Source: a virus (taxonomy: Duplodnaviria; Caudoviricetes). From it: 64,000 nt of DNA. Both the position numbers and the translations under genes were made by a program. The notes beneath the pieces are model-generated. The model did not search any database. It saw nothing but the letters and a program-made list of their open reading frames with translations, and was not told where the DNA came from. The first letter of the stretch is position 1. Each line of letters starts with the position of its first letter. Location: the IMG/VR virus record IMGVR_UViG_3300014204_000128, positions 49,384-113,383 of that record; one strand, written 5' to 3'. This document shows, piece after piece, positions 1 to 64,000 of the stretch.

Positions 1-1
1 C

Positions 2-715
2 TTCTTTGACTTCGAGTTGACAGATGCAGCACGCCAGTCTATCTCAGGTGAAATAAACAAACTGTTGAAGGGTACGGCAGCGAAAGGGTGTGATGAAAAG
101 TGGAAGGCAAATATATTCGACGTTCACACGTGGGACATATTCGAAGGGGTAAAAAGTGAAGTATCATATAACAAAAGAAGATATATTCTCGAAGGTATTC
201 ACAAGTTAACGCTCAGGGATGGTGAACTTAAAAATATACTCATTGCTGAAAGATGGAAGGTTCATAATTATGAAGAACTGTTAGCACTATTTACACTTGT
301 ACTAGAACAAGGATGTGAGGGTCTGGTGGTGAAATGTGGATCAGGTGTGTATGAGTTGAAAAGATCAAAGAACTGGGTTAAGTGTAAGGCTGTGAAGGAT
401 TGTGATCTAATGATAGTATCATGGTTCAAAGGAGAACAAGGAACTAAACGTGAAAAATCAATAGGTGGTTTCACTTGTGTAAGTTCTGACGGTGGTTTGG
501 TTGTATCGGTTGGTTCCGGTTTCAAAGATAAGATGTTAGATGAAATCATGAAAAATGGGCCTGACTCATATATTGGTAAAATAGCAAAGATAAAGTACAA
601 TATGACTATTACCAAGAGTGATAGTGATATAATGTCTCTATTCCTACCGAGATTCGTTGAGATACGAATTGACAAGGCAGTGGCAAACTCAATAGAAGAA
701 ATAAAGAACATCTAA
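2..715 (+). CDS. lig: ATP-dependent DNA ligase (5'-truncated by window edge)
   Basis: Frame open from position 2. Ligase motifs FDFEL (III), IFDV (IIIa), EGLVVK (IV), WVKCK (V), OB-fold VGSGF and FLPRF-EIRIDK (VI). Confidence 0.93.
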   Translation, partial: FFDFELTDAARQSISGEINKLLKGTAAKGCDEKWKANIFDVHTWDIFEGVKSEVSYNKRRYILEGIHKLTLRDGELKNILIAERWKVHNYEELLALFTLVLEQGCEGLVVKCGSGVYELKRSKNWVKCKAVKDCDLMIVSWFKGEQGTKREKSIGGFTCVSSDGGLVVSVGSGFKDKMLDEIMKNGPDSYIGKIAKIKYNMTITKSDSDIMSLFLPRFVEIRIDKAVANSIEEIKNI

Positions 716-1114
716 TTGTAACGAAATTTAAAACATAAGGGTATGACAAGGGAAGAAGGTAAAGAAACTATTAAACGTGCTGAAGAACGTTTCACTGAGC
801 TTACTAACAATTTAACCAAAAACATCACAATGATGGTATCTGTTATTACAGGGGTGCTGAATGGGTATTCAATCATGATTTAAAAACCAATATAGTTTGA
901 ATAAGGTATTCGTTAATAAGGTCAGTTTTTGAATCTAAGTTTGGTTTTAACTAACAATAAGATCAAAGAGTTAACTACTAGTTGGGTAAATACATAGGTT
1001 GCGATGGGTTTACAACTGGTAAGTGCTCCAGGACGTACCACCAATGGTTTGGTAAACACACTAGTTGCAGTGAATTAATAGCATTAGAAATAAAAACAAC
1101 TAACTATTTAGAAA

Positions 1115-1402
1115 ATGAAGACAAAAGACGGGGAAGGTAACAGGGTCGTGTATGTAGTGCAATCAACTATCAATATGGATGAAATTTATGTATTCACTGA
1201 AAATCCAGTCATGTGCGAAACTATGAGTAAAGTAACAGGTTCTAAGTGGTCTGCTGAAACAATAGTATATCACACTAATAAAAAGAAAGAACGTAAATTC
1301 GAATACAGGGGTTATAAGATACATGTGTGTGCTGAAATAAAGGGTCCAAGTAGGGGAAGCATAGAAAAAATGTTAAAGAAACGATTTGAATCAATTCATT
1401 AA
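1115..1402 (+). CDS. hypothetical protein
   Basis: 95-aa ORF with A-rich upstream context; no recognised motif. Confidence 0.6.
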   Translation: MKTKDGEGNRVVYVVQSTINMDEIYVFTENPVMCETMSKVTGSKWSAETIVYHTNKKKERKFEYRGYKIHVCAEIKGPSRGSIEKMLKKRFESIH

Positions 1403-1420
1403 TAAATTATAGTAAAGAAA

Positions 1421-1464
1421 CTACGTACAAAAAGTACCACTTTTTTGGAACTATGCAAATGAGA
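1421..1464. repeat. 44-bp dispersed repeat, copy 1 (copy 2 at 63355-63398)
   Basis: CTACGTACAAAAAGTACCACTTTTTTGGAACTATGCAAATGAGA; 43/44 identical to 63355-63398. Confidence 0.95.
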
Positions 1465-1481
1465 AAACAAAGACGGACTAT

Positions 1482-1895
1482 ATGGATTATATAAAAGAAC
1501 ATTTAGATAAAATATGCAGTTACATATCTTCAAAAGACACTAATACGAAGATATCATTGCTAAACGAGGTAAGGGAAAGATTGCACAGCATTTCTCCTTT
1601 CAAGAACGAACCCAGTTGATTTAGTAACATGGGTTCCTAATAATATAGTAGTGGCAAACGACTACAATCCAAACAAGGTAGCACCACCAGAAATGGAACT
1701 ACTTGAAGTTTCAATAGTAAATGATGGTTACACACAACCTATAGTGACGTGGTCTGAAGGTAACGGTAAAGTAGAAGTAATAGACGGTTTTCACAGGAAC
1801 AGGGTCGGTAAAGAGTCTAATCTTGTCAGGCAACGTGTACTAGGTTACCTTCCAGTTGTAGGAATTCACAAAGAACAGTCTAACAAGAGTGACAG
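1482..1895 (+). pseudogene. ibrB/ybdM-like ParB/Srx-domain pseudogene (frameshifted and 3'-truncated)
   Basis: ATG 1482 reads ...LHSISPFKNEP, then stops at TGA 1617. The +1 frame continues PVDLVTWV..ANDYNPNKVAPPEMELL..IDGFHR..GYLPV, matching YbdM/IbrB. The conserved STIRHNRARG motif is missing after KSDR. Confidence 0.85.
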
Positions 1896-2040
1896 GAACA
1901 TGCTAGTAGCTAGTATAGCATGCGTGCATGGTGAGGTAATAATGACATGGGGTACTAATGAAGAAGACAAGGTAAAGTACAAGGCTTTCAATTACAGATG
2001 GTATCAATGCACGGTGATAAGTTCAACGGGTCATTCATAA

Positions 2041-2601
2041 ATGTACTATGTAATAAACTATATAATACTAAATAACATGCTAGACTTCGCATATTCACAT
2101 GACTCAGATATAAATAACGAGTACAGGAAATTACAGTTATCAGGTAAACACAAGGGTGCATTCTCATGCGGATACACAAGGTACAGTATTGATATAGAAA
2201 GCACGGACTGGAATACTATCCAGATGGTATCAATGAATGGTGACAGGTTCAACGGTTACTTCGAAGCACAACTAAGAAGGGATTCTAACAGGGTTTCATC
2301 ATTGTTCATATTCAGTGTTGAAGATGGTAACAAGTTGACGTACGGGAGGGATCTGGTAAGTTTCTTCAAACTGCTACTAGGTAGGTTCAACAAGGTAAAT
2401 TTCAACGTCAACGTTGGTCATTACATGGAGGAAGTATACGACAGGATAGTAGAAAGACTAGGTGGTCGTGTCGTTGGTATCTATAAAGACCACGTGACGT
2501 TGCCTAACGGTAAACTGGTAGATAAGAAGGTGTACGAGATAATGTGCAACGATAATACTCCAGAGATAAAGAAAGAAGAAAATAAGACAATGGAATGTTA
2601 A
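2041..2601 (+). CDS. putative GNAT (RimJ-like) N-acetyltransferase fold protein
   Basis: C-terminal KVNFNVNVG..Y.R...LGGRVVGIYKDHV...NGKLVDKKVYEI resembles the RimJ/RimL GNAT C-terminus. Confidence 0.55.
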   Translation: MYYVINYIILNNMLDFAYSHDSDINNEYRKLQLSGKHKGAFSCGYTRYSIDIESTDWNTIQMVSMNGDRFNGYFEAQLRRDSNRVSSLFIFSVEDGNKLTYGRDLVSFFKLLLGRFNKVNFNVNVGHYMEEVYDRIVERLGGRVVGIYKDHVTLPNGKLVDKKVYEIMCNDNTPEIKKEENKTMEC

Positions 2602-2671
2602 ACAAAATATGTACAGGGAAGTGTTTGGTGTATAAACAAGATGTAAAAATATTTTCTAAATTCCTTCAATA

Positions 2672-2705
2672 TTTGTATTAAATATCGTAACATTTCATAT
2701 CTTTG
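2672..2705 (+). promoter_or_regulatory. Bacteroidota-type housekeeping (early) promoter
   Basis: TTTG (2672-2675), 22-nt spacer, TATCTTTG (2698-2705); matches the -33/-7 TAnnTTTG consensus. Confidence 0.7.
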
Positions 2706-2807
2706 TAACGTTAAAACAGTATAGAACGAAACACAATACTAATTATTATTAAAACTTAGAAATCATGTCAGCAACTTAACGATCATAATTATCTCGGGTG
2801 TGGGGTT

Positions 2808-3023
2808 GTGAACTATTTCCGTGTAGACCCAAGAAATATAATCAAACAAATACCTGAAATCATTAATCACTATGAAATATTCAAATCAAAATACGGTGAT
2901 AAACTTACCAACTGGGTATGGTCTGAAAGGTCAATATCAGACATGGAAGAGTTGGAAAGTAGTGATATCGAATTTGATTTCACGCTTATAGGTACTGAAT
3001 TAGTAGAAAAACTTCTATCATGA
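2808..3023 (+). CDS. hypothetical protein (possibly 5'-decayed)
   Basis: 71-aa ORF downstream of an early-type promoter. Confidence 0.4.
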   Translation: MNYFRVDPRNIIKQIPEIINHYEIFKSKYGDKLTNWVWSERSISDMEELESSDIEFDFTLIGTELVEKLLS

Positions 3024-3211
3024 AAACAATAATAGTAACATCGAAAATGATAATGTCAGTAGCATGTAGTTTGAAGAATTACTGGTTAGACATGGCTGAC
3101 ATCTTTATAGGGTTGATCATGATAATGGTGGCATCATTGTTTACCATGTCATGGTGTGTAAACGGTTTCGACCGTTACATCTTGACTATACTGGAAAGTT
3201 TTAATATCTGA
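3020..3211 (+). CDS. small membrane protein
   Basis: Hydrophobic segment IFIGLIMIMVASLFTMSW; ATGA overlap with the upstream ORF. Confidence 0.5.
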   Translation: MKTIIVTSKMIMSVACSLKNYWLDMADIFIGLIMIMVASLFTMSWCVNGFDRYILTILESFNI

Positions 3212-3251
3212 TAGAATAATACTTTTCAGTAAATTATTTATTAGTAAATAG

Positions 3252-3281
3252 TTTGTATTTAAAAAGTATTTACTATATTTG
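3252..3281 (+). promoter_or_regulatory. Bacteroidota-type promoter driving the SNF2-IbrAB cassette
   Basis: TTTG (3252), 18-nt spacer, TATATTTG (3274-3281). Confidence 0.7.
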
Positions 3282-3343
3282 TAATGTGAATATATCACAA
3301 CCCAATGACTGAAGGGAAAAGAAGTTAGATAAAACTTACCACA

Positions 3344-3907
3344 ATGAATGCAACTATTAAAACAATCAGCATTGAAGCATTAGCTGAAAAAATCAACGGA
3401 AAATTATGGGTTAAAGGTGATGTAAAACGTATCTATTTAGATTGCGGTTACAACACAAATAAAATGTCAACCAAAACTTATGTATTCCAACGCCAAGACG
3501 GAACATTCGGAGTTAGTTGCACTGTTGACTGTCCAAGTCAAGACCCTGCTTGGATTAACTCACAAGAGGAAGCGATTGTAAATCCTTTAATGGAACAAAT
3601 CAATGAAGTTATTGAGGAGTTTGGACACGAAATTGAAAACCCTGCAATTGAAATAAAAGCTACATTAGATGCAGAAGAGCAAGTTCAGGGCTATTATATG
3701 AGATGGCACGAGGTAAGAGTTGCAATTAACTCTTATGGAAAATTAGCTTATCGTAAACGTCAAAAAGTTCACACCTATAAAGGGGCGGGTTCAAAAACTC
3801 CTTCTGGTTTTATCGCTTTAAATGATAATCATTTTGCACAAGCACTTGAAATTGAAAGCAAAGAAAGTTTATTTGAATTTGGTCAAACTCCAAACTTTAA
3901 AGACTAA
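3344..3907 (+). CDS. hypothetical protein (first gene of putative imported cassette)
   Basis: 187-aa ORF with LWVKGDVKRIYL motif; codon style differs from the phage backbone. Confidence 0.75.
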   Translation: MNATIKTISIEALAEKINGKLWVKGDVKRIYLDCGYNTNKMSTKTYVFQRQDGTFGVSCTVDCPSQDPAWINSQEEAIVNPLMEQINEVIEEFGHEIENPAIEIKATLDAEEQVQGYYMRWHEVRVAINSYGKLAYRKRQKVHTYKGAGSKTPSGFIALNDNHFAQALEIESKESLFEFGQTPNFKD

Positions 3908-4188
3908 TGATAAAATCAGTCAATATAAAGTTTGAAAAATTACTACACGATACGGGCAAGGCAATACTTGTCCGTATCAATGGGGCTGAACATTGGATAC
4001 CAAAGAAACTTTGCAGAAAATTGATTGTAAATAATAAGATGGGAGGCAACGTATGTATTCCAACATTCATAGCTGAGCAAATTGGATTTGATATAGAAGA
4101 TTGCAGCCCTGATGTAGAAGTAATTCATCACATACCTGAAGCACAAGACAAAGCAAATATAAAGCACGATGCAGACCTTTTTAGATAG
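3907..4188 (+). CDS. hypothetical small beta-barrel protein
   Basis: TGKAILVRING-EHWIPK motif; translationally coupled. Confidence 0.7.
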   Translation: MIKSVNIKFEKLLHDTGKAILVRINGAEHWIPKKLCRKLIVNNKMGGNVCIPTFIAEQIGFDIEDCSPDVEVIHHIPEAQDKANIKHDADLFR

Positions 4189-5365
4189 CCAAATAAAAGC
4201 AATTGATAAATTGAACGCTGTTAAGTGCGGTGCTTTATTTATGGAGGCTGGCACAGGCAAAACACGTTCGGCTTTAGAACTCATAAAAAATACTGATGCC
4301 GATTACATATTGTGGTTTACTCCATTTCAAACAAAGGAAAATTTACAGGCTGAAATAAATAAATGGGGCGGATTAGATTGTGATATTGTTGGCATTGAAA
4401 GCATTCAAAACAGCGATAGAATTTATTTAGAACTTTCTCAAAAATGCGAACAAGCTAAAAAGGCATTTATTGTTGTTGACGAAAGTCTGAAGATAAAAAA
4501 CTCTGATGCCAATAGAACACAACGCCTTTTGCAATTGGCTGAAAAATCAGCTTATCGTATAATATTGAATGGAACACCGTTGAGCCGAAACTTGCTTGAC
4601 CTGTGGTCGCAAATGGAATTTCTTTCTCCAAAAATTCTAAAGATGGGATTGGCAGAGTTTAAAAATACCTTCTGCGAATACATAAAAGTAACCTATCATT
4701 TACAAGGCTTTGGAATGTCTTACTCAAAAGAGTTTATCAAAAAATATCACAACATTGATTATCTCTATTCATTGATTGAGCCGTTTATTTTTGAAAGCAA
4801 ACTATCATTGAGTATTGGGCAGCAGCATATTGATATTGATTATAGTTTAACTGATGAAGAAAAGGCACAACACGACAAACTGAAAGAAAAGTATTTAGAT
4901 AATGAATATTTGCTTGCAAAGAACAACAATATCTTTTTGGAAATTACCCAAAAGATGCAGCATAATTATTCTTTAAGCCATTCAAAATTTGAGATAGTAG
5001 ATAAGTTGTTGTCAGAAATTGACAAGTCAAAAGTTTTGATTTACGCAAAGTATATAGACACTCAGGAGCAACTTTCAAAGCACTATAAAGATGTTCGTAT
5101 AATGAGCCTACAAAAACACTCATACGGTTTGAATTTGCAGGATTACAACGCAATAGTTTTTTGGGATAAGACTTGGGATTATGCCCAGCGTGAACAAATT
5201 GAAAGGAGAATATTCCGCACCGGGCAAATATCAAATTGCGTTTACTATGATTTAACTGGAAATGTTGGACTTGAAGGAATGATAAATCAAAACATTGAAC
5301 GTAAAAGAAACTTACTTGATGTATTTGCAGAAATGAGTGTTGAACAATTAAGAAAAAAATTATGA
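4169..5365 (+). CDS. SNF2-family (SF2) helicase/translocase
   Basis: ALFMEAGTGKT (Walker A), VVDES (Walker B), LNGTP (III), DLWSQMEFL, GLNLQ (V), QIERRIFRTGQ (VI). Confidence 0.9.
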   Translation: MQTFLDSQIKAIDKLNAVKCGALFMEAGTGKTRSALELIKNTDADYILWFTPFQTKENLQAEINKWGGLDCDIVGIESIQNSDRIYLELSQKCEQAKKAFIVVDESLKIKNSDANRTQRLLQLAEKSAYRIILNGTPLSRNLLDLWSQMEFLSPKILKMGLAEFKNTFCEYIKVTYHLQGFGMSYSKEFIKKYHNIDYLYSLIEPFIFESKLSLSIGQQHIDIDYSLTDEEKAQHDKLKEKYLDNEYLLAKNNNIFLEITQKMQHNYSLSHSKFEIVDKLLSEIDKSKVLIYAKYIDTQEQLSKHYKDVRIMSLQKHSYGLNLQDYNAIVFWDKTWDYAQREQIERRIFRTGQISNCVYYDLTGNVGLEGMINQNIERKRNLLDVFAEMSVEQLRKKL

Positions 5366-6636
5366 ATGTTTACGAAGCTACACAGCAACGATTAAAGATA
5401 ATATTTTCAGAGTTTGATAACGTTTATGTTTCATTCTCTGGCGGCAAGGATAGTGGAGTATTACTAAACCTTTGCATTGACTATATACGCCAGCATAATT
5501 TGAATATAAAACTCGGAGTTTTCCATTTAGATTATGAAGCTCAATACCAAATGACAACCGAATATGTCAATAAAACACTTGCTGAAAATACTGATATACT
5601 TGAAGTTTATCGTTGTTGCGTTCCTTTTAAGGTTGCCACATGCACGTCAATGCACCAAAATTACTGGCGACCTTGGGAAGAATCAAAACAAGATATTTGG
5701 GTTAGTAAAATGCCTGAGAATTGCTTTACAAAAAAGGACTTTTCATATTTTAAACCTACTATGTGGGATTATGAGTTTCAGGAACGATTTAGCCAATGGC
5801 TTCACGAACGAAACAGAGCAAAAAAAACATGTTGTCTTGTAGGCATCCGCACACAGGAAAGTCTTAATCGTTGGCGTGCTATTCACAGTGACCGCAATTA
5901 CAAAAAATACAATGGTTTGAATTGGACAAAAGAAATGTACGAAAATGTTTATAATGCTTATCCTATATACGATTGGATCACAACTGATGTGTGGACAGCA
6001 AACGGGCGTTTTAAATGGGATTACAATAAACTTTATGACTTATATTATAAGGCTGGAGTTGGTATAGAACAACAAAGAGTTGCAAGTCCTTTTCTTTCAA
6101 CCGCTCAAGGAAGCCTTAAACTTTATAAAATAATTGAACCTAACACATGGGGTAAACTAATAAGCCGTGTGAATGGCGTTAATTTTACGGGCTTATATGG
6201 TGGAACAACTGCAATGGGTTGGAATACAATTAAACTGCCCAAAGGCCACACGTGGGAAAGTTATATGTACTTTCTTTTAAGCACATTACCTGAAGAAACC
6301 AAGGCTAATTATTTAGATAAACTTTCAACAAGCATGAGGTTTTGGCGTGAAAAAGGCGGTGTTCTTTCATCATTAACCATTGATAAGTTAAAGAAGTCAG
6401 GTATTAAATTTGAAGTTGGAAAAACAACCAATTATAATACTTCAAAGTTGCCTGTTAAAATGGATTACATTGATGAAATTGATATTGCAGAAGCTAAAGA
6501 AATACCAACGTTTAAAAGAATGTGTATTTGCATTATGAAAAACGACCATTTGTGTAAATACATGGGATTTACTCTCACAAAAAACGAAATGGCCAGACGT
6601 AAGAATATTATCGAAAAATATAAACCATTATTATGA
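5362..6636 (+). CDS. ibrA: IbrA/YbdN-like PAPS-reductase (PP-loop) family protein with DUF3440-type C-terminus
   Basis: SFSGGKDS PP-loop, LDYEAQY, VGIRTQESLNRW, YPIYDW, C-terminal CICIMKNDHLCK. Confidence 0.9.
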   Translation: MNVYEATQQRLKIIFSEFDNVYVSFSGGKDSGVLLNLCIDYIRQHNLNIKLGVFHLDYEAQYQMTTEYVNKTLAENTDILEVYRCCVPFKVATCTSMHQNYWRPWEESKQDIWVSKMPENCFTKKDFSYFKPTMWDYEFQERFSQWLHERNRAKKTCCLVGIRTQESLNRWRAIHSDRNYKKYNGLNWTKEMYENVYNAYPIYDWITTDVWTANGRFKWDYNKLYDLYYKAGVGIEQQRVASPFLSTAQGSLKLYKIIEPNTWGKLISRVNGVNFTGLYGGTTAMGWNTIKLPKGHTWESYMYFLLSTLPEETKANYLDKLSTSMRFWREKGGVLSSLTIDKLKKSGIKFEVGKTTNYNTSKLPVKMDYIDEIDIAEAKEIPTFKRMCICIMKNDHLCKYMGFTLTKNEMARRKNIIEKYKPLL

Positions 6637-7148
6637 TGAAATCACCAGTTTACAACGTAAAGGCTGTGCCAATTGAAAAGATACACGCCAATAGTTACAA
6701 TCCTAATTCAGTTGCTCCACCCGAAATGAAGCTATTGTATCAGTCTATTAAAGAAGATGGATATACGATGCCTATTGTATGTTATTATATATCTGAAACA
6801 GATAGTTATGAAATTGTAGACGGTTATCATAGATATACTGTTATGCTTACCCATAAGGATATTTATGAGAGAGAAAAGGGATTAATGCCTGTAGTTGTGA
6901 TAGAAAAGGACGAATCTAATAGAATGGCATCAACAATACGACATAATAGAGCAAGAGGTAGCCACAATATTGAATTGATGAGTAATATAGTATCTGAACT
7001 CACTAAAGCAGGAATGAGTGATGCTTGGATATTAAAAAATATTGGCATGGATGCGGATGAGTTATTGAGATTAAAACAAATAACAGGACTTGCATCATTA
7101 TTTTCAGACAAAGAATTTTCCCGTAGTTGGGAAGTAGATAAACCCTGA
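6633..7148 (+). CDS. ibrB: IbrB/YbdM-like ParB/Srx-domain protein
   Basis: ANSYNPNSVAPPEM, IVDGYHR, STIRHNRARG, GMDADELLRLKQITGL. Confidence 0.92.
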   Translation: MMKSPVYNVKAVPIEKIHANSYNPNSVAPPEMKLLYQSIKEDGYTMPIVCYYISETDSYEIVDGYHRYTVMLTHKDIYEREKGLMPVVVIEKDESNRMASTIRHNRARGSHNIELMSNIVSELTKAGMSDAWILKNIGMDADELLRLKQITGLASLFSDKEFSRSWEVDKP

Positions 7149-7225
7149 TTTTACTGTGGTAAGTTTTATAGGGCTGGCGAAGTGGGGAGGATGCTAGTTG
7201 CTCCCTTATTAAATAAAATAACAAA

Positions 7226-7372
7226 ATGAAAACAAAAAAAGTAACAATTAGTCTTACTCAAGAACAGCAGGACAAAGCAAAAAAAGACAGTACAAGGGTG
7301 TTTGGTAAAGAAAACCTTTCCGGGTATATCCAGGTTTTAATACAAAAAGGTTCTGAAAAGATAAACAGGTAG
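7226..7372 (+). CDS. putative ribbon-helix-helix DNA-binding peptide (48 aa, below ORF-track cutoff)
   Basis: MKTKKVTISLTQEQQDKAKK...GKENLSGYIQVLI: alternating beta-strand followed by two helices, CopG/Arc-like. Confidence 0.5.
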   Translation: MKTKKVTISLTQEQQDKAKKDSTRVFGKENLSGYIQVLIQKGSEKINR

Positions 7373-7646
7373 TATAATAAGGTCATTGTTCAAAATAGAA
7401 TAATAACGTACGTATTTAAGTAGTGCTAACATTTAATATATAAATATGGCAAAAAGTAATGAAAATTTAGTCGAATTGGGTGAAGACAAGCCAGAGTTCT
7501 CTAAGAACGTCGCATTAGGTCTAGTAAGAAACACCGAACAGGATCAGCGTATTTGACAGTGGTCAGTAGTGAATTCTTGCCTAACGGGCAAAGTAAATCA
7601 GTAAATACATCAAGTAATAGAACTGAAACTAAATTAGCTGATTAGT

Positions 7647-7826
7647 ATGTTTAAGAATAAGAAATTAACTATGTTTTTGACAGACACTGAAACAGGTAAT
7701 ACGGTGAACTGTGAAACAAACTTGGAAGAGATGTTGGAAACTTCCGAAAAGACAGGTACTAATACATTAATATCCGTTGTATCAGCAATGGTAGAACAAT
7801 TAGATAACTTTAAAAAGGAAGGATAA
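7647..7826 (+). CDS. hypothetical protein (59 aa)
   Basis: ATG-TAA ORF MFKNKKLTMFLTDTETG..., read manually. Confidence 0.4.
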   Translation: MFKNKKLTMFLTDTETGNTVNCETNLEEMLETSEKTGTNTLISVVSAMVEQLDNFKKEG

Positions 7827-8053
7827 TGTTATGGTTGTATGAAAAAGTAGGTCCTACTACTGTATTTATATTCAAGTGTTTTATATTTATAATACCATTT
7901 GCAAAAGCTTGGAATTGTAGATAACACATTGAGTAAACAAACAACGTAATACATCGTATAACCTGGTGTATTAAGTTCATTGATAAAGTAGGGGTATTAC
8001 TAGAAAATAAATATTTTGTATATTCGTGGTTCCATACCACGTTGTATACACAG

Positions 8054-8153
8054 AAACAATACTGCTAGGACAGTCACAGGACGTGATGGTAACAGGCTGG
8101 TGAAACCCGGGAGCATCTAATGTAACTCGGGCATATCCGAAGCAGTATTGTTT
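8054..8153 (+). ncRNA. candidate structured non-coding RNA / cis-regulatory element
   Basis: Perfect 13-bp closing stem AAACAATACTGCT/AGCAGTATTGTTT enclosing two hairpins; GC-rich island in an AT-rich intergenic region. Strand assumed from context. Confidence 0.5.
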
Positions 8154-8190
8154 TCAATATAAAATTATTAATATATTAATGTTTTAAATA

Positions 8191-8811
8191 ATGAACGAAG
8201 AGAACTTAATACTCAATGAAACGGAAGTCAGAAACTCCAATTTAGATAATGTCATTGCACTCATGTGCTCAAATGGCCTAACTGATTACACGGAACTAGT
8301 AAAGGGAAAGAACGCACTAGATACACTCGCAATTACGTGTTGCTTCTTAGGATCTAAGAACATTGCTGAAAAATCAACAGAAGGATACATGGTGATAGAC
8401 TTGCCATCACTCGGTTACAGGTTAGATAATGTAATAGTTTCTAAAAACTCTGAACATGGGCCAAACGTTCTTTATACAATTGTTTCTTTCAGACTTGTCA
8501 AGATATACCATGTGATTAGTTATAAGAACTCTACTGACGGGGTTCTCTCTTTATTCAATCATAAAAATAAAGGGTATACACGTGACTTACGAGTAGCTGG
8601 TATCTATACTGAAGAAGATATTAAGCATAGTTTAGACTATTACCATAATGGTAACAACGTATGTATTCGCACTAACAAATTGTATTCTCACTTCACTTCT
8701 GCACATATTGTAGATTACATGAAGTTACCTGAATTAGATTACACAGTAAGTAAAAAGGTACTAGAGGTTTCAGACATGGGAAGTTCAACGGAAACAGAAA
8801 AAAGTGAATAA
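8191..8811 (+). CDS. hypothetical protein
   Basis: 206-aa ORF; C-terminal KGYTRDLRVAGIYT motif typical of small phage proteins. Confidence 0.7.
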   Translation: MNEENLILNETEVRNSNLDNVIALMCSNGLTDYTELVKGKNALDTLAITCCFLGSKNIAEKSTEGYMVIDLPSLGYRLDNVIVSKNSEHGPNVLYTIVSFRLVKIYHVISYKNSTDGVLSLFNHKNKGYTRDLRVAGIYTEEDIKHSLDYYHNGNNVCIRTNKLYSHFTSAHIVDYMKLPELDYTVSKKVLEVSDMGSSTETEKSE

Positions 8812-9418
8812 AATAAACTTACTAAAATTAGTAGCAAGGGCAACTTTATTGTTGTCCTTGTTATTTACTCACAGTTGTAACGAAACTGTCGAGAAACGGC
8901 CAGAGAAACGTATTGTGTACAAAACGGTACACGTTCGCAGAACTCTATTATACAATAAACAGGACTACGAAGAACTAGTATCTAAACTAAAGGAGTGGGA
9001 ATCATTTAGGGGGAATTTGTTCATAGGTTGCGCAGGAGAACGACTCATAGGATATGGTCACTTGGTTAGATGGAAAGACAAGCATAAATTCAGGAACGGA
9101 ATAACAGAAATACAGGCTGACAGTATACTCAGGTCAGACATAAACTACTTTATAAAGTACTCTTACAAGAAGACAGGCTTCAGTGGTAAGAAACTGCTAG
9201 CTGTTTCATCTCTAGTGTTCAACTCTGGAACTGCAAAATTCACACGGTCTAAACTGTACAAATACATGATGTGTAATAATGACTCAACAGGCATGACGTG
9301 GTTATCGTGGTGTAAGTACAAGAATAACAAAAAGTGGGTCACTAGTGAACACTTGAAGAAAAGAAGGGTCTGGGAAGTAGAAACGTATAATAGTTGTAAA
9401 ACAAATAAAAACAGATAG
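8804..9418 (+). CDS. GH24/T4-lysozyme-fold protein with N-terminal signal (possible lipoprotein)
   Basis: LKEWES...IGYGH, GITE.QAD.IL.SD, SLVFNSG, W..W, L..RR..E. N-terminal hydrophobic stretch ends in HSC. Confidence 0.8.
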   Translation: MNKINLLKLVARATLLLSLLFTHSCNETVEKRPEKRIVYKTVHVRRTLLYNKQDYEELVSKLKEWESFRGNLFIGCAGERLIGYGHLVRWKDKHKFRNGITEIQADSILRSDINYFIKYSYKKTGFSGKKLLAVSSLVFNSGTAKFTRSKLYKYMMCNNDSTGMTWLSWCKYKNNKKWVTSEHLKKRRVWEVETYNSCKTNKNR

Positions 9419-9600
9419 TATACGGGCAACATTAAGAAAGACTTGATCGTGTTATTAAAAAGCAGGTACTCAGATTTAAATGCAGAATTAAAAACTAAGT
9501 TGAAAAGTGTTCCATCTGACACTAGTTATGTAGAGGGTCAGATAGCCGAAATAAATAATATTGCAGCAAGATTTGAAATACAACTAAAGGGTAAGTAACA

Positions 9601-9981
9601 ATGATTATAGCTGTAGACTTCGATGGTACTCTAGTCAGTCATGAATATCCTGAAATAGGTAAACCATACGATGACGTTTTCAAGTTGTGTATCACTCTTA
9701 AAAGTATGGGTCATGAACTCATATTATTCACGTGTAGAGAGGATTACATATGTGGAAGACCACTGTTATCTGACGCAGTTTCATTTTGTAATAAGAAGGG
9801 TCTGTTTTTCGATGCAGTGAATGAAAACTTGGAAAGACATAAGAATATGGGTATACTATGCAGGAAACCAGTCTGGGATATACTAATTGATGATACAGCA
9901 GGTTTCGAACCATCAAAGTGGGCAGATATACTAGATACTGTCTTAAACAAGAAAACGTATATAAACTCAATAGACATATAA
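9601..9981 (+). CDS. HAD-superfamily phosphatase (BT0820-like)
   Basis: IIAVDFDGT, LILFTCR, FDAVNEN, RKP..DILIDD. Confidence 0.88.
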   Translation: MIIAVDFDGTLVSHEYPEIGKPYDDVFKLCITLKSMGHELILFTCREDYICGRPLLSDAVSFCNKKGLFFDAVNENLERHKNMGILCRKPVWDILIDDTAGFEPSKWADILDTVLNKKTYINSIDI

Positions 9982-9984
9982 AAC

Positions 9985-10332
9985 ATGGGTTCATGGGTAT
10001 CTCCATATTCTGGTAAGGGTACTACAAGTAGGTACACGCTGGAGAAGGTAGGTGTCTACTTCATACGTGACAAGTACACGAAGGAGATAGTGTACATTGG
10101 TATGTCAAGAAGTTCACTGTATAAAGCATCATACAGGCATTTCCAGAATTGGAATACCAGTGTGGGGTACAGGGTAGTGTATTCAGACAGAAATGGGTAT
10201 GAAATTAGATATATATTCATGGATAAGCGTCTGGTGAAGAGAACAGAAAAACGTTTGATACACAAGTTCAAACCACGAGATAACAAGGAAAGGTACGAGT
10301 ATGACAAGCAAGAAGAGCATTGTCCATTTTAA
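9985..10332 (+). CDS. small GIY-YIG nuclease-domain protein
   Basis: GVYFI..YIGMS..R..H; E..LI.KFKP..N. Confidence 0.75.
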   Translation: MGSWVSPYSGKGTTSRYTLEKVGVYFIRDKYTKEIVYIGMSRSSLYKASYRHFQNWNTSVGYRVVYSDRNGYEIRYIFMDKRLVKRTEKRLIHKFKPRDNKERYEYDKQEEHCPF

Positions 10333-10350
10333 CTTAATACAAATTTAATC

Positions 10351-11484
10351 ATGGCAAAAACAAACAAGGTAACGCCTATTTCTGAACTAAGGAAAGCATA
10401 TGGGAGACCAGAAACACAGTATTATGATACTGGTATCTTCTTATTGAATGACATTTGGGGAGGAGGTTTGCCTACGGGTAAGATAATAGAAATACACTCA
10501 GGTGAGGGTCTTGGTAAGACTACAATCATGCTACAGGCATGTAAGTCATTGATAGCGAAACATAACTTGAAGGTGGCTTACTTAGACGTAGAGAACGCAT
10601 TAGATATATCATTAAGGAGCAATTTGGGCATAGTACCATACGAAAGTAATGACGCTGTTGAACCATCTTTCGCTTACCTGTGCCCTTTCACGTACGATGA
10701 GGTGTCTAAGACACTAAACATACTCACTCGGGGTAATTATGATATCATAATCTATGATTCAATAGCCAATACAAGCCTGGACGTGGATGACTCAGAGGAA
10801 GAAGATTTCAAGATAAGCAAGAAACTGGGACAGCACGCATTACTACAGGGTGAGTTATTGAAGATGTTCAAGGGAAGACTAGCACGGTCTGGTAAAACAC
10901 TGGTAATAATAAACCAGATGAGAACTAATATCATTACTAATCCTATGAAAGCTAAGCATGCACCCGAATTGAAGCCTGCTGGTGGTAAGGTTCTAGACCA
11001 TAATTTCGATATAAGAACATCTATAGAACGTGTGGAGTGGATATTCGATGACAGCAAGGTTAAGATGGGGGCTAAACTCAGGTTAACTACAATAAAGAAC
11101 AAGGTGGCTCCTCCATATAGACAAGTAGAACTGGAACTAATATTCGGGTGGGGTATCAACAAGATAACTACACTCTGTACAGTACTGGTGAATAAGAATA
11201 TCGCTGTACGTACCGGGGCTGTTTATACTCTGCCTAATACTGTGAAATGTGTAGGTCTTGAGAAGTTGAAAGACTATATCCGCGAAAACTACGCATTGTG
11301 CTTGTCATTCGTCGGTGATAGTTCATATCAAGTGAACATACTAGGAGAGAAGATAGAAGAAGGGGCAGCCGTAGATAAAACAGCAGACGGGAAGGAAATA
11401 GTCATAAAGGAGGATGCCGAAACGGGCGGGGTCTCGTATAATGAACTGGAAGAATCATTTAAACAACCAACCAAAAGAAGATGA
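10351..11484 (+). CDS. recA: RecA/UvsX-like recombinase
   Basis: GGGLPTGKIIEIHSGEGLGKTT, YLDVENALD, IIYDSIA, IINQMR, GGKVL, KNKVAPPY. Confidence 0.92.
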   Translation: MAKTNKVTPISELRKAYGRPETQYYDTGIFLLNDIWGGGLPTGKIIEIHSGEGLGKTTIMLQACKSLIAKHNLKVAYLDVENALDISLRSNLGIVPYESNDAVEPSFAYLCPFTYDEVSKTLNILTRGNYDIIIYDSIANTSLDVDDSEEEDFKISKKLGQHALLQGELLKMFKGRLARSGKTLVIINQMRTNIITNPMKAKHAPELKPAGGKVLDHNFDIRTSIERVEWIFDDSKVKMGAKLRLTTIKNKVAPPYRQVELELIFGWGINKITTLCTVLVNKNIAVRTGAVYTLPNTVKCVGLEKLKDYIRENYALCLSFVGDSSYQVNILGEKIEEGAAVDKTADGKEIVIKEDAETGGVSYNELEESFKQPTKRR

Positions 11485-12407
11485 GTAACTTATTCGGAAA
11501 TCCCCACCTGGAAACTAAACGTAGTCTGAACGACTACTTCATAGTTAAACCTTTCTCGGTTCTCAATACAATGGAACAAGGGTGGATGAGAAGGAAAGCA
11601 TGGTGGTGTGAAATAATAACAAACAGGGGTAAGTCACGTGAAAGTGTCCTTTTCAAGAAGTCTGGAAAGGAGACTACAAAACTGGGTAACACTATACAGA
11701 CATTTAACAACGGAGTATCATTGTTTGACCCAGTACTATCAGAAGCAATGGTAAGATGGTTCTCCGAGAAAGGTTGGGTCATACTAGACCCATTCGCAGG
11801 TGATGAGTCAAGGGGTTTCGTTTCTTGTTATTTAGAAAGGAACTACGTGGGTATAGAGTTGAGACAGGAACAGGTGAACTTAAACAGGGACAGAGTTAAA
11901 GAAGCTGGGTTAACGGGTTACAAATATATTTGTGATACATCTCTTAATATGGACAAACACGTCCCAATGGAAGCGGTAGACATGATACTTACATGCCCTC
12001 CTTACGCATTCTTAGAAAAGTACTCTGACAATCCTGAAGATTTGTCAAATATGTCTGTTGAAGACTTTTTCAGGGTGTACGACCATATACTAAATAAGAC
12101 ATACAGTGTATTAAAGAATAACAGGTTCGCTGTTGTAGTGGTATCTGAAGTAAGAGACAAGACTGGGGGATACATAGGTCTGGTAAATAAGACTATAGAA
12201 TCGATGGAGAAAGCTGGATACATGTACTACAACGAAATAATACTGCTTAACAATGTAGGAACACTCCGTTTCAGGGTAGGTAACCAGATGAACAGTGGAA
12301 GAAAAATAGGCAGGTTACACCAGAACGTCCTAGTATTCTACAAGGGTAATGCATCAAAGATAAAGGAAAACTTTTCAAAACTAATAGGTGATGACAACGA
12401 AGAATAA
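11481..12407 (+). CDS. DNA amino-methyltransferase (N4-C/N6-A)
   Basis: LDPFAG (motif I), GIEL, TCPPY (variant motif IV), HQNVLVFYKG. Confidence 0.85.
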   Translation: MSNLFGNPHLETKRSLNDYFIVKPFSVLNTMEQGWMRRKAWWCEIITNRGKSRESVLFKKSGKETTKLGNTIQTFNNGVSLFDPVLSEAMVRWFSEKGWVILDPFAGDESRGFVSCYLERNYVGIELRQEQVNLNRDRVKEAGLTGYKYICDTSLNMDKHVPMEAVDMILTCPPYAFLEKYSDNPEDLSNMSVEDFFRVYDHILNKTYSVLKNNRFAVVVVSEVRDKTGGYIGLVNKTIESMEKAGYMYYNEIILLNNVGTLRFRVGNQMNSGRKIGRLHQNVLVFYKGNASKIKENFSKLIGDDNEE

Positions 12408-13266
12408 TGTGACTGCTTTGACCCCTATAATACCATACGCTACAGTACTAGTTAAGAGGGAAGACATGTATGTAGAGGGTATGGTTAACGGAGGCAAGGT
12501 CAGGCAGTGCAGGATGTTGTTGGAGAATAATATAGACTTAATAAGAAATAGTTACGGTGGTCGTGTGGTGTGTTCAGTACATTTGCAGAGTCCACAGTCT
12601 GCAATTGTATCTCACGTGTGCAAGACACTAGGATTGGAATGTCATATAGTGGCTTACGGAACAACGGTTCCAAATACCCAGTTATCAATGGCAAAGAGGA
12701 ACGGCGCTATACTGTACGGTACTAAAAGTCCATACAGGACTACGCACGAGTTCATAATAAAGAACTATTTTTCTGACTGTTACTGGGTAAGGATGGGATT
12801 CGTTGATGACTCAATAGTTAACGCTACTCTGGCACAAGTGGAGAACATACCAGATTACTTGGATTATTTAGTTCTACCCATAGGAAGTGGGATAAACGCT
12901 GTCTCTGTAGTCAAGGGGTTAGAAAAGTATAATAAGAGTGTAAAGAATGTTATCGGTGTGTGGGTCGGTAAGAACAGAGAGCAGTTATTCAGGACAATGT
13001 TGGGTGAAGAATTAACTAGCAAGATAAAACTGGTTAAGGCTCATGTTGACTACAATACACATATTGACGTCGGTGTAGATTTCATTGATAGTGTATACGA
13101 GGCAAAAGCATGGCATTACATGACTGAGAACATAGACACAAAAGTAAACAAGGTGCTGTTCTGGGTCGTGGGTACACGTAATGATACTAACGGGACTGAA
13201 GAACTTGTATGGCATGATGCTAAAGAACGTGTTAAGTTCCGTATGTTTTCCAGGGGTGTTCAATAA
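12388..13266 (+). CDS. PLP-dependent fold-type II enzyme (ACC deaminase / D-cysteine desulfhydrase-like)
   Basis: LTPI..VLVKREDM..NGGKVRQ (PLP lysine), QSPQ, LPIGSGIN phosphate loop, D.VYEAKA, VLFWVVG. Confidence 0.8.
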   Translation: MMTTKNNVTALTPIIPYATVLVKREDMYVEGMVNGGKVRQCRMLLENNIDLIRNSYGGRVVCSVHLQSPQSAIVSHVCKTLGLECHIVAYGTTVPNTQLSMAKRNGAILYGTKSPYRTTHEFIIKNYFSDCYWVRMGFVDDSIVNATLAQVENIPDYLDYLVLPIGSGINAVSVVKGLEKYNKSVKNVIGVWVGKNREQLFRTMLGEELTSKIKLVKAHVDYNTHIDVGVDFIDSVYEAKAWHYMTENIDTKVNKVLFWVVGTRNDTNGTEELVWHDAKERVKFRMFSRGVQ

Positions 13267-13329
13267 AATATAAATAGTTGGTTAAGTTATAAAAATACTT
13301 TCACATACATATTTTGTAAAAATTGTATA

Positions 13330-13355
13330 AAAAATTTACAATAGATTTATATATT
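13330..13355 (+). promoter_or_regulatory. putative late promoter (AAAAA-NTT-N9-TTATATATT)
   Basis: One of six near-identically spaced copies of the motif. Confidence 0.65.
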
Positions 13356-13360
13356 GTTTG

Positions 13361-13440
13361 TGAAGACCACTTCTTTGTAGCAGTCCAGTAACTGCCGTTC
13401 CAGGTTGAGCCGACTATTTCCGTAAATAGTCGGCTTTTTT
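13361..13440 (+). ncRNA. candidate late-expressed small RNA (~80 nt)
   Basis: ORF-free GC-richer segment between a late-promoter motif and an intrinsic terminator. Confidence 0.5.
13408..13440 (+). terminator. rho-independent terminator
   Basis: 12-bp stem AGCCGACTATTT/AAATAGTCGGCT followed by a T-run. Confidence 0.85.
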
Positions 13441-13441
13441 A

Positions 13442-13451
13442 TTCGTATAAT
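13442..13451 (+). promoter_or_regulatory. putative middle/replication-class promoter (TTCGTATAAT)
   Basis: Same motif at 28330 and a variant at 17616; each precedes replication genes. Confidence 0.5.
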
Positions 13452-14869
13452 TGAAAAACATTAATGATATGGCAATTAAGGTAATAATAAGGCAGTTCGA
13501 AATAATAGAGGATGCAAAGTTAGTTCTGGATGGTTTGGTCGCACTTGTCGGAGAATCAAATAATGGTAAGACAGCAACATATAATGCATTGAAGGTGCTA
13601 ACATATAACATACAAGGCACTGGTTACATCAGGAAGATAAATGGTAAACCATACCCAGCAGGTTGCTCTGTTGGTATACGTTTTGATGATACTAATTCAG
13701 AAGTAACTTTCGAGAAATCTACATCACCTGTATACACGTTGAAAGTAGGAGACAGCAAACAGGTATTCGACAAAGCAGGCAGGGGACCAACACCTGAAGA
13801 TGTTTCGTTATTATTGAACATGGTTCCACTTGACATAGATGGTCTCTCAGTTAACTTGAACTTTGCTGACCAACTAGAAGAACCATTGCTACGTAAGTTG
13901 ACAGACTTCCAACTGTACAAGCTGGCTGTAAAGTCATCAGATGGGGAAAAGATACAGGAGGCTATTGCATTATGTAGGAAAGATACAGATGAAAAAGCAA
14001 AGGAACTTGTAAGGAAAGAAGAAGAAATAGTGGTACAGAAGAAGAGTAAGTTATCTCTAATAGCAGACTTGGACAGGTATTCAAATCTTATTGACATAAA
14101 GGTTGACTATGAGGTGTATGATAAAATATGCAGGGTTTTACCTTATGTGATCACAATGGAAGGACAATACTCAGGCATAGTTAATAGCATATCAACGGTT
14201 GATGCTAATCTATCATTGTTTGAAAAACACGGTGTCATTTTCAGGAACTATGATGTTGCTAAGAAACTAATAGCAACACTTAATTATGTTGTATCAGTAA
14301 GTGATGACTATGAAAAGATAGTAACTAATATAAATGTAACAGAAAAGAAATTAGATTCTTTGAACAAACTCAATGACTTAGAGAAAGAAAAAATATCTTA
14401 CACACTGGGGGTTGGGAAATTAAGACTAGCACTAGAATATAATAATAGTTTGCTTAATATAGAAGCGGAATCTAATATTGTAAGTACTGGATTAACAACC
14501 CTAGGCAATAACCTTTCTACTTTGACTAATGATCTAATGTCATATAAAGACAGTGTAAAGAAATTATCAGATACAGTCTCGTTTAAAGAAGAGTACGAAA
14601 GTATATCAAATAGAATAAATTCAGTAACAAGTCAACTAGAAACGTATACAGACATAAGTGGTTTCGACAAGTACAAGAAAACATGCACAAGTTTGAATAT
14701 ACTACCAGTTCTCGGTAATCAGCAACAAATGGTATCTAAGAGATTATGTGGTATAGAAGAAGAATTGAAACTAATAGAAACTGATAGGGCATCTACTCAA
14801 TACATGATCGATAATCATGTTTGTCCTGTATGTGGTATGGATGAAACAGGTAAAAAATGTAATCATTAA
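13451..14869 (+). CDS. SbcC/Rad50/gp46-like ATPase, N-terminal half (true start probably ATG at ~13469)
   Basis: Walker A GESNNGKT, Q-loop NFADQ, long coiled coil ending in a CPVC zinc hook. Confidence 0.82.
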   Translation: MKNINDMAIKVIIRQFEIIEDAKLVLDGLVALVGESNNGKTATYNALKVLTYNIQGTGYIRKINGKPYPAGCSVGIRFDDTNSEVTFEKSTSPVYTLKVGDSKQVFDKAGRGPTPEDVSLLLNMVPLDIDGLSVNLNFADQLEEPLLRKLTDFQLYKLAVKSSDGEKIQEAIALCRKDTDEKAKELVRKEEEIVVQKKSKLSLIADLDRYSNLIDIKVDYEVYDKICRVLPYVITMEGQYSGIVNSISTVDANLSLFEKHGVIFRNYDVAKKLIATLNYVVSVSDDYEKIVTNINVTEKKLDSLNKLNDLEKEKISYTLGVGKLRLALEYNNSLLNIEAESNIVSTGLTTLGNNLSTLTNDLMSYKDSVKKLSDTVSFKEEYESISNRINSVTSQLETYTDISGFDKYKKTCTSLNILPVLGNQQQMVSKRLCGIEEELKLIETDRASTQYMIDNHVCPVCGMDETGKKCNH

Positions 14870-14880
14870 AATAAAATAGT

Positions 14881-15201
14881 ATGGCAGATTTTAACACAAA
14901 TGCAACTGAGTTCAACAGCAACCTAGTAGCAAGGATAGAAGCATTATCAAGGAAAAAAGAAGCATTGTTAACTGAAAAGTCAATGTTGGACAAACAGAAG
15001 GCAGACTTGTCTGAAAAGATAAAAGCCCAGGGTTTCGATCCAGACAAATTACCGGATGAGATAAATAAGCTCACTGTAGCAAAACAGACGTTTGAAGCAA
15101 AAGCTCTGCCAATATTGGAGGAACTAGAAAAAGGAGTTCAGACAATGAACAATACATCACATGCAGTAGGGGCGTTTCCAGGATTTGAAAACATGATGTA
15201 A
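14881..15201 (+). CDS. coiled-coil protein (probable middle piece of split SbcC)
   Basis: Heptad-rich ORF between the two SbcC halves. Confidence 0.6.
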   Translation: MADFNTNATEFNSNLVARIEALSRKKEALLTEKSMLDKQKADLSEKIKAQGFDPDKLPDEINKLTVAKQTFEAKALPILEELEKGVQTMNNTSHAVGAFPGFENMM

Positions 15202-15836
15202 TGGAAACACAGTCTATACGTGACAGGTGTTTCAACTTATACATAAGACACGATGAAATACTGCGTCAGAAGAAGAACATCGAGGTAATAATAGAAGGTT
15301 TGGAGGGTGAAGTTAAGAAGATAGCATCTGACAAGCAGGAACTAGATGAAGTGTGGGAAACACTCAGGGACTTGCTTGACAAATTCTCGGCTGAATCTAT
15401 ATGCATGCTCAAGGAGCTACTTAACAAGGGTCTCAAATCTATATTCCAGGACAGGGACTACGAGATAAACGTGTCTATAAGTGATACAAAGAACAAGAAG
15501 TTGAAGTTGTTACTGGTTGAACACACAGAAACAGGAATGGTAGAGGTAGAACTAGGTTCAGGTACTCTACTGATGAATGGTGGTGGTGTTCTAGTAGTGG
15601 TATCATTTATATTTCAAGTGTTCTTGATAGTCATGTACGGGAAGAGAAAATTCATGTGTATAGATGAAGGGTTCACTAACATTTCATCAACATACGTGGA
15701 GGGTTTCTTCAAATTTTTAAAGTACTTGCATACTGAAATGGGTTTCACATTCTTAATGGTAAACCATGACCAACGGTTCATGCCTTACTTCGATAAAGTT
15801 TACGATGTATCAATGGGTAAGATAACAGCAAAATAA
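15201..15836 (+). CDS. SbcC/Rad50-like ATPase, C-terminal half
   Basis: Signature-like MNGGG, Walker B/D-loop MCIDEGFTNIS, H-loop LMVNH. Confidence 0.82.
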   Translation: METQSIRDRCFNLYIRHDEILRQKKNIEVIIEGLEGEVKKIASDKQELDEVWETLRDLLDKFSAESICMLKELLNKGLKSIFQDRDYEINVSISDTKNKKLKLLLVEHTETGMVEVELGSGTLLMNGGGVLVVVSFIFQVFLIVMYGKRKFMCIDEGFTNISSTYVEGFFKFLKYLHTEMGFTFLMVNHDQRFMPYFDKVYDVSMGKITAK

Positions 15837-16014
15837 TACTAACTATGTTAAATGAAGGCAGGCTTGACATACTAGAAAATATAAAGGAAAGGTATGAAAA
15901 GAACGTGGAATATTTATCAACACTTGAAGATAGAGATCCTGACAAGGGGAAACTAGAATATAATAAGACAAGACTATCAGAAATTATACAACTCATAAAT
16001 AAAATAAAGTCATA

Positions 16015-16353
16015 ATGTGCGAAAATGAAAAAGTTTTAGAAACACTATACATGTCACTGCGTAAACCAGCACATACTGAAGTAGGTGTATCTAGGTCTAC
16101 ATTACAGGAAGCAGGGTGGGATGGTACAATGCCAACACAGGTTTTCACAAAGTTTGAACAGTACTGGGTAAGGTTCGTTCCTGTACATCACACGTATAAG
16201 ATAATAAAAGTAGAACGGTGGATGCTGGAACAAAAATCAGAACAACAGGTTGATATGAACGCACCTCTGCCTATATCAGGCAAACCCAAATTCAATTTGA
16301 AAGAAATGTACAAGACACAAGTAAAAGATGGAGACAAACCAAAGACAGAATAA
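16015..16353 (+). CDS. hypothetical protein
   Basis: 112-aa ORF within the operon. Confidence 0.6.
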   Translation: MCENEKVLETLYMSLRKPAHTEVGVSRSTLQEAGWDGTMPTQVFTKFEQYWVRFVPVHHTYKIIKVERWMLEQKSEQQVDMNAPLPISGKPKFNLKEMYKTQVKDGDKPKTE

Positions 16354-16687
16354 AAGTGTGAGCAATCCACATACTATTGTAGTTGGGATGTCTGTATTAG
16401 TCACACACTGGTACAGATCACGTGCCCTTGAGTATAGAGTTACTCGACTGGACAATGATTACTTTTACACAACTGGTGGTTTCAAATTTAATTTGCAAAC
16501 ATTAATACAGGATAACGGGGGTTATGCTCCCTTATACACTCTTTATCTATCACAAGAAGATTACAAGCAAAAGATGATAGAAGAAGAATTAAGAAATGAA
16601 TTAAAGACTCTTATAAAGAGTAACTATTTTGACAAGTCAAGCATAGATATTGTAAAGAAGGTATTAAATCTGATAAAAAATCCATAA
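16328..16687 (+). CDS. hypothetical protein (SH3/KOW-like beta barrel)
   Basis: VGMSVLV...VTRL..DYFYT pattern. Confidence 0.6.
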   Translation: METNQRQNKSVSNPHTIVVGMSVLVTHWYRSRALEYRVTRLDNDYFYTTGGFKFNLQTLIQDNGGYAPLYTLYLSQEDYKQKMIEEELRNELKTLIKSNYFDKSSIDIVKKVLNLIKNP

Positions 16688-16688
16688 T

Positions 16689-17612
16689 ATGAAATTTTAC
16701 TTTGCAACGGACATACACTTATCCTCTGTTATTCCCGGGGCACGTATAGATAACTATACTGAAACAGTGTTCTCAAAGATAGAATACTTACTTGAACAAT
16801 GTAGTAAGGACAAAGCAGTTCTGTTACTAGGGGGCGACTTGTTCATGACACCAACACAACCTGACTGGATAAAGAATAGATTAAAAGACTTGATACTCAA
16901 ATACAGTGTCAGGGTTATATCTATAGTTGGGAACCACGACCTAGTTCATTACAATGTCGATTATATAGAGAGGACATCATTCCAGACACTCGTTAGTCCT
17001 GGAATTATAGACTTCCTGCACCCCCTTAGTAATAGTTACATACAGATAGATGACTGGAAGATAGTGGGGCACGCTTTCGCACAGAATTTCCCAGTGGACG
17101 GTGGGGTAATAGATAGCAAGACTATCGTGCTGTCTCATTGCTTTTATGACTACAGTAAAGAGGATAAGTTATCGGTTCACAGGCAAGAAGTGTACAGGTC
17201 AGGTGCTAAATTCATTTGCTTCGGTCACGATCACAACCAATATCCTGTTGAAGATAATAATGGGACACTAGTAGTAAGACCTGGAGCACTCACAAGGGGG
17301 ACATCTCATACAGAAAATAGGGTAAGACAGGTAGGTTACGCAATTATAGACACGGATACATTACAAGTAACATATGCAAGTATACCGTTCGCAATGGGTT
17401 TCAAGGAAGTATTCAGGGAAAAATATGATGTTGAAAGGGTTCGGGAACCAATAACGTTTGCAGAAATACAGTCTTTTATTGATGAACTCAGGAATGCCAA
17501 ACTAGACGTGAATCCATACAACATACTGCTAAATTTGAATAAAAGGGAAGTTATAGTCAGGAAGTGTACTAACTACTTAGAAGCAGTAGGTTTGATAAAT
17601 GAAGGGGCTTGA
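16689..17612 (+). CDS. SbcD/Mre11/gp47-like metallophosphoesterase nuclease
   Basis: TDIH, GGDLF, VGNHD, SH, FGHDH, PGALTR. Confidence 0.9.
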   Translation: MKFYFATDIHLSSVIPGARIDNYTETVFSKIEYLLEQCSKDKAVLLLGGDLFMTPTQPDWIKNRLKDLILKYSVRVISIVGNHDLVHYNVDYIERTSFQTLVSPGIIDFLHPLSNSYIQIDDWKIVGHAFAQNFPVDGGVIDSKTIVLSHCFYDYSKEDKLSVHRQEVYRSGAKFICFGHDHNQYPVEDNNGTLVVRPGALTRGTSHTENRVRQVGYAIIDTDTLQVTYASIPFAMGFKEVFREKYDVERVREPITFAEIQSFIDELRNAKLDVNPYNILLNLNKREVIVRKCTNYLEAVGLINEGA

Positions 17613-17615
17613 TAT

Positions 17616-17627
17616 TTCGTATATAAT
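17616..17627 (+). promoter_or_regulatory. variant middle-class promoter motif (TTCGTATATAAT)
   Basis: Intergenic; resembles the TTCGTATAAT copies. Confidence 0.4.
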
Positions 17628-17652
17628 TAGTTAATAGGTAAATCTTGAAAAG

Positions 17653-18906
17653 ATGGTAGAAGGTGATAAACTTAAAGAGTTCTCATTTGATGATGAACAG
17701 AAAACAGAAGGAACAGTTCCAATGGGAACTGTAGTAAGTGATGATGCTGTATTAAAAGAAACAGTCGAAAAGGCAATGACTGAAGAAAAGGTAGAAAGGG
17801 ACTTTGATAATTTCATGACATTCTCAGAAGGTTTACCTAGTATAGTATTCGACAAGAGAGACATTGCTCATTTCGTGGACATGGTAGGTTACCATTCAAG
17901 ACTGGGGTATGATAACTACACGCTATCATTCAAACTAGATACAGAGGGTTACGACAAAACAGGTACGGTTAAACTAGTCTATAATAACGGTACTGTACTG
18001 TGTATATCTGAAGTTAAAGTCAAGATGTCAGGAGTTGTTTCCAATTTCATAATCTCAGTTGAAACAATGTTGAAAGTATTCTCAGCAAGCCATGGGTACA
18101 TGTTCTTATTCGAGGAGAACTCAAATATATACGGGTATGTTCTCGGTGGTAGGGTATACTTAGAAACATATAAGGTCACAGTAGACATATGTGCAAAGGA
18201 ATACTTGATGGAGCAAATGAGTACTAGTGTGATTGAAGAGACTTCTACGGATCAGAAGTTTATCAGCACGCTTAAAATGCTTTACGAGGTTGTCAAGTCA
18301 GGTTCTCGCATAGAAGAGAAAGCAATATATTTCGAAAAAGACGCGACGTACATATACGCTGGAATAGTCATGGGAATGTTCGAAGGTCTCGGTTTGAAAC
18401 TTACATTGCAGGACATAGATATCAACACGTTATCAAAATATTTCTTTGACACTGAAGGTATAATTAAAATCAACGACCATGGCATATTCCTGAAATTCAC
18501 TTCAAACGGTCGTGAAGTATACTTGCAGAAACGTGGCTTGACACTATCAGATGACATGAAGTATACTGATTTCTCTGGTAAGGGTAGTATACAGGTTCCA
18601 ATATCTAGTGTGAACTCCATAGTATCATTCCTTATAGGTATGTCTAATAATACGGGCATTGCTAGTCTTGAAAGTGAAAATGACAACCTTAAAATAACAT
18701 GTTACCAGAAATCGTTGTGTGATAAATCGCTGTTCTCAATAAAAGGTCCATCAGTAGGTGATGGGTTATCCGAAATAAAAGTGCCACTGTCTACTTTAAA
18801 GACGTTCACAAAAGTATTCAATAGTCAGGTAACATTCAGGAACAACGGTTCCAAGTTGTACCTTAGTGGTATCGAAGGTAAATTAGTAATATTCGGAAAT
18901 CAGTAA
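17653..18906 (+). CDS. putative DNA sliding clamp (DnaN-like)
   Basis: Size, repeated alpha/beta pattern, and a DnaX-like loader elsewhere in the window. No diagnostic motif, so the function is tentative. Confidence 0.4.
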   Translation: MVEGDKLKEFSFDDEQKTEGTVPMGTVVSDDAVLKETVEKAMTEEKVERDFDNFMTFSEGLPSIVFDKRDIAHFVDMVGYHSRLGYDNYTLSFKLDTEGYDKTGTVKLVYNNGTVLCISEVKVKMSGVVSNFIISVETMLKVFSASHGYMFLFEENSNIYGYVLGGRVYLETYKVTVDICAKEYLMEQMSTSVIEETSTDQKFISTLKMLYEVVKSGSRIEEKAIYFEKDATYIYAGIVMGMFEGLGLKLTLQDIDINTLSKYFFDTEGIIKINDHGIFLKFTSNGREVYLQKRGLTLSDDMKYTDFSGKGSIQVPISSVNSIVSFLIGMSNNTGIASLESENDNLKITCYQKSLCDKSLFSIKGPSVGDGLSEIKVPLSTLKTFTKVFNSQVTFRNNGSKLYLSGIEGKLVIFGNQ

Positions 18907-18909
18907 TAT

Positions 18910-19182
18910 ATGAGCAATACAGGGAAATCTTTAACAGTCACGATGTGCTTGTTATCTCGTTTGAAAGAACGGGACAACAAGGACAAAGTTTTAGATGCCG
19001 TGCAAAACATATTAGTAGGCTCGGGGGTATGTACAGAAAAGGAAATATTAGAAGTGGAACAAAGATTCTCTGAGTTCATAAACATGGTGTTAAGTGGTAT
19101 AAATGAACGGAGTTTAACATACGACGAGTCATATAAGAAAGCGCAAAGTAAGTATCCAGAATTCAAAATTAATCCTAATTGA
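18910..19182 (+). CDS. hypothetical protein
   Basis: 90-aa ORF in a tightly packed operon. Confidence 0.65.
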   Translation: MSNTGKSLTVTMCLLSRLKERDNKDKVLDAVQNILVGSGVCTEKEILEVEQRFSEFINMVLSGINERSLTYDESYKKAQSKYPEFKINPN

Positions 19183-19186
19183 AATT

Positions 19187-19831
19187 ATGAAAGCAAAATT
19201 AAATGATCTAATGGTAGTCAGGGATCTAATGAATAGCAAGTTAGATTCAAAGAATAAGAGATTCTCGTATGCTCTTGAAAAGAACATAACAAAAGTAATA
19301 ACATTAGAAAAACACGCAAAGAATAGGGTGTACAAGTTGCCTATATTCGCTGATAGTGACGACTTCAAAAAGTTCTACACCAGTTTGCAGAAGTTAATAG
19401 AACAGCATGCTAAAAGAGATGAAGCAGGGCATAAACTGTATGACAGTAATGACAATATCATTACAAATGATGTCACTTTATACACTGAAGCACTTAAAAA
19501 TTTAAGGGAATCAGAACAAAAAGGGGCAGCAATATTCGACAGAAGAATGGAGGCACTTAATACCATGGGTGAAACAATGGTAGACATAGAATTCAAGCTG
19601 CTGCTGGATGAAGACTGTATTCCAGAAGACTTCAGTACACGAGACAGGATGAATTTCAGGTTCATGATGGATAGCTCACTCATACCTTCTGAACTATTCG
19701 AAGAAGTAAAGGAAGAACTGGCAGAAAGTCACCAAGTTCAGGAAGACGTACCAGAAGTAAAAACGGAAGAAAGTGTCGAAGAGAAACAGGTAAAAGTGAA
19801 AATAGCAAAGAAACCAATAACTAAGAAATAG
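19187..19831 (+). CDS. hypothetical protein
   Basis: 214-aa helical protein with an acidic/basic tail. Confidence 0.7.
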   Translation: MKAKLNDLMVVRDLMNSKLDSKNKRFSYALEKNITKVITLEKHAKNRVYKLPIFADSDDFKKFYTSLQKLIEQHAKRDEAGHKLYDSNDNIITNDVTLYTEALKNLRESEQKGAAIFDRRMEALNTMGETMVDIEFKLLLDEDCIPEDFSTRDRMNFRFMMDSSLIPSELFEEVKEELAESHQVQEDVPEVKTEESVEEKQVKVKIAKKPITKK

Positions 19832-19834
19832 ACT

Positions 19835-20509
19835 ATGGCTTTGAATGTTAATGTAGATGTGTTTTCGAATAAGGATATACGTGAAGCAGTAACAGTAATT
19901 AGAGACGTAGCAAGCAGAAGGAAACTAGGTATACCCAGATGGGACAATGTCTTAGACATGTACCCATACTCGGGTACTGTAGTGATACCGGTTAAGATTG
20001 GGGCACGTGTCTTCAAAGAACCATTTTATTTCGTAATAGAAAAAGTAAACGATAGAGAAAGTCTGCGTATAAAACCAGTAAAGGGAGACCAGTGGTCACT
20101 TGGTGACGTGTATGGTTTCTTTGGTCTGTATGATTTCTTTGATTACACTCTGGATATGCCTATACTAGTCGTGGAAGGTTTAAGTGATTGGGCTGCTGTA
20201 AAGCCTTACTACAAGTACACACTCTCATCATTATCGGCATGGGTCGGTTACAGACAGTGTTTTTTCATAAGTGGTATTAGTAGCAACATATTCCTGGGGT
20301 ACGACTTGGACGAAACAGGGGATAAAAACAAGAACAGGAATAGTGAAACACTAAACAAGATGGGTGCAAATGTAGGTTTCTTGCAGCCACCACAAAAGGA
20401 CTGGGGTCACATGTTCGAAAGTGATTTCGGTAAGATGCTTTTAGAAAAAACAATGTTAGGTTTCATGGAAAAAGTAAACAGTATAAACAGGAAAATATTA
20501 TACAAGTAA
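19835..20509 (+). CDS. TOPRIM-domain protein (primase-like)
   Basis: ILVVEGLSD and LGYDLDETG TOPRIM motifs; KDWG. Confidence 0.75.
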   Translation: MALNVNVDVFSNKDIREAVTVIRDVASRRKLGIPRWDNVLDMYPYSGTVVIPVKIGARVFKEPFYFVIEKVNDRESLRIKPVKGDQWSLGDVYGFFGLYDFFDYTLDMPILVVEGLSDWAAVKPYYKYTLSSLSAWVGYRQCFFISGISSNIFLGYDLDETGDKNKNRNSETLNKMGANVGFLQPPQKDWGHMFESDFGKMLLEKTMLGFMEKVNSINRKILYK

Positions 20510-23500
20510 TGGGTAGGACAGATGAATCCCTAAAGGGGTCAAGAAGCGAAAGAGAAGTACTTTTACAAAGGTTTGAAGGTACGGTCATAGAATCAATACT
20601 GGTACACAACAGGTCAGACAAAGCAACTGACTTAACTGTTGAAAGAAGGTACGATAATGTTAAGGAAACAAGGGAAGCATTCCTAGATGAATATATAAGT
20701 AAGTCGGGGGACTTGGAGAACATAGCTGACATGGATGAGTTTAAGCAGCAGTTCAGGTCAGGCTTCGAAGGTTCTCGGGGTGCTGGGAAGACACTCTCTC
20801 GGTTCTCTCAGAACATTTGCAGGAACGTGATACAGTTCTACACGGAAGAAGGTGATACTATAGTCGACCCGTTCGCTGGTCATAATTGTTTAACACAAGA
20901 AGCTCCAGTAATATCTAAAAGAGGGGTTATTCCAATAGAGGATATTGTAGTTGGTGACTTTGTATTAACACACAAGAATAGATTCAGAGAAGTTATAGGT
21001 ACACAGAAAAACTATGGTGGTGATGGTGGTAAACAATTCACAATAGCAGGCAATATGGTTTTGCCAATAACTGACAACCATCCTATGTGGGTATATCAAA
21101 CAGAACTGTGTCCTTACTATAGAAATGATAAAACACTAGTTTCTGGTAAACGTTGCTTAAAAGAATGTTCTATAAGTAAGAATAAAGAAAATCTTGTACG
21201 TATTAAAAAAGGTGACGTTAATTATAGGGGAGGGGATAGACGTACTAGTATGTGTACTAAACCATTTGAAAATTACAAGGCTGACTTTAAGTATGCAAAA
21301 GACGTAAAAGTAGGTTCATACATTGGTTTTCCTATAGACTCTGATATTATAGACACTGAATTTATACTCATTTCTGATAAAACATGGATAGGTAGCAATA
21401 CTAAAATACAGGGGGACTATATTGTTACTACAAAAAAAGTAAATAATAAAATACTCATAAATGAAGAATTTATGAGATTAGTTGGTTACTTTATAGCAGA
21501 AGGAACTGCACTAGGATCTTTGACGTTTTCTTTTCATAAAAAAGAAGTCGAGTATAGGAAAGACGTTATGTATTTACTTGACAAATGTCTAGGTATGGAC
21601 AGTAGCGAAGAAATAAATGATGAAACAAACACAGGTTATGTTATTTCTGAGAACTCTGAAGCAATCACACGATTTTTTAGAGAAACATTCGGTACACATT
21701 CATACAGTAAAAAGTTACCGGAATTTTTAATGAAGTTGCCAAAAGAAAAACAAAAGGAATTCATACTCGGTTACTTTAGAGGTGATGGGCATTTTAATAC
21801 AGAAACATCCCAAAGGGTAGCTGTTACGACATCACAGACGTTAGCACTTCAATTAAAAATACTGTTACTTAGATTAGACTTGATACCTAACACAAGAAAG
21901 GTGCCTTTTGAAAAACAAAATAGTTACAAAATTAATGATAAGTGGGGAATACAATCAAAACATGATGCATACTATGTATACGTGTCAGGATCTGATATAA
22001 ATGTTATAGATAAGATACTTGGTAATAAACACGATGTTATTTATAAAAATAAATTTAATACTTTCGTAAAAGACGGGTACGCTTGGTATAAGGTTCTAAA
22101 GATTAAAGACCATGATCTATCACAGAAATACGTATATAATATCGAAGTAGATGAAGATAATTCATATACATTGATGCAGGGTTGTGTACATAATAGTAGA
22201 ATGGAAGCAACGTATAGGACGAACCGCAATTACTATGGGCAGGACTTATGCCACGAGTTCATGGAAGACAATAGGAAGGTACGTGATATGCTATTGGCTC
22301 AAAACAGTGGTAAACTATTCATGAAGCCAAAAACAACAGTGATAGATTTATCTGAAGGGGACAGTCGGAAATTGCCTTGGGACGATAACTTCGGTGATTT
22401 CACGGTCACAAGCCCACCGTATTGGTGTCTAGTACCTGAAACTCATATATTAACAAAAAGAGGTACTATTGAAATACAAGATTTAAAAGAAGGGGACTTT
22501 GTTTACACACATAATGGGAGGTGGAGAAAAGTAAAGGGTGTTTCATTTAGAGAAATAGACGATACAATCACACGTATAAAGGTAAAGAATAACAGTACTC
22601 CACTAAATTTAACAGATAATCATAAGTTACTTGCATTAAAAACAAGTGTTTGTGCATACTTTAAAAAAGACAGTGTGTGTAGACCAAATTGTGGATATCT
22701 AAATAATGGAAACTGGGAAAAGCATAAATGTACAAAAAGTTGTGAAAACTATACACCAACGTTTACTCTGCCTACAGAACTAACACGTCAACATTATGTT
22801 GCTGCTCCTATAGACAGAACTGTGAATAAATCTGAAAACATAATACTCAGAAAAACAGTAGCAAAAAATAAGTATGATTTTACTCTTAAAAATGATATAC
22901 CAGTAACTAAGGAACTAGCAAGGTTCATAGGTTATTATATAGCAGAAGGGTCAAGTGTAGAAGGTGGTGTAGATTTGTGTTTTAATAAAAACGAAGTAGA
23001 GTACATTGAAGACGTTAAAAATCTATTTGAAACATTGTTTGGGATAAGTCATGTATACTATCATGAGCAAGTAAATGCTGCACATGTTGGGGTGTACTGC
23101 ACTCCACTACAAGAGTGGTTAAATGTAAATTGTGGAGAAGGTTCTCTAAATAAAAAAGTGCCAGACTTTTTATTACATGAAGAATTAGAAATTCAAAAAG
23201 AATTAATGCTTGGGCTTTACAGTGGTGACGGGTGTGACTATTCTGAAGGGTATAATTACTCAACAGTTTCTAAGACACTGAAAGAACAAATAAAATTCAT
23301 TCTATTAAGGTTTAATATATCTCCAACAATGGGTCACCAAAAAGGTGGTTACAGGAATATACTGGGAAGAGTATGTTACACTAATACATCTTATAGTTTG
23401 AACGTAATAGATAAAAATGGAATATGCCTGCTTGACAATGTACTTGGAAGAAAACATCGTAAAGCAAATATAGGGACTAATTGTTATTCACAGTCCTTTA

Positions 23501-23985
23501 TAGTCAATGACTACGTGTATTACAGAGTTTCTAAAGTAAGTAAGATACATTATAAGGGTAAAGTTTATAATTGTGAAGTAGAAGAAGACAATAGTTATAC
23601 TACAGACGTTTGCACAGTCCATAATTGTTTAGAAGACTATGGTCCAGAAAAGGAACAACTGGGTTACGGGATGAACCAGACATACGAGGAGTTCCTAGAT
23701 GGGATGCAACTAGTGTGTAATGAAAACTACAGGGTATTAAAACCAGGAGCTTTCTGTATTTACTTTATCAATGACTTTCGTAAGGATGGGAAGTTCTACG
23801 ATTTCCACGGTGACATGAAGAATCTATTGGTGAACTCTGGGTTCGTGTATCATGATTTAATAATAGCAGATTTGGGGCCAAGTCTCAGGTCTGTATTTTT
23901 AGCAGCTGCTTTCAAAAGTAAGGTATTGCCAAAGAGACATGAATTTGGGGTGGTGATGAGAAAACCATTATTGAAAGGGAAATAG
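20509..23985 (+). CDS. DNA amino-methyltransferase (SPPY, N4-C/N6-A) interrupted by two inteins; ~322-aa spliced product
   Basis: Extein motifs VDPFAGHN|S, GDSR, TSPPYW|C, RVLKPG, KRHE. Confidence 0.9.
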   Translation: MGRTDESLKGSRSEREVLLQRFEGTVIESILVHNRSDKATDLTVERRYDNVKETREAFLDEYISKSGDLENIADMDEFKQQFRSGFEGSRGAGKTLSRFSQNICRNVIQFYTEEGDTIVDPFAGHNCLTQEAPVISKRGVIPIEDIVVGDFVLTHKNRFREVIGTQKNYGGDGGKQFTIAGNMVLPITDNHPMWVYQTELCPYYRNDKTLVSGKRCLKECSISKNKENLVRIKKGDVNYRGGDRRTSMCTKPFENYKADFKYAKDVKVGSYIGFPIDSDIIDTEFILISDKTWIGSNTKIQGDYIVTTKKVNNKILINEEFMRLVGYFIAEGTALGSLTFSFHKKEVEYRKDVMYLLDKCLGMDSSEEINDETNTGYVISENSEAITRFFRETFGTHSYSKKLPEFLMKLPKEKQKEFILGYFRGDGHFNTETSQRVAVTTSQTLALQLKILLLRLDLIPNTRKVPFEKQNSYKINDKWGIQSKHDAYYVYVSGSDINVIDKILGNKHDVIYKNKFNTFVKDGYAWYKVLKIKDHDLSQKYVYNIEVDEDNSYTLMQGCVHNSRMEATYRTNRNYYGQDLCHEFMEDNRKVRDMLLAQNSGKLFMKPKTTVIDLSEGDSRKLPWDDNFGDFTVTSPPYWCLVPETHILTKRGTIEIQDLKEGDFVYTHNGRWRKVKGVSFREIDDTITRIKVKNNSTPLNLTDNHKLLALKTSVCAYFKKDSVCRPNCGYLNNGNWEKHKCTKSCENYTPTFTLPTELTRQHYVAAPIDRTVNKSENIILRKTVAKNKYDFTLKNDIPVTKELARFIGYYIAEGSSVEGGVDLCFNKNEVEYIEDVKNLFETLFGISHVYYHEQVNAAHVGVYCTPLQEWLNVNCGEGSLNKKVPDFLLHEELEIQKELMLGLYSGDGCDYSEGYNYSTVSKTLKEQIKFILLRFNISPTMGHQKGGYRNILGRVCYTNTSYSLNVIDKNGICLLDNVLGRKHRKANIGTNCYSQSFIVNDYVYYRVSKVSKIHYKGKVYNCEVEEDNSYTTDVCTVHNCLEDYGPEKEQLGYGMNQTYEEFLDGMQLVCNENYRVLKPGAFCIYFINDFRKDGKFYDFHGDMKNLLVNSGFVYHDLIIADLGPSLRSVFLAAAFKSKVLPKRHEFGVVMRKPLLKGK
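20887..22194 (+). mobile_element. intein 1 with LAGLIDADG homing endonuclease (436 aa)
   Basis: Starts CLTQEAPV; block B ITDNHPM; LVGYFIAEG and GYFRGDG; ends VYNIEV..CVHN followed by Ser+1. Confidence 0.93.
22426..23625 (+). mobile_element. intein 2 with LAGLIDADG homing endonuclease (400 aa)
   Basis: Starts CLVPETHI; LTDNHKL; FIGYYIAEG and GLYSGDG; ends VYNCEV..TVHN followed by Cys+1. Confidence 0.93.
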
Positions 23986-23986
23986 T

Positions 23987-24535
23987 ATGGACAACATATT
24001 CGGTAATCCAGAAAAGAATAAGGTCGCATGGAAAATCTCGGGGCCTTGGGCACGTAAGAAGATAAACTGTGTAGCTTCTGCTATAGTTAACGGATGTGGT
24101 GGCTGCTGCTGCTCACGAAAGGGGTGGGACACAAGAAACAAGTGGCCAATAATGTCATTCGGTGACGGGACTACATGTGATCACTTCGTTGCTGGTAGTG
24201 GGTGCAGGTTATCCCTGGAAGAAAGACCCATAAAGTGTATACTGTACCCGTTCATACTTAACGAACAGAAGACATTGGTTCTGTACGGTCGGGCTTTGCT
24301 ATGCTGCAAAGCAAACTATAACACGCAGGATAAATCAGTATTCGAAATATTTGAAAGTTCATTCACCAGGTTATTTGGGAAAGAACAATATGACAGGGTA
24401 TACAAAGACATTATAACAGATGAAAAAGACTCTAGTATATTCTACCCATCTGAAAAACTGGTACGGGTAGAGGCAGATGAAACAGTTAGGGAAAAGAATA
24501 ATGATAAACCAAAAACATGGTCAGAATATGAATAG
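23987..24535 (+). CDS. YkgJ/FliB-like CxxCxxCC cysteine-cluster (Zn or Fe-S) protein
   Basis: C..GCGGCCC, C.HF....GCRL..EERPIKCILYPF. Confidence 0.7.
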   Translation: MDNIFGNPEKNKVAWKISGPWARKKINCVASAIVNGCGGCCCSRKGWDTRNKWPIMSFGDGTTCDHFVAGSGCRLSLEERPIKCILYPFILNEQKTLVLYGRALLCCKANYNTQDKSVFEIFESSFTRLFGKEQYDRVYKDIITDEKDSSIFYPSEKLVRVEADETVREKNNDKPKTWSEYE

Positions 24536-24707
24536 TAAGACACTATTTCTTTTTTATACAGTATTGATTATATTCATGGTAACATCTGAATTTACACTAA
24601 CAGTGTTTCCATTCGGAATAGTAATTGAAAACGGATATATGGGAGCAACTGGTTCTATACTTTTTATTCAGTTGTGTGACTTAACAGGTATAACAAATAG
24701 ACATTGA
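24528..24707 (+). CDS. small membrane protein
   Basis: Hydrophobic ORF; ATG at 24528 overlaps the upstream gene end. Confidence 0.45.
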   Translation: MNSKTLFLFYTVLIIFMVTSEFTLTVFPFGIVIENGYMGATGSILFIQLCDLTGITNRH

Positions 24708-24708
24708 T

Positions 24709-25215
24709 ATGAGAGACGTTTATATCGGGTTCGACAACGGTGCTACTGGTTCTATAGGTATAATCAACACGAAAACAAATCTCGTTTCATTCCAAGGTGT
24801 TCCTGTGGTTACAGCACAGGACTATACACAGGTTAAGAAGAACATAACAAGAATAGACAGGAAAGAGGTTCTATCAGTTTTAAAGAAAGCAATACCAAAG
24901 GGTTCATCTACTTTCTGTATATTAGAAAGACCAATGATCAATCCATCACGCTTTAATGCATCTATAATAGCAGCACGGGCATTCGAGTCAGTCCTAACTG
25001 TTTTGGAAGAACTGGAAATACCTTACGAGGTAAAGGATTCTAGGAATTGGCAGAAAGAATTGTTGCCAGTTGGTACCAAGGGAGAGGCTGATTTGAAACA
25101 GGCAAGTTTCGATGTAGGTCTCAGGTTATTTCCATCATTACGAGGTCACATCATTAAACAGAATGAAGCAGATGGAATATTGATAGCTGAGTGGGCTAGG
25201 AGAAAAAACTACTAA
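24709..25215 (+). CDS. RuvC-like Holliday junction resolvase
   Basis: YIGFDNG, ILERP, W.K, EADGILIA. Confidence 0.8.
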   Translation: MRDVYIGFDNGATGSIGIINTKTNLVSFQGVPVVTAQDYTQVKKNITRIDRKEVLSVLKKAIPKGSSTFCILERPMINPSRFNASIIAARAFESVLTVLEELEIPYEVKDSRNWQKELLPVGTKGEADLKQASFDVGLRLFPSLRGHIIKQNEADGILIAEWARRKNY

Positions 25216-25240
25216 GATGAATCATACTTAAAAAGCAGCG

Positions 25241-25438
25241 GTGCTTTGCCAAATGAATGACATTGAAATATGCATTCACAGGGTAAATAATGCTATAAGT
25301 CAGTACAAGAAATACATGCTAGTATGTTTTCTTTTAGTTATAGCGATTGCTTTTTACATGGCATACACACGTAAACTTCACTGTAACCATCATTTCGAAG
25401 AAAATGATTGCACGGGCTTTCATTGTAATACTTTATAA
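25241..25438 (+). CDS. small membrane-anchored protein
   Basis: One transmembrane segment, MLVCFLLVIAIAFYMAY. Confidence 0.45.
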   Translation: MLCQMNDIEICIHRVNNAISQYKKYMLVCFLLVIAIAFYMAYTRKLHCNHHFEENDCTGFHCNTL

Positions 25439-25446
25439 TAGAATAT

Positions 25447-25860
25447 ATGGAAATAAATTCAGGTAACTACGTTGAGAACGTAAGGAGAACAGAACCTAGG
25501 GATTATACTCAGGTAAAGGAAAGACTACAAGATGAGGACACTATAAAGTTACTGCATGCTGCTCTAGGTCTGGTAACAGAGGCAGCAGAGGTTGCTGACG
25601 TCCTAAAGAAGCACATCTTCTATGGTAAACCGATAGACAGCGTAAATCTTAAAGAGGAAGTAGGTGATGGTATGTGGTACGCAGGGATAGCTATAGATGT
25701 ACTCAGGACAACTATGGATGATGTTCTATCATGTAACATTGAGAAACTACGTAAAAGATACCCTGATAAGTTCAATGTTCATGATGCACTGCACAGGGAT
25801 AAAGAAAATGAAATGTCTCACTTTAAAACAGGAACAAATGAAGAAAAAATTAATGACTAA
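25447..25860 (+). CDS. MazG-like NTP pyrophosphohydrolase
   Basis: GLVTEAAEVADVLKK, LKEEVGD..WY, NIEKLRKRYP. Confidence 0.9.
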   Translation: MEINSGNYVENVRRTEPRDYTQVKERLQDEDTIKLLHAALGLVTEAAEVADVLKKHIFYGKPIDSVNLKEEVGDGMWYAGIAIDVLRTTMDDVLSCNIEKLRKRYPDKFNVHDALHRDKENEMSHFKTGTNEEKIND

Positions 25861-26371
25861 AAGTTGCGCTCGGGATATAGCAAGGGCAATGGTTAAGGCA
25901 ACAGTTAAGGAAAAGATAAAAGAGAAGAGACAGGAACTAGATAACTTCGTTAAAGAAGTCATGGAAAGGCATTTCCCTGAAGGAACATACAAATCTATTT
26001 GCTCTATAGATCAAGCATGGTTATTCACTAGGGGTAATTTTTATTTTAAATATGGTTCTCTAGCTCTGGTAAGTATCTACTTGTTAAAAAACATACCATT
26101 CAAGTCTGGTAAAGATTCTGTTATCGTTGTGAGTAAGGAAGACTACGATAAACTATATGATATGAACAAAGTCATACAGAACATGGACAACGAGGATGAG
26201 CTCATGTTCAAAATGGTAGTAGAAACTTTGTGCAGGTTGAAGACAGAAAAGAAGATAAAAGAGCAGTTACCAGAGTGTATGCCATATATTCCAACTGACT
26301 TCTTTAAAGTGTCAGAATTGCCAGCAGTACAGACTACTGAATTAACCAAATTACTCACTAAATACAAGTAA
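25853..26371 (+). CDS. putative Nmad5-like (nucleotide-modification-associated) protein
   Basis: Likely start ATG 25853, overlapping the MazG stop. C-terminal L..LKTEKKIKEQLPE motif resembles Nmad5. Confidence 0.5.
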   Translation: MTKSCARDIARAMVKATVKEKIKEKRQELDNFVKEVMERHFPEGTYKSICSIDQAWLFTRGNFYFKYGSLALVSIYLLKNIPFKSGKDSVIVVSKEDYDKLYDMNKVIQNMDNEDELMFKMVVETLCRLKTEKKIKEQLPECMPYIPTDFFKVSELPAVQTTELTKLLTKYK

Positions 26372-26373
26372 GA

Positions 26374-27504
26374 ATGATACAATATCTAGAAATTCTATCA
26401 GAAGTCCTGCAAGAAGGAACTGAAAAAAGTCCAGCACGCTCTGGTATGCCAAAGACTATCTCAAGGTTCGGTATAACTAAGAGATTTGACTTATCAAAAG
26501 GTTTTCCACTAGTCACTACAAAACAGGTCAGCTTTAAGAATATAGCACACGAACTAATACTGTTTCTAAAAGGAGACTGCAATATAAAGTACCTTGTTGA
26601 CAATAATGTCAACATATGGAATGAGGACGCATACAAGTGGTACGTTAATTTTGCTAAAGATAACGGGGGTGAGGAGCAGAACTGTATAATGCATGACAAT
26701 GGTGATGGTACTGTTAGAATGCTATTACTAGATGAATTCATCCAAAGAATAAAAGAAGTAAAGTCAAAAATTAACTTGCCAATATACTGGTTATCTGATA
26801 GAATGCAGGAAGAGCACGGGTGTATTTGTTATACATTAGGAAGTATAGGTAAGTCATACCCAAAACAATGGAGGAATTATACAGGGGTAGTCGAGCATAT
26901 GGAACAAGTATATGATGTAGACCAGATAGCTGAAGTTATCAGAAGACTAAAGGAATCACCTGAAGACAGATACAAGGTGGTCTGTGCGTGGAATCCTTCA
27001 GAATTCAAGGACACGGCACTGCCTCCCTGTCATATTCTATTCCAGTTAAACTGTAGGCCACTAAGTGATGATGAAAGAGCAGAATTACTAGAAAACAAAC
27101 TAGGTAGGCCAGTAATGGAATACGACAATGTTGAACAGGTTCATAAGTGGTACACAGAAATTCCTTTGTATAAGTTGGATTTAGCAATAACTCAAAGATC
27201 TTGTGACTCTGTACTTGGTGTTCCATACAATATCGCATCATACGCATTACTCACCCATATATTCGCTCACTTAGCAAACATGGTTCCAGGAGATTTAATA
27301 TGGACGGGTAATGATGTTCATATATATGAGAATCATATCACACAGGTATCCGAACAACTCTCAAGAAAACCTTTTAATTTGCCAACGTTATTGATAGATA
27401 AAGAACTAACATCTATAGACGATGTCAAATTAGAACACTTTAGAATAGTAGGGTATCAACATCATGAAAAGATAGAAGCAAAACTATCAACAGGTCTAAG
27501 ATAA
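26374..27504 (+). CDS. thyA: thymidylate synthase
   Basis: FPLVTTK, IWNE, YPKQWR, ALPPCH, QRSCDSVLGVPYNIASY (Asn indicates dUMP specificity), DVHIYENH. Confidence 0.95.
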   Translation: MIQYLEILSEVLQEGTEKSPARSGMPKTISRFGITKRFDLSKGFPLVTTKQVSFKNIAHELILFLKGDCNIKYLVDNNVNIWNEDAYKWYVNFAKDNGGEEQNCIMHDNGDGTVRMLLLDEFIQRIKEVKSKINLPIYWLSDRMQEEHGCICYTLGSIGKSYPKQWRNYTGVVEHMEQVYDVDQIAEVIRRLKESPEDRYKVVCAWNPSEFKDTALPPCHILFQLNCRPLSDDERAELLENKLGRPVMEYDNVEQVHKWYTEIPLYKLDLAITQRSCDSVLGVPYNIASYALLTHIFAHLANMVPGDLIWTGNDVHIYENHITQVSEQLSRKPFNLPTLLIDKELTSIDDVKLEHFRIVGYQHHEKIEAKLSTGLR

Positions 27505-27528
27505 AAAGTTAAAAGCTTTTTATATATT
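27503..27528 (+). promoter_or_regulatory. putative late promoter
   Basis: AAAAAGTT-N9-TTATATATT. Confidence 0.65.
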
Positions 27529-27565
27529 ATTAATCAATAGTATTATAAATTTTATAAAAATAACT

Positions 27566-28105
27566 ATGAGTAGAAGAATGGATATGTTCGACAAATTTGT
27601 CGAAGGACAGTACAAAGACAAGACGTTACAGGAAGTGATGGGTCAAGATTTCGCTTACGTACAGGTAAAAGTACGAACAAGAGAACTCGTGCTATCTCAA
27701 ACAGCACAAAGAACATTTGATGGTCTAACTAAAAGTCCAAAAGTGCAACAGAAACATATTGTTGTTGAACATGAAATACCTGGGGGTACTGAAGTACCAA
27801 ATGGTGCTGAAAACGAATTAAAAGAAATAAGCACAGAAGGTACTAAATTAACAGGAGGTACAGTAGAAGTCATAGGTGCTGAAGATACTGTAACTGAAAA
27901 CTCTCAGGTAACAAGTGTTGAAGATATTAACATTACTGCTGAAGAAACTGAAAGCAATGACACAACTTCTGAAACTACATCTAAAAATAGTGAATTAGAA
28001 AGTTTTGAAGAAGTAGTTGGTCAAGAAGAGGACGATATTGTAACTGATGCAGGTAAAAGCAATGTAACTAATACAAAAAAGAAAGAGGCTAAACATAAAA
28101 ACTAA
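27566..28105 (+). CDS. hypothetical protein with acidic low-complexity C-terminus
   Basis: N-terminal FVEGQYKDKTLQEV motif; E/T/S-rich tail. Confidence 0.7.
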   Translation: MSRRMDMFDKFVEGQYKDKTLQEVMGQDFAYVQVKVRTRELVLSQTAQRTFDGLTKSPKVQQKHIVVEHEIPGGTEVPNGAENELKEISTEGTKLTGGTVEVIGAEDTVTENSQVTSVEDINITAEETESNDTTSETTSKNSELESFEEVVGQEEDDIVTDAGKSNVTNTKKKEAKHKN

Positions 28106-28116
28106 AAAGTACTGCT

Positions 28117-28296
28117 ATGGCAAAACTAACTTACAAAGAATTCTTAGATAAAAAAGGATTAAATGACGATACCGATGTTACACGGGACATGTATAATGTC
28201 TATGTAAAAGAGTACGAAAGTAATCACAGGAAAGAAGAACCAAATTTACACGATCTTCATAAGTCAGGTAAAATGCCAGGACAGTTATTCGGTTAA
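28117..28296 (+). CDS. hypothetical 59-aa protein (below ORF-track cutoff)
   Basis: MAKLTYKEFLDKKG...MPGQLFG; lies between the 27566 gene and a terminator. Confidence 0.6.
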   Translation: MAKLTYKEFLDKKGLNDDTDVTRDMYNVYVKEYESNHRKEEPNLHDLHKSGKMPGQLFG

Positions 28297-28304
28297 AAAT
28301 AAAT

Positions 28305-28331
28305 AAAGGGAGTTCAAAAGACTCCCTTTTT
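28305..28331 (+). terminator. rho-independent terminator
   Basis: AAAGGGAGT-loop-ACTCCCTTT followed by T. Confidence 0.8.
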
Positions 28332-28339
28332 CGTATAAT
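28330..28339 (+). promoter_or_regulatory. putative middle-class promoter (TTCGTATAAT)
   Basis: Identical to 13442-13451 and likewise directly after a terminator. Confidence 0.5.
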
Positions 28340-28351
28340 AAAACAAAACAT

Positions 28352-29377
28352 ATGGCAGTACTAACTATAGAACACAGACCAAAAACATTCGAAGATGTCA
28401 TGGGTCAGGACACAGGTGTTAAGATATTGAAGGCAATCGTATCAAAACCAGAAGAAGCATCTAGAAGTATAGTGATAACAGGTCCATGGGGGGTTGGAAA
28501 AACCACTTTGGCAAGAATATTTGGACGTGCCCTGTCATGTGAGTCATACAAGAAAACAGGGGTTATATGCATGAAATGTCAGGGGTGTAGAAACTTCGAT
28601 AGCGGTATATCTAACAGGTATATAGAATATGATGCATCTATGGTCGGACAGGTTAGTCAAATACGAGAATTACGTCCAGTTTTCGAATTATCAACAGAGT
28701 TCTACAGAACACTCGTGATAGACGAGGCTCATTTAATAACAAGACAGGGACAGTCTAGCTTGTTGAAAGTTATAGAAGAGGGGCCAAAAAATACATTCTT
28801 TATATTGTGTTCAACGGATCCAGACATGATTTTGAAAACTATACATAGCAGGTCAACACCAGTAGACTTGCAGAAAATAGATATAGTGAACATGAAGGGT
28901 CTACTCTCAGGTATTTATAAAAAGGAAACAAACGGGGGTACACTAGATGATGAGATAATGGATAAGATCGTGTTTAAAAGTGACGGGCACGCAAGAGATG
29001 CCTTGATGACATTACAGGGGTTCATGCTATGTAACGATACAACATTGCTTGATACACCTATAGATCCTTTGTACATGTACTTTTCATACGCTGTAAGTGG
29101 TGATATAATAAATGCTAGAAATGTAGTAACTAGAGACATACTCAGGTATCATTTACACGAAGTAAACAGGGCATTGTACTATACTATTATGCAATTAGTA
29201 GTTGCTTATACTTGTAACATGAAGGAGAACAGGTATTATAACATAGCTAAAGCAATGGGTAACGGTACTATGAGTTTGATGAAAGAAGTCTCTGATAACT
29301 ATGTCCAGGGTGTCTTCAAGGATAAATACTTAGCAATAGCATTCTTTATGTCTCTGGCAAATGCATATAAAAAATAA
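28352..29377 (+). CDS. clamp loader, DnaX (Pol III gamma/tau)-like AAA+ ATPase
   Basis: HRPKTFEDVMGQ, GPWGVGKTT, C4 zinc motif, IDEAHL, LLKVIEE, DGHARDA. Confidence 0.9.
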   Translation: MAVLTIEHRPKTFEDVMGQDTGVKILKAIVSKPEEASRSIVITGPWGVGKTTLARIFGRALSCESYKKTGVICMKCQGCRNFDSGISNRYIEYDASMVGQVSQIRELRPVFELSTEFYRTLVIDEAHLITRQGQSSLLKVIEEGPKNTFFILCSTDPDMILKTIHSRSTPVDLQKIDIVNMKGLLSGIYKKETNGGTLDDEIMDKIVFKSDGHARDALMTLQGFMLCNDTTLLDTPIDPLYMYFSYAVSGDIINARNVVTRDILRYHLHEVNRALYYTIMQLVVAYTCNMKENRYYNIAKAMGNGTMSLMKEVSDNYVQGVFKDKYLAIAFFMSLANAYKK

Positions 29378-29381
29378 GCAT

Positions 29382-30317
29382 ATGGGTAAAATAGAACCAA
29401 GGGAACTAAGAATTATATTCGACAGGGGCTATGTAACGAATAATGATGAGAAGATACTATCCAATGTGTGTGAAATGGTTTACAAATCACATTTTGCCCA
29501 AGCATTCTCAGATAAGGGTGATGACTTAATACAGGAAGGACTACTTGGATTAATACGACTAGTTAGCGAGAACAACTTCGACGAAACAAAGGGTGATATA
29601 TTAACGTTCGCATATTCCAGGGTCAGGAATTCTATGTCCAATTACTTGTATGCCGAACAGAAATACAATAATCCTGCTACTCCAAACAAACCAGTCCAGT
29701 ATTTCGATAACGTTGACTACGGGAATAAAAGTAACTCAGATGTAAAGAATGATATTTTCTCAAAGTCAAAGAATGCACCTTACATAGAAGAAGAAAAAGT
29801 AGGGGAGATAAGAAATCACGTGAGGAGTATGATACAAACCTTAGGTATAGAAGGTGACTTGGCATACTGTGTAGAAACGTATTTCAACGACAAACTGGGT
29901 ATAAAGTGCATATTGAAACAACCAACGGATTACTCGATAGATTTCATAGACAAGTACAGGTTTTACGTTAATACTATAGAATACGACGTGATAATGAAGT
30001 TCTTGGGTTCTAGGGCTTTTGACAACAAGATACAGGACATAGTTGACGTTCTGGAAGCTGAAGGTGATATTGATTTCTATATGAGGATGTTCATAGATTC
30101 CCTAAGTGATAAGCAGATGGAAAAACTAATGTACGTGTTCAGTATGAACGACTTCAAATTCCCGTCTAAGTACAAGATATTAAAAGTAGATGAGTACGTG
30201 TCAATCTACAAGAGAATAAAACATGGTGCATCAGTGGAAGATATTTCCAAGTCATTTGATAAACCAAGTGTAACGGTCAAAGCAATTTTTGACAAGTTTG
30301 ATTTAATTTTTAGTTAA
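29382..30317 (+). CDS. phage RNA polymerase sigma factor (sigma70 region-2-like)
   Basis: DDLIQEGLLGLI..FDETKG...TFAYSRVRNSMSNY; HTH-like C-terminus. Start could be 29361 or 29382. Confidence 0.75.
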   Translation: MGKIEPRELRIIFDRGYVTNNDEKILSNVCEMVYKSHFAQAFSDKGDDLIQEGLLGLIRLVSENNFDETKGDILTFAYSRVRNSMSNYLYAEQKYNNPATPNKPVQYFDNVDYGNKSNSDVKNDIFSKSKNAPYIEEEKVGEIRNHVRSMIQTLGIEGDLAYCVETYFNDKLGIKCILKQPTDYSIDFIDKYRFYVNTIEYDVIMKFLGSRAFDNKIQDIVDVLEAEGDIDFYMRMFIDSLSDKQMEKLMYVFSMNDFKFPSKYKILKVDEYVSIYKRIKHGASVEDISKSFDKPSVTVKAIFDKFDLIFS

Positions 30318-30343
30318 CAATTAATCCTTAATTTTTAAGAAGT

Positions 30344-30565
30344 ATGAAAATCTATTACAATTGTTCAGTTCGTTGGAAAATCGATGGAAAGAACGGGCCA
30401 GTATGGCAGACAGAAACATGGCTGGTAAAAGCAATCAGTATCTCAGATGCGGAAAAAATGGCTTTCAGTCAGGCAGAAAATGACCAGTTACCACAATTTG
30501 AAGTAAGATCAGCAACACCATCAACTATAAAACTAGTCGTAGATGTTGAAGAAGAAAATGATTAA
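30344..30565 (+). CDS. DUF4494-like protein
   Basis: YNCSVRW...TETWLVKAISISDAE resembles the Bacteroidota DUF4494 N-terminus. Confidence 0.6.
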   Translation: MKIYYNCSVRWKIDGKNGPVWQTETWLVKAISISDAEKMAFSQAENDQLPQFEVRSATPSTIKLVVDVEEEND

Positions 30566-30575
30566 GTAGTTAATC

Positions 30576-30601
30576 AAAAATTTAAAGCATTTTTATATAT
30601 T
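30576..30601 (+). promoter_or_regulatory. putative late promoter (packaging/portal operon)
   Basis: AAAAATTT-N9-TTATATATT. Confidence 0.7.
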
Positions 30602-30638
30602 TAAGCGTGGGAAGTGGTTTTTTCACGCTTATTTTTTT
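30602..30638 (+). terminator. terminator-like hairpin overlapping the presumed late transcription start
   Basis: TAAGCGTG...CACGCTTA followed by T7. Confidence 0.6.
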
Positions 30639-30641
30639 AAT

Positions 30642-31259
30642 ATGTTAACAGGTACGGAAGACACTAGTAGTGAGTTTAAATTTGATGACGCTCTAACTAA
30701 AGAACGGGAAGTAAATGAACAGAGTGGTAAACCAAAAGACATACCTCCAGTAAATGAAAAGAAAGGGTTTGGGCAGTCACTTAATTTAGCCCACTTGATA
30801 GGTGAGCAATCACTGGCTTGGGTTAGGGGTGATTTAGAAGGTAAACCTGTAGGTATAAAACAACTGGGGGATGATTTCACTCAAAAGTTAAACTGGTACG
30901 TGGGTTGTACTATTCTGGCTCAGTACGCAAGGATACCGGCATTGTTTGATGCATTAGGAACAGTTAGTGAAACATTATTTAATAATGTTACTCTGGCAGA
31001 AGAGACGGATCCTGTAAAGCTGATGGAGTATTATAAGAATATCCAGAAAGAGATAATGCAAATAATGGAGTTCGCAAGGAAATTCGTTATTCAGAACAAG
31101 GATATGTTAGCTGATAATTCTAGTTTCTATGACAGGTCTCTTTTCGAAAAGATAAAAAGTATGCCAATGGATCAGGTTAGGGATTACCTAACACTGTTCC
31201 AGATAATAGAAAGTAAAGGTCAAAACATTCTTAAAGAAATAATCGAAACATATAAATAG
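30642..31259 (+). CDS. hypothetical protein (candidate terminase small subunit)
   Basis: Helical first gene of the late operon, upstream of TerL; positional call only. Confidence 0.35.
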   Translation: MLTGTEDTSSEFKFDDALTKEREVNEQSGKPKDIPPVNEKKGFGQSLNLAHLIGEQSLAWVRGDLEGKPVGIKQLGDDFTQKLNWYVGCTILAQYARIPALFDALGTVSETLFNNVTLAEETDPVKLMEYYKNIQKEIMQIMEFARKFVIQNKDMLADNSSFYDRSLFEKIKSMPMDQVRDYLTLFQIIESKGQNILKEIIETYK

Positions 31260-31268
31260 AAAAATATA

Positions 31269-32018
31269 ATGGCAACAATAGTGGGTAAGAAACAACTCGG
31301 GGACGTCAATAAAGGTGACTTAAAAGCACAGGTAATTGAAAAACTGATAAGTCTAGGTAACAATCCCGATGAAGTCAAGAAAATGGTAGAACAGGAATTC
31401 GAGTATGTCTCTAAGAAATACACTGGGGTATCTAAGATAGCTGAAGTAATCAGTTCATTGTATGAACAGAGTGATAATGCAAAGTTGGTCGTGAAGAAAA
31501 AACAGGTAAGTGATGCAGCAGGGAAATACAAGGTCGGGGATGAGGTATATACATGGCAGAACCCAAATTTCAAATGTAAGATAGTGAAGGTGCTAAGTGG
31601 TTCTGAACCATCTTACATCGTTGATTTACCAGACCCTGACAATGAAGGTAAGTTCATTAAAAGCAAACCAGTAAAGGAATCTGAAGTTGACATGAAGCCA
31701 ATAAAAGATAGTACAACTACAAAAGGAACTATAGCCAAGAAGAAAGTACAAGACGCTGGAGGACCTGTAAGTATATCAATACAGGAAAAGGACGGAATGA
31801 TCGTCATGGAATTGACAGGACCACAGTGTCAGATGATGGCTGAATTTATCAAGAAGAAATTCAGCAAGGAAGTTGAAGAGGTTGCTCCGATCTCAGGTGG
31901 TGTTGCTGTGTACTTCGATCCAAAGAAAGTAAACAAGTCAAAGTTAAACGCTATTAAGACAGAAATAGAAAACAACTCCAGTATAACAGCTAATTTCATG
32001 GATTCTAAAAATATATAG
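31269..32018 (+). CDS. multi-domain putative head-internal protein
   Basis: Small domains (including KOW/SH3-like YKVGDEV) separated by K-rich linkers ending VSDA, IKDS, VQDA, FMDS. Confidence 0.55.
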   Translation: MATIVGKKQLGDVNKGDLKAQVIEKLISLGNNPDEVKKMVEQEFEYVSKKYTGVSKIAEVISSLYEQSDNAKLVVKKKQVSDAAGKYKVGDEVYTWQNPNFKCKIVKVLSGSEPSYIVDLPDPDNEGKFIKSKPVKESEVDMKPIKDSTTTKGTIAKKKVQDAGGPVSISIQEKDGMIVMELTGPQCQMMAEFIKKKFSKEVEEVAPISGGVAVYFDPKKVNKSKLNAIKTEIENNSSITANFMDSKNI

Positions 32019-32034
32019 GATAAAAATACATTAC

Positions 32035-33942
32035 TTGAACAAACAAAGTAACATATCAGATATATTTCAAAGTATACTAGATTCAGTAGACGATAATAGT
32101 ACGGAGAGAATTTACATACCAATACCTCCTGCTGATTTTTTCCAAAGCGAATACCATTGCGGTATGCCTAGTACTATGATACCAAAGTTCTGGTTGGATG
32201 AAGCAACGGAGTTCATAGAAGGAGGGTACAATGAACTAATCATAACAGGATCACTTGGTGCATTCAAAACAACGTGGGCAAATATGATACTGTTGTATAA
32301 GATGTACGATTTATTCTCATACCGTTCTATACATTCATACTTGAAATTACCACAGATACAGGACATCTATAACATATACTTTAACGTTAACTTGACGCAA
32401 GCCAGGTTAACAGGTTTCAATCAGTTGAAGAACTTGATTGATGCTAGTAGGTGGTACACTACAAATTTTCATAGAGATAAAGAACTAAACTCTATACTGA
32501 AATTCCCAAATAACAATAAGTTCATGTTCCTATCAGGTTCAGGTCAGCAGCATGCAATAGGAATGTCAGTCTGGTCATTTGTATTAGATGAAGGTGATTT
32601 CTTTAAGAAAAACGGGTCTGGGTTTGATGAGTCATACTCTACAGTGACAGAAATGTACACTGAACTAGTAGACAGGAGGGTATCACGTTTCCAGCATGGC
32701 GAGACAGACCTGTCATTCTCTATACTTATTAGTTCGGCTTCATTCCAATCCTCATTCGTTGAAAAACGGATAGCAGAATCAGCAAGTGACCCAAAGATAA
32801 AGGTGGTCAAGGCGGTACAGTACAAAGTAGTTCCTGAAAGGCATTCACAAGAAAAGTTCGTGGTATTCGGAGGAGACACAACAGTCGATCCTGAAATAGT
32901 CACAACATCGCAGGATTTTAATAATATAATGGCAAAAATGGGGTTAAAGACCCAGATAGATGCTACACTACCAGTACAGGCTGCTTACTACCAGTTGCCA
33001 CCAGATTTAAAATTGAAGTTCGAGTTACCACCTATTGACTTAAAACAAAGGTATGAAAAGAACTTAGCAAAGTCATTGCAAAACTTCTCTGGTTTCTATG
33101 TCGCTGCTGAAGGAAAACTTTTCCAATCAAAAGGTTTACTCTACTCTGCATATACTCCTGGATTAGTGCATCCATTCTCTAAGGATAAAATAGAAATATC
33201 TAATGGTGACACTGTAAAATTACAGGACTACTTCATGGCTCAACTACTTACACATATAGAACGACCACATGCACTCCACCAAGATGGATCATCTACTGGA
33301 GATAGCACTGGTTTGTCAATGGTAAGGTACGATGGTATGGTTGGAAATACTAGGGTATACACACAGGTATTTAGTTTGGAAATAATACCTCCAGGACCTC
33401 CTAATAGGATAAAACTGTCAAAGTTGAGGGACTTTATACTGTACTTAAAGAAAGAAGTAGGGGTTAATATAGTCAAATTCACGCAAGATATGTATCAATC
33501 TGAAGACAACCTACAATTGTTGGCAGATGAAGGTGTCGAGGTCGGTAGGCAGTCTATAGATTCAAGCGATAAACCATACTTGACATGGATAGGGTTACTA
33601 GTGGATACATCAATAAAACAATACAAGTACAAGGTGCTGGAAGAAGAAGCGTTCGCAGCAATACACAACAGAAGGAAACACAAGGTAGACCATCCTAAGA
33701 TGGAAGGGTCTCCAAACATAAACGTTCTGCAATCATTCGTTGGGGCACTCAACAATCTGGTTATGCTAGATTCAGATTCGATGAAAACATCAGATTACAA
33801 CTTGGTAATGCAGAAGAAAGAAAAAAAGGGGGTTCATGAATTAAGAGACATAATGGGTAATCCAATATACACTGATAACATTATCAGAACAGTTAAAACA
33901 GGTAAGAAGCAAAAAGATTTTTATAACTCAATACTAGGATAG
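32035..33942 (+). CDS. terL: terminase large subunit
   Basis: IITGSLGAFKTT (variant Walker A), VLDEGD, ISSA, nuclease HQDGS..GDSTG, TQDMYQS, KVDHP; directly upstream of portal. TTG start. Confidence 0.85.
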   Translation: MNKQSNISDIFQSILDSVDDNSTERIYIPIPPADFFQSEYHCGMPSTMIPKFWLDEATEFIEGGYNELIITGSLGAFKTTWANMILLYKMYDLFSYRSIHSYLKLPQIQDIYNIYFNVNLTQARLTGFNQLKNLIDASRWYTTNFHRDKELNSILKFPNNNKFMFLSGSGQQHAIGMSVWSFVLDEGDFFKKNGSGFDESYSTVTEMYTELVDRRVSRFQHGETDLSFSILISSASFQSSFVEKRIAESASDPKIKVVKAVQYKVVPERHSQEKFVVFGGDTTVDPEIVTTSQDFNNIMAKMGLKTQIDATLPVQAAYYQLPPDLKLKFELPPIDLKQRYEKNLAKSLQNFSGFYVAAEGKLFQSKGLLYSAYTPGLVHPFSKDKIEISNGDTVKLQDYFMAQLLTHIERPHALHQDGSSTGDSTGLSMVRYDGMVGNTRVYTQVFSLEIIPPGPPNRIKLSKLRDFILYLKKEVGVNIVKFTQDMYQSEDNLQLLADEGVEVGRQSIDSSDKPYLTWIGLLVDTSIKQYKYKVLEEEAFAAIHNRRKHKVDHPKMEGSPNINVLQSFVGALNNLVMLDSDSMKTSDYNLVMQKKEKKGVHELRDIMGNPIYTDNIIRTVKTGKKQKDFYNSILG

Positions 33943-33945
33943 TAT

Positions 33946-35544
33946 ATGAAGCCAAAAAAGATAGGTAGCTATGTAATTTCATCAGCAAAGGATACAGTGA
34001 TGGATTCTATACTTAATCCTAAAGAAAAGAAAACGATTGAAGATAGTTACAGTATCTTTGATGAGAGTTTCTTAAAAACATTAGGTATAGACAAGAGCAA
34101 TAAAAGTGCAACGGGTTCTCTGGAGTCAAGGCTAAAACAGGAAACTAACACAAGGAAACAAAGATACGCAGACTACAAGGAAGCGGCTGCTGATCCTGTA
34201 ATAGGTCAGGCTATTGAAATGATGGCTGATGACGCTACCCAGTTTGACGTAGACAGGGAAGTAACTGTCTGGGTGGAATCAGATGACAAGAAATATGCTG
34301 AAGCAATAAATGGTATAATAAATGACTATATTGATCCATTCATTGATACACTCGCATCATGTATCATATCAAAGGGTGAGTTTGCTTTTAAAGTAAACAA
34401 GGAAGAAGACGGGGAAGACAGGGATGGTTTTAAAGATGTGGTACTTGTTCCATACAAGCATATTGAAAAATTACATCATCTTATATTGCCTAACCAAGAC
34501 AGATTTTTCTATATATGTCCAGATATATCTCAGTTCTCACAAAAAACAGCACTAGATGAAGATTCATTCCATAGTTTCTCTGACTACTTGCATTTTATAA
34601 ACTACTCTTTAGAAAATTCTGAAGAATACAAGATGTCAATACCTACAGGAAACACGGTAAAAGAAGAAGACATCTTCATACTACAGGGTGAATCTATAAT
34701 AGCTGAAAAGGTATTGGATTCATACAAGACACTGAAGGCACTAGAAGCAGCAATAGTCCAATACAGGTTGGCAAAATCAAAACTTGTACGGTTCGTGAAT
34801 GTCGAAGTATCAAGGTTGACTGATGATGCAAAGGCTCAGAATATAGTTAACTACGTGCATGAGAGTATAGTTACTAACGAAATGATATCTAGTGGGTCAA
34901 ACGGGTATGAGTCTAATGGTACACAGGCAGAACCAGTGGTAGTTACCATACCAGTGAAAAATGGTGTCGGTGGTATAACTATACAGGAATTTGCATCAGA
35001 TGTGAATATAAAGGATATTGCTGACTTGGACTATTTCATGAACAAGATATTCGCAGGTCTGCGGACCCCACGTAGTTATTTCAACTTTGATGAAGCATTG
35101 CCAGGAGGAGGTATGTCGGGTACATCACTAGTAAGGATGGACATTCGTTATGCACGTGCAGTCAAGAAGGTTCAAAGAGTCATAATTAACGGGATAAAGG
35201 AACTTATACTGATATTCAATGAAGTTAATGGCATAGAAAAAAATAAAGCCCCTAAGGTAAAAATAAAAATAATAAAAGTAGCTTCTGCTGAAGACTCTGA
35301 CAGGTACACGGAATTCGAGCAACGCCTGGCAATGGCGAATCAGATAATGTCCGGTTTGGTAGACCCAATGACGGGTGAAATTAATCTAAAATTAATTGAC
35401 ATGTACTTGAAGTTCTTTACCCATGTGATACCAATCAACGAAATGGTTATATTTCTAAACAGCATCAAGAGTAAGACGGATATAAAATCAAAACCAGAAG
35501 GACTGGGTGTTAAGGGAACATTAAAAACTACACCAAATGGCTAA
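33946..35544 (+). CDS. portal protein (T4 gp20-like)
   Basis: GESI, L..LEAAIVQYRLAKS..RFVNVEV, DIADLDYFMNKIFAGLRTP, DIRYARAVKKVQ. Confidence 0.88.
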   Translation: MKPKKIGSYVISSAKDTVMDSILNPKEKKTIEDSYSIFDESFLKTLGIDKSNKSATGSLESRLKQETNTRKQRYADYKEAAADPVIGQAIEMMADDATQFDVDREVTVWVESDDKKYAEAINGIINDYIDPFIDTLASCIISKGEFAFKVNKEEDGEDRDGFKDVVLVPYKHIEKLHHLILPNQDRFFYICPDISQFSQKTALDEDSFHSFSDYLHFINYSLENSEEYKMSIPTGNTVKEEDIFILQGESIIAEKVLDSYKTLKALEAAIVQYRLAKSKLVRFVNVEVSRLTDDAKAQNIVNYVHESIVTNEMISSGSNGYESNGTQAEPVVVTIPVKNGVGGITIQEFASDVNIKDIADLDYFMNKIFAGLRTPRSYFNFDEALPGGGMSGTSLVRMDIRYARAVKKVQRVIINGIKELILIFNEVNGIEKNKAPKVKIKIIKVASAEDSDRYTEFEQRLAMANQIMSGLVDPMTGEINLKLIDMYLKFFTHVIPINEMVIFLNSIKSKTDIKSKPEGLGVKGTLKTTPNG

Positions 35545-35669
35545 AAAGACTGGAAATTACTCTGACTTTATTTCAAGTGAAATAGACAGATTAAGAAAAA
35601 ATGAAGTAGAAACAGACGCATCTGAAATAAGAAGGTTAAAGAAAATTGTAAGAAATAAAACATACTCAA

Positions 35670-36671
35670 ATGAAACAAGATAATAAATTTACTCCAAGCA
35701 GGGAGGAATACGAATCAAGTCTAAAATCTATACATGATAAATTCTCAAGGGTCATGGATGAACTAGACTCTGCATCTCAGTATCAAAATGGTGTTACTCA
35801 ATATGCAGTAAATGGAAAGCAGTTCATGCCAGTGGGTGCATCAGTAAAGGTGATTCCAGCTGGATGGTATAAATTTACATTCAACGGTAGAACATACGTT
35901 CCAGAAATACAGGATGTGAGGAACGATGAATTGGTTAAATTACCGATGCCTGAATATGATGCAGTACTGAATGATGTTGACAAATTCAGGGGTTCTGAAC
36001 AAGACTACAGGAAGTATAAATTCCCATATAAACGGGGCATACTTTTATTCGGACGTCCCGGTACTGGGAAGAGTGGTTTAATACGTTTGCTAGGAGATGA
36101 CTTAATAAAGCGTGAGAACGGTGTACTGTTCAATCTACAGTCACCCGACGATATATATGCGTTCGAGTCTATCTTCTCACTATTCAGGGAAATAGAACCG
36201 AACAGACCTTGCTATTGTGTTATTGAAGATGTGGATAACTTCGTAAGGTACGGTGGAGGTGTTACAGCAAAATTGCTCAATGTGCTAGATGGAAATATGG
36301 CATATGACAATATTCTATTCATTGCCACAACCAATTATCCTGAAGCATTGATAGAAAGTATAGCAAACAGACCAAGCAGGTTCGACAGGAGATATGAGAT
36401 ATCAACACCATCCCCAGAAGCAAGGAAGGTATACATCCAGTCTAAGTTTAAAGACATGTCAGTAGATGAAGTTGATAAGATAGTCAGTATGACTGATAAC
36501 TTCACTATAGACATGTTGAAGGAAGTCGTGGTTTCATATAAGGTACTCAGGTATTCACTGGAAGAAAGTGTAAAAACAGTTTCTGGTCTTTTCAAGTTTG
36601 GGACAAAGCTAGGTGATTCTGTTATACTGGATAGTACACGTGAGTTTATTGATAACGAGTTAAAAAGATAA
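35670..36671 (+). CDS. AAA+ ATPase
   Basis: KRGILLFGRPGTGKS, VIEDVD, LLNVLDG, ATTNYPE, NRPSRFD. Confidence 0.9.
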   Translation: MKQDNKFTPSREEYESSLKSIHDKFSRVMDELDSASQYQNGVTQYAVNGKQFMPVGASVKVIPAGWYKFTFNGRTYVPEIQDVRNDELVKLPMPEYDAVLNDVDKFRGSEQDYRKYKFPYKRGILLFGRPGTGKSGLIRLLGDDLIKRENGVLFNLQSPDDIYAFESIFSLFREIEPNRPCYCVIEDVDNFVRYGGGVTAKLLNVLDGNMAYDNILFIATTNYPEALIESIANRPSRFDRRYEISTPSPEARKVYIQSKFKDMSVDEVDKIVSMTDNFTIDMLKEVVVSYKVLRYSLEESVKTVSGLFKFGTKLGDSVILDSTREFIDNELKR

Positions 36672-36673
36672 TT

Positions 36674-37159
36674 ATGCCAGCTCCCATAATAAAGTCATTT
36701 GCAGAAAAGAGTGGTAAGTCAGAAAAAGAAGTAGAAAGACTATACAAGGAATCTAAGAAGATTGTAAGTAAAGAATACAATCTGAAAGAATCAGATGGTG
36801 AGTCATTCTACCAGTTGGTAATAGGTGTACTTAAGAAGATGTGTGGTATCTCTGATAGTATAACAATTCATATATGTTCTAATTGTCAAGAAGAAGTAAG
36901 TGACTCAAGCAAGTTCTGTGGGTCTTGTGGAGGTGAACTAATGGATGGTGAAACAGGCATGATGTATAAGATAAGTAAGAGTGACATAGATGCACTAAGT
37001 TCATTCTTATACACTATGCTTAAGACTAAAATAGTGTTTAGTGACTTGATGAGATTTATAAAGAACACAGTTCGTGCATATAGTGAACCTACCCAGGATA
37101 GTTTCGTCGAGTTTGTCAAGAGTTTAAGTGAAAAAGATATTAGAAACTTAATAAAATAA
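36674..37159 (+). CDS. putative head protein with internal Zn-ribbon cassette
   Basis: N-terminal helical domain, ISDS, CSNC..VSDS.KFCGSCGGELMD, then a short helical domain. Confidence 0.7.
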   Translation: MPAPIIKSFAEKSGKSEKEVERLYKESKKIVSKEYNLKESDGESFYQLVIGVLKKMCGISDSITIHICSNCQEEVSDSSKFCGSCGGELMDGETGMMYKISKSDIDALSSFLYTMLKTKIVFSDLMRFIKNTVRAYSEPTQDSFVEFVKSLSEKDIRNLIK

Positions 37160-37164
37160 AGGTT

Positions 37165-37578
37165 ATGAAATTTGAAAAACTTTTCGACTATCTGTACTTT
37201 ATAAAGTCTGTGGAAAAAAACATAAAAGACGGTGGAATGGTCAAAAAACTAAATGACAACAAATCATTAGAATTAGAAGACAAAGATTATTTTATGCTTA
37301 CAGATTCTGTAGAATCCTATATGGGTGAGATAGCGATGTACTCTAAAGAAAAGTCATTCTATAAAAAACTACAAGACGAAACACTGTCAGTAGACAATAT
37401 GCCGAATCTTTTTGCTTTTCAAACCCACCTCAGTATTGGTTTGTCAGAAAGATTAAAGACACGGTCAGTAGTTGATTACACACATTTCATTGGATTGAAG
37501 AATATAATTGACAACATGGTAACAACTATATTAAAGGAAGGGTCATGTGTCAATACATTGAAACCACTAATGAAGTAG
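37165..37578 (+). CDS. hypothetical protein (head module)
   Basis: 137-aa ORF in the late operon. Confidence 0.65.
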   Translation: MKFEKLFDYLYFIKSVEKNIKDGGMVKKLNDNKSLELEDKDYFMLTDSVESYMGEIAMYSKEKSFYKKLQDETLSVDNMPNLFAFQTHLSIGLSERLKTRSVVDYTHFIGLKNIIDNMVTTILKEGSCVNTLKPLMK

Positions 37579-37581
37579 AGT

Positions 37582-38127
37582 ATGGTATTCAGGTCTCAAC
37601 TTACGTTAAATCATTTTGCACTAAACGATGAGACGTCACGCGATCTCATTCGCTACGCAAAACAGACGCCTGAAATAGTCATTCGTGCTAAGAAACAAAT
37701 ACTCACATACTACCAGGGGGTAACAAAGGAAGGCATTATAAAATTCATGACACCATCTGGAACAACCCCAGGATTATATTGGTTGCAAGAAGTTGAATTA
37801 TCTGATTTGAGATGGTTGATTAAGAAGTATGAAGGTAAGAAGAAGCCACTAGAAATAGTTAGAATAGCTTTGCAGGGTAGTATTAAAACAACATGTAATG
37901 ACCCAGATGGAAATTCCGAACCATCATGGCTATTTTTTGGTCATAAATACAAAGCAACAGTATCGGGGTATAACTTAGGTACTCCAGAAAACAGGTTTCC
38001 AAAAGTAAGGAATCCAACATTAGCTGGTGGTGGGTGTAAGCACGTCAGGGCTGTTATGGAAGCATTACCATTCCATGCTGGTATCATTACAAAGGATCTA
38101 ATCAAGAACGGGATGCTCAGTAAATAA
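37582..38127 (+). CDS. SWIM-zinc-finger-like protein
   Basis: C.....WLFFG..Y.AT...RFPKVRNP...GGCKHV..V; the first CxC is degenerate. Confidence 0.55.
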   Translation: MVFRSQLTLNHFALNDETSRDLIRYAKQTPEIVIRAKKQILTYYQGVTKEGIIKFMTPSGTTPGLYWLQEVELSDLRWLIKKYEGKKKPLEIVRIALQGSIKTTCNDPDGNSEPSWLFFGHKYKATVSGYNLGTPENRFPKVRNPTLAGGGCKHVRAVMEALPFHAGIITKDLIKNGMLSK

Positions 38128-38152
38128 AAAATTTAAAGTAAGATTATATATT
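38127..38152 (+). promoter_or_regulatory. putative late promoter (protease-capsid operon)
   Basis: AAAAATTT-N9-TTATATATT. Confidence 0.7.
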
Positions 38153-38183
38153 GTTTTAAATTGCCAAACAAAAAGAATTAAAA

Positions 38184-39524
38184 ATGGCTAAGATAAAAAT
38201 AAGTCCGATAGAGACTAACTTACTATTTGATTTCAAAAAGGTAGACGGGGCTAAAATTCCTCCAGGATGTCTAGCAGTATTAGAAGGATACGCTACTCTA
38301 TCAGATGATAAATCAAATCGTAACAAACATTTCTATCCTACTGGATTCTGGAATAGCGTGCTTGATAATAACCAGTCAGTCGCTGAAAAACTAGCAACAA
38401 AGACGTTTTTCGGAGCATATAGGCATCCTGAGAAGGAAGAAAGTCCTATACCAGAGTTCGGATCATTCTCTCACAATATACGTGATTACAGGGTTGACAA
38501 GAAAGGTGTATTCGTTACACTCGACGTATTCGATAATACACAAGGTCGGGAATTAAAGCCACTAATTGATTATGGTTCTCAACTTGGAATATCTACAAGA
38601 GCATATGGTGAAGTTCAGGTAGCGAATGATGGTTATAAGACGCCCATTCTAGATAAGTACTTATTTGTTACATGGGATTTGGTATCGTTCCCGGCATTCT
38701 CGGAAACAAGAATGACAAGTGTATCTGATTCAGTTGTAATAGAGGTGGATGATTCAATATTCAACTCTAAGAACAAACAAGAACTACTCGATAGTATCAA
38801 GAAACTTGAGAAGAAAGAAGCCAGGATGCTGTGTGATTACATGGACATAGACTTTAAAGAAATATCAGACTCATTTAGCGGGGAGTGTTCTGGTGGTTGC
38901 TCAGGTAAAACATGTGGTCGTTGCAAAGATAAGAGCAAAGAAGGTGAAACAGACGTTGAAAAAGCTCTGGGTGATGCAATGAATAAGATAGTGGAGTTGG
39001 AAACTGAACTGGGAAAACATCAAGGTTCTGAAGACAGCACTGGATTACAAAATAAAATAGCTATTTTAACTGACGAAAACACCCAGTTAAAAAACAGTAT
39101 CAACTTGAAACAAGACGTTGAAAAAGCAAGGTTGAAAAACTCTGTAGAATTTCTAAAAGAAAAGATACAGGATATGGAAGCAGACAATGCAATTCTTGAA
39201 TCAAAAAATAAAACTCTGCGTTCTATAGTGGATTCAAAACATGCTCAGGTATCAGAACTATCTGAAAAACTAGAGGATGCTCAAACTACATTATCAGAAC
39301 TTAGACAAGAGTTTGATTCTACGCTAAAATTAAAGCAAGCGTTAGAGGATAAACTATCAACAATCAAAGTAACAAATTCACTACAAGATAACTCGGTTAA
39401 AGGTACTACCAATGCTAGTACGAAGGCAGCAAGACCAATGCTCATTGCTGATTCAGTTAAACCTAGTAAAGCCACAAGTGATATCGACAGTATGAAAACA
39501 GTATTCAAAAAATTAAAATCTTAA
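38184..39524 (+). CDS. prohead protease (gp21-like) fused to coiled-coil scaffold
   Basis: NRNKHFYP, GAYRHP (His), LGISTRAYG (Ser), TWDLVSFPAF (Asp); long coiled-coil C-terminus. Confidence 0.88.
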   Translation: MAKIKISPIETNLLFDFKKVDGAKIPPGCLAVLEGYATLSDDKSNRNKHFYPTGFWNSVLDNNQSVAEKLATKTFFGAYRHPEKEESPIPEFGSFSHNIRDYRVDKKGVFVTLDVFDNTQGRELKPLIDYGSQLGISTRAYGEVQVANDGYKTPILDKYLFVTWDLVSFPAFSETRMTSVSDSVVIEVDDSIFNSKNKQELLDSIKKLEKKEARMLCDYMDIDFKEISDSFSGECSGGCSGKTCGRCKDKSKEGETDVEKALGDAMNKIVELETELGKHQGSEDSTGLQNKIAILTDENTQLKNSINLKQDVEKARLKNSVEFLKEKIQDMEADNAILESKNKTLRSIVDSKHAQVSELSEKLEDAQTTLSELRQEFDSTLKLKQALEDKLSTIKVTNSLQDNSVKGTTNASTKAARPMLIADSVKPSKATSDIDSMKTVFKKLKS

Positions 39525-39528
39525 GGGA

Positions 39529-40983
39529 ATGGACTTTTTAGCTTTACAGGCAGACTTTCTAAAGAAAGCTGAACCTATGATGGATAACTACAAGGAGAGA
39601 ATCAATGTAGTAGCAAGTGTGGTTGCTGATTTAAAAAACCCACGCATGACTATGAGCGACTTCGATAAAGCGTCTCTGGCTATGATGTATGACAACATTG
39701 ATAGTACACTACTCAGGTACAAGAAATTGAAGAACTTAAGTGACCGCACTTTCTCTGAAACAGTTGGTCCATACAAAAAACACGCTTACAATATCATAAG
39801 CGCTATGTACACAACTTTAGAGATTCGTGATATTATCTCTATCCAACCATTGCTCCAAAAAAGAGGTGCAATCTATAAAATGATTTACGAGTTCGCATCG
39901 AACAAGGGGTCAATCAGAGAAGGAGACACTATGTTCTCACCTGACAGCGCAGGTAAACGTTCACGCTATTACTCTAGTCAGATAATTGATGGTGAGCCTG
40001 TAGTGTTTACTTTCGATACTACAGACAGTCAAGCTATCCTGGAGTATTTCCCAATTATTAAACCTGAGAAAATAAGTATCGTGGTCACAGGTGGTGCAGC
40101 AGCAGGTACATACACATATTTGAATGCTGTGAATGGCATTTACAACTTGCAGAAAGGTTCTGTAGCAACAGCAGTTGGTACTCTTAACCCTATCAATGGT
40201 CTGTTAACATTACTCGCAGTTGACGCAACAGGTGCTACTAGTACAGTAGCAACATATAACTGGAATAGTGAGAAGTTCTCTAATAACTCACAGATACCAA
40301 GGGTTACAATTGGTGTAACAGAACAAGAGGTAACTGCTGAACGTAGGAACTTGATGATTGATACTATGCTGGATGTGTCTTATGACTTTGAAACCCAGTT
40401 TGGTCAAGCATTGAATTCACAGTTAGAGACTACTGTTATTCAGTACTTACAAAACGAATTCGCATTCAGAATATTAGGTGAAATGTACGATGGTTCGACT
40501 GGTAACGGGGGTACTACATTTACATTCAGTACAACACCTGCTTCTGGTATCACATTGCAAGACCATGCTCAGCAACTTTACAAGATGTTGGCTGAAATGT
40601 CTTCAAAAATCCGTAAGAATGTAGGAAGAGGTTGGGGTAACAAGATTGTCTGTGGTGACAATATGTTAAACTTCCTAAAAGTGCTGTCTGCTGACGAGTT
40701 CGTTCGTGCTCCAAAACCCAAAGGCGATGGACCATACTACGCTGGTAATATCAACGGTGATTATGACGTGTACTACAATCCTGATATACCAGCAACTGGT
40801 TTCATGATGTTGTACAAGGGTGAAACATGGTGGGATGCTGCTTACTACGTTGGTACTTACCTTCCATTAATGAATAGCCAATTCCTACTTTATCCAGACA
40901 TGCACGGTGAGCAAGGGTATATTGCAATGGATTCGTTCTCATACGAGTATCCTCAAATGGTCGTTAAAGGAACTATTAGTTAA
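39529..40983 (+). CDS. major capsid protein (T4 gp23-like)
   Basis: DIISIQPL..KRGAIY, IPRVTIGV..QEVTAERRNL, GWGNKIVC, VYYNP, MLYKG..WDAAYY..YLPL. Confidence 0.9.
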   Translation: MDFLALQADFLKKAEPMMDNYKERINVVASVVADLKNPRMTMSDFDKASLAMMYDNIDSTLLRYKKLKNLSDRTFSETVGPYKKHAYNIISAMYTTLEIRDIISIQPLLQKRGAIYKMIYEFASNKGSIREGDTMFSPDSAGKRSRYYSSQIIDGEPVVFTFDTTDSQAILEYFPIIKPEKISIVVTGGAAAGTYTYLNAVNGIYNLQKGSVATAVGTLNPINGLLTLLAVDATGATSTVATYNWNSEKFSNNSQIPRVTIGVTEQEVTAERRNLMIDTMLDVSYDFETQFGQALNSQLETTVIQYLQNEFAFRILGEMYDGSTGNGGTTFTFSTTPASGITLQDHAQQLYKMLAEMSSKIRKNVGRGWGNKIVCGDNMLNFLKVLSADEFVRAPKPKGDGPYYAGNINGDYDVYYNPDIPATGFMMLYKGETWWDAAYYVGTYLPLMNSQFLLYPDMHGEQGYIAMDSFSYEYPQMVVKGTIS

Positions 40984-40993
40984 TATTCTAAAG

Positions 40994-41015
40994 GGTCTCG
41001 GGTAAAACCGAGACC
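40994..41015 (+). terminator. stem-loop after the capsid gene (weak terminator or mRNA stabiliser)
   Basis: GGTCTCGG-GTAAAA-CCGAGACC with a poor U-tract. Confidence 0.6.
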
Positions 41016-41030
41016 TATCATTTATATTTT

Positions 41031-41639
41031 ATGACATTAGCTGAATTAAAGGCGGACATACAAGCAAAATTTCATCAAAAGTTTGATGAAACATTGATGT
41101 ATGATGAGGAACCAACAACAATTGACATACTCATTAATACTGCAGTTCGCAAGTGTCTAACAAAGTATGAAAAATTTGAGAGTATTGAAATAAGTGCATC
41201 CCAGTATTTGACAAGAGCTCTTTCTATAATCAAGTGTGTTCCATCTGCAAGTGCTGCTAATTCCAATTATAACAGTGTTTGGTACAGTATGAAATTACCA
41301 AATTCACCAACAAGGGTAAATTATTATTTCACACCATCCGACAAGCATTTCAAATTAGTACCCGAAGGTGAAAGTGTCTGGATCGAATACGTTGTAGATC
41401 CAGCAGCAATGACAGTTCTAGATTTGACAGGGCAGTATTACGAGTGGGTTGTAGATTACGCACTCGCTCTACTCAACATAAAAGAAGGAATGATTGGAAC
41501 AACGTCTAAGGTAACAGCTTTACCATTTGAATTTAATTATGAAACAATGGCTAACAATGGTACTCAAAGCAAAAAGGACTTAGAAGATGACTTAAATGAC
41601 ATGTACATGGGTACTTTAGCAATAAGAACGAATAGATAA
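41031..41639 (+). CDS. putative neck/head-tail adaptor (gp13-like)
   Basis: Position after MCP; WVVDYALAL..IKEG motif. Confidence 0.55.
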   Translation: MTLAELKADIQAKFHQKFDETLMYDEEPTTIDILINTAVRKCLTKYEKFESIEISASQYLTRALSIIKCVPSASAANSNYNSVWYSMKLPNSPTRVNYYFTPSDKHFKLVPEGESVWIEYVVDPAAMTVLDLTGQYYEWVVDYALALLNIKEGMIGTTSKVTALPFEFNYETMANNGTQSKKDLEDDLNDMYMGTLAIRTNR

Positions 41640-41666
41640 ATTTAATAATTGGTAAAAAATAAAAAT

Positions 41667-42569
41667 ATGAATTTAGCAGAGCAAATGCTTAAAAAGCTTA
41701 ATGATAGTAATTTAAGCGATCATGTAGTTCCAAATGGGGAATCAATAAACGACAATGCTGGAACTAAGAAACTAGGAAAAGCCATTATGGATAATAATGA
41801 AAACGTTGAAGTAGTGGTTCGTAAGGTCGTTACTAAAGAACAACAAAACGATAATATCTGTATTGAAGCAGAAAATGACATTGTTGAAGTTGGTAACAAG
41901 GTGAAAGAAGGGGAAATTGTAGCATCCGATGGCATTTACTCATTTGATTCAGAAGAGGGTGAGGTTTCATTCCTTGTAAAAGGAGGTATTATTGCAGCTA
42001 TTGGTGATGAAGCAATTAGTGACTTGACCAAAACAGTTGTAAGAAATGGTGTGGTTAGGAAAGTAACTGTCAGAACTGTGAAGAAACGACTGTCATCAGC
42101 ACAACGACAAGCTTTAGTAAAAGCACGCAAGAAAGCAAACACAGGTTCAGCTAAGAAGGCTCGCTTGAAGTCATTCATGAAAGGTATGGCAAAGGGTATT
42201 TACAAGAAAAAACAGATGAACTCTGCTGATCCTTCATACTTTGACATCTCTGGTGTCGACATGAAAGACCTTGGTGATAAACTGTACGAAAGAATTTTCA
42301 AAGCTCTCGCTGACCGTTACGAGTTGACCGAAGAACTCATTACTAAAGTTGAAGAAATGATAGGTGATGAAGTTTGTACCCCAGTTGTAAATGGAAACAA
42401 ACTCACATTTATTGTTCCTGTGTGGACTGAAATGAATGATGAATTAGACTTAGAGAAGTTTGACTTAGCCGAGTTAGTTTATGAGCTACAAGGTGAACAT
42501 GATAGTGATTCTATCAGTGCTATCCTTTTAGAAGGAGAAATGAGTATTGAAACAAGTCTAGTTATCTAA
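41667..42569 (+). CDS. putative prohead core protein
   Basis: Basic segment RLSSAQRQALVKARKKA..AKKARLKS reminiscent of T4-like core proteins; many hydrophobic-x-D sites at the N-terminus. Confidence 0.5.
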   Translation: MNLAEQMLKKLNDSNLSDHVVPNGESINDNAGTKKLGKAIMDNNENVEVVVRKVVTKEQQNDNICIEAENDIVEVGNKVKEGEIVASDGIYSFDSEEGEVSFLVKGGIIAAIGDEAISDLTKTVVRNGVVRKVTVRTVKKRLSSAQRQALVKARKKANTGSAKKARLKSFMKGMAKGIYKKKQMNSADPSYFDISGVDMKDLGDKLYERIFKALADRYELTEELITKVEEMIGDEVCTPVVNGNKLTFIVPVWTEMNDELDLEKFDLAELVYELQGEHDSDSISAILLEGEMSIETSLVI

Positions 42570-42579
42570 TAATAACAGG

Positions 42580-43149
42580 ATGGAAAAGTCACGGGTATAT
42601 GTTGGTAAAATCCATCCAGCTTTTTTCAAGTACTCAGGCATATTCAAAAAGTTTGATAAATCTGAAAACGAAAAAGGTGAGATAGCTCTACGCTCACCTT
42701 TTTTTGTTTTAAGGTATGATTTTGAAACAGGGACATTATTATGCGAAGATAGTGACGTTCTTTTTGACTTCGTTAAATTGATTAAAGACAACTATGGGAC
42801 TAGTGTTACAAGACAAGAACTTGAAGACAGTATAGAATGGCATACGCTGGGTGATAACTGGTCAATATTAAATATAGGTGTATGTGTGCTTGACGACGAT
42901 ATTTCAGGGTGGGACGGGTCTCCAAATTCAATATTTATAGATGGAAATGCTCCAGGAAAGATTGTAGACATACACTCCCAGTTTTGGAATAAAAAAGCAC
43001 TTTACGATGCATGGAAACTAAATGGGGATGACATACAGAAACTAGGAGGTAAGGTAACATTGCCTAATTTGCTAGACTCGCTTGTAATCTATAAGGATGA
43101 TAAAGTGAAACACCAAAAAATAGAAAAGTTAATAAACTCTATACTTTAA
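42580..43149 (+). CDS. hypothetical protein
   Basis: 189-aa ORF in the late operon. Confidence 0.65.
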   Translation: MEKSRVYVGKIHPAFFKYSGIFKKFDKSENEKGEIALRSPFFVLRYDFETGTLLCEDSDVLFDFVKLIKDNYGTSVTRQELEDSIEWHTLGDNWSILNIGVCVLDDDISGWDGSPNSIFIDGNAPGKIVDIHSQFWNKKALYDAWKLNGDDIQKLGGKVTLPNLLDSLVIYKDDKVKHQKIEKLINSIL

Positions 43150-43151
43150 AA

Positions 43152-43619
43152 ATGTCTCTGAATGATGTCATAGTAAGGAACTTGAGGAGGAATACTTTAA
43201 GGGAGTTAAAAAGACTATCAGGTAGAAAAGAAGCATCACACTGCTTATTCTACCCGGCAACAAATACTCTTACTAATGCTCCTATAGTTAAGAGGAACCT
43301 TTATCATGACGTAGTAGATGACACAGGGCCAGCAGTCATCACAGGTATTCCAACAGTAACATATATTGATATAATGCCACCCATAAAGGTGGTAAAGGAA
43401 GCAGGGTGGTGGAAAGAAGGAGATACACTGCCTATTGTAGCATACATAGGTTACGAGGGTGGTGTGGTGCCAGAAAAAGGTGCTAAACTAGAAGTGACAG
43501 ATGCAGGGTACATGAAAGGAATGTATGTCATTCAAAACGTCAAGATGTACGGGAAGGATTCTCCAATAGTGTACATGTGTACTATAACAGCAGATAGAGA
43601 TTCAAAAGTAAACGTTTAG
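43152..43619 (+). CDS. putative head-closure protein
   Basis: Position and beta-rich pattern (GW..EGDTLPIVAYI..PEKGAKLEV). Confidence 0.45.
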   Translation: MSLNDVIVRNLRRNTLRELKRLSGRKEASHCLFYPATNTLTNAPIVKRNLYHDVVDDTGPAVITGIPTVTYIDIMPPIKVVKEAGWWKEGDTLPIVAYIGYEGGVVPEKGAKLEVTDAGYMKGMYVIQNVKMYGKDSPIVYMCTITADRDSKVNV

Positions 43620-43622
43620 GTT

Positions 43623-43898
43623 ATGAAAAATATTTTAGCTAAAAAAGTGATGGACACTCCAGATGTGATGCTAGTTGGAACTCCAGTACAATTACCCAGT
43701 GATTTAAAATCTCTGGTTTCAACAGTGTTTGGTACTAGTGGCAATACTGAAGAAATATCAGGAACATACAGGGTGGAAGTAAAATCTAACGACATAATAG
43801 AAGGTGCTACATTAAAGAAACTGGTGTCAAACCCATCATTTTCTCAAATAAAAGCACAGGGTAAAGGAATGTATTTGATCTGGTTCATTAAAGAATAG
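43623..43898 (+). CDS. hypothetical protein
   Basis: 91 aa; N-terminal KKVMDT motif. Confidence 0.6.
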   Translation: MKNILAKKVMDTPDVMLVGTPVQLPSDLKSLVSTVFGTSGNTEEISGTYRVEVKSNDIIEGATLKKLVSNPSFSQIKAQGKGMYLIWFIKE

Positions 43899-43901
43899 GT
43901 T

Positions 43902-44426
43902 ATGAGATTGCGTCTCCAAGTTGATGTAAAACGGGAGTTCGTGATAGACTACCCAACTAAGAACGCACCCGATGACTTCAAGAAGTTTATGGACTCATTC
44001 TTGAAATGGCAATGTGGTCTAATCATAGAAAGAACCAAAGAAGTTGTCAGAAAAAAACTGTATAATTGGCACCCATTGTCTCCTTCATACGTTAAGTTCA
44101 AAGAGAAGATGGGGTTAGACCCAAGAACATGGTTGGCATCAGGCCAAGTTGAAAAAGCAATACATTACTGGTATAGTCCTCTGGCAGACTCATATTTTAT
44201 AGGTGTACATCCAACACTAAGACATAGGAATTACATAAAAGGTGGGTATGACCAAAAAAAGAAAGGTACTCGGATAATTGACATTATAAGGTATCTAGAA
44301 TTTGGAACAACAAAAATGAAACCAAGACCTTTATTTACAAAGGTTCTTGCAGAATTCAAGTCTAAGAAAAGACAAACTGAATTGTACGCACAATTCATAC
44401 AATTATCAAAAACAGGTGTATTATGA
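43902..44426 (+). CDS. tail completion / virion morphogenesis protein (HK97 gp10-like)
   Basis: WHPLSPSY..K, YLEFGTTKMKPRPLF. Confidence 0.75.
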   Translation: MRLRLQVDVKREFVIDYPTKNAPDDFKKFMDSFLKWQCGLIIERTKEVVRKKLYNWHPLSPSYVKFKEKMGLDPRTWLASGQVEKAIHYWYSPLADSYFIGVHPTLRHRNYIKGGYDQKKKGTRIIDIIRYLEFGTTKMKPRPLFTKVLAEFKSKKRQTELYAQFIQLSKTGVL

Positions 44427-45055
44427 TAGAGTTGACAGATGCAAAAATGGTAGATGAGTTAAGTAGGATATTACAGTTCCCGCTTGACCGAATCATATAT
44501 GGGCAACTCACAACAGCTAAGACATACTGGATGCAGTATAGAAAATCTAATAGTACTAAAGACAACGTTATAGAAGAATTGCCTTACATGGCTTTTTACA
44601 GGACTATAAAATTCCATGAACAGAATAAGAAATCTAGTAGTCTGGAAGTAACTGGGTTTGATGATAAGACAAGTATGCGACATTTCTGCCAATGCATGCT
44701 GAATTACACTGTAGAGGTCATGACTGCAAAAGTAACCCAACAGAATAGTATCATGAAGAGATACATTCTGTGGGCAACTACTGAAGACTGCATACAGTTT
44801 AAAGATGACGCTGGAGTTGATTGGTCATTCAGGGTAATACCTGACGACCCAGAAGACAACTCCGATTTAGAAATGGAAGAAGACTACGGTCGGATAATAA
44901 GAACAACACTCAATATACAGGTTGAAGGGTTATTAATGGAAACAGGCTCTGATGATATAGTTCCCATATTGGACATACTAGCAAAGATACATTTGTATTA
45001 TGATGACAAAGAAGAAGCTATAGAAGCAACTAATATCCAAATAACAGGTAATTAA
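44423..45055 (+). CDS. putative tail terminator (gp15-like)
   Basis: LPYMAFYR, LNYTVEV, DNSDLE, IIRTTLNIQVEG; directly before the sheath gene. Confidence 0.55.
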   Translation: MIELTDAKMVDELSRILQFPLDRIIYGQLTTAKTYWMQYRKSNSTKDNVIEELPYMAFYRTIKFHEQNKKSSSLEVTGFDDKTSMRHFCQCMLNYTVEVMTAKVTQQNSIMKRYILWATTEDCIQFKDDAGVDWSFRVIPDDPEDNSDLEMEEDYGRIIRTTLNIQVEGLLMETGSDDIVPILDILAKIHLYYDDKEEAIEATNIQITGN

Positions 45056-45079
45056 AAACTTTTTGATTTTTTATATATT
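45054..45079 (+). promoter_or_regulatory. putative late promoter (tail operon)
   Basis: AAAAACTT-N9-TTATATATT. Confidence 0.7.
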
Positions 45080-45176
45080 ATCATTAGTTAGAATATAATA
45101 GTGATAATGCTACAATCTACTTAGACATAAATTTAAGTAAAGAAGTAAAATATTACAAATTTTAAAAATAAATAAG

Positions 45177-46742
45177 ATGAGCCCAGGCGTTTTTTATTCG
45201 CAGAAAGACCTTAGTCAGGTAGTCGTAGGAATCGACTCTGATACATTAGCAATTGCAGGAAATGCAAAATGGGGGCCTTCCGATGTACTCACTCCTTTGG
45301 GTGGGTTACAACAATACGTTCAACTTTTCGGGAAACCAACAGTTCCTGAAGAAACTCCTATTTTTTATCAACTATACTTGTGGTACAAACTAGGTAAGTC
45401 TGTATACTATGTAAGACCAAGAGGGAATTCTAAGTTCGGGGGGGCAGAAGCTCAGAAGGCTACAGTGTTCGCAGGCATATCAGCAGGTTTAGACTCATTG
45501 CCAACATCTCCTACAGGGACAAACGTTGTTTCACTATATACTAAATATGCAGGAGAACACGACGGGGGTACTGTAAAAATTTGGATATTTAATGTCGATA
45601 ATACCACAGGTACGTTCGGGATACGTGTAGGAACAAAACTAGATAGTACAGGTGACGACTTGGACACAGGAAGTGAGTGGTTCGAAGAACACAGGGTCTC
45701 AGTAATACGTGGGGCACGTGATGGTTTTGGTAGAAGCATGTACATTAAAGATGTACTTGATAGAGATAGTCAATTACTCGCAGGTCGTGCTAAGGCAAGT
45801 GCATTAGTTGATGATGTTCCTGCAGTTAGTTCCGCATTGATAGCATTAGCTCACAACTCATATGAAGTAGCAACAGAATCTGATGTACTAGCAGCTTATG
45901 AATTATTTAAACCACTTGATGCTGTAACGGTTGACTTAATCATTCCTGGAATGTTCACGACGGCAATCTTAAACAAGTGCGCTGAAGTAGGTATCGCAAG
46001 GGGTGATGCATTCCACATCTTAACTCCATCAGTTGATGAAACATGGGAAGTAGAAGCAATCTCTGGAGCTACTGGCTGGTTGAGTACAATAACAACTAAA
46101 GATTGGACAGGGGCTGCTTACGGTATGTTCTACAAGGTAAAAGATGAGTACAATGATACTGACGTGTATGTACCAGCAGCAGGTTTGATTGCAGGAGCTT
46201 ACTCATACAATGACGTACAAGCTGCACAGTGGTACGCTCCAGCAGGTCCAAAACGTGGTATACAACCAGGTGTTGAACTAGGGTGTGTGTGGGGTACTAC
46301 AGAAAGAGACACTATGTACAGCAGGGGTATTAACTGGGTTAGTAAATCACCACGTTATGGTATCACTATAGAAGGACAGAAAACGCTTTACGGTATAAAC
46401 TCTGCACTTAACAGGGTGAATGTCGCACGTTTGATGCTAAAGATGAAGAGGGACTTGATGACATTCCTGCAAGATTTTGTCTACGAGTTCAACAACACAA
46501 GGAACAGGACTATGATATACAATGGTATAAACAATTACTTGCGAGATATCAAATCACGTGAAGGCTTGTATGACTACCGTGTTGTGTGTGATGAAACTAA
46601 TAACCCTGCATCTATCATAGATGAAAACAAATTAATTGTTGACATTTATGTTAAACCTATCAAGGTTGCTGAGTTCATTTACTTGAGGACGACTATAACA
46701 TCTACAGGTGTCGACTTTGCCAAAATTGTTGCACAAGCATAA
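45177..46742 (+). CDS. contractile tail sheath protein (gp18-like)
   Basis: SPGVF, WGP, WYAPAGPKRG, GQKTL, LNRVNVARL, FEFN-like YEFN, VCDETNN, IYVKPIKVAEFI. Confidence 0.95.
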   Translation: MSPGVFYSQKDLSQVVVGIDSDTLAIAGNAKWGPSDVLTPLGGLQQYVQLFGKPTVPEETPIFYQLYLWYKLGKSVYYVRPRGNSKFGGAEAQKATVFAGISAGLDSLPTSPTGTNVVSLYTKYAGEHDGGTVKIWIFNVDNTTGTFGIRVGTKLDSTGDDLDTGSEWFEEHRVSVIRGARDGFGRSMYIKDVLDRDSQLLAGRAKASALVDDVPAVSSALIALAHNSYEVATESDVLAAYELFKPLDAVTVDLIIPGMFTTAILNKCAEVGIARGDAFHILTPSVDETWEVEAISGATGWLSTITTKDWTGAAYGMFYKVKDEYNDTDVYVPAAGLIAGAYSYNDVQAAQWYAPAGPKRGIQPGVELGCVWGTTERDTMYSRGINWVSKSPRYGITIEGQKTLYGINSALNRVNVARLMLKMKRDLMTFLQDFVYEFNNTRNRTMIYNGINNYLRDIKSREGLYDYRVVCDETNNPASIIDENKLIVDIYVKPIKVAEFIYLRTTITSTGVDFAKIVAQA

Positions 46743-46768
46743 TTAAATAATCGCTAAAAAGAAATAAA

Positions 46769-47263
46769 ATGCCAGGATTACACATATCAGATTTTACCGC
46801 AATAGTCGGTAATCCAGCAAAGCAATTCATGTGGGATGTTTTAATTCCCGCTTTACCTATCAGCTCAATTAAAGCACTGTCATCACAGTTCCCAGGTGTT
46901 GGGTCTACTGATATTGATCTGTACCACTTAGGACAACTTGCTAAGTTTCCTGGAACTGTAGAATATGAACACACGTGGACATGTTCTATAGTAGAATCAG
47001 AGTCAGGGGATGTATTCAATGCAATGTACGAATGGAAACAGCTAGTGCATGACCAGAAAACGGGTGTACAGCAAGACGTGGCTGCATTTAAGCGTGATAT
47101 AACATTGTCAATGCTAACTAGCGCAGGTACACCTTGGGCACGTGTCATACTCAAAGCAGCATATCCTAAGAGTATAGATACTGTTGAGATTGATAAAAGT
47201 GCAAACACTGAAGCATTTAAGTGGAATTTAGTATTTTGTTACGATTGGTGGGAGAAAGCATAA
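46769..47263 (+). CDS. tail tube protein (gp19-like)
   Basis: KFPGTVEY..W..SIVESE, L..AYP, F.YDWW; follows the sheath gene. Confidence 0.85.
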   Translation: MPGLHISDFTAIVGNPAKQFMWDVLIPALPISSIKALSSQFPGVGSTDIDLYHLGQLAKFPGTVEYEHTWTCSIVESESGDVFNAMYEWKQLVHDQKTGVQQDVAAFKRDITLSMLTSAGTPWARVILKAAYPKSIDTVEIDKSANTEAFKWNLVFCYDWWEKA

Positions 47264-47324
47264 TGATATTTAATTAGTTACGCAGTATGTTATAAAGTAA
47301 AAACTTTAATAAAAATGAAAAACA

Positions 47325-48386
47325 ATGGGGTTACAAGTTGGTTCTGCACACAGTGGAAACATAGACGACTTTCAAAAGTTTGCCCTAAGTAGGTTTGCAT
47401 ACAAACATCTTTTTGTAGTAGAAAGTAAAGTAGAGGGGGCTAGTTTGCCCTCTTTATTTGTTTCCAGGGGAACGTTTCCTTTTAACGAGATACAGGCATA
47501 TCCAGTAGAAAGAAATAACTCTAACATCTATTATCCAGAACTTGTAGACTGTAGTCAGCTAGAGATAGAATTTTATGAATCAATGGATAATGCAGTTTCT
47601 GATTTCTTCGAAACATGGAGCAACATGATATTGAATAAGACAGACAAGGGTGATGTAGTATTTAATATTCCAAGCAAGTTCAAGAAAGACATTTATATGT
47701 TCAGGTTAGATACTATGCCGAAAGGAGACAGTAATGAATTCGCTCGTGTATTCGGGTATGTATATGAAGACTGTTTCCCTATAAGGATAACAGATTACCC
47801 ATTAGACATGGCTGATCCTGGAGTTGTATCCCTGGGAATTACTTTCTCATGTGATAATGTTAGAAGACTTTCTAGTGGTCATGGAATAACAAGTCCAAAG
47901 ATACTAGACAGGGGTGCAATAAGGATGGATACTAGTCCGTTGAATATAGAACAGAAACCACAACCTGCCACACAACTGGTCAGCGACAATCCTATACAGG
48001 GTAAAAACATAGACCAGCAGATAAAACAGCAAGAAATGGTAAGCGACAACCCTATACAGGGTAAGATGAATGAAACAGAAAGTAGGGATACGCAGTTAAA
48101 GAAAGCAGAAGCATTATGGTTAGAAAAAGAAACTAATTTCAGAAGTGCAGCTGCGGACACACAGGTACGGGCAAGCGCAGCACGTGCAGAGGGATATGGC
48201 TTGTGGGTAAGTGCTCTATTAAAGGCAGCAGCAGAAACGGGGATAAACATCGGTATACGAGAAGCTGCTTACATGGCATACGCAGCAGCCAAGAAAGTAG
48301 GTGCTGAAGGGATATTCGGTGGTGGTGTCGGTAAAGTTGTTACTGAAACAAAGAAAAACATACCTGGGGCAGTCGAACCACAATAA
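47325..48386 (+). CDS. tube-fold baseplate/tail-tube initiator-like protein with C-terminal extension
   Basis: LEIEFYES..FFETW..., YEDCFP tube-like fold; contains a 20-aa repeat. Confidence 0.6.
   Translation: MGLQVGSAHSGNIDDFQKFALSRFAYKHLFVVESKVEGASLPSLFVSRGTFPFNEIQAYPVERNNSNIYYPELVDCSQLEIEFYESMDNAVSDFFETWSNMILNKTDKGDVVFNIPSKFKKDIYMFRLDTMPKGDSNEFARVFGYVYEDCFPIRITDYPLDMADPGVVSLGITFSCDNVRRLSSGHGITSPKILDRGAIRMDTSPLNIEQKPQPATQLVSDNPIQGKNIDQQIKQQEMVSDNPIQGKMNETESRDTQLKKAEALWLEKETNFRSAAADTQVRASAARAEGYGLWVSALLKAAAETGINIGIREAAYMAYAAAKKVGAEGIFGGGVGKVVTETKKNIPGAVEPQ
47943..48065 (+). repeat. 60-bp-period tandem repeat (VSDNPIQGK x2) within gene
   Basis: GGTCAGCGACAATCCTATACAGGGTAA and GGTAAGCGACAACCCTATACAGGGTAA, exactly 60 nt apart. 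Confidence 0.85.
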
Positions 48387-48410
48387 AATATCAATATACA
48401 AATACTGGTT

Positions 48411-49304
48411 ATGCAATACGGAATAAAATTAGGTTTACCTAGTAGGGGTGCATACGGAAAGGCATTCGTTAACATAAGAAGACCGAAACTAGAAGATTTG
48501 GTCGATTACTTTCAGGCTGGTGATAATAGTGTGGTTGCTAAGAACCAGTTCGTGAATGGAATCTGTGATACTGATTTATCAAAGTACCCAACGGGTGACA
48601 GGGAGTATGTATTCGTTAATTTACGTTCCTTGGTAAATACAAATATAATCACAGGAACAGTGCTTTGTGAAAAGCAGGGTTGCGGGTCTGAAGTAGTCTA
48701 CATGTTAGACTTGAAAGATTGTAAGGTAAACCAGTTACCAGAAGACTTCATAGTAGATTACGAGTTAAAGTTCCCGTCTAAGGGTGTGTCTAAGAAAATA
48801 AACTTATTAACACAGGAGAAAGAAGAAATACTAGAAAACTATATTAGGTTTTATAGTGCGGCAAACATAGAACTGGCAAACTCAGATTTGGGTGAAAACT
48901 TACACGAGTTTGCCAGGTATGCATGCATGTTTTCTGACTCTACAGACATATCAATGGTTGATTACAATGTCACGTTCTTAAGGGAACTAGACTGGTCTGA
49001 GTTCGAAGTCTTGATGATGTACGACGTAGCATTCGAGTGTGGTCCAGAAGTATTCGTTCACGCTAAATGCGACAACTGTAAGCAGAATTATAAGATAAAA
49101 ATAAAGACGGACAATTCATTTTTCGGGTTAAGTCTGGAAGGGTTGATAAATAGACACAGGTTCCTAGCAAGGGCATCTAACATTGGTTTCCAGGATTTCC
49201 TTAAATACACTATGCCAATGCTTGAAAATATAACGGTTGGTGAGGTAACTAGAATAAATGATACAAATACAAAGATCAAAGCAGCAAGATCTAAAAGGAA
49301 ATAA
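48411..49304 (+). CDS. baseplate hub assembly chaperone (gp26-like)
   Basis: LPSRG..Y, GDREYVFVNLR, two CxxC-type motifs, FF near the end of the domain. Confidence 0.7.
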   Translation: MQYGIKLGLPSRGAYGKAFVNIRRPKLEDLVDYFQAGDNSVVAKNQFVNGICDTDLSKYPTGDREYVFVNLRSLVNTNIITGTVLCEKQGCGSEVVYMLDLKDCKVNQLPEDFIVDYELKFPSKGVSKKINLLTQEKEEILENYIRFYSAANIELANSDLGENLHEFARYACMFSDSTDISMVDYNVTFLRELDWSEFEVLMMYDVAFECGPEVFVHAKCDNCKQNYKIKIKTDNSFFGLSLEGLINRHRFLARASNIGFQDFLKYTMPMLENITVGEVTRINDTNTKIKAARSKRK

Positions 49305-49307
49305 TGT

Positions 49308-51821
49308 ATGCCAAGTTTCAGTGATTTTATAGGATCAACTCAAAACAAGGAACAAACAAGTGTTTCAGTGAATGACGTGCTTGCATCACAGTCAAAGGGT
49401 GGTGTTGATGTTAGTGAAGAAGATACTAAGGACAAGAAGTCAAAGGACATAACTGATATGCTTCTATCTGCTGAAAAATGGGTAGAAAACGAAATGAAAA
49501 CATTCAGTAATGCTGATGCAGTGAAAGAATTAAGTGCATTGAATAAAAATTTCAGTGCATATGCTGATAACTTGTCAATGATGAAATTCTATCTCAGTAA
49601 ATTTTCCGACTCTACTGTTGAAATAGGTCACGAAGATGCTGTCAAGTTACAAGAACTAGTTGACCAGAATGATAGACTTGTCATAGCAATAAACACACAA
49701 AGGAAGGGTGACAAGGAATTCAATGATAAATTACTATCAGTAGAACGTGAACGGGAATTCAATTTCAGGTCTCAGGGTATCATGCAGACAGAACAGGCAC
49801 GTATGCAGAAGAGATACAATCTCACAACAAGTGAACTGTGGAATAACATAGGTGAAGAAATGGAAACCCAGGCAAAGCAAACCAAAGAAGACGTAAAAAC
49901 AGGGTTGATAGAAGGTATTGGTGGGCCACTAGGGACAATGGTTAGAAAGGTAGTTGTTCCAGGATTCAAGGCAATAAAGGAAACTACTCTGGGGCAGAAA
50001 CTGGGGGACAAGGCAAATAGTGTTGGTGATAAGTTAAAGGGGTATTTCATAAAGAATGCAGCAGACCAGAAAGAACTAACTGATGTAATGAACGGTGTCT
50101 CAGGTGAGATACAACAGGGTTCTGAAAACACGCTGAAAATAGAAGATGACGTGAACACAAGTGTACGTACATCTAGTAATGATATACAGGGTGATCTTTT
50201 AATGCTGGAGGAATCAACTATTTCAGGTAATAATGAAATAAGAAATGTTACTAAAGACACGCTTGAAGAAACTACTAAAGAAATAGTGGCACCATCGGCA
50301 GGCATGGTAAAGAAGAAAACACTACTAGAAGCAAACGCACAAAAAGCAATACCAAATAAGAAACCAGACGGTGTATTCTCTAAGATACAGGAAGGGATAA
50401 GCCAGTCAAATGTTTTATTAAAAGACATCGTGATGGGGTTGAAAGACCAGAAGAGCACACTAGATGACACGTACACTACATTAGCTGAAGTAGATATGCT
50501 GAACAGTGAGTTAGTCAAGATGTCAGAAAGTGAAGCACAGCATGTATACAATAGTGCTTCTGAACAGGAGAAGTTGCTGTCAAACATAAGCACAAGTGTT
50601 GAAATGCAGGGTAGGAAGCAAGAATTAGTAAGTAGGTTCAATAGTGATGTTTTCAATTTCGACAAAGAAATGGCTGTCAGTGTCAATGAAGACAATAAGG
50701 TTGATGAAAAGAAACAGGTAGAAATACTACACGAACTAGAGACATTAAATTCAAAAGATTTTGGTGGGGGTAGCATGACCCAGGGTATGCTAAACAGTGT
50801 AATGGGAAATGGTCTGAAAGCAATGTTACCTATGTTGGGAACTCTAGGTATCGGTGCATTGGTGGCAGCAGCAGTTGCAGGTTCCGGGTGGGTTATATAT
50901 GAGAACATACGAAGAGTTCGTGAACACCCAGAAGGTACTGGGTACGGTGCAATAAAGAACAAGTGGGAAGAAATACGTCCTTTAACTGCTAAGGAAAAAG
51001 CAGCAAGAGATGAAGCTGCTGCAAAGTTGAAGGAAACATACACTCCAAAGCAGGATGAAGAAACTTTAAAGAACTTGGAAAAACTTCAAACATTGACTGA
51101 TGAAGAAAAACTAAAGTACTATGATAAGATAAACAGTGTAAATACAGGTAAGTCAAAAGAAAATTATGTCACAGACATAAGTAACTATAAGGGTGATATG
51201 AAGAACGTCTCTGATATATCAAAGATGTATAGTGAATCTATGTCTGAAAAAACATTAACTGCACTGGTAGAAAAACAAGGTAACAATGATATAAAGATAG
51301 ACAATGTCGTTATAGATTGGCAGATGCCGTTGGCTGATAAACTAATGAAGATAAAAGAGGTAAAATCAGCAAATGGAATTGTGGTGGGTAAGAACGCAAA
51401 AAGCACATCAAAAACGGTATCTAGTGTAGATAAGAGTACAACTAGTACAGAACAATTGAATAAAGTCGCTGACGTGTATGAAAACAAGTCAAAACAAACG
51501 ACAAAAAATATATCTAAGTCTGAAAAACTAAAGCAGGTTAGCGCACAAAGTAACATGAAGGACGTTACTACTAGTGCAACTGTAGAAAATACAGAAGTAG
51601 ATAAACAAATATCCAAGGTTGAAAGGGAATCAGCAACACTCAAAGCAGAGAAAGAACAAATCTCAGCAAGCAAGGGCCAAAAGCCAAAGGGAGCGCAAAG
51701 TACAGGGGCTCCAAGTGGAGGTGGTTCTACAAGTCAAAATAAGCAGAACCTAGACCATATATCAGTGTTACCACAGGATAATTTCGGACTCATACTCGTT
51801 AATTCAGGGGTTAATTTCTAG
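49308..51821 (+). CDS. tape-measure-like / baseplate hub (gp29-like) protein
   Basis: 837 aa, helical, one hydrophobic Gly/Ala segment; canonical position. Confidence 0.65.
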   Translation: MPSFSDFIGSTQNKEQTSVSVNDVLASQSKGGVDVSEEDTKDKKSKDITDMLLSAEKWVENEMKTFSNADAVKELSALNKNFSAYADNLSMMKFYLSKFSDSTVEIGHEDAVKLQELVDQNDRLVIAINTQRKGDKEFNDKLLSVEREREFNFRSQGIMQTEQARMQKRYNLTTSELWNNIGEEMETQAKQTKEDVKTGLIEGIGGPLGTMVRKVVVPGFKAIKETTLGQKLGDKANSVGDKLKGYFIKNAADQKELTDVMNGVSGEIQQGSENTLKIEDDVNTSVRTSSNDIQGDLLMLEESTISGNNEIRNVTKDTLEETTKEIVAPSAGMVKKKTLLEANAQKAIPNKKPDGVFSKIQEGISQSNVLLKDIVMGLKDQKSTLDDTYTTLAEVDMLNSELVKMSESEAQHVYNSASEQEKLLSNISTSVEMQGRKQELVSRFNSDVFNFDKEMAVSVNEDNKVDEKKQVEILHELETLNSKDFGGGSMTQGMLNSVMGNGLKAMLPMLGTLGIGALVAAAVAGSGWVIYENIRRVREHPEGTGYGAIKNKWEEIRPLTAKEKAARDEAAAKLKETYTPKQDEETLKNLEKLQTLTDEEKLKYYDKINSVNTGKSKENYVTDISNYKGDMKNVSDISKMYSESMSEKTLTALVEKQGNNDIKIDNVVIDWQMPLADKLMKIKEVKSANGIVVGKNAKSTSKTVSSVDKSTTSTEQLNKVADVYENKSKQTTKNISKSEKLKQVSAQSNMKDVTTSATVENTEVDKQISKVERESATLKAEKEQISASKGQKPKGAQSTGAPSGGGSTSQNKQNLDHISVLPQDNFGLILVNSGVNF

Positions 51822-51824
51822 ACT

Positions 51825-52412
51825 ATGGCATATAAGATAACTATATTATCACTCGGGGGGCACGGAAGTGTAGAAGCTTACTTGCCTGACGAGATAATGG
51901 TCAGTGCTGAACACAGGTGGGAAAACCCGTTCGAGGTAAATATGTCGCAGGAAAGACGGACAGGTTTACAGTGGGCAGGTAACTTGACAGGAACAGGGAT
52001 AACTGGTAACTTTGACCCATCAGTCGTGGGAAATCCTCTAGGAATTGACACGTTCACGTACATGGGTTCAGCTCCTATAAGTATGCAACTAGAACTCGAA
52101 TTTATAGTGAATAGAAGCATAGAAGAAGACGTGGTTCTACCAGTCAAAAAGTTGATGAAGATGGGGTGTCCAAAATCAGCTGGTTTGTCTACACTCATGA
52201 CACTCGGAAAACCTGATTTGGTTCAGGTAGTTATACCAGGAGTTCTATACATCAATAAAGCATACTTGACAAATGTTGGTGTTAACTTGATGAAACCTTT
52301 GGTTACTGACGGTAGTAGAACAACACCACAGAGGGTGAGGATGCCAATAACACTGATAAAAGCGGAGATACTCACGACCGACAGGTCAGATGAAATGTTC
52401 TTTAATAAGTAA
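51825..52412 (+). CDS. baseplate tube-cap/initiator-like protein
   Basis: TYMGSAPISMQLELEF..LMKMGCP; position after the tape measure gene. Confidence 0.5.
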   Translation: MAYKITILSLGGHGSVEAYLPDEIMVSAEHRWENPFEVNMSQERRTGLQWAGNLTGTGITGNFDPSVVGNPLGIDTFTYMGSAPISMQLELEFIVNRSIEEDVVLPVKKLMKMGCPKSAGLSTLMTLGKPDLVQVVIPGVLYINKAYLTNVGVNLMKPLVTDGSRTTPQRVRMPITLIKAEILTTDRSDEMFFNK

Positions 52413-52415
52413 AAA

Positions 52416-52718
52416 ATGGCAGATAGTAGATTTAATATTGATAATTTTATCGTAGGAGTTGACAATTCATTTATAAGTGCCAATTTAAAGAGGTTAAAGG
52501 AAGTATCAACGTCTACATATGTCATACCACCTAGACATGCATGTAGACTCGACTTGATATCAAATTTGATATACGGGTCGGTAAACATGAAAGCACTGCT
52601 TATATACGTGAATGACATATTCGATGTATCTGTCGTAAAACACGGGTACAAATTGAAGTACCCACAGATAAAAGACATACTATCGGTGATGAATGAAGTA
52701 TCTGATTATAAGAAATAA
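52416..52718 (+). CDS. baseplate wedge LysM-like protein (gp53-like)
   Basis: RLDLISNLIYGS...LIYVNDI...G..LKYP. Confidence 0.8.
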   Translation: MADSRFNIDNFIVGVDNSFISANLKRLKEVSTSTYVIPPRHACRLDLISNLIYGSVNMKALLIYVNDIFDVSVVKHGYKLKYPQIKDILSVMNEVSDYKK

Positions 52719-52720
52719 CT

Positions 52721-53878
52721 ATGTATGGTCTCTCAGTTAAAATAGACGGAAAACCAGCTCCTGTTTCAGTTGAAACAGGATACGTTGCTATTCGTGAATC
52801 TGTGGATTTCTTCGTTCCATCAGCAACGGTAGTGTTCAGGGACAGGATGTCTAATTTCGTTTCAACGTACCCATTCATGCAAGACACCGAAGTAGAACTT
52901 AGTATTGATGACAATCTTAAAATAAACAAACACTCATTCTTTGCTTTCTCAAGCAATAAACCACAAACCCAGAAGGGAGTTGAGGACTTCGAGATAACAC
53001 TAGATTTGTTGTCCAAGTTCGCGGATCCATTACTAACTGGGAGCGAGTATCATTCTAAGAAATGCACGGCTTCCGACTATATAAGGTATATAGCTGATAA
53101 GTGTAAACTTAAGGCAGATATAGAAGCAACAAACGAGGTCAGGTCATGGATAAATCCTAACTGGAAGTATGCTCAAATGATAAGGTACCTGGCACAAAGG
53201 AGTATATCGGCATCAGGTTCTGGGGGATTCCTATACTTCGTTCAAGCAGATGGAACTCTAGTATTCAAATCCATAGACAGGTTATTCGACGATGAAGTCG
53301 GGGTAGACGTGACAGCAGGTTCATACAAGATACTTTCAGAAGAAGGTCTGGATAATATGAGTAATAAAACAATGGTGATAACTGACAATCATTATGCAAA
53401 TGTAGTTCTGGGTGCTAATAACCTGAACGTTACATTCTACGACTACAGACTAGGTAAGAATGTCACCACTGAAGTTGATTACTCAAAGTACTTGAAGAAA
53501 AGAGGAACAGTGAAGGGTGTTTCCCTAGGTATGGTGAAGAAAGGAAATAGCAAGTTCATGGGTACGTGGTCAAGTACAACGAACACAAATCCATCATCTT
53601 TGATGATGCCTGTGTACAATAAGGTTTTAAGACAATTCGAGTCTACTCAGCTACAGTTAATGCTGCCATTAGATAACAAGTTAAAGGTTGGTGGGGTCAT
53701 TAACCTATCAGTACCTGCTAACATGGACATAATATCTACAGGGGTGAACTTGAATTACTCGGGTAGGTACATAATCAAGACAATGATGTCGGTCGGTCAC
53801 GGTGACTACATGCAAAAACTGATACTAGTACGTCCAGGAATAAGTTTGCCATTAAAAAGAAAGCCAAATTATGTATAA
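52721..53878 (+). CDS. baseplate hub protein (gp27/gpD-like)
   Basis: IRES...PSATVVFRD, YLAQRS, LVFKSID, YSGRYII. Confidence 0.7.
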   Translation: MYGLSVKIDGKPAPVSVETGYVAIRESVDFFVPSATVVFRDRMSNFVSTYPFMQDTEVELSIDDNLKINKHSFFAFSSNKPQTQKGVEDFEITLDLLSKFADPLLTGSEYHSKKCTASDYIRYIADKCKLKADIEATNEVRSWINPNWKYAQMIRYLAQRSISASGSGGFLYFVQADGTLVFKSIDRLFDDEVGVDVTAGSYKILSEEGLDNMSNKTMVITDNHYANVVLGANNLNVTFYDYRLGKNVTTEVDYSKYLKKRGTVKGVSLGMVKKGNSKFMGTWSSTTNTNPSSLMMPVYNKVLRQFESTQLQLMLPLDNKLKVGGVINLSVPANMDIISTGVNLNYSGRYIIKTMMSVGHGDYMQKLILVRPGISLPLKRKPNYV

Positions 53879-53886
53879 AAAGTGTA

Positions 53887-53901
53887 TGTTATATCGTAAC
53901 A
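53887..53901. promoter_or_regulatory. palindromic operator candidate upstream of the XRE gene
   Basis: TGTTA-tatcg-TAACA; ATATCGTAACA also occurs at 2682-2692 inside an early-type promoter. Confidence 0.45.
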
Positions 53902-53935
53902 CTTTAGTATATTTATCGTTTAAAAAGTAAAAGAT

Positions 53936-54142
53936 ATGACAGTAGAAGAAACGATTGCTTTCATTAAGCACGAGAGAACTAGAAAAGCTATCTCATTACG
54001 GGATTTGGGAAAGAAATGTGACGTGAGGGCTGCAACTATCTCAGAGATAGAGAATGGTAAGTCAAAAGGTGAGTTCGACACTATAGTTAAACTGCTCAAT
54101 GGTCTAGGTTATGATTTCGAACCAGTAAAACAAAAAATTTAG
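53936..54142 (+). CDS. XRE/Cro-family HTH transcriptional regulator
   Basis: IKHER..KAISLRDLGKKCDV..ATISEIENGK...FDTIVKLLNGLG. Confidence 0.9.
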   Translation: MTVEETIAFIKHERTRKAISLRDLGKKCDVRAATISEIENGKSKGEFDTIVKLLNGLGYDFEPVKQKI

Positions 54143-54157
54143 AATATTTTATATATT
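54133..54157 (+). promoter_or_regulatory. putative late promoter
   Basis: AAAAATTT-N8-TTATATATT upstream of the Zn-ribbon gene. Confidence 0.65.
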
Positions 54158-54175
54158 AACTATAAATTTTATAGT

Positions 54176-54463
54176 ATGAAAAAGGTAATTTATAAATGTG
54201 AAAAGTGCTCAGGTGAGATAAGCGACTCACAGAAGTTTTGCAACCATTGTGGTTCTCAGTTAATGGATGCTCAAAAACAATACTATATTGTAGAAGTTGA
54301 AAAAGGTGTTGACTGGCCAAATGGGTACTTAAATTATAACGGAGATGTTGTAGAAAGTATAAAAAAGGCAGAAAAATTTGAAAATAAAGTAGATGCCGAG
54401 AATGCTGCAACTTCATTTAATATAGAATACGGAAATAAACGAATATATGCAAGAGTAAGATAA
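54176..54463 (+). CDS. Zn-ribbon-leader protein with short cargo domain
   Basis: MKKVIYKCEKCSGEISDSQKFCNHCGSQLMD followed by an unrelated 64-aa domain. Confidence 0.8.
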   Translation: MKKVIYKCEKCSGEISDSQKFCNHCGSQLMDAQKQYYIVEVEKGVDWPNGYLNYNGDVVESIKKAEKFENKVDAENAATSFNIEYGNKRIYARVR

Positions 54464-54513
54464 TGGTTGACGCAAACGCACTAAAAGAACCAATACTGCA
54501 AAAGTCAGTTTGA
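54463..54513 (+). pseudogene. 16-codon remnant resembling the 5' end of gene 57171
   Basis: MVDANALKEPILQK vs MISANILKELILEK; shared DNA ACTAAAAGAAC...GTCAGT. Confidence 0.5.
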
Positions 54514-54522
54514 AAATATTAA

Positions 54523-55374
54523 ATGAATACAATTGAACACAACAGAATAGAAAGAGAAGAATTCACAGGTATCTACTACGGTGTGGTTCTCAGCGTCGAA
54601 GATCCTGAGAAGGTTGGAAGGATAAAAGTACGTGTTCGTGGTATATTCGATGAACCCATAAAGAAGGAAGACATTCCTTGGGCTGTTCCTACTGGGAACA
54701 GCGGGGGAATAGAACTTGGGTCTGAGGTAGCTGTCTGGTTTACAGACGGGGATATAGAAAGGCCTAACTACATGCCAAAAACATACTTAGACAAGAAGCA
54801 AATAGAAGACCTTGATAAGTTGTTAGCAGGTGTATCAATGAAGAAGAAAGACTCTGCAAAGAGTGGTGTGTCGGTGGTCAGTAAATCTTTTGATGAACCT
54901 GTATCAGATTCTGATGGTAAGAACAGCCCGTACAAAAAACTGGTTGTTTTACCGTTACAGGTGGACAAGGAGAACGGGGAGACTGTGGATACAGGAAGTC
55001 CTGATAACGGTCTGGTCGTTGAGGTCAACAGGGAAAAGGGAAAGGAAGAAGTTTCTATATATCATCCTAGCGGGACATTCATAGACATAAGGGAAGACGG
55101 TTCTGTGGTCATACATAGTGCTTCTGATATATACAACATAGCAGACGGCATAATGGGTGTATCACTCGGTGGGGACTTATTGATAAAAGTAGATGGTTCT
55201 GTTGAGGTTAGTGCAATGGAAATAAAAATAAAGGCGTTGAAGGTCACGGTAACGGGTGGTGAGTTGGACGTAAGTGGTTCGGTCGTTCCTACTGGTTCGG
55301 GGCCATTCTGTGGGTTACCTAGTTGTATATTCAGCGGGGCACCACATTCAGGAAGTAAAGTACTCGGAACATAA
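54523..55374 (+). CDS. baseplate central spike (gp5/gpV-like OB-fold plus beta-helix, no lysozyme domain)
   Basis: GVV...DPEKVGRIKVRV, IPWA.P, V.VWF.DGD..RP, IYHPSGTFIDI..DG; C-terminal C..C....PH. Confidence 0.88.
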   Translation: MNTIEHNRIEREEFTGIYYGVVLSVEDPEKVGRIKVRVRGIFDEPIKKEDIPWAVPTGNSGGIELGSEVAVWFTDGDIERPNYMPKTYLDKKQIEDLDKLLAGVSMKKKDSAKSGVSVVSKSFDEPVSDSDGKNSPYKKLVVLPLQVDKENGETVDTGSPDNGLVVEVNREKGKEEVSIYHPSGTFIDIREDGSVVIHSASDIYNIADGIMGVSLGGDLLIKVDGSVEVSAMEIKIKALKVTVTGGELDVSGSVVPTGSGPFCGLPSCIFSGAPHSGSKVLGT

Positions 55375-55388
55375 TAATATACATAGTC

Positions 55389-55900
55389 ATGAAAAACCAA
55401 TTTATAAGTGCGAAAAATGCGATGGTGAAATCTCTGATACTTCTAAATTCTGTGGGCATTGTGGGTCTCAATTCATAGGTGACTCATCTACGGGTATTCC
55501 AATAGACATAGCAAATAAAATGGCTGCTGACATAACAAGTGATATAGAACCAATAGCAAAAGATAACTTCTTCATGGCACGTCAACAAAGCATGATAGGA
55601 AATGTGGTTTCTATCTCTTTTGCTCTTGGCAAAGATAAGTCTGAATGGCCTCATGGTATATTTGAAAATGATCCCGCCAAAATAAAAATGTTGATACAAA
55701 CGGAAAACGATGGTTCTACAGTTACATTGAATATCGTGTCTAAGGCATACGAGATAAAAGACATAAAGATAAATAGTAAGACAGGTACACCAGAACAGGT
55801 CACAAAGTACGTTATCGAAAAGCTCAAAAAAGTTATTCCAGAAATAAATAGTAAAAAAGAACAGTTACTAAAAAATAGTTATGAAAAAAGTAATTTATAA
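55389..55900 (+). CDS. Zn-ribbon-leader protein with a one-base deletion in the A-run after the ATG (frameshifted or sequencing error)
   Basis: ATGAAAAACCAATTTATAAG is one base short of the paralog starts ATGAAAAAAGTA / ATGAAAAAGGTA. The cassette KPIYKCEKCDGEISDTSKFCGHCGSQFIGD is open in another frame. Confidence 0.65.
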
Positions 55901-57125
55901 GTGCGAAAAGTGTGAAGGCGAGATCTCTGATAGCGACAAGTTCTGTACTCACTGTGGTAGCCAACTAATGGACTCAATTTTAGTTGTGCCTGAAAACATA
56001 AAAGAAAGTGACTTAAAAACAAGCGTTACGGGTAAATTCTATTACATTGACAAAGAGGGAATGACAGAACCAGCTAATGAAGGTGAGTCAAAGAAAGACT
56101 TTATCAAGAGGTTAAAAAAGTTGGGAAAAAAGAATAATACTGACGCTTGTAAAGCAAAAGGTAAGAAGAAAATAGCAGACGCTGGTGAAGACGCGATGCT
56201 GGGGTCAGAAGATCCTACAATATCATTCGATCCAACTGACGCATATCAAGCAATGATTGAAGACATAGGGGCTACTGATGTAAATGCTTTCTTTGGGTCT
56301 GAAAAAGAATTCACAGGTATGGTGGATGAAATAGTAAACGGTGAAAACATGACAGAAGCTGAGGCTGTGGATGCTCTCATGCAAATGTTCTACCAATTCA
56401 TGGAAGACCCTGAAGGGTTCATGGCTGAGATGGAAGCACCTGTAGAAGATTCAGTGTCTACGAATAAGAAGGCTAGGTACGTGGTTGATCAACTGGTGAA
56501 GATACCAGGAGTAACGCATGGTAAAGCAGTAGCGTTATTGGCATATCACGGTTCTATGAAGAACATACGTGCCATGAAGGATTCAAAGTCGCTTTTAAAG
56601 TTCAAATACTTGAAGGATGTCGTCGGGGAGTCAACGGCAAAGAATGTGGTTGATTATTTCGCTGGGAAGAAGACGTTAGCAAGTTCGCCTTTGAACTATG
56701 ATAGTGTTGACGCAATCAGTTACGCTATGCAACGTTTAAATGATAGTGCTGAATTTTCAGAAAAGAAAACATATAATGAGAATAATATCATGGACGCTGC
56801 AAATCAGTATAAACAAGGTGGTTTTTCAAAAGTAGTCTACAAGTGTGAAAGTTGTAGTGGTGAAATATCTGATAGTGACAAGTTCTGCACACATTGTGGT
56901 TCTCAGTTAATGGATGCTACACAACAAAAAACATACGATGTGTTTTTTAATGATGATGACTCTTCTAATAATTTAGGGTTTAAGAAGAGTCTTAAATATT
57001 GTAAAGACTATATTAAACAACATAATGGTACAAAACATTTATATTTTGCAGATTATAAAGGAGGGTCAGTTTCTGTAGTATGTAATGAGACAGGAGATAT
57101 GGTCTACGAAACAACTGTAAAGTAG
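55881..57125 (+). CDS. polyprotein-like head protein with two Zn-ribbon cassettes and several small domains (including HhH)
   Basis: Cassettes at 55881-55973 and 56829-56915; HhH-like LVKIPGVTHGKAVALLAYHGS; linkers ending IADA, VEDS, MKDS, LNDS, IMDA. Confidence 0.8.
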   Translation: MKKVIYKCEKCEGEISDSDKFCTHCGSQLMDSILVVPENIKESDLKTSVTGKFYYIDKEGMTEPANEGESKKDFIKRLKKLGKKNNTDACKAKGKKKIADAGEDAMLGSEDPTISFDPTDAYQAMIEDIGATDVNAFFGSEKEFTGMVDEIVNGENMTEAEAVDALMQMFYQFMEDPEGFMAEMEAPVEDSVSTNKKARYVVDQLVKIPGVTHGKAVALLAYHGSMKNIRAMKDSKSLLKFKYLKDVVGESTAKNVVDYFAGKKTLASSPLNYDSVDAISYAMQRLNDSAEFSEKKTYNENNIMDAANQYKQGGFSKVVYKCESCSGEISDSDKFCTHCGSQLMDATQQKTYDVFFNDDDSSNNLGFKKSLKYCKDYIKQHNGTKHLYFADYKGGSVSVVCNETGDMVYETTVK

Positions 57126-57170
57126 AAATCTAGAAGTAACAGACGGTTTAAATATTTATCGATTAAAAAA

Positions 57171-57740
57171 ATGATAAGTGCAAATATACTAAAAGAACTG
57201 ATATTAGAAAAGGTCAGTAATCTCTCTGAAACAGAGATTACTGACCCTTTGTCAGTTCATAATGCTTATGCCGAAGCTATAACAGAACACATATCAGACA
57301 ATTTAGTAATCAATGGTGTGTACGCTGGAATGACAACAACTACACCACCAGTAGTAGATCCTCTAAGTGGAAGCTATTCCTGGGGCGTTTCTAACGTGGT
57401 TCTAGCTGGTCCTGCATTATATGCTAGTGTAACGGGTCAAACTGATCCTAGTATGGCATTTGTGGCATGGAAAACGGCAATACAGGTTGGAATTAAGACA
57501 ACTACATTCGCAGGTCAAGATAAGACAAGCATGGTTTCAATAACACCTGTAATACTAGCACAATTTACATTACAGATGGATCAGGACATGATCATACTTG
57601 GTAACTTCGATACAGTTGTAGGTATTATAGCAACTAAGATAGTTGATTCGATAAAAAGTACTATTGTTTCAAGCATGGTATCAGTGGGTACAACATTAAC
57701 ACCTGGAACAGGAACAGTCACTTTTATAAACTTAGAGTGA
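57171..57740 (+). CDS. hypothetical baseplate-region protein
   Basis: Located between spike and gp25; A.AITEHI..N motif and Gly/Thr-rich end. Confidence 0.65.
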   Translation: MISANILKELILEKVSNLSETEITDPLSVHNAYAEAITEHISDNLVINGVYAGMTTTTPPVVDPLSGSYSWGVSNVVLAGPALYASVTGQTDPSMAFVAWKTAIQVGIKTTTFAGQDKTSMVSITPVILAQFTLQMDQDMIILGNFDTVVGIIATKIVDSIKSTIVSSMVSVGTTLTPGTGTVTFINLE

Positions 57741-57894
57741 AGAAAATATATTCTATATCAAGTACATTAATAGAAACAGACTTAAGGGTCTTCTTCTTGA
57801 CAAGCGATAGATGTACTGGTATAGACTATTCTTTTTTAGTGATATTCTCGGTAGAAAACACAACAGGTACAAAAGAAGTTAAAAACTATAATTG

Positions 57895-58257
57895 ATGGCT
57901 AAATACATAGATATTCCACAAAATTTAGCAAGCAATCCAAATTTGCTCAAGGATGAGGAAGTCGTTGTCCAAAAAGTAAGAACACTACTGGTAACAGAAC
58001 CAGGAGAATTCATTGATATACCAACATATGGCACACCGCTGAAGCAGTTCTTGTACGAGGGTATAGTAGAAAACTCAGAAACTCTTGTAAAGATGACTAT
58101 AACGAACTCACTGTTGACATGGATGAGTGATGACGTGACAATTAACACAATAGAAGTTAACTCAAATATTGACGCTAACGAAATAGTGGTTAAATTAGAC
58201 ATTTACTTGAAAGAATATAATAAAAATGTTTCTGTTGTAGAAACTTTCAATGTGTAA
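57895..58257 (+). CDS. baseplate wedge / sheath initiator (gp25-like)
   Basis: Q.VRTLLVTEPGE...PTYGTPLKQFLYE. Confidence 0.88.
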   Translation: MAKYIDIPQNLASNPNLLKDEEVVVQKVRTLLVTEPGEFIDIPTYGTPLKQFLYEGIVENSETLVKMTITNSLLTWMSDDVTINTIEVNSNIDANEIVVKLDIYLKEYNKNVSVVETFNV

Positions 58258-58259
58258 TT

Positions 58260-61007
58260 ATGGCAATCGAATACAAGCAAGAAGAGTATTATAGTTTAGA
58301 TGCAATAGAAGCACGGTTGTCTATGGCACTGGGTAGTGATGCATGGGAAAATGTCAAGAAGACAGACCTTGGTCAGAACTTGATAAAATTCGCGTCTAAT
58401 GCGATACATATGGATGCTATGGCATTTTTTACTGGGTTGAACCAGATGTTCAGGTCTACAGTAACCCAGCAGGGTTACATGGAGGAGATAGCCAAGTCAA
58501 ATGGTGTGATACCAAAAACTTACATATCGGCAAACATAACGGTTTCATTGTATTCTAAAGACAACATAAGGTCATTCTTACCTTTGGATTTCTGTATGCA
58601 GGTGGGTGGAAAGAAATTCTATAACGTTACTGACATAACTATTGGTACAAGCTCAAATCCTACAACATTGGTACTATATGAAGGTTCAGCAATAAGAGAA
58701 GCATCTGAAGCTGGTCAGGCTCTGGGTGTATCATGGACATACACTAAGTACAAGGCTGTACAATCGGAAAAGATAGGGGATAGGATAGTACGTAAGTATT
58801 TGTTATTGCCAAGAGAACTGTATGTTGATTCTCTAATAGTGGAATCAAGTGTTGACTGGGACGTTCCATTCATACGATGGAACAAGGTAAAGACATGGCA
58901 CGGGGTCAAGAATACAGATAGGGCATGGAAACTAGGTAAGGACATGCTGGGCAGGTACACGGTAGAATTCGGTGACGGTATCTATGGAAGAGAATACCCT
59001 ACAAGTGACATAGTAGGTATACGATACATTCTCTCGAGTGGATCTGGTGTAACTGTAGACAATTTTAATTCATTCAAAATTTACGGGCAGGATATAAATG
59101 ACTTATCAACTACGTTTACGGTCGGTTCAATATCCAACCTAGTTGACGGCACTTCTGAAATAAATATGTCAGACTTGAACTTAGAAATAGAACAAGCCCA
59201 AAATACTAGGGATTCCCTGATTAATGAAGATGATTACAAGAATTACTTAACAAGCCGGGCGGATGTTCTATTCGCAAACGTTCAGGCTGAAAGGCATAAT
59301 AACCCACCAAACATTGAATATTTCAACACGGTTAAATACATGATAAAACCAAATGCTCCAGGAGGGTTGTTTAATGATGCTGAAATTCTGGAGTATCTTG
59401 GTAAAAAAGGGTTGAAGACAGTAGAATTCATGAAAACTAATGTCAAGATAGGTAAGTTCAATATAACAGTCAAGTTCGAAGCACTCGCAGGTTTCACACC
59501 TTCAGGGATAAACTCACAGATACAAAGTATACTGACAAATGCGTTCTCGTGGACTAGTTTGGGTTTTGAAGAGACTCTATCAAGAGAACGGGTTTACTCG
59601 TTAATCAAGGATATAGATGGTCTAAATACACAGACGCTTGAGATATCAGTTGAGTATATATATACTAATGAGCAAAGTGGGGATACTAGTTTCTCATTCA
59701 TAAACGGGTCAGAAGTAGAATTAAGGTTCTATCCAAGAAGATTCAAGATGTACATGGAATCTGACGCATTGATAAGTGGTACTATAGCACGGGACAATGG
59801 TAGTGGGAAACTATATGGTGACTTCACAGACTTAGAGAGATTCAACATATCAGGTACAGATGAAGGAATGTACCCAAACAGTTTCTGCTTTGGTGGTTTG
59901 ATGTTCATGTGTTCGGGAACAAGCGATGAAGCATTCATAGTTGACATAAGGAAACAAAACGGGGCAGTTTCCAAATTAAAATTCAAAGACATAGTTCTGA
60001 ACAGCACGTGGTGTGATAGATATAATGAACTAGTAACTATAGAATACTCTACATCACTAGATACATACTACTTAAGAAGTTACACGTTCCCAGAAAGTTT
60101 CTTCGATATGGGTGGATTCAGTTATATACAACTAGTTGATATACACGAGTACACAACAACTAAGAAGGAATTAGTACTAGATAAACCAGTAGGGTCTTTA
60201 CTGCCTACATGTTCGGTGTACAACGACAGCTACATATATGTAGTCTGGTCCATAAGCGGCGGTTACTCTAGTTTATACAGGTACAGGACTATGGCGGGTG
60301 GTTTCGAGTCAAGAGATTTAGCATACAATGGCACAGGTTTCCTAGAATTATCTGAAAAGGTGTGTAAATCACTGGTGTGTATCCAAGATGCTTTCAGAAC
60401 AAACCAGAACGTGTTGTTCATAGCAACAGGAGAAGGGTCAACTAATCAAACATGCCTAGATTGCGTTATAGACTTCGACAGGGCTGATATATGTGTATAC
60501 GAGAAAGACTTCTTTAGGATAACATTATCATCATTGTATACATTGCCTTTAAAATTCGGGTCATTGTCTACAGACGGGGATAGTCTATACGCTCCACTTA
60601 CATCAACGAATACAGGTGGTAAGACGGCAATAGTTAAATTGTACTCACTCAACGAAGACGGTACATGTAACATAAAACAATTAAGCGATGCAAGTGTTGA
60701 CAAGCTAATGAATGCATCATACTACATATACAATAGTTCTGCAAAAGTATACACATACTCGGGTGACACATACAAACTGTATACTGTTGACTTCGACGCT
60801 CTAAATGTAGCACCAACAAAAAGAGCGGGTGTGTCGGTAGGTAACTCTACATCCATAAAGAAAATAGCCGACATAGACTACGATATGATGAAGTTGGTAC
60901 TGGCATTAGACATAGAAGGAGAACTAAGATACGAATCTGAAAATCCACTAGTATACGAGAAAGAAGAAATGCCAATACTAAACACGGTAACAATTTATAA
61001 TAAATAA
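58260..61007 (+). CDS. baseplate wedge protein (gp6/gpJ-like) with long C-terminal extension
   Basis: IAKSNG..PK..ISA, VEFGDGIYG..P, IRYILSSG, R..LINEDDYK. Confidence 0.8.
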   Translation: MAIEYKQEEYYSLDAIEARLSMALGSDAWENVKKTDLGQNLIKFASNAIHMDAMAFFTGLNQMFRSTVTQQGYMEEIAKSNGVIPKTYISANITVSLYSKDNIRSFLPLDFCMQVGGKKFYNVTDITIGTSSNPTTLVLYEGSAIREASEAGQALGVSWTYTKYKAVQSEKIGDRIVRKYLLLPRELYVDSLIVESSVDWDVPFIRWNKVKTWHGVKNTDRAWKLGKDMLGRYTVEFGDGIYGREYPTSDIVGIRYILSSGSGVTVDNFNSFKIYGQDINDLSTTFTVGSISNLVDGTSEINMSDLNLEIEQAQNTRDSLINEDDYKNYLTSRADVLFANVQAERHNNPPNIEYFNTVKYMIKPNAPGGLFNDAEILEYLGKKGLKTVEFMKTNVKIGKFNITVKFEALAGFTPSGINSQIQSILTNAFSWTSLGFEETLSRERVYSLIKDIDGLNTQTLEISVEYIYTNEQSGDTSFSFINGSEVELRFYPRRFKMYMESDALISGTIARDNGSGKLYGDFTDLERFNISGTDEGMYPNSFCFGGLMFMCSGTSDEAFIVDIRKQNGAVSKLKFKDIVLNSTWCDRYNELVTIEYSTSLDTYYLRSYTFPESFFDMGGFSYIQLVDIHEYTTTKKELVLDKPVGSLLPTCSVYNDSYIYVVWSISGGYSSLYRYRTMAGGFESRDLAYNGTGFLELSEKVCKSLVCIQDAFRTNQNVLFIATGEGSTNQTCLDCVIDFDRADICVYEKDFFRITLSSLYTLPLKFGSLSTDGDSLYAPLTSTNTGGKTAIVKLYSLNEDGTCNIKQLSDASVDKLMNASYYIYNSSAKVYTYSGDTYKLYTVDFDALNVAPTKRAGVSVGNSTSIKKIADIDYDMMKLVLALDIEGELRYESENPLVYEKEEMPILNTVTIYNK

Positions 61008-61008
61008 A

Positions 61009-62538
61009 ATGTTAGCAGCTGAAGAATACAAGGGGTGGGTTTTACCAAGTTTACTAAAGATTCCTGTATGGAATGAATTCATAGATGCATTCATTAGTGA
61101 ACTGGTTACACTCCAAATGTATAACATGGGTACATATTCAGGTTCAGGAATGAATGGGGTTCCTGAAGACACTAACTTATATGACGAAACAAAGTGGGGT
61201 CTATGTACTCAGTACAATCCAAGCAAGAGCACATACGAACAGGGTGGTTCATTTACTTTATTAAACGGGTCACTTATTTTTAACAGTACCACTGATGTTA
61301 CAGATAATTTGGTTGTTATCGAATACCCACTGGTACTTGGAAAGAAATACAAAGTAGCGATTGAATTTTCACAGGTGGTGCCAAACCCGGGGTTGATAAT
61401 GGAACTGGGTCTCGGGTACGAAAGTACAGTAGAAAAAGAATTGGGAATAGACATAGGTGACTCTGACACACTATCATTTGAATTAGTGGCAGAAGATTAC
61501 TTTATATATTTGGCAGTAAGAGAAGGTAAAGGAACAGGTTCATTCACTATAAAGAACATAACAGTCACAGGTATATACAGTGAAAAAGACTTCGAAGAAA
61601 GAAACTTAGTACTGAAGAGACTCGTTAACATTGACAATGCATCACGGGAAATACTTGAAAGAATGCGGGACAGTATATCGTTCCCAAGCATACAGAATAT
61701 GCCCGAACAATTACTGAAACAAGTCATAAAAGACCACAATACATTTATAGCACACTCAGGATCAGAACTAGCATCAGTTATGTTCTTTTACTTTCTAGGG
61801 TACCAGGTAGAATTTGTTTACCTGTACGCAGATAAGACAGACTACGAGGCAACTAAATACTCGTACATTGCACAGAAGGCAGATGATTTGTTAGAATCAA
61901 ACCCACTAGGAACAATCTACGGTACGGTTGCAGAAACAGCAAGTGCCTCATACGTGATAAAACTACAGGAAGGACACCAGGTCATTGCAGGTGACCTGGT
62001 GGCAGACCAGCAAGTTCCTTTCAATCCTGTATTCATCAAGGTACTTTCTGTAGTGGGGCAGTATATAAACCTCGAGGAAAGGGTTTCTGTACAAGCAGGT
62101 CATTACATAGACATATACAGGAAATACACGTATGCTGTGAATCCTTATCCTGATAATTACTTTAAAACATCACATATTGATGTTTTCTTCAAACAGAAGT
62201 ACCTTAATGGTGTAGACTTGGATTTCAACAAACTCGAAGAATTCTTTGTGAAATACTTGCCAATAAATGTAACCATACGGTTTTTCGGGTACAAGACAGA
62301 ACCTGAAGACGAGACATTCTACATCAAAGAATCACGGTTCTCAACAACACCATTGAAAGAAGAAGCATTCAGGTTCAACGAGGGAAAGACTATGGCAACA
62401 GATCCATATATACACTTGGTGCAAAATAATACCCCAGTTAATATGTTAGACATGAATGGAACTCAGGTAGATGGGTATAGTTTCTCATGTTCTCATATAG
62501 ATCAGGGAACAGGACAACCAGTTTACGTAGTACTCTAA
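61009..62538 (+). CDS. putative baseplate wedge protein (gp7/gpI-like) with inserted beta-sandwich domains
   Basis: Position; HSGSE.A..MFFYFLG, KYLPINV. Confidence 0.5.
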   Translation: MLAAEEYKGWVLPSLLKIPVWNEFIDAFISELVTLQMYNMGTYSGSGMNGVPEDTNLYDETKWGLCTQYNPSKSTYEQGGSFTLLNGSLIFNSTTDVTDNLVVIEYPLVLGKKYKVAIEFSQVVPNPGLIMELGLGYESTVEKELGIDIGDSDTLSFELVAEDYFIYLAVREGKGTGSFTIKNITVTGIYSEKDFEERNLVLKRLVNIDNASREILERMRDSISFPSIQNMPEQLLKQVIKDHNTFIAHSGSELASVMFFYFLGYQVEFVYLYADKTDYEATKYSYIAQKADDLLESNPLGTIYGTVAETASASYVIKLQEGHQVIAGDLVADQQVPFNPVFIKVLSVVGQYINLEERVSVQAGHYIDIYRKYTYAVNPYPDNYFKTSHIDVFFKQKYLNGVDLDFNKLEEFFVKYLPINVTIRFFGYKTEPEDETFYIKESRFSTTPLKEEAFRFNEGKTMATDPYIHLVQNNTPVNMLDMNGTQVDGYSFSCSHIDQGTGQPVYVVL

Positions 62539-62550
62539 AAAAATAAAGAT

Positions 62551-63153
62551 ATGAATTTCAGTAAGAAAATGCAAGATTATATCGACAAGAAACTCGGTCG
62601 TGATTTTACATTCAGGATGAAGGGTGAGTTGACAATAAAGTGTAATGATAGAATAGTACTATCACAACATAACTTGATAGTAGATGAAGGTAAGGGCACA
62701 GTCATGGATTTGTTGGCATCAATAGGGGTAAACTTCGATTATACACCATTACCATTCAATGCTATTGTACTCACTAAGAACAACACTAGTGAAAGGGCAT
62801 CAGACACATTTAAAGAATCAGTGTACAAGTCTACACTGAACCAGATATCTAATGAAGGGGTTCTACATGTCGGGGGTTCAGGGGGTGGTCAAGTAGCCAT
62901 AACGCATGTTAAGGGGGCTCTGACAATGACAGTATCCGGAACATTGTCACAAGCGTTCGGTAATGATAGTGCAAACAATCATATAAACTCAGTTTGCCTA
63001 TGCTCCGGTACTAATCAACTGTACGGGGGACCAGGACAAGCAGCATACGCAGCAACGGGGAATGAAAGAATATTCGCACGGGTACATTGTGGAGATCTTG
63101 TTAAAACTGTGGACAAATCTTTTTCATTCAGTTGGTTGATAACAATACAGTAA
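62551..63153 (+). CDS. tail-fibre attachment / baseplate peripheral protein
   Basis: MKGELTI..HNLIVDEG..., IFAR....VKT...SFSWLITI. Confidence 0.6.
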   Translation: MNFSKKMQDYIDKKLGRDFTFRMKGELTIKCNDRIVLSQHNLIVDEGKGTVMDLLASIGVNFDYTPLPFNAIVLTKNNTSERASDTFKESVYKSTLNQISNEGVLHVGGSGGGQVAITHVKGALTMTVSGTLSQAFGNDSANNHINSVCLCSGTNQLYGGPGQAAYAATGNERIFARVHCGDLVKTVDKSFSFSWLITIQ

Positions 63154-63184
63154 TATGAAAGTCTATAAATGTGAAAATGCATGG

Positions 63185-63209
63185 AAGTTGTCAGGTTATA
63201 TGACAACTT
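63185..63209. other. 9-bp inverted repeat at end of late module (possible terminator/operator)
   Basis: AAGTTGTCA-ggttata-TGACAACTT. Confidence 0.4.
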
Positions 63210-63354
63210 TTATGATTTGTATGTGTAACGCTGATATAATACTATACTACAGAAAGTGAACCTATTGTTAAGATATATAAAATATATGTAAGGGACTATA
63301 AAACTAGATAAATAGGTAAGTGAAGAAATTCCTTAGTAAACTATCGCAGGGATC

Positions 63355-63398
63355 CTACGTACAAAAAGTACCACTTTTTTGGAGCTATGCAAATGAGA
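63355..63398. repeat. 44-bp dispersed repeat, copy 2
   Basis: 43/44 identical to 1421-1464; contains the ATG of the ASCH ORF. Confidence 0.95.
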
Positions 63399-63827
63399 TA
63401 CGAAACAATAGAACACGACTTACGGACATGCGAGGTTCGTTGCTTATCAATACGTCAGCCATATGCCGACTTGATGTTGGTAGATAAGATAGAAACAAGA
63501 ACTACAACAACCAGGTACAGGGGGTTAGTACTAATATGCTCGGCTAAAGAAGCCCACAGTGACTTTGCAGATGACATCAACTTTACAGCAACTCAATACA
63601 TACTAGGACACACCATAGCTATAGGTACACTTTGCGATGTTATACAAAAAGAAGCATTCACGGACTCGCAATGGAAGAAGACTTACGTAGATAATAAGTA
63701 CATGGGTTCAGTGTACGGGTGGGTGTTCAAGGACATACACAGGATAAACCCTTTCCCATACAAGGGGCAGCTAGGTCTGGTACGTGCAACTAAAGAAATA
63801 ATCGGACAAATAAATATAATATGGTGA
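63387..63827 (+). CDS. ASCH-domain protein
   Basis: LSIRQPYADL...KIETR..T.YRG.VLIC.A; PFPYKGQLGL. Confidence 0.88.
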   Translation: MQMRYETIEHDLRTCEVRCLSIRQPYADLMLVDKIETRTTTTRYRGLVLICSAKEAHSDFADDINFTATQYILGHTIAIGTLCDVIQKEAFTDSQWKKTYVDNKYMGSVYGWVFKDIHRINPFPYKGQLGLVRATKEIIGQINIIW

Positions 63828-64000
63828 TCATGGAAAAAGCAGAAGGCATCAGCAAAGTAAAGGAGATACTGTTGTCAAAAGATAACGGGTATTTCAAATC
63901 ATTCCTAGAATGTGATATAAAGGATTCTGATACTATAGACGAACTAGGTCTTGATAGTCTAAGCAGGGTGGAGGTAACACTCGACATGGAGAGAACTATC
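63821..64000 (+). CDS. acyl-carrier-protein-like (3'-truncated by window edge; not in ORF track)
   Basis: MVIMEKAEGISKVKEIL...DTIDELGLDSLSRVEVTLDMERTI contains the LGxDSL phosphopantetheine attachment motif. Confidence 0.75.
   Translation, partial: MVIMEKAEGISKVKEILLSKDNGYFKSFLECDIKDSDTIDELGLDSLSRVEVTLDMERTI

Follow-up and report, generated by a model that had tools for sequence, protein, structure and literature searches.

A reiterated zinc-ribbon cassette in an uncultured T4-like phage is a candidate capsid-targeting propeptide for exchangeable cargo proteins

The window, by which we mean the whole stretch of 64,000 nucleotides analysed here, makes up the final 64 kb of a viral contig of 113,383 bases whose portal, protease-scaffold, capsid, sheath and baseplate genes are T4-like. 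Five cassettes with the pattern CxxC-x10-CxxCG, each a 31-residue C4 zinc ribbon, are encoded in it, all on the + strand (Table 1). The original prediction, made from the sequence of the window alone, had placed four clustered cassettes of about 31 residues and a diverged copy at 36875-36946 in the head module; all of these are present, the clustered four having 19-28 of 31 residues in common and the diverged copy lying on the + strand. A supposedly decayed sixth copy did not hold up: the short ORF 63155-63268 resembles the cassette only in a few residues at its start, lacks the second Cys pair and gives no significant profile match (E 1.8). A profile built from the five copies detected no further significant cassette over the 113,383-base genome (next match E 0.24).

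The phage is an uncultured T4-like virus whose capsid protein is only 20-29% identical to those of the cultured relatives LIS04, HSE3, Molly and YerA41, while 19 uncultured capsid proteins (40-72% identical) make up one side of a tree branch (support 81/91, with long branches). The scarcity of Shine-Dalgarno motifs, present at 6 of 105 starts against a background of 9%, and one cargo in common with Bacteroides phages point to a host among the Bacteroidota. The motif TTATATATT occurs 9 times in the window (2.3 expected), also upstream of the protease and sheath genes, and is a candidate late promoter; scans for sigma-70 promoters and terminators gave no signal over chance. An HTH_3 regulator gene (53936-54142) lies between the hub and spike genes and has the same position in relative L026, and a methyltransferase-like gene (20509-23985) contains two inteins. 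The ORF at the contig end (63821-64000) is, as we presume by eye, acyl-carrier-protein-like. Outside the window, positions 14988-35284 of genome C1 hold tail-fibre-like, lysis and amidase genes in a block apart from the main structural module.

Table 1. Cassettes, cargos and related features of the window (positions of the window; aa, amino acids).
Feature	Position	Strand	Remark
Modular late protein with short basic Lys-Lys-x-Val-x-Asp motifs	31269..32018	+	candidate second tag
Head-module protein (36674)	36674..37159	+	helical N-domain, diverged cassette, conserved 70-aa domain
Diverged cassette inside head-module protein 36674	36854-36946 (or from 36875)	+	
gp21-type prohead protease fused to scaffold	38184..39524	+	phrog_207 E 8e-24
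gp23-type major capsid protein	39529..40983	+	T4 gp23 structures matched
TTATATATT, candidate late promoter for cassette gene 54176 and for protease and sheath operons	54149..54157	+	putative function
Zinc-ribbon cassette, N-terminal	54176..54268	+	ends in Leu-Met-Asp
Cargo A	54269..54463	+	64 aa, without significant family
Cassette of frameshifted gene	55388..55483	+	ATG 55389 in other frame
Cargo B	55484..55900	+	138 aa, weak phrog_3308/25196 matches
Cassette, N-terminus of modular protein 55881	55881..55973	+	protein of 414 aa
Lineage-specific insert of 55881	55974..56822	+	acidic helical module and helix-hairpin-helix-like module (about 56448-56669)
Internal cassette of 55881	56823..56915 (or from 56829)	+	Ile-Met-Asp site before, Leu-Met-Asp end
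Last cargo of 55881	56916..57125	+	69 aa, stand-alone homologs

The cassette belongs to the Zn_Ribbon_1 type of C4 zinc ribbons in Pfam (PF13240; DZR-like), and the invariance of its four Cys suggests that it binds zinc. Two of the cassette proteins (36674 and 55881) exceed the Zn_Ribbon_1 cut-off of 25 bits, with scores of 28.4 and 37.4, and the other two (54176 and 55391) fall narrowly under it, with 23.4 and 20.6. The CxxC-x10-CxxCG pattern is common to the cassette and to Zn_Ribbon_1/DZR domains. Generic members, however, form tandem arrays and belong to bacterial proteins, whereas the cassette is a lineage-specific subfamily that stands singly before each cargo and ends in an Asp junction. 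When 1.84 billion representatives were searched with the profile, most matches were generic tandem ribbons with scores of 35 bits or less; twelve proteins of the cassette subfamily stood apart at 39-76 bits per domain, and P0088 (30 bits) was counted in the subfamily by its context. Including the window, the subfamily comprises 31 copies in related uncultured phages. It is absent from the LIS04, Molly_1, YerA41 and HSE3 genomes (4 of 4), tblastn against cultured phages gave no convincing match, and pattern scans of IMG/VR and metagenomes returned almost nothing (L001, a generic ribbon of an unrelated virus, and L015, a 46% match).

Similarity between the clustered copies ends near the junction, as had been noted, with 13-29 of the next 60 nt identical. 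The reported 27 identical nt (54245-54271 and 56892-56918) are real and extend one codon beyond the Asp; since the chance of such a run among six copy pairs is about 0.02, we take it as mild evidence for one recent exchange at a junction. The cassettes at 54176 and 55881 agree in 28 of 31 residues and yet differ at 16 codons synonymously. Across all six pairs pS is 0.70-1.17 and pN 0.11-0.22, indicating selection on the protein, and synonymous sites are saturated; with a single 27-nt run, the conserved DNA is not supported as the general recombination handle that had been proposed. Recombination within the cassette now and then is nevertheless a likely route of cargo swapping. For each of the four clustered copies the nearest relative is another window copy (75-89%), orthologous copies elsewhere reaching at most 71%; such resemblance despite saturated synonymous sites is as expected if all copies of one genome had to fit one genome-specific binding partner.

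The cargos behind the window cassettes differ in their distribution. Stand-alone homologs of cargos A and B were searched for and none were found; a homolog of cargo B stands behind a cassette in relative L010. Directly after gene 54176, a 16-codon ORF (54463-54513) resembles the start of gene 57171 in 9 of 14 residues (30 of 51 nt identical, background 29) and may be a scar left when a cassette-cargo unit was moved. Five A follow the ATG at 55389, and this ATG is in the wrong frame for the cassette, its own frame ending after 29 codons. The same frameshift is present in two further assemblies (three in total), one of which carries an SNP relative to the window; an assembly error is therefore unlikely. 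Because the cassette is out of frame with the ATG in three assemblies, this gene is probably switched off, and the five-A run (55389-55397) may belong to a phase-variable or recently silenced gene. The modules in the insert of 55881 are joined by low-confidence linkers with Asp sites: an AlphaFold model (pLDDT 50, pTM 0.26) consists of separate modules, with confidence lowest at the Asp-bearing linkers, and fold searches with this low-confidence model were uninformative. The helix-hairpin-helix-like module matches weakly (E 0.01) and its model resembles the UvrC C-terminus (TM 0.72), which we treat as a lead. The last cargo of 55881 is 54-73% identical to stand-alone genes of 66-70 aa in many contigs, one of them encoding gp40 in the replication region of Bacteroides phage BU1-1. 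These homologs start 4 residues after the junction Asp of the window, and for this cargo the expectation that cargo domains also exist as free genes was borne out. Searches of the ribbon-bearing cargos against Pfam, PHROG and NCBIfam matched no function and no anti-defence role.

Related phages carry many copies per genome (up to 6-7) with hypervariable downstream domains, as the original prediction had anticipated: the 30 cargos fall into 22 unrelated clusters. The cassette is N-terminal in 23 of the 31 copies and internal in eight; one copy, in L008, is C-terminal with no cargo behind it. There is one copy per cargo, and cassettes are never in tandem, unlike the generic ribbon arrays. Where the surrounding DNA of subfamily members could be fetched, tagged genes were found between the spike and baseplate-wedge genes (L007, L008 and L012), within the head module (L003, L005 and L009) or, in L010, in a tandem block among non-structural genes outside the structural module. 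In L009, five tagged genes occupy 5.7 kb, with seven copies when L012, from the same run, is counted in; in another case 6 copies lie in 5 tandem genes. Exchange of cargo is seen in L005, where the N-domain and cassette are as in 36674 and a different cargo domain follows; this domain recurs in P0115, again preceded by a cassette, and in L012, where it has none. This is direct sequence evidence for shuffling at the junction. Interchangeability is not universal, as two fusions are fixed across relatives: the 36674 type (its 70-aa domain is cassette-fused in four of four phages with this region read) and the acidic and helix-hairpin-helix-like core of 55881 (four proteins).

The prediction further held that the prohead protease could remove the cassette at Leu-Met-Asp and destroy it at an internal Ile-Ser-Asp. 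The junction does resemble a protease site, its Asp matching the specificity that the head proteins of this lineage suggest. Capsid Asp72 (39742-39744), the predicted end of the propeptide, does not vary among 19 relatives, and LIS04, Molly_1, HSE3 and YerA41 have Glu at the aligned position. Asp sites are enriched in the scaffold here and Glu sites in the scaffolds of LIS04, Molly_1 and HSE3, that of YerA41 departing from the Glu pattern; the Asp sites flanking the protease domain of the 38184 type are conserved. The family assignments PF03420 and PF07068 were matched on the proteins of relatives. The pattern hydrophobic-x-Asp-Ser/Ala occurs 8 times in the 38184 protein (1.6 expected) and 24 times in head proteins (9.2 expected), compared with 12 times in tail proteins (13.9 expected) and 43 times in non-structural proteins (35 expected). 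A ribbon-less SAM lyase of L012 (PF23780; 6996-7577), encoded between the hub and spike genes in the same variable locus as ribbon-bearing cargos and with homologs in Lak and Campylobacter phages, starts MIHD|SGLAR; the homolog of Paraglaciecola virus GD1 has a T4-like leader and begins MKTFSEFLGE|SGLSR, and in three other homologs Glu takes the place of the leader Asp of the L012 protein. From the agreement of head-protein enrichment, capsid Asp72, scaffold sites and this leader, we infer that the gp21-type protease of the lineage cuts after Asp, in hydrophobic-x-Asp before Ser/Ala. A Cys-rich scaffold-linker insert (residues about 230-250 of the 38184-39524 product) directly follows an invariant Asp site and is absent from four relatives. 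Among the cassettes themselves, 28 of 30 copies have an Asp no more than 8 residues past the last Cys pair, compared with 134 of 468 for generic ribbons. The internal site of the prediction, a hydrophobic-x-Asp-Ser/Thr that lies between the two Cys pairs, is likewise far commoner in cassettes (20 of 31 versus 25 of 468), Fisher P values for both sets of counts overstating independence as the copies share descent.

In L026 and L012, the orthologs of 55881 have the helix-hairpin-helix-like core but no ribbon, and short basic motifs (for example VKAKKKVMD) precede their modules, so the ribbon, judged by these orthologs, is not required. Seven small late proteins contain 10 instances of the basic motif (0.5 expected), and elsewhere its frequency is about background; because the pattern was defined from those same examples, this enrichment is a lead only. 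Besides the late protein at 31269, motifs of this type are found in the window at 43623-43898, in L026 at 18039-19178, in L012 at 9223-9996 and 11029-11256, in L005 at 6131-6439 and in L003 at 460-1527. In these small late proteins they stand at the N-terminus or where a module starts, positions at which relatives carry the zinc ribbon, and the motif is possibly a second capsid tag.

We consider it rather probable that the cassette serves as a folded propeptide for capsid targeting, similar in its working to the capsid-targeting sequence (CTS) of T4 without being a member of the CTS family, from which it differs in leader sequence, fold and terminal residue. Late in infection, ribbon proteins would be drawn into the assembling prohead, where one core component would recognise the ribbon. 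The gp21-type protease would then remove the ribbon after the junction Asp, as the co-variation of sites suggests, and probably also cut between its two Cys pairs. The freed cargo would remain in the head and, by analogy with T4, probably be delivered with the DNA. New cargo would arise when a small gene lands behind a duplicated cassette, the fusion pattern being evident and the route conjectural; some cargo genes would come from unrelated phages of the same hosts. The ribbon tag itself probably derives from a core head gene of the 36674 type, and the short basic Asp-ending peptide may replace it in some relatives. Counted against a tag are the two fixed fusions, the ribbon-less orthologs of 55881 and the ribbon-less SAM lyase, the cargo-less C-terminal copy of L008, the eight internal copies, the position of the L010 block outside the structural module, the departure of the YerA41 scaffold from the Glu pattern and the lack of a known function for any ribbon-bearing cargo. 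The full combination, in which a metal-binding tag is removed and destroyed by an Asp-specific protease, is interchangeable with a basic tag, has receptor-matched copies and takes cargo from unrelated Bacteroidota phages, is a tentative proposal.

The ribbon could instead be a micro-domain released from processed head polyproteins, for example a DNA-binding or zinc-carrying bead, with targeting left to a basic N-terminal strand or to Asp-site linkers. We judge this unlikely: it would accommodate the C-terminal L008 copy, the ribbon-less orthologs with their basic motifs and the internal copies, which are often flanked by Asp on both sides (four of eight by a strict pattern), but the metal site would be broken by cleavage at the Asp-Ser/Thr site that this lineage has between the Cys pairs, new cargo behind each copy would be superfluous for a free bead, and the copies are largely N-terminal and never tandem. 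A disposable tag is favoured by the single, mostly N-terminal copy for each cargo and by the probable cleavage within the metal site. It is improbable that the cassette is an ordinary, lineage-expanded interaction domain docking proteins on a cytoplasmic partner (a host or phage enzyme or the baseplate) with no capsid loading. Its score as a Zn_Ribbon_1, a promiscuous domain, the three window genes among baseplate genes, the L010 copies among non-structural genes and the fixed fusions speak for such a role, which leaves unexplained the Asp junction and its match to capsid and scaffold sites, the head-module insertions of L005 and L009 and the late-promoter-like motif. That the repeat matters chiefly as DNA, whether as a recombination handle or as what is left of recent duplications, is very improbable and largely refuted, for the 27-nt identity and the 57171-like remnant would fit it, but the ratio of pS to pN in all six pairs places selection on the protein.

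If the cassette is a capsid tag, its presence makes it easy to draw up a list of candidate injected proteins for phages probably infecting Bacteroidota, and the 22 cargo families, nearly all without assigned function, would form a set for counter-defence screens. Our literature search, which covered few subscription papers, returned no paper on a zinc-ribbon capsid tag or on an Asp-specific gp21-type protease. Polyvalent proteins of phages and conjugative elements, which combine several catalogued effector domains and often a zincin peptidase, are likewise modular late proteins encoded near virion genes and proposed to be packaged and processed (PMC5512222); here, however, no catalogued domain was matched apart from the weak helix-hairpin-helix lead, processing points to the head protease, and that paper does not use the word 'ribbon' (PMC5512222). 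The prohead protease of SPN3US cuts after A-x-E and prefers Ser next (PMC10052503). The head propeptides of SPN3US and phiKZ resemble the cassette in their several cuts, the Ser after the site and a proposed targeting role, and differ in having Glu at the end of their sites and in not consisting of a single folded module used over and over (PMC10052503). In T4, the CTS of internal proteins IPI-III is removed by gp21 (PMC9026906, PMC12373910), at sites that end in Glu, Asp at position 10 stopping processing (PMC9026906); Ip1-3 have only this packaging-directing leader in common, and every one of them inhibits a GmrSD nuclease (PMC12373910). As in T4, a common leader precedes unrelated small proteins that vary between relatives, its end is a (here predicted) gp21-type protease site, and the head genes are of the gp20/gp21/gp23 type. 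The cassette differs in its form (a four-Cys ribbon of 31 residues, where the CTS is a linear peptide of 10), in occurring also internally and in ending in Asp rather than in (Ile/Leu)-x-Glu, in line with a lineage-wide switch from Glu to Asp. The T4 CTS, a short linear peptide, is the best-characterised capsid-loading tag in the literature searched; a folded ribbon tag would be a different solution, and its defined surface should ease finding the prohead receptor.
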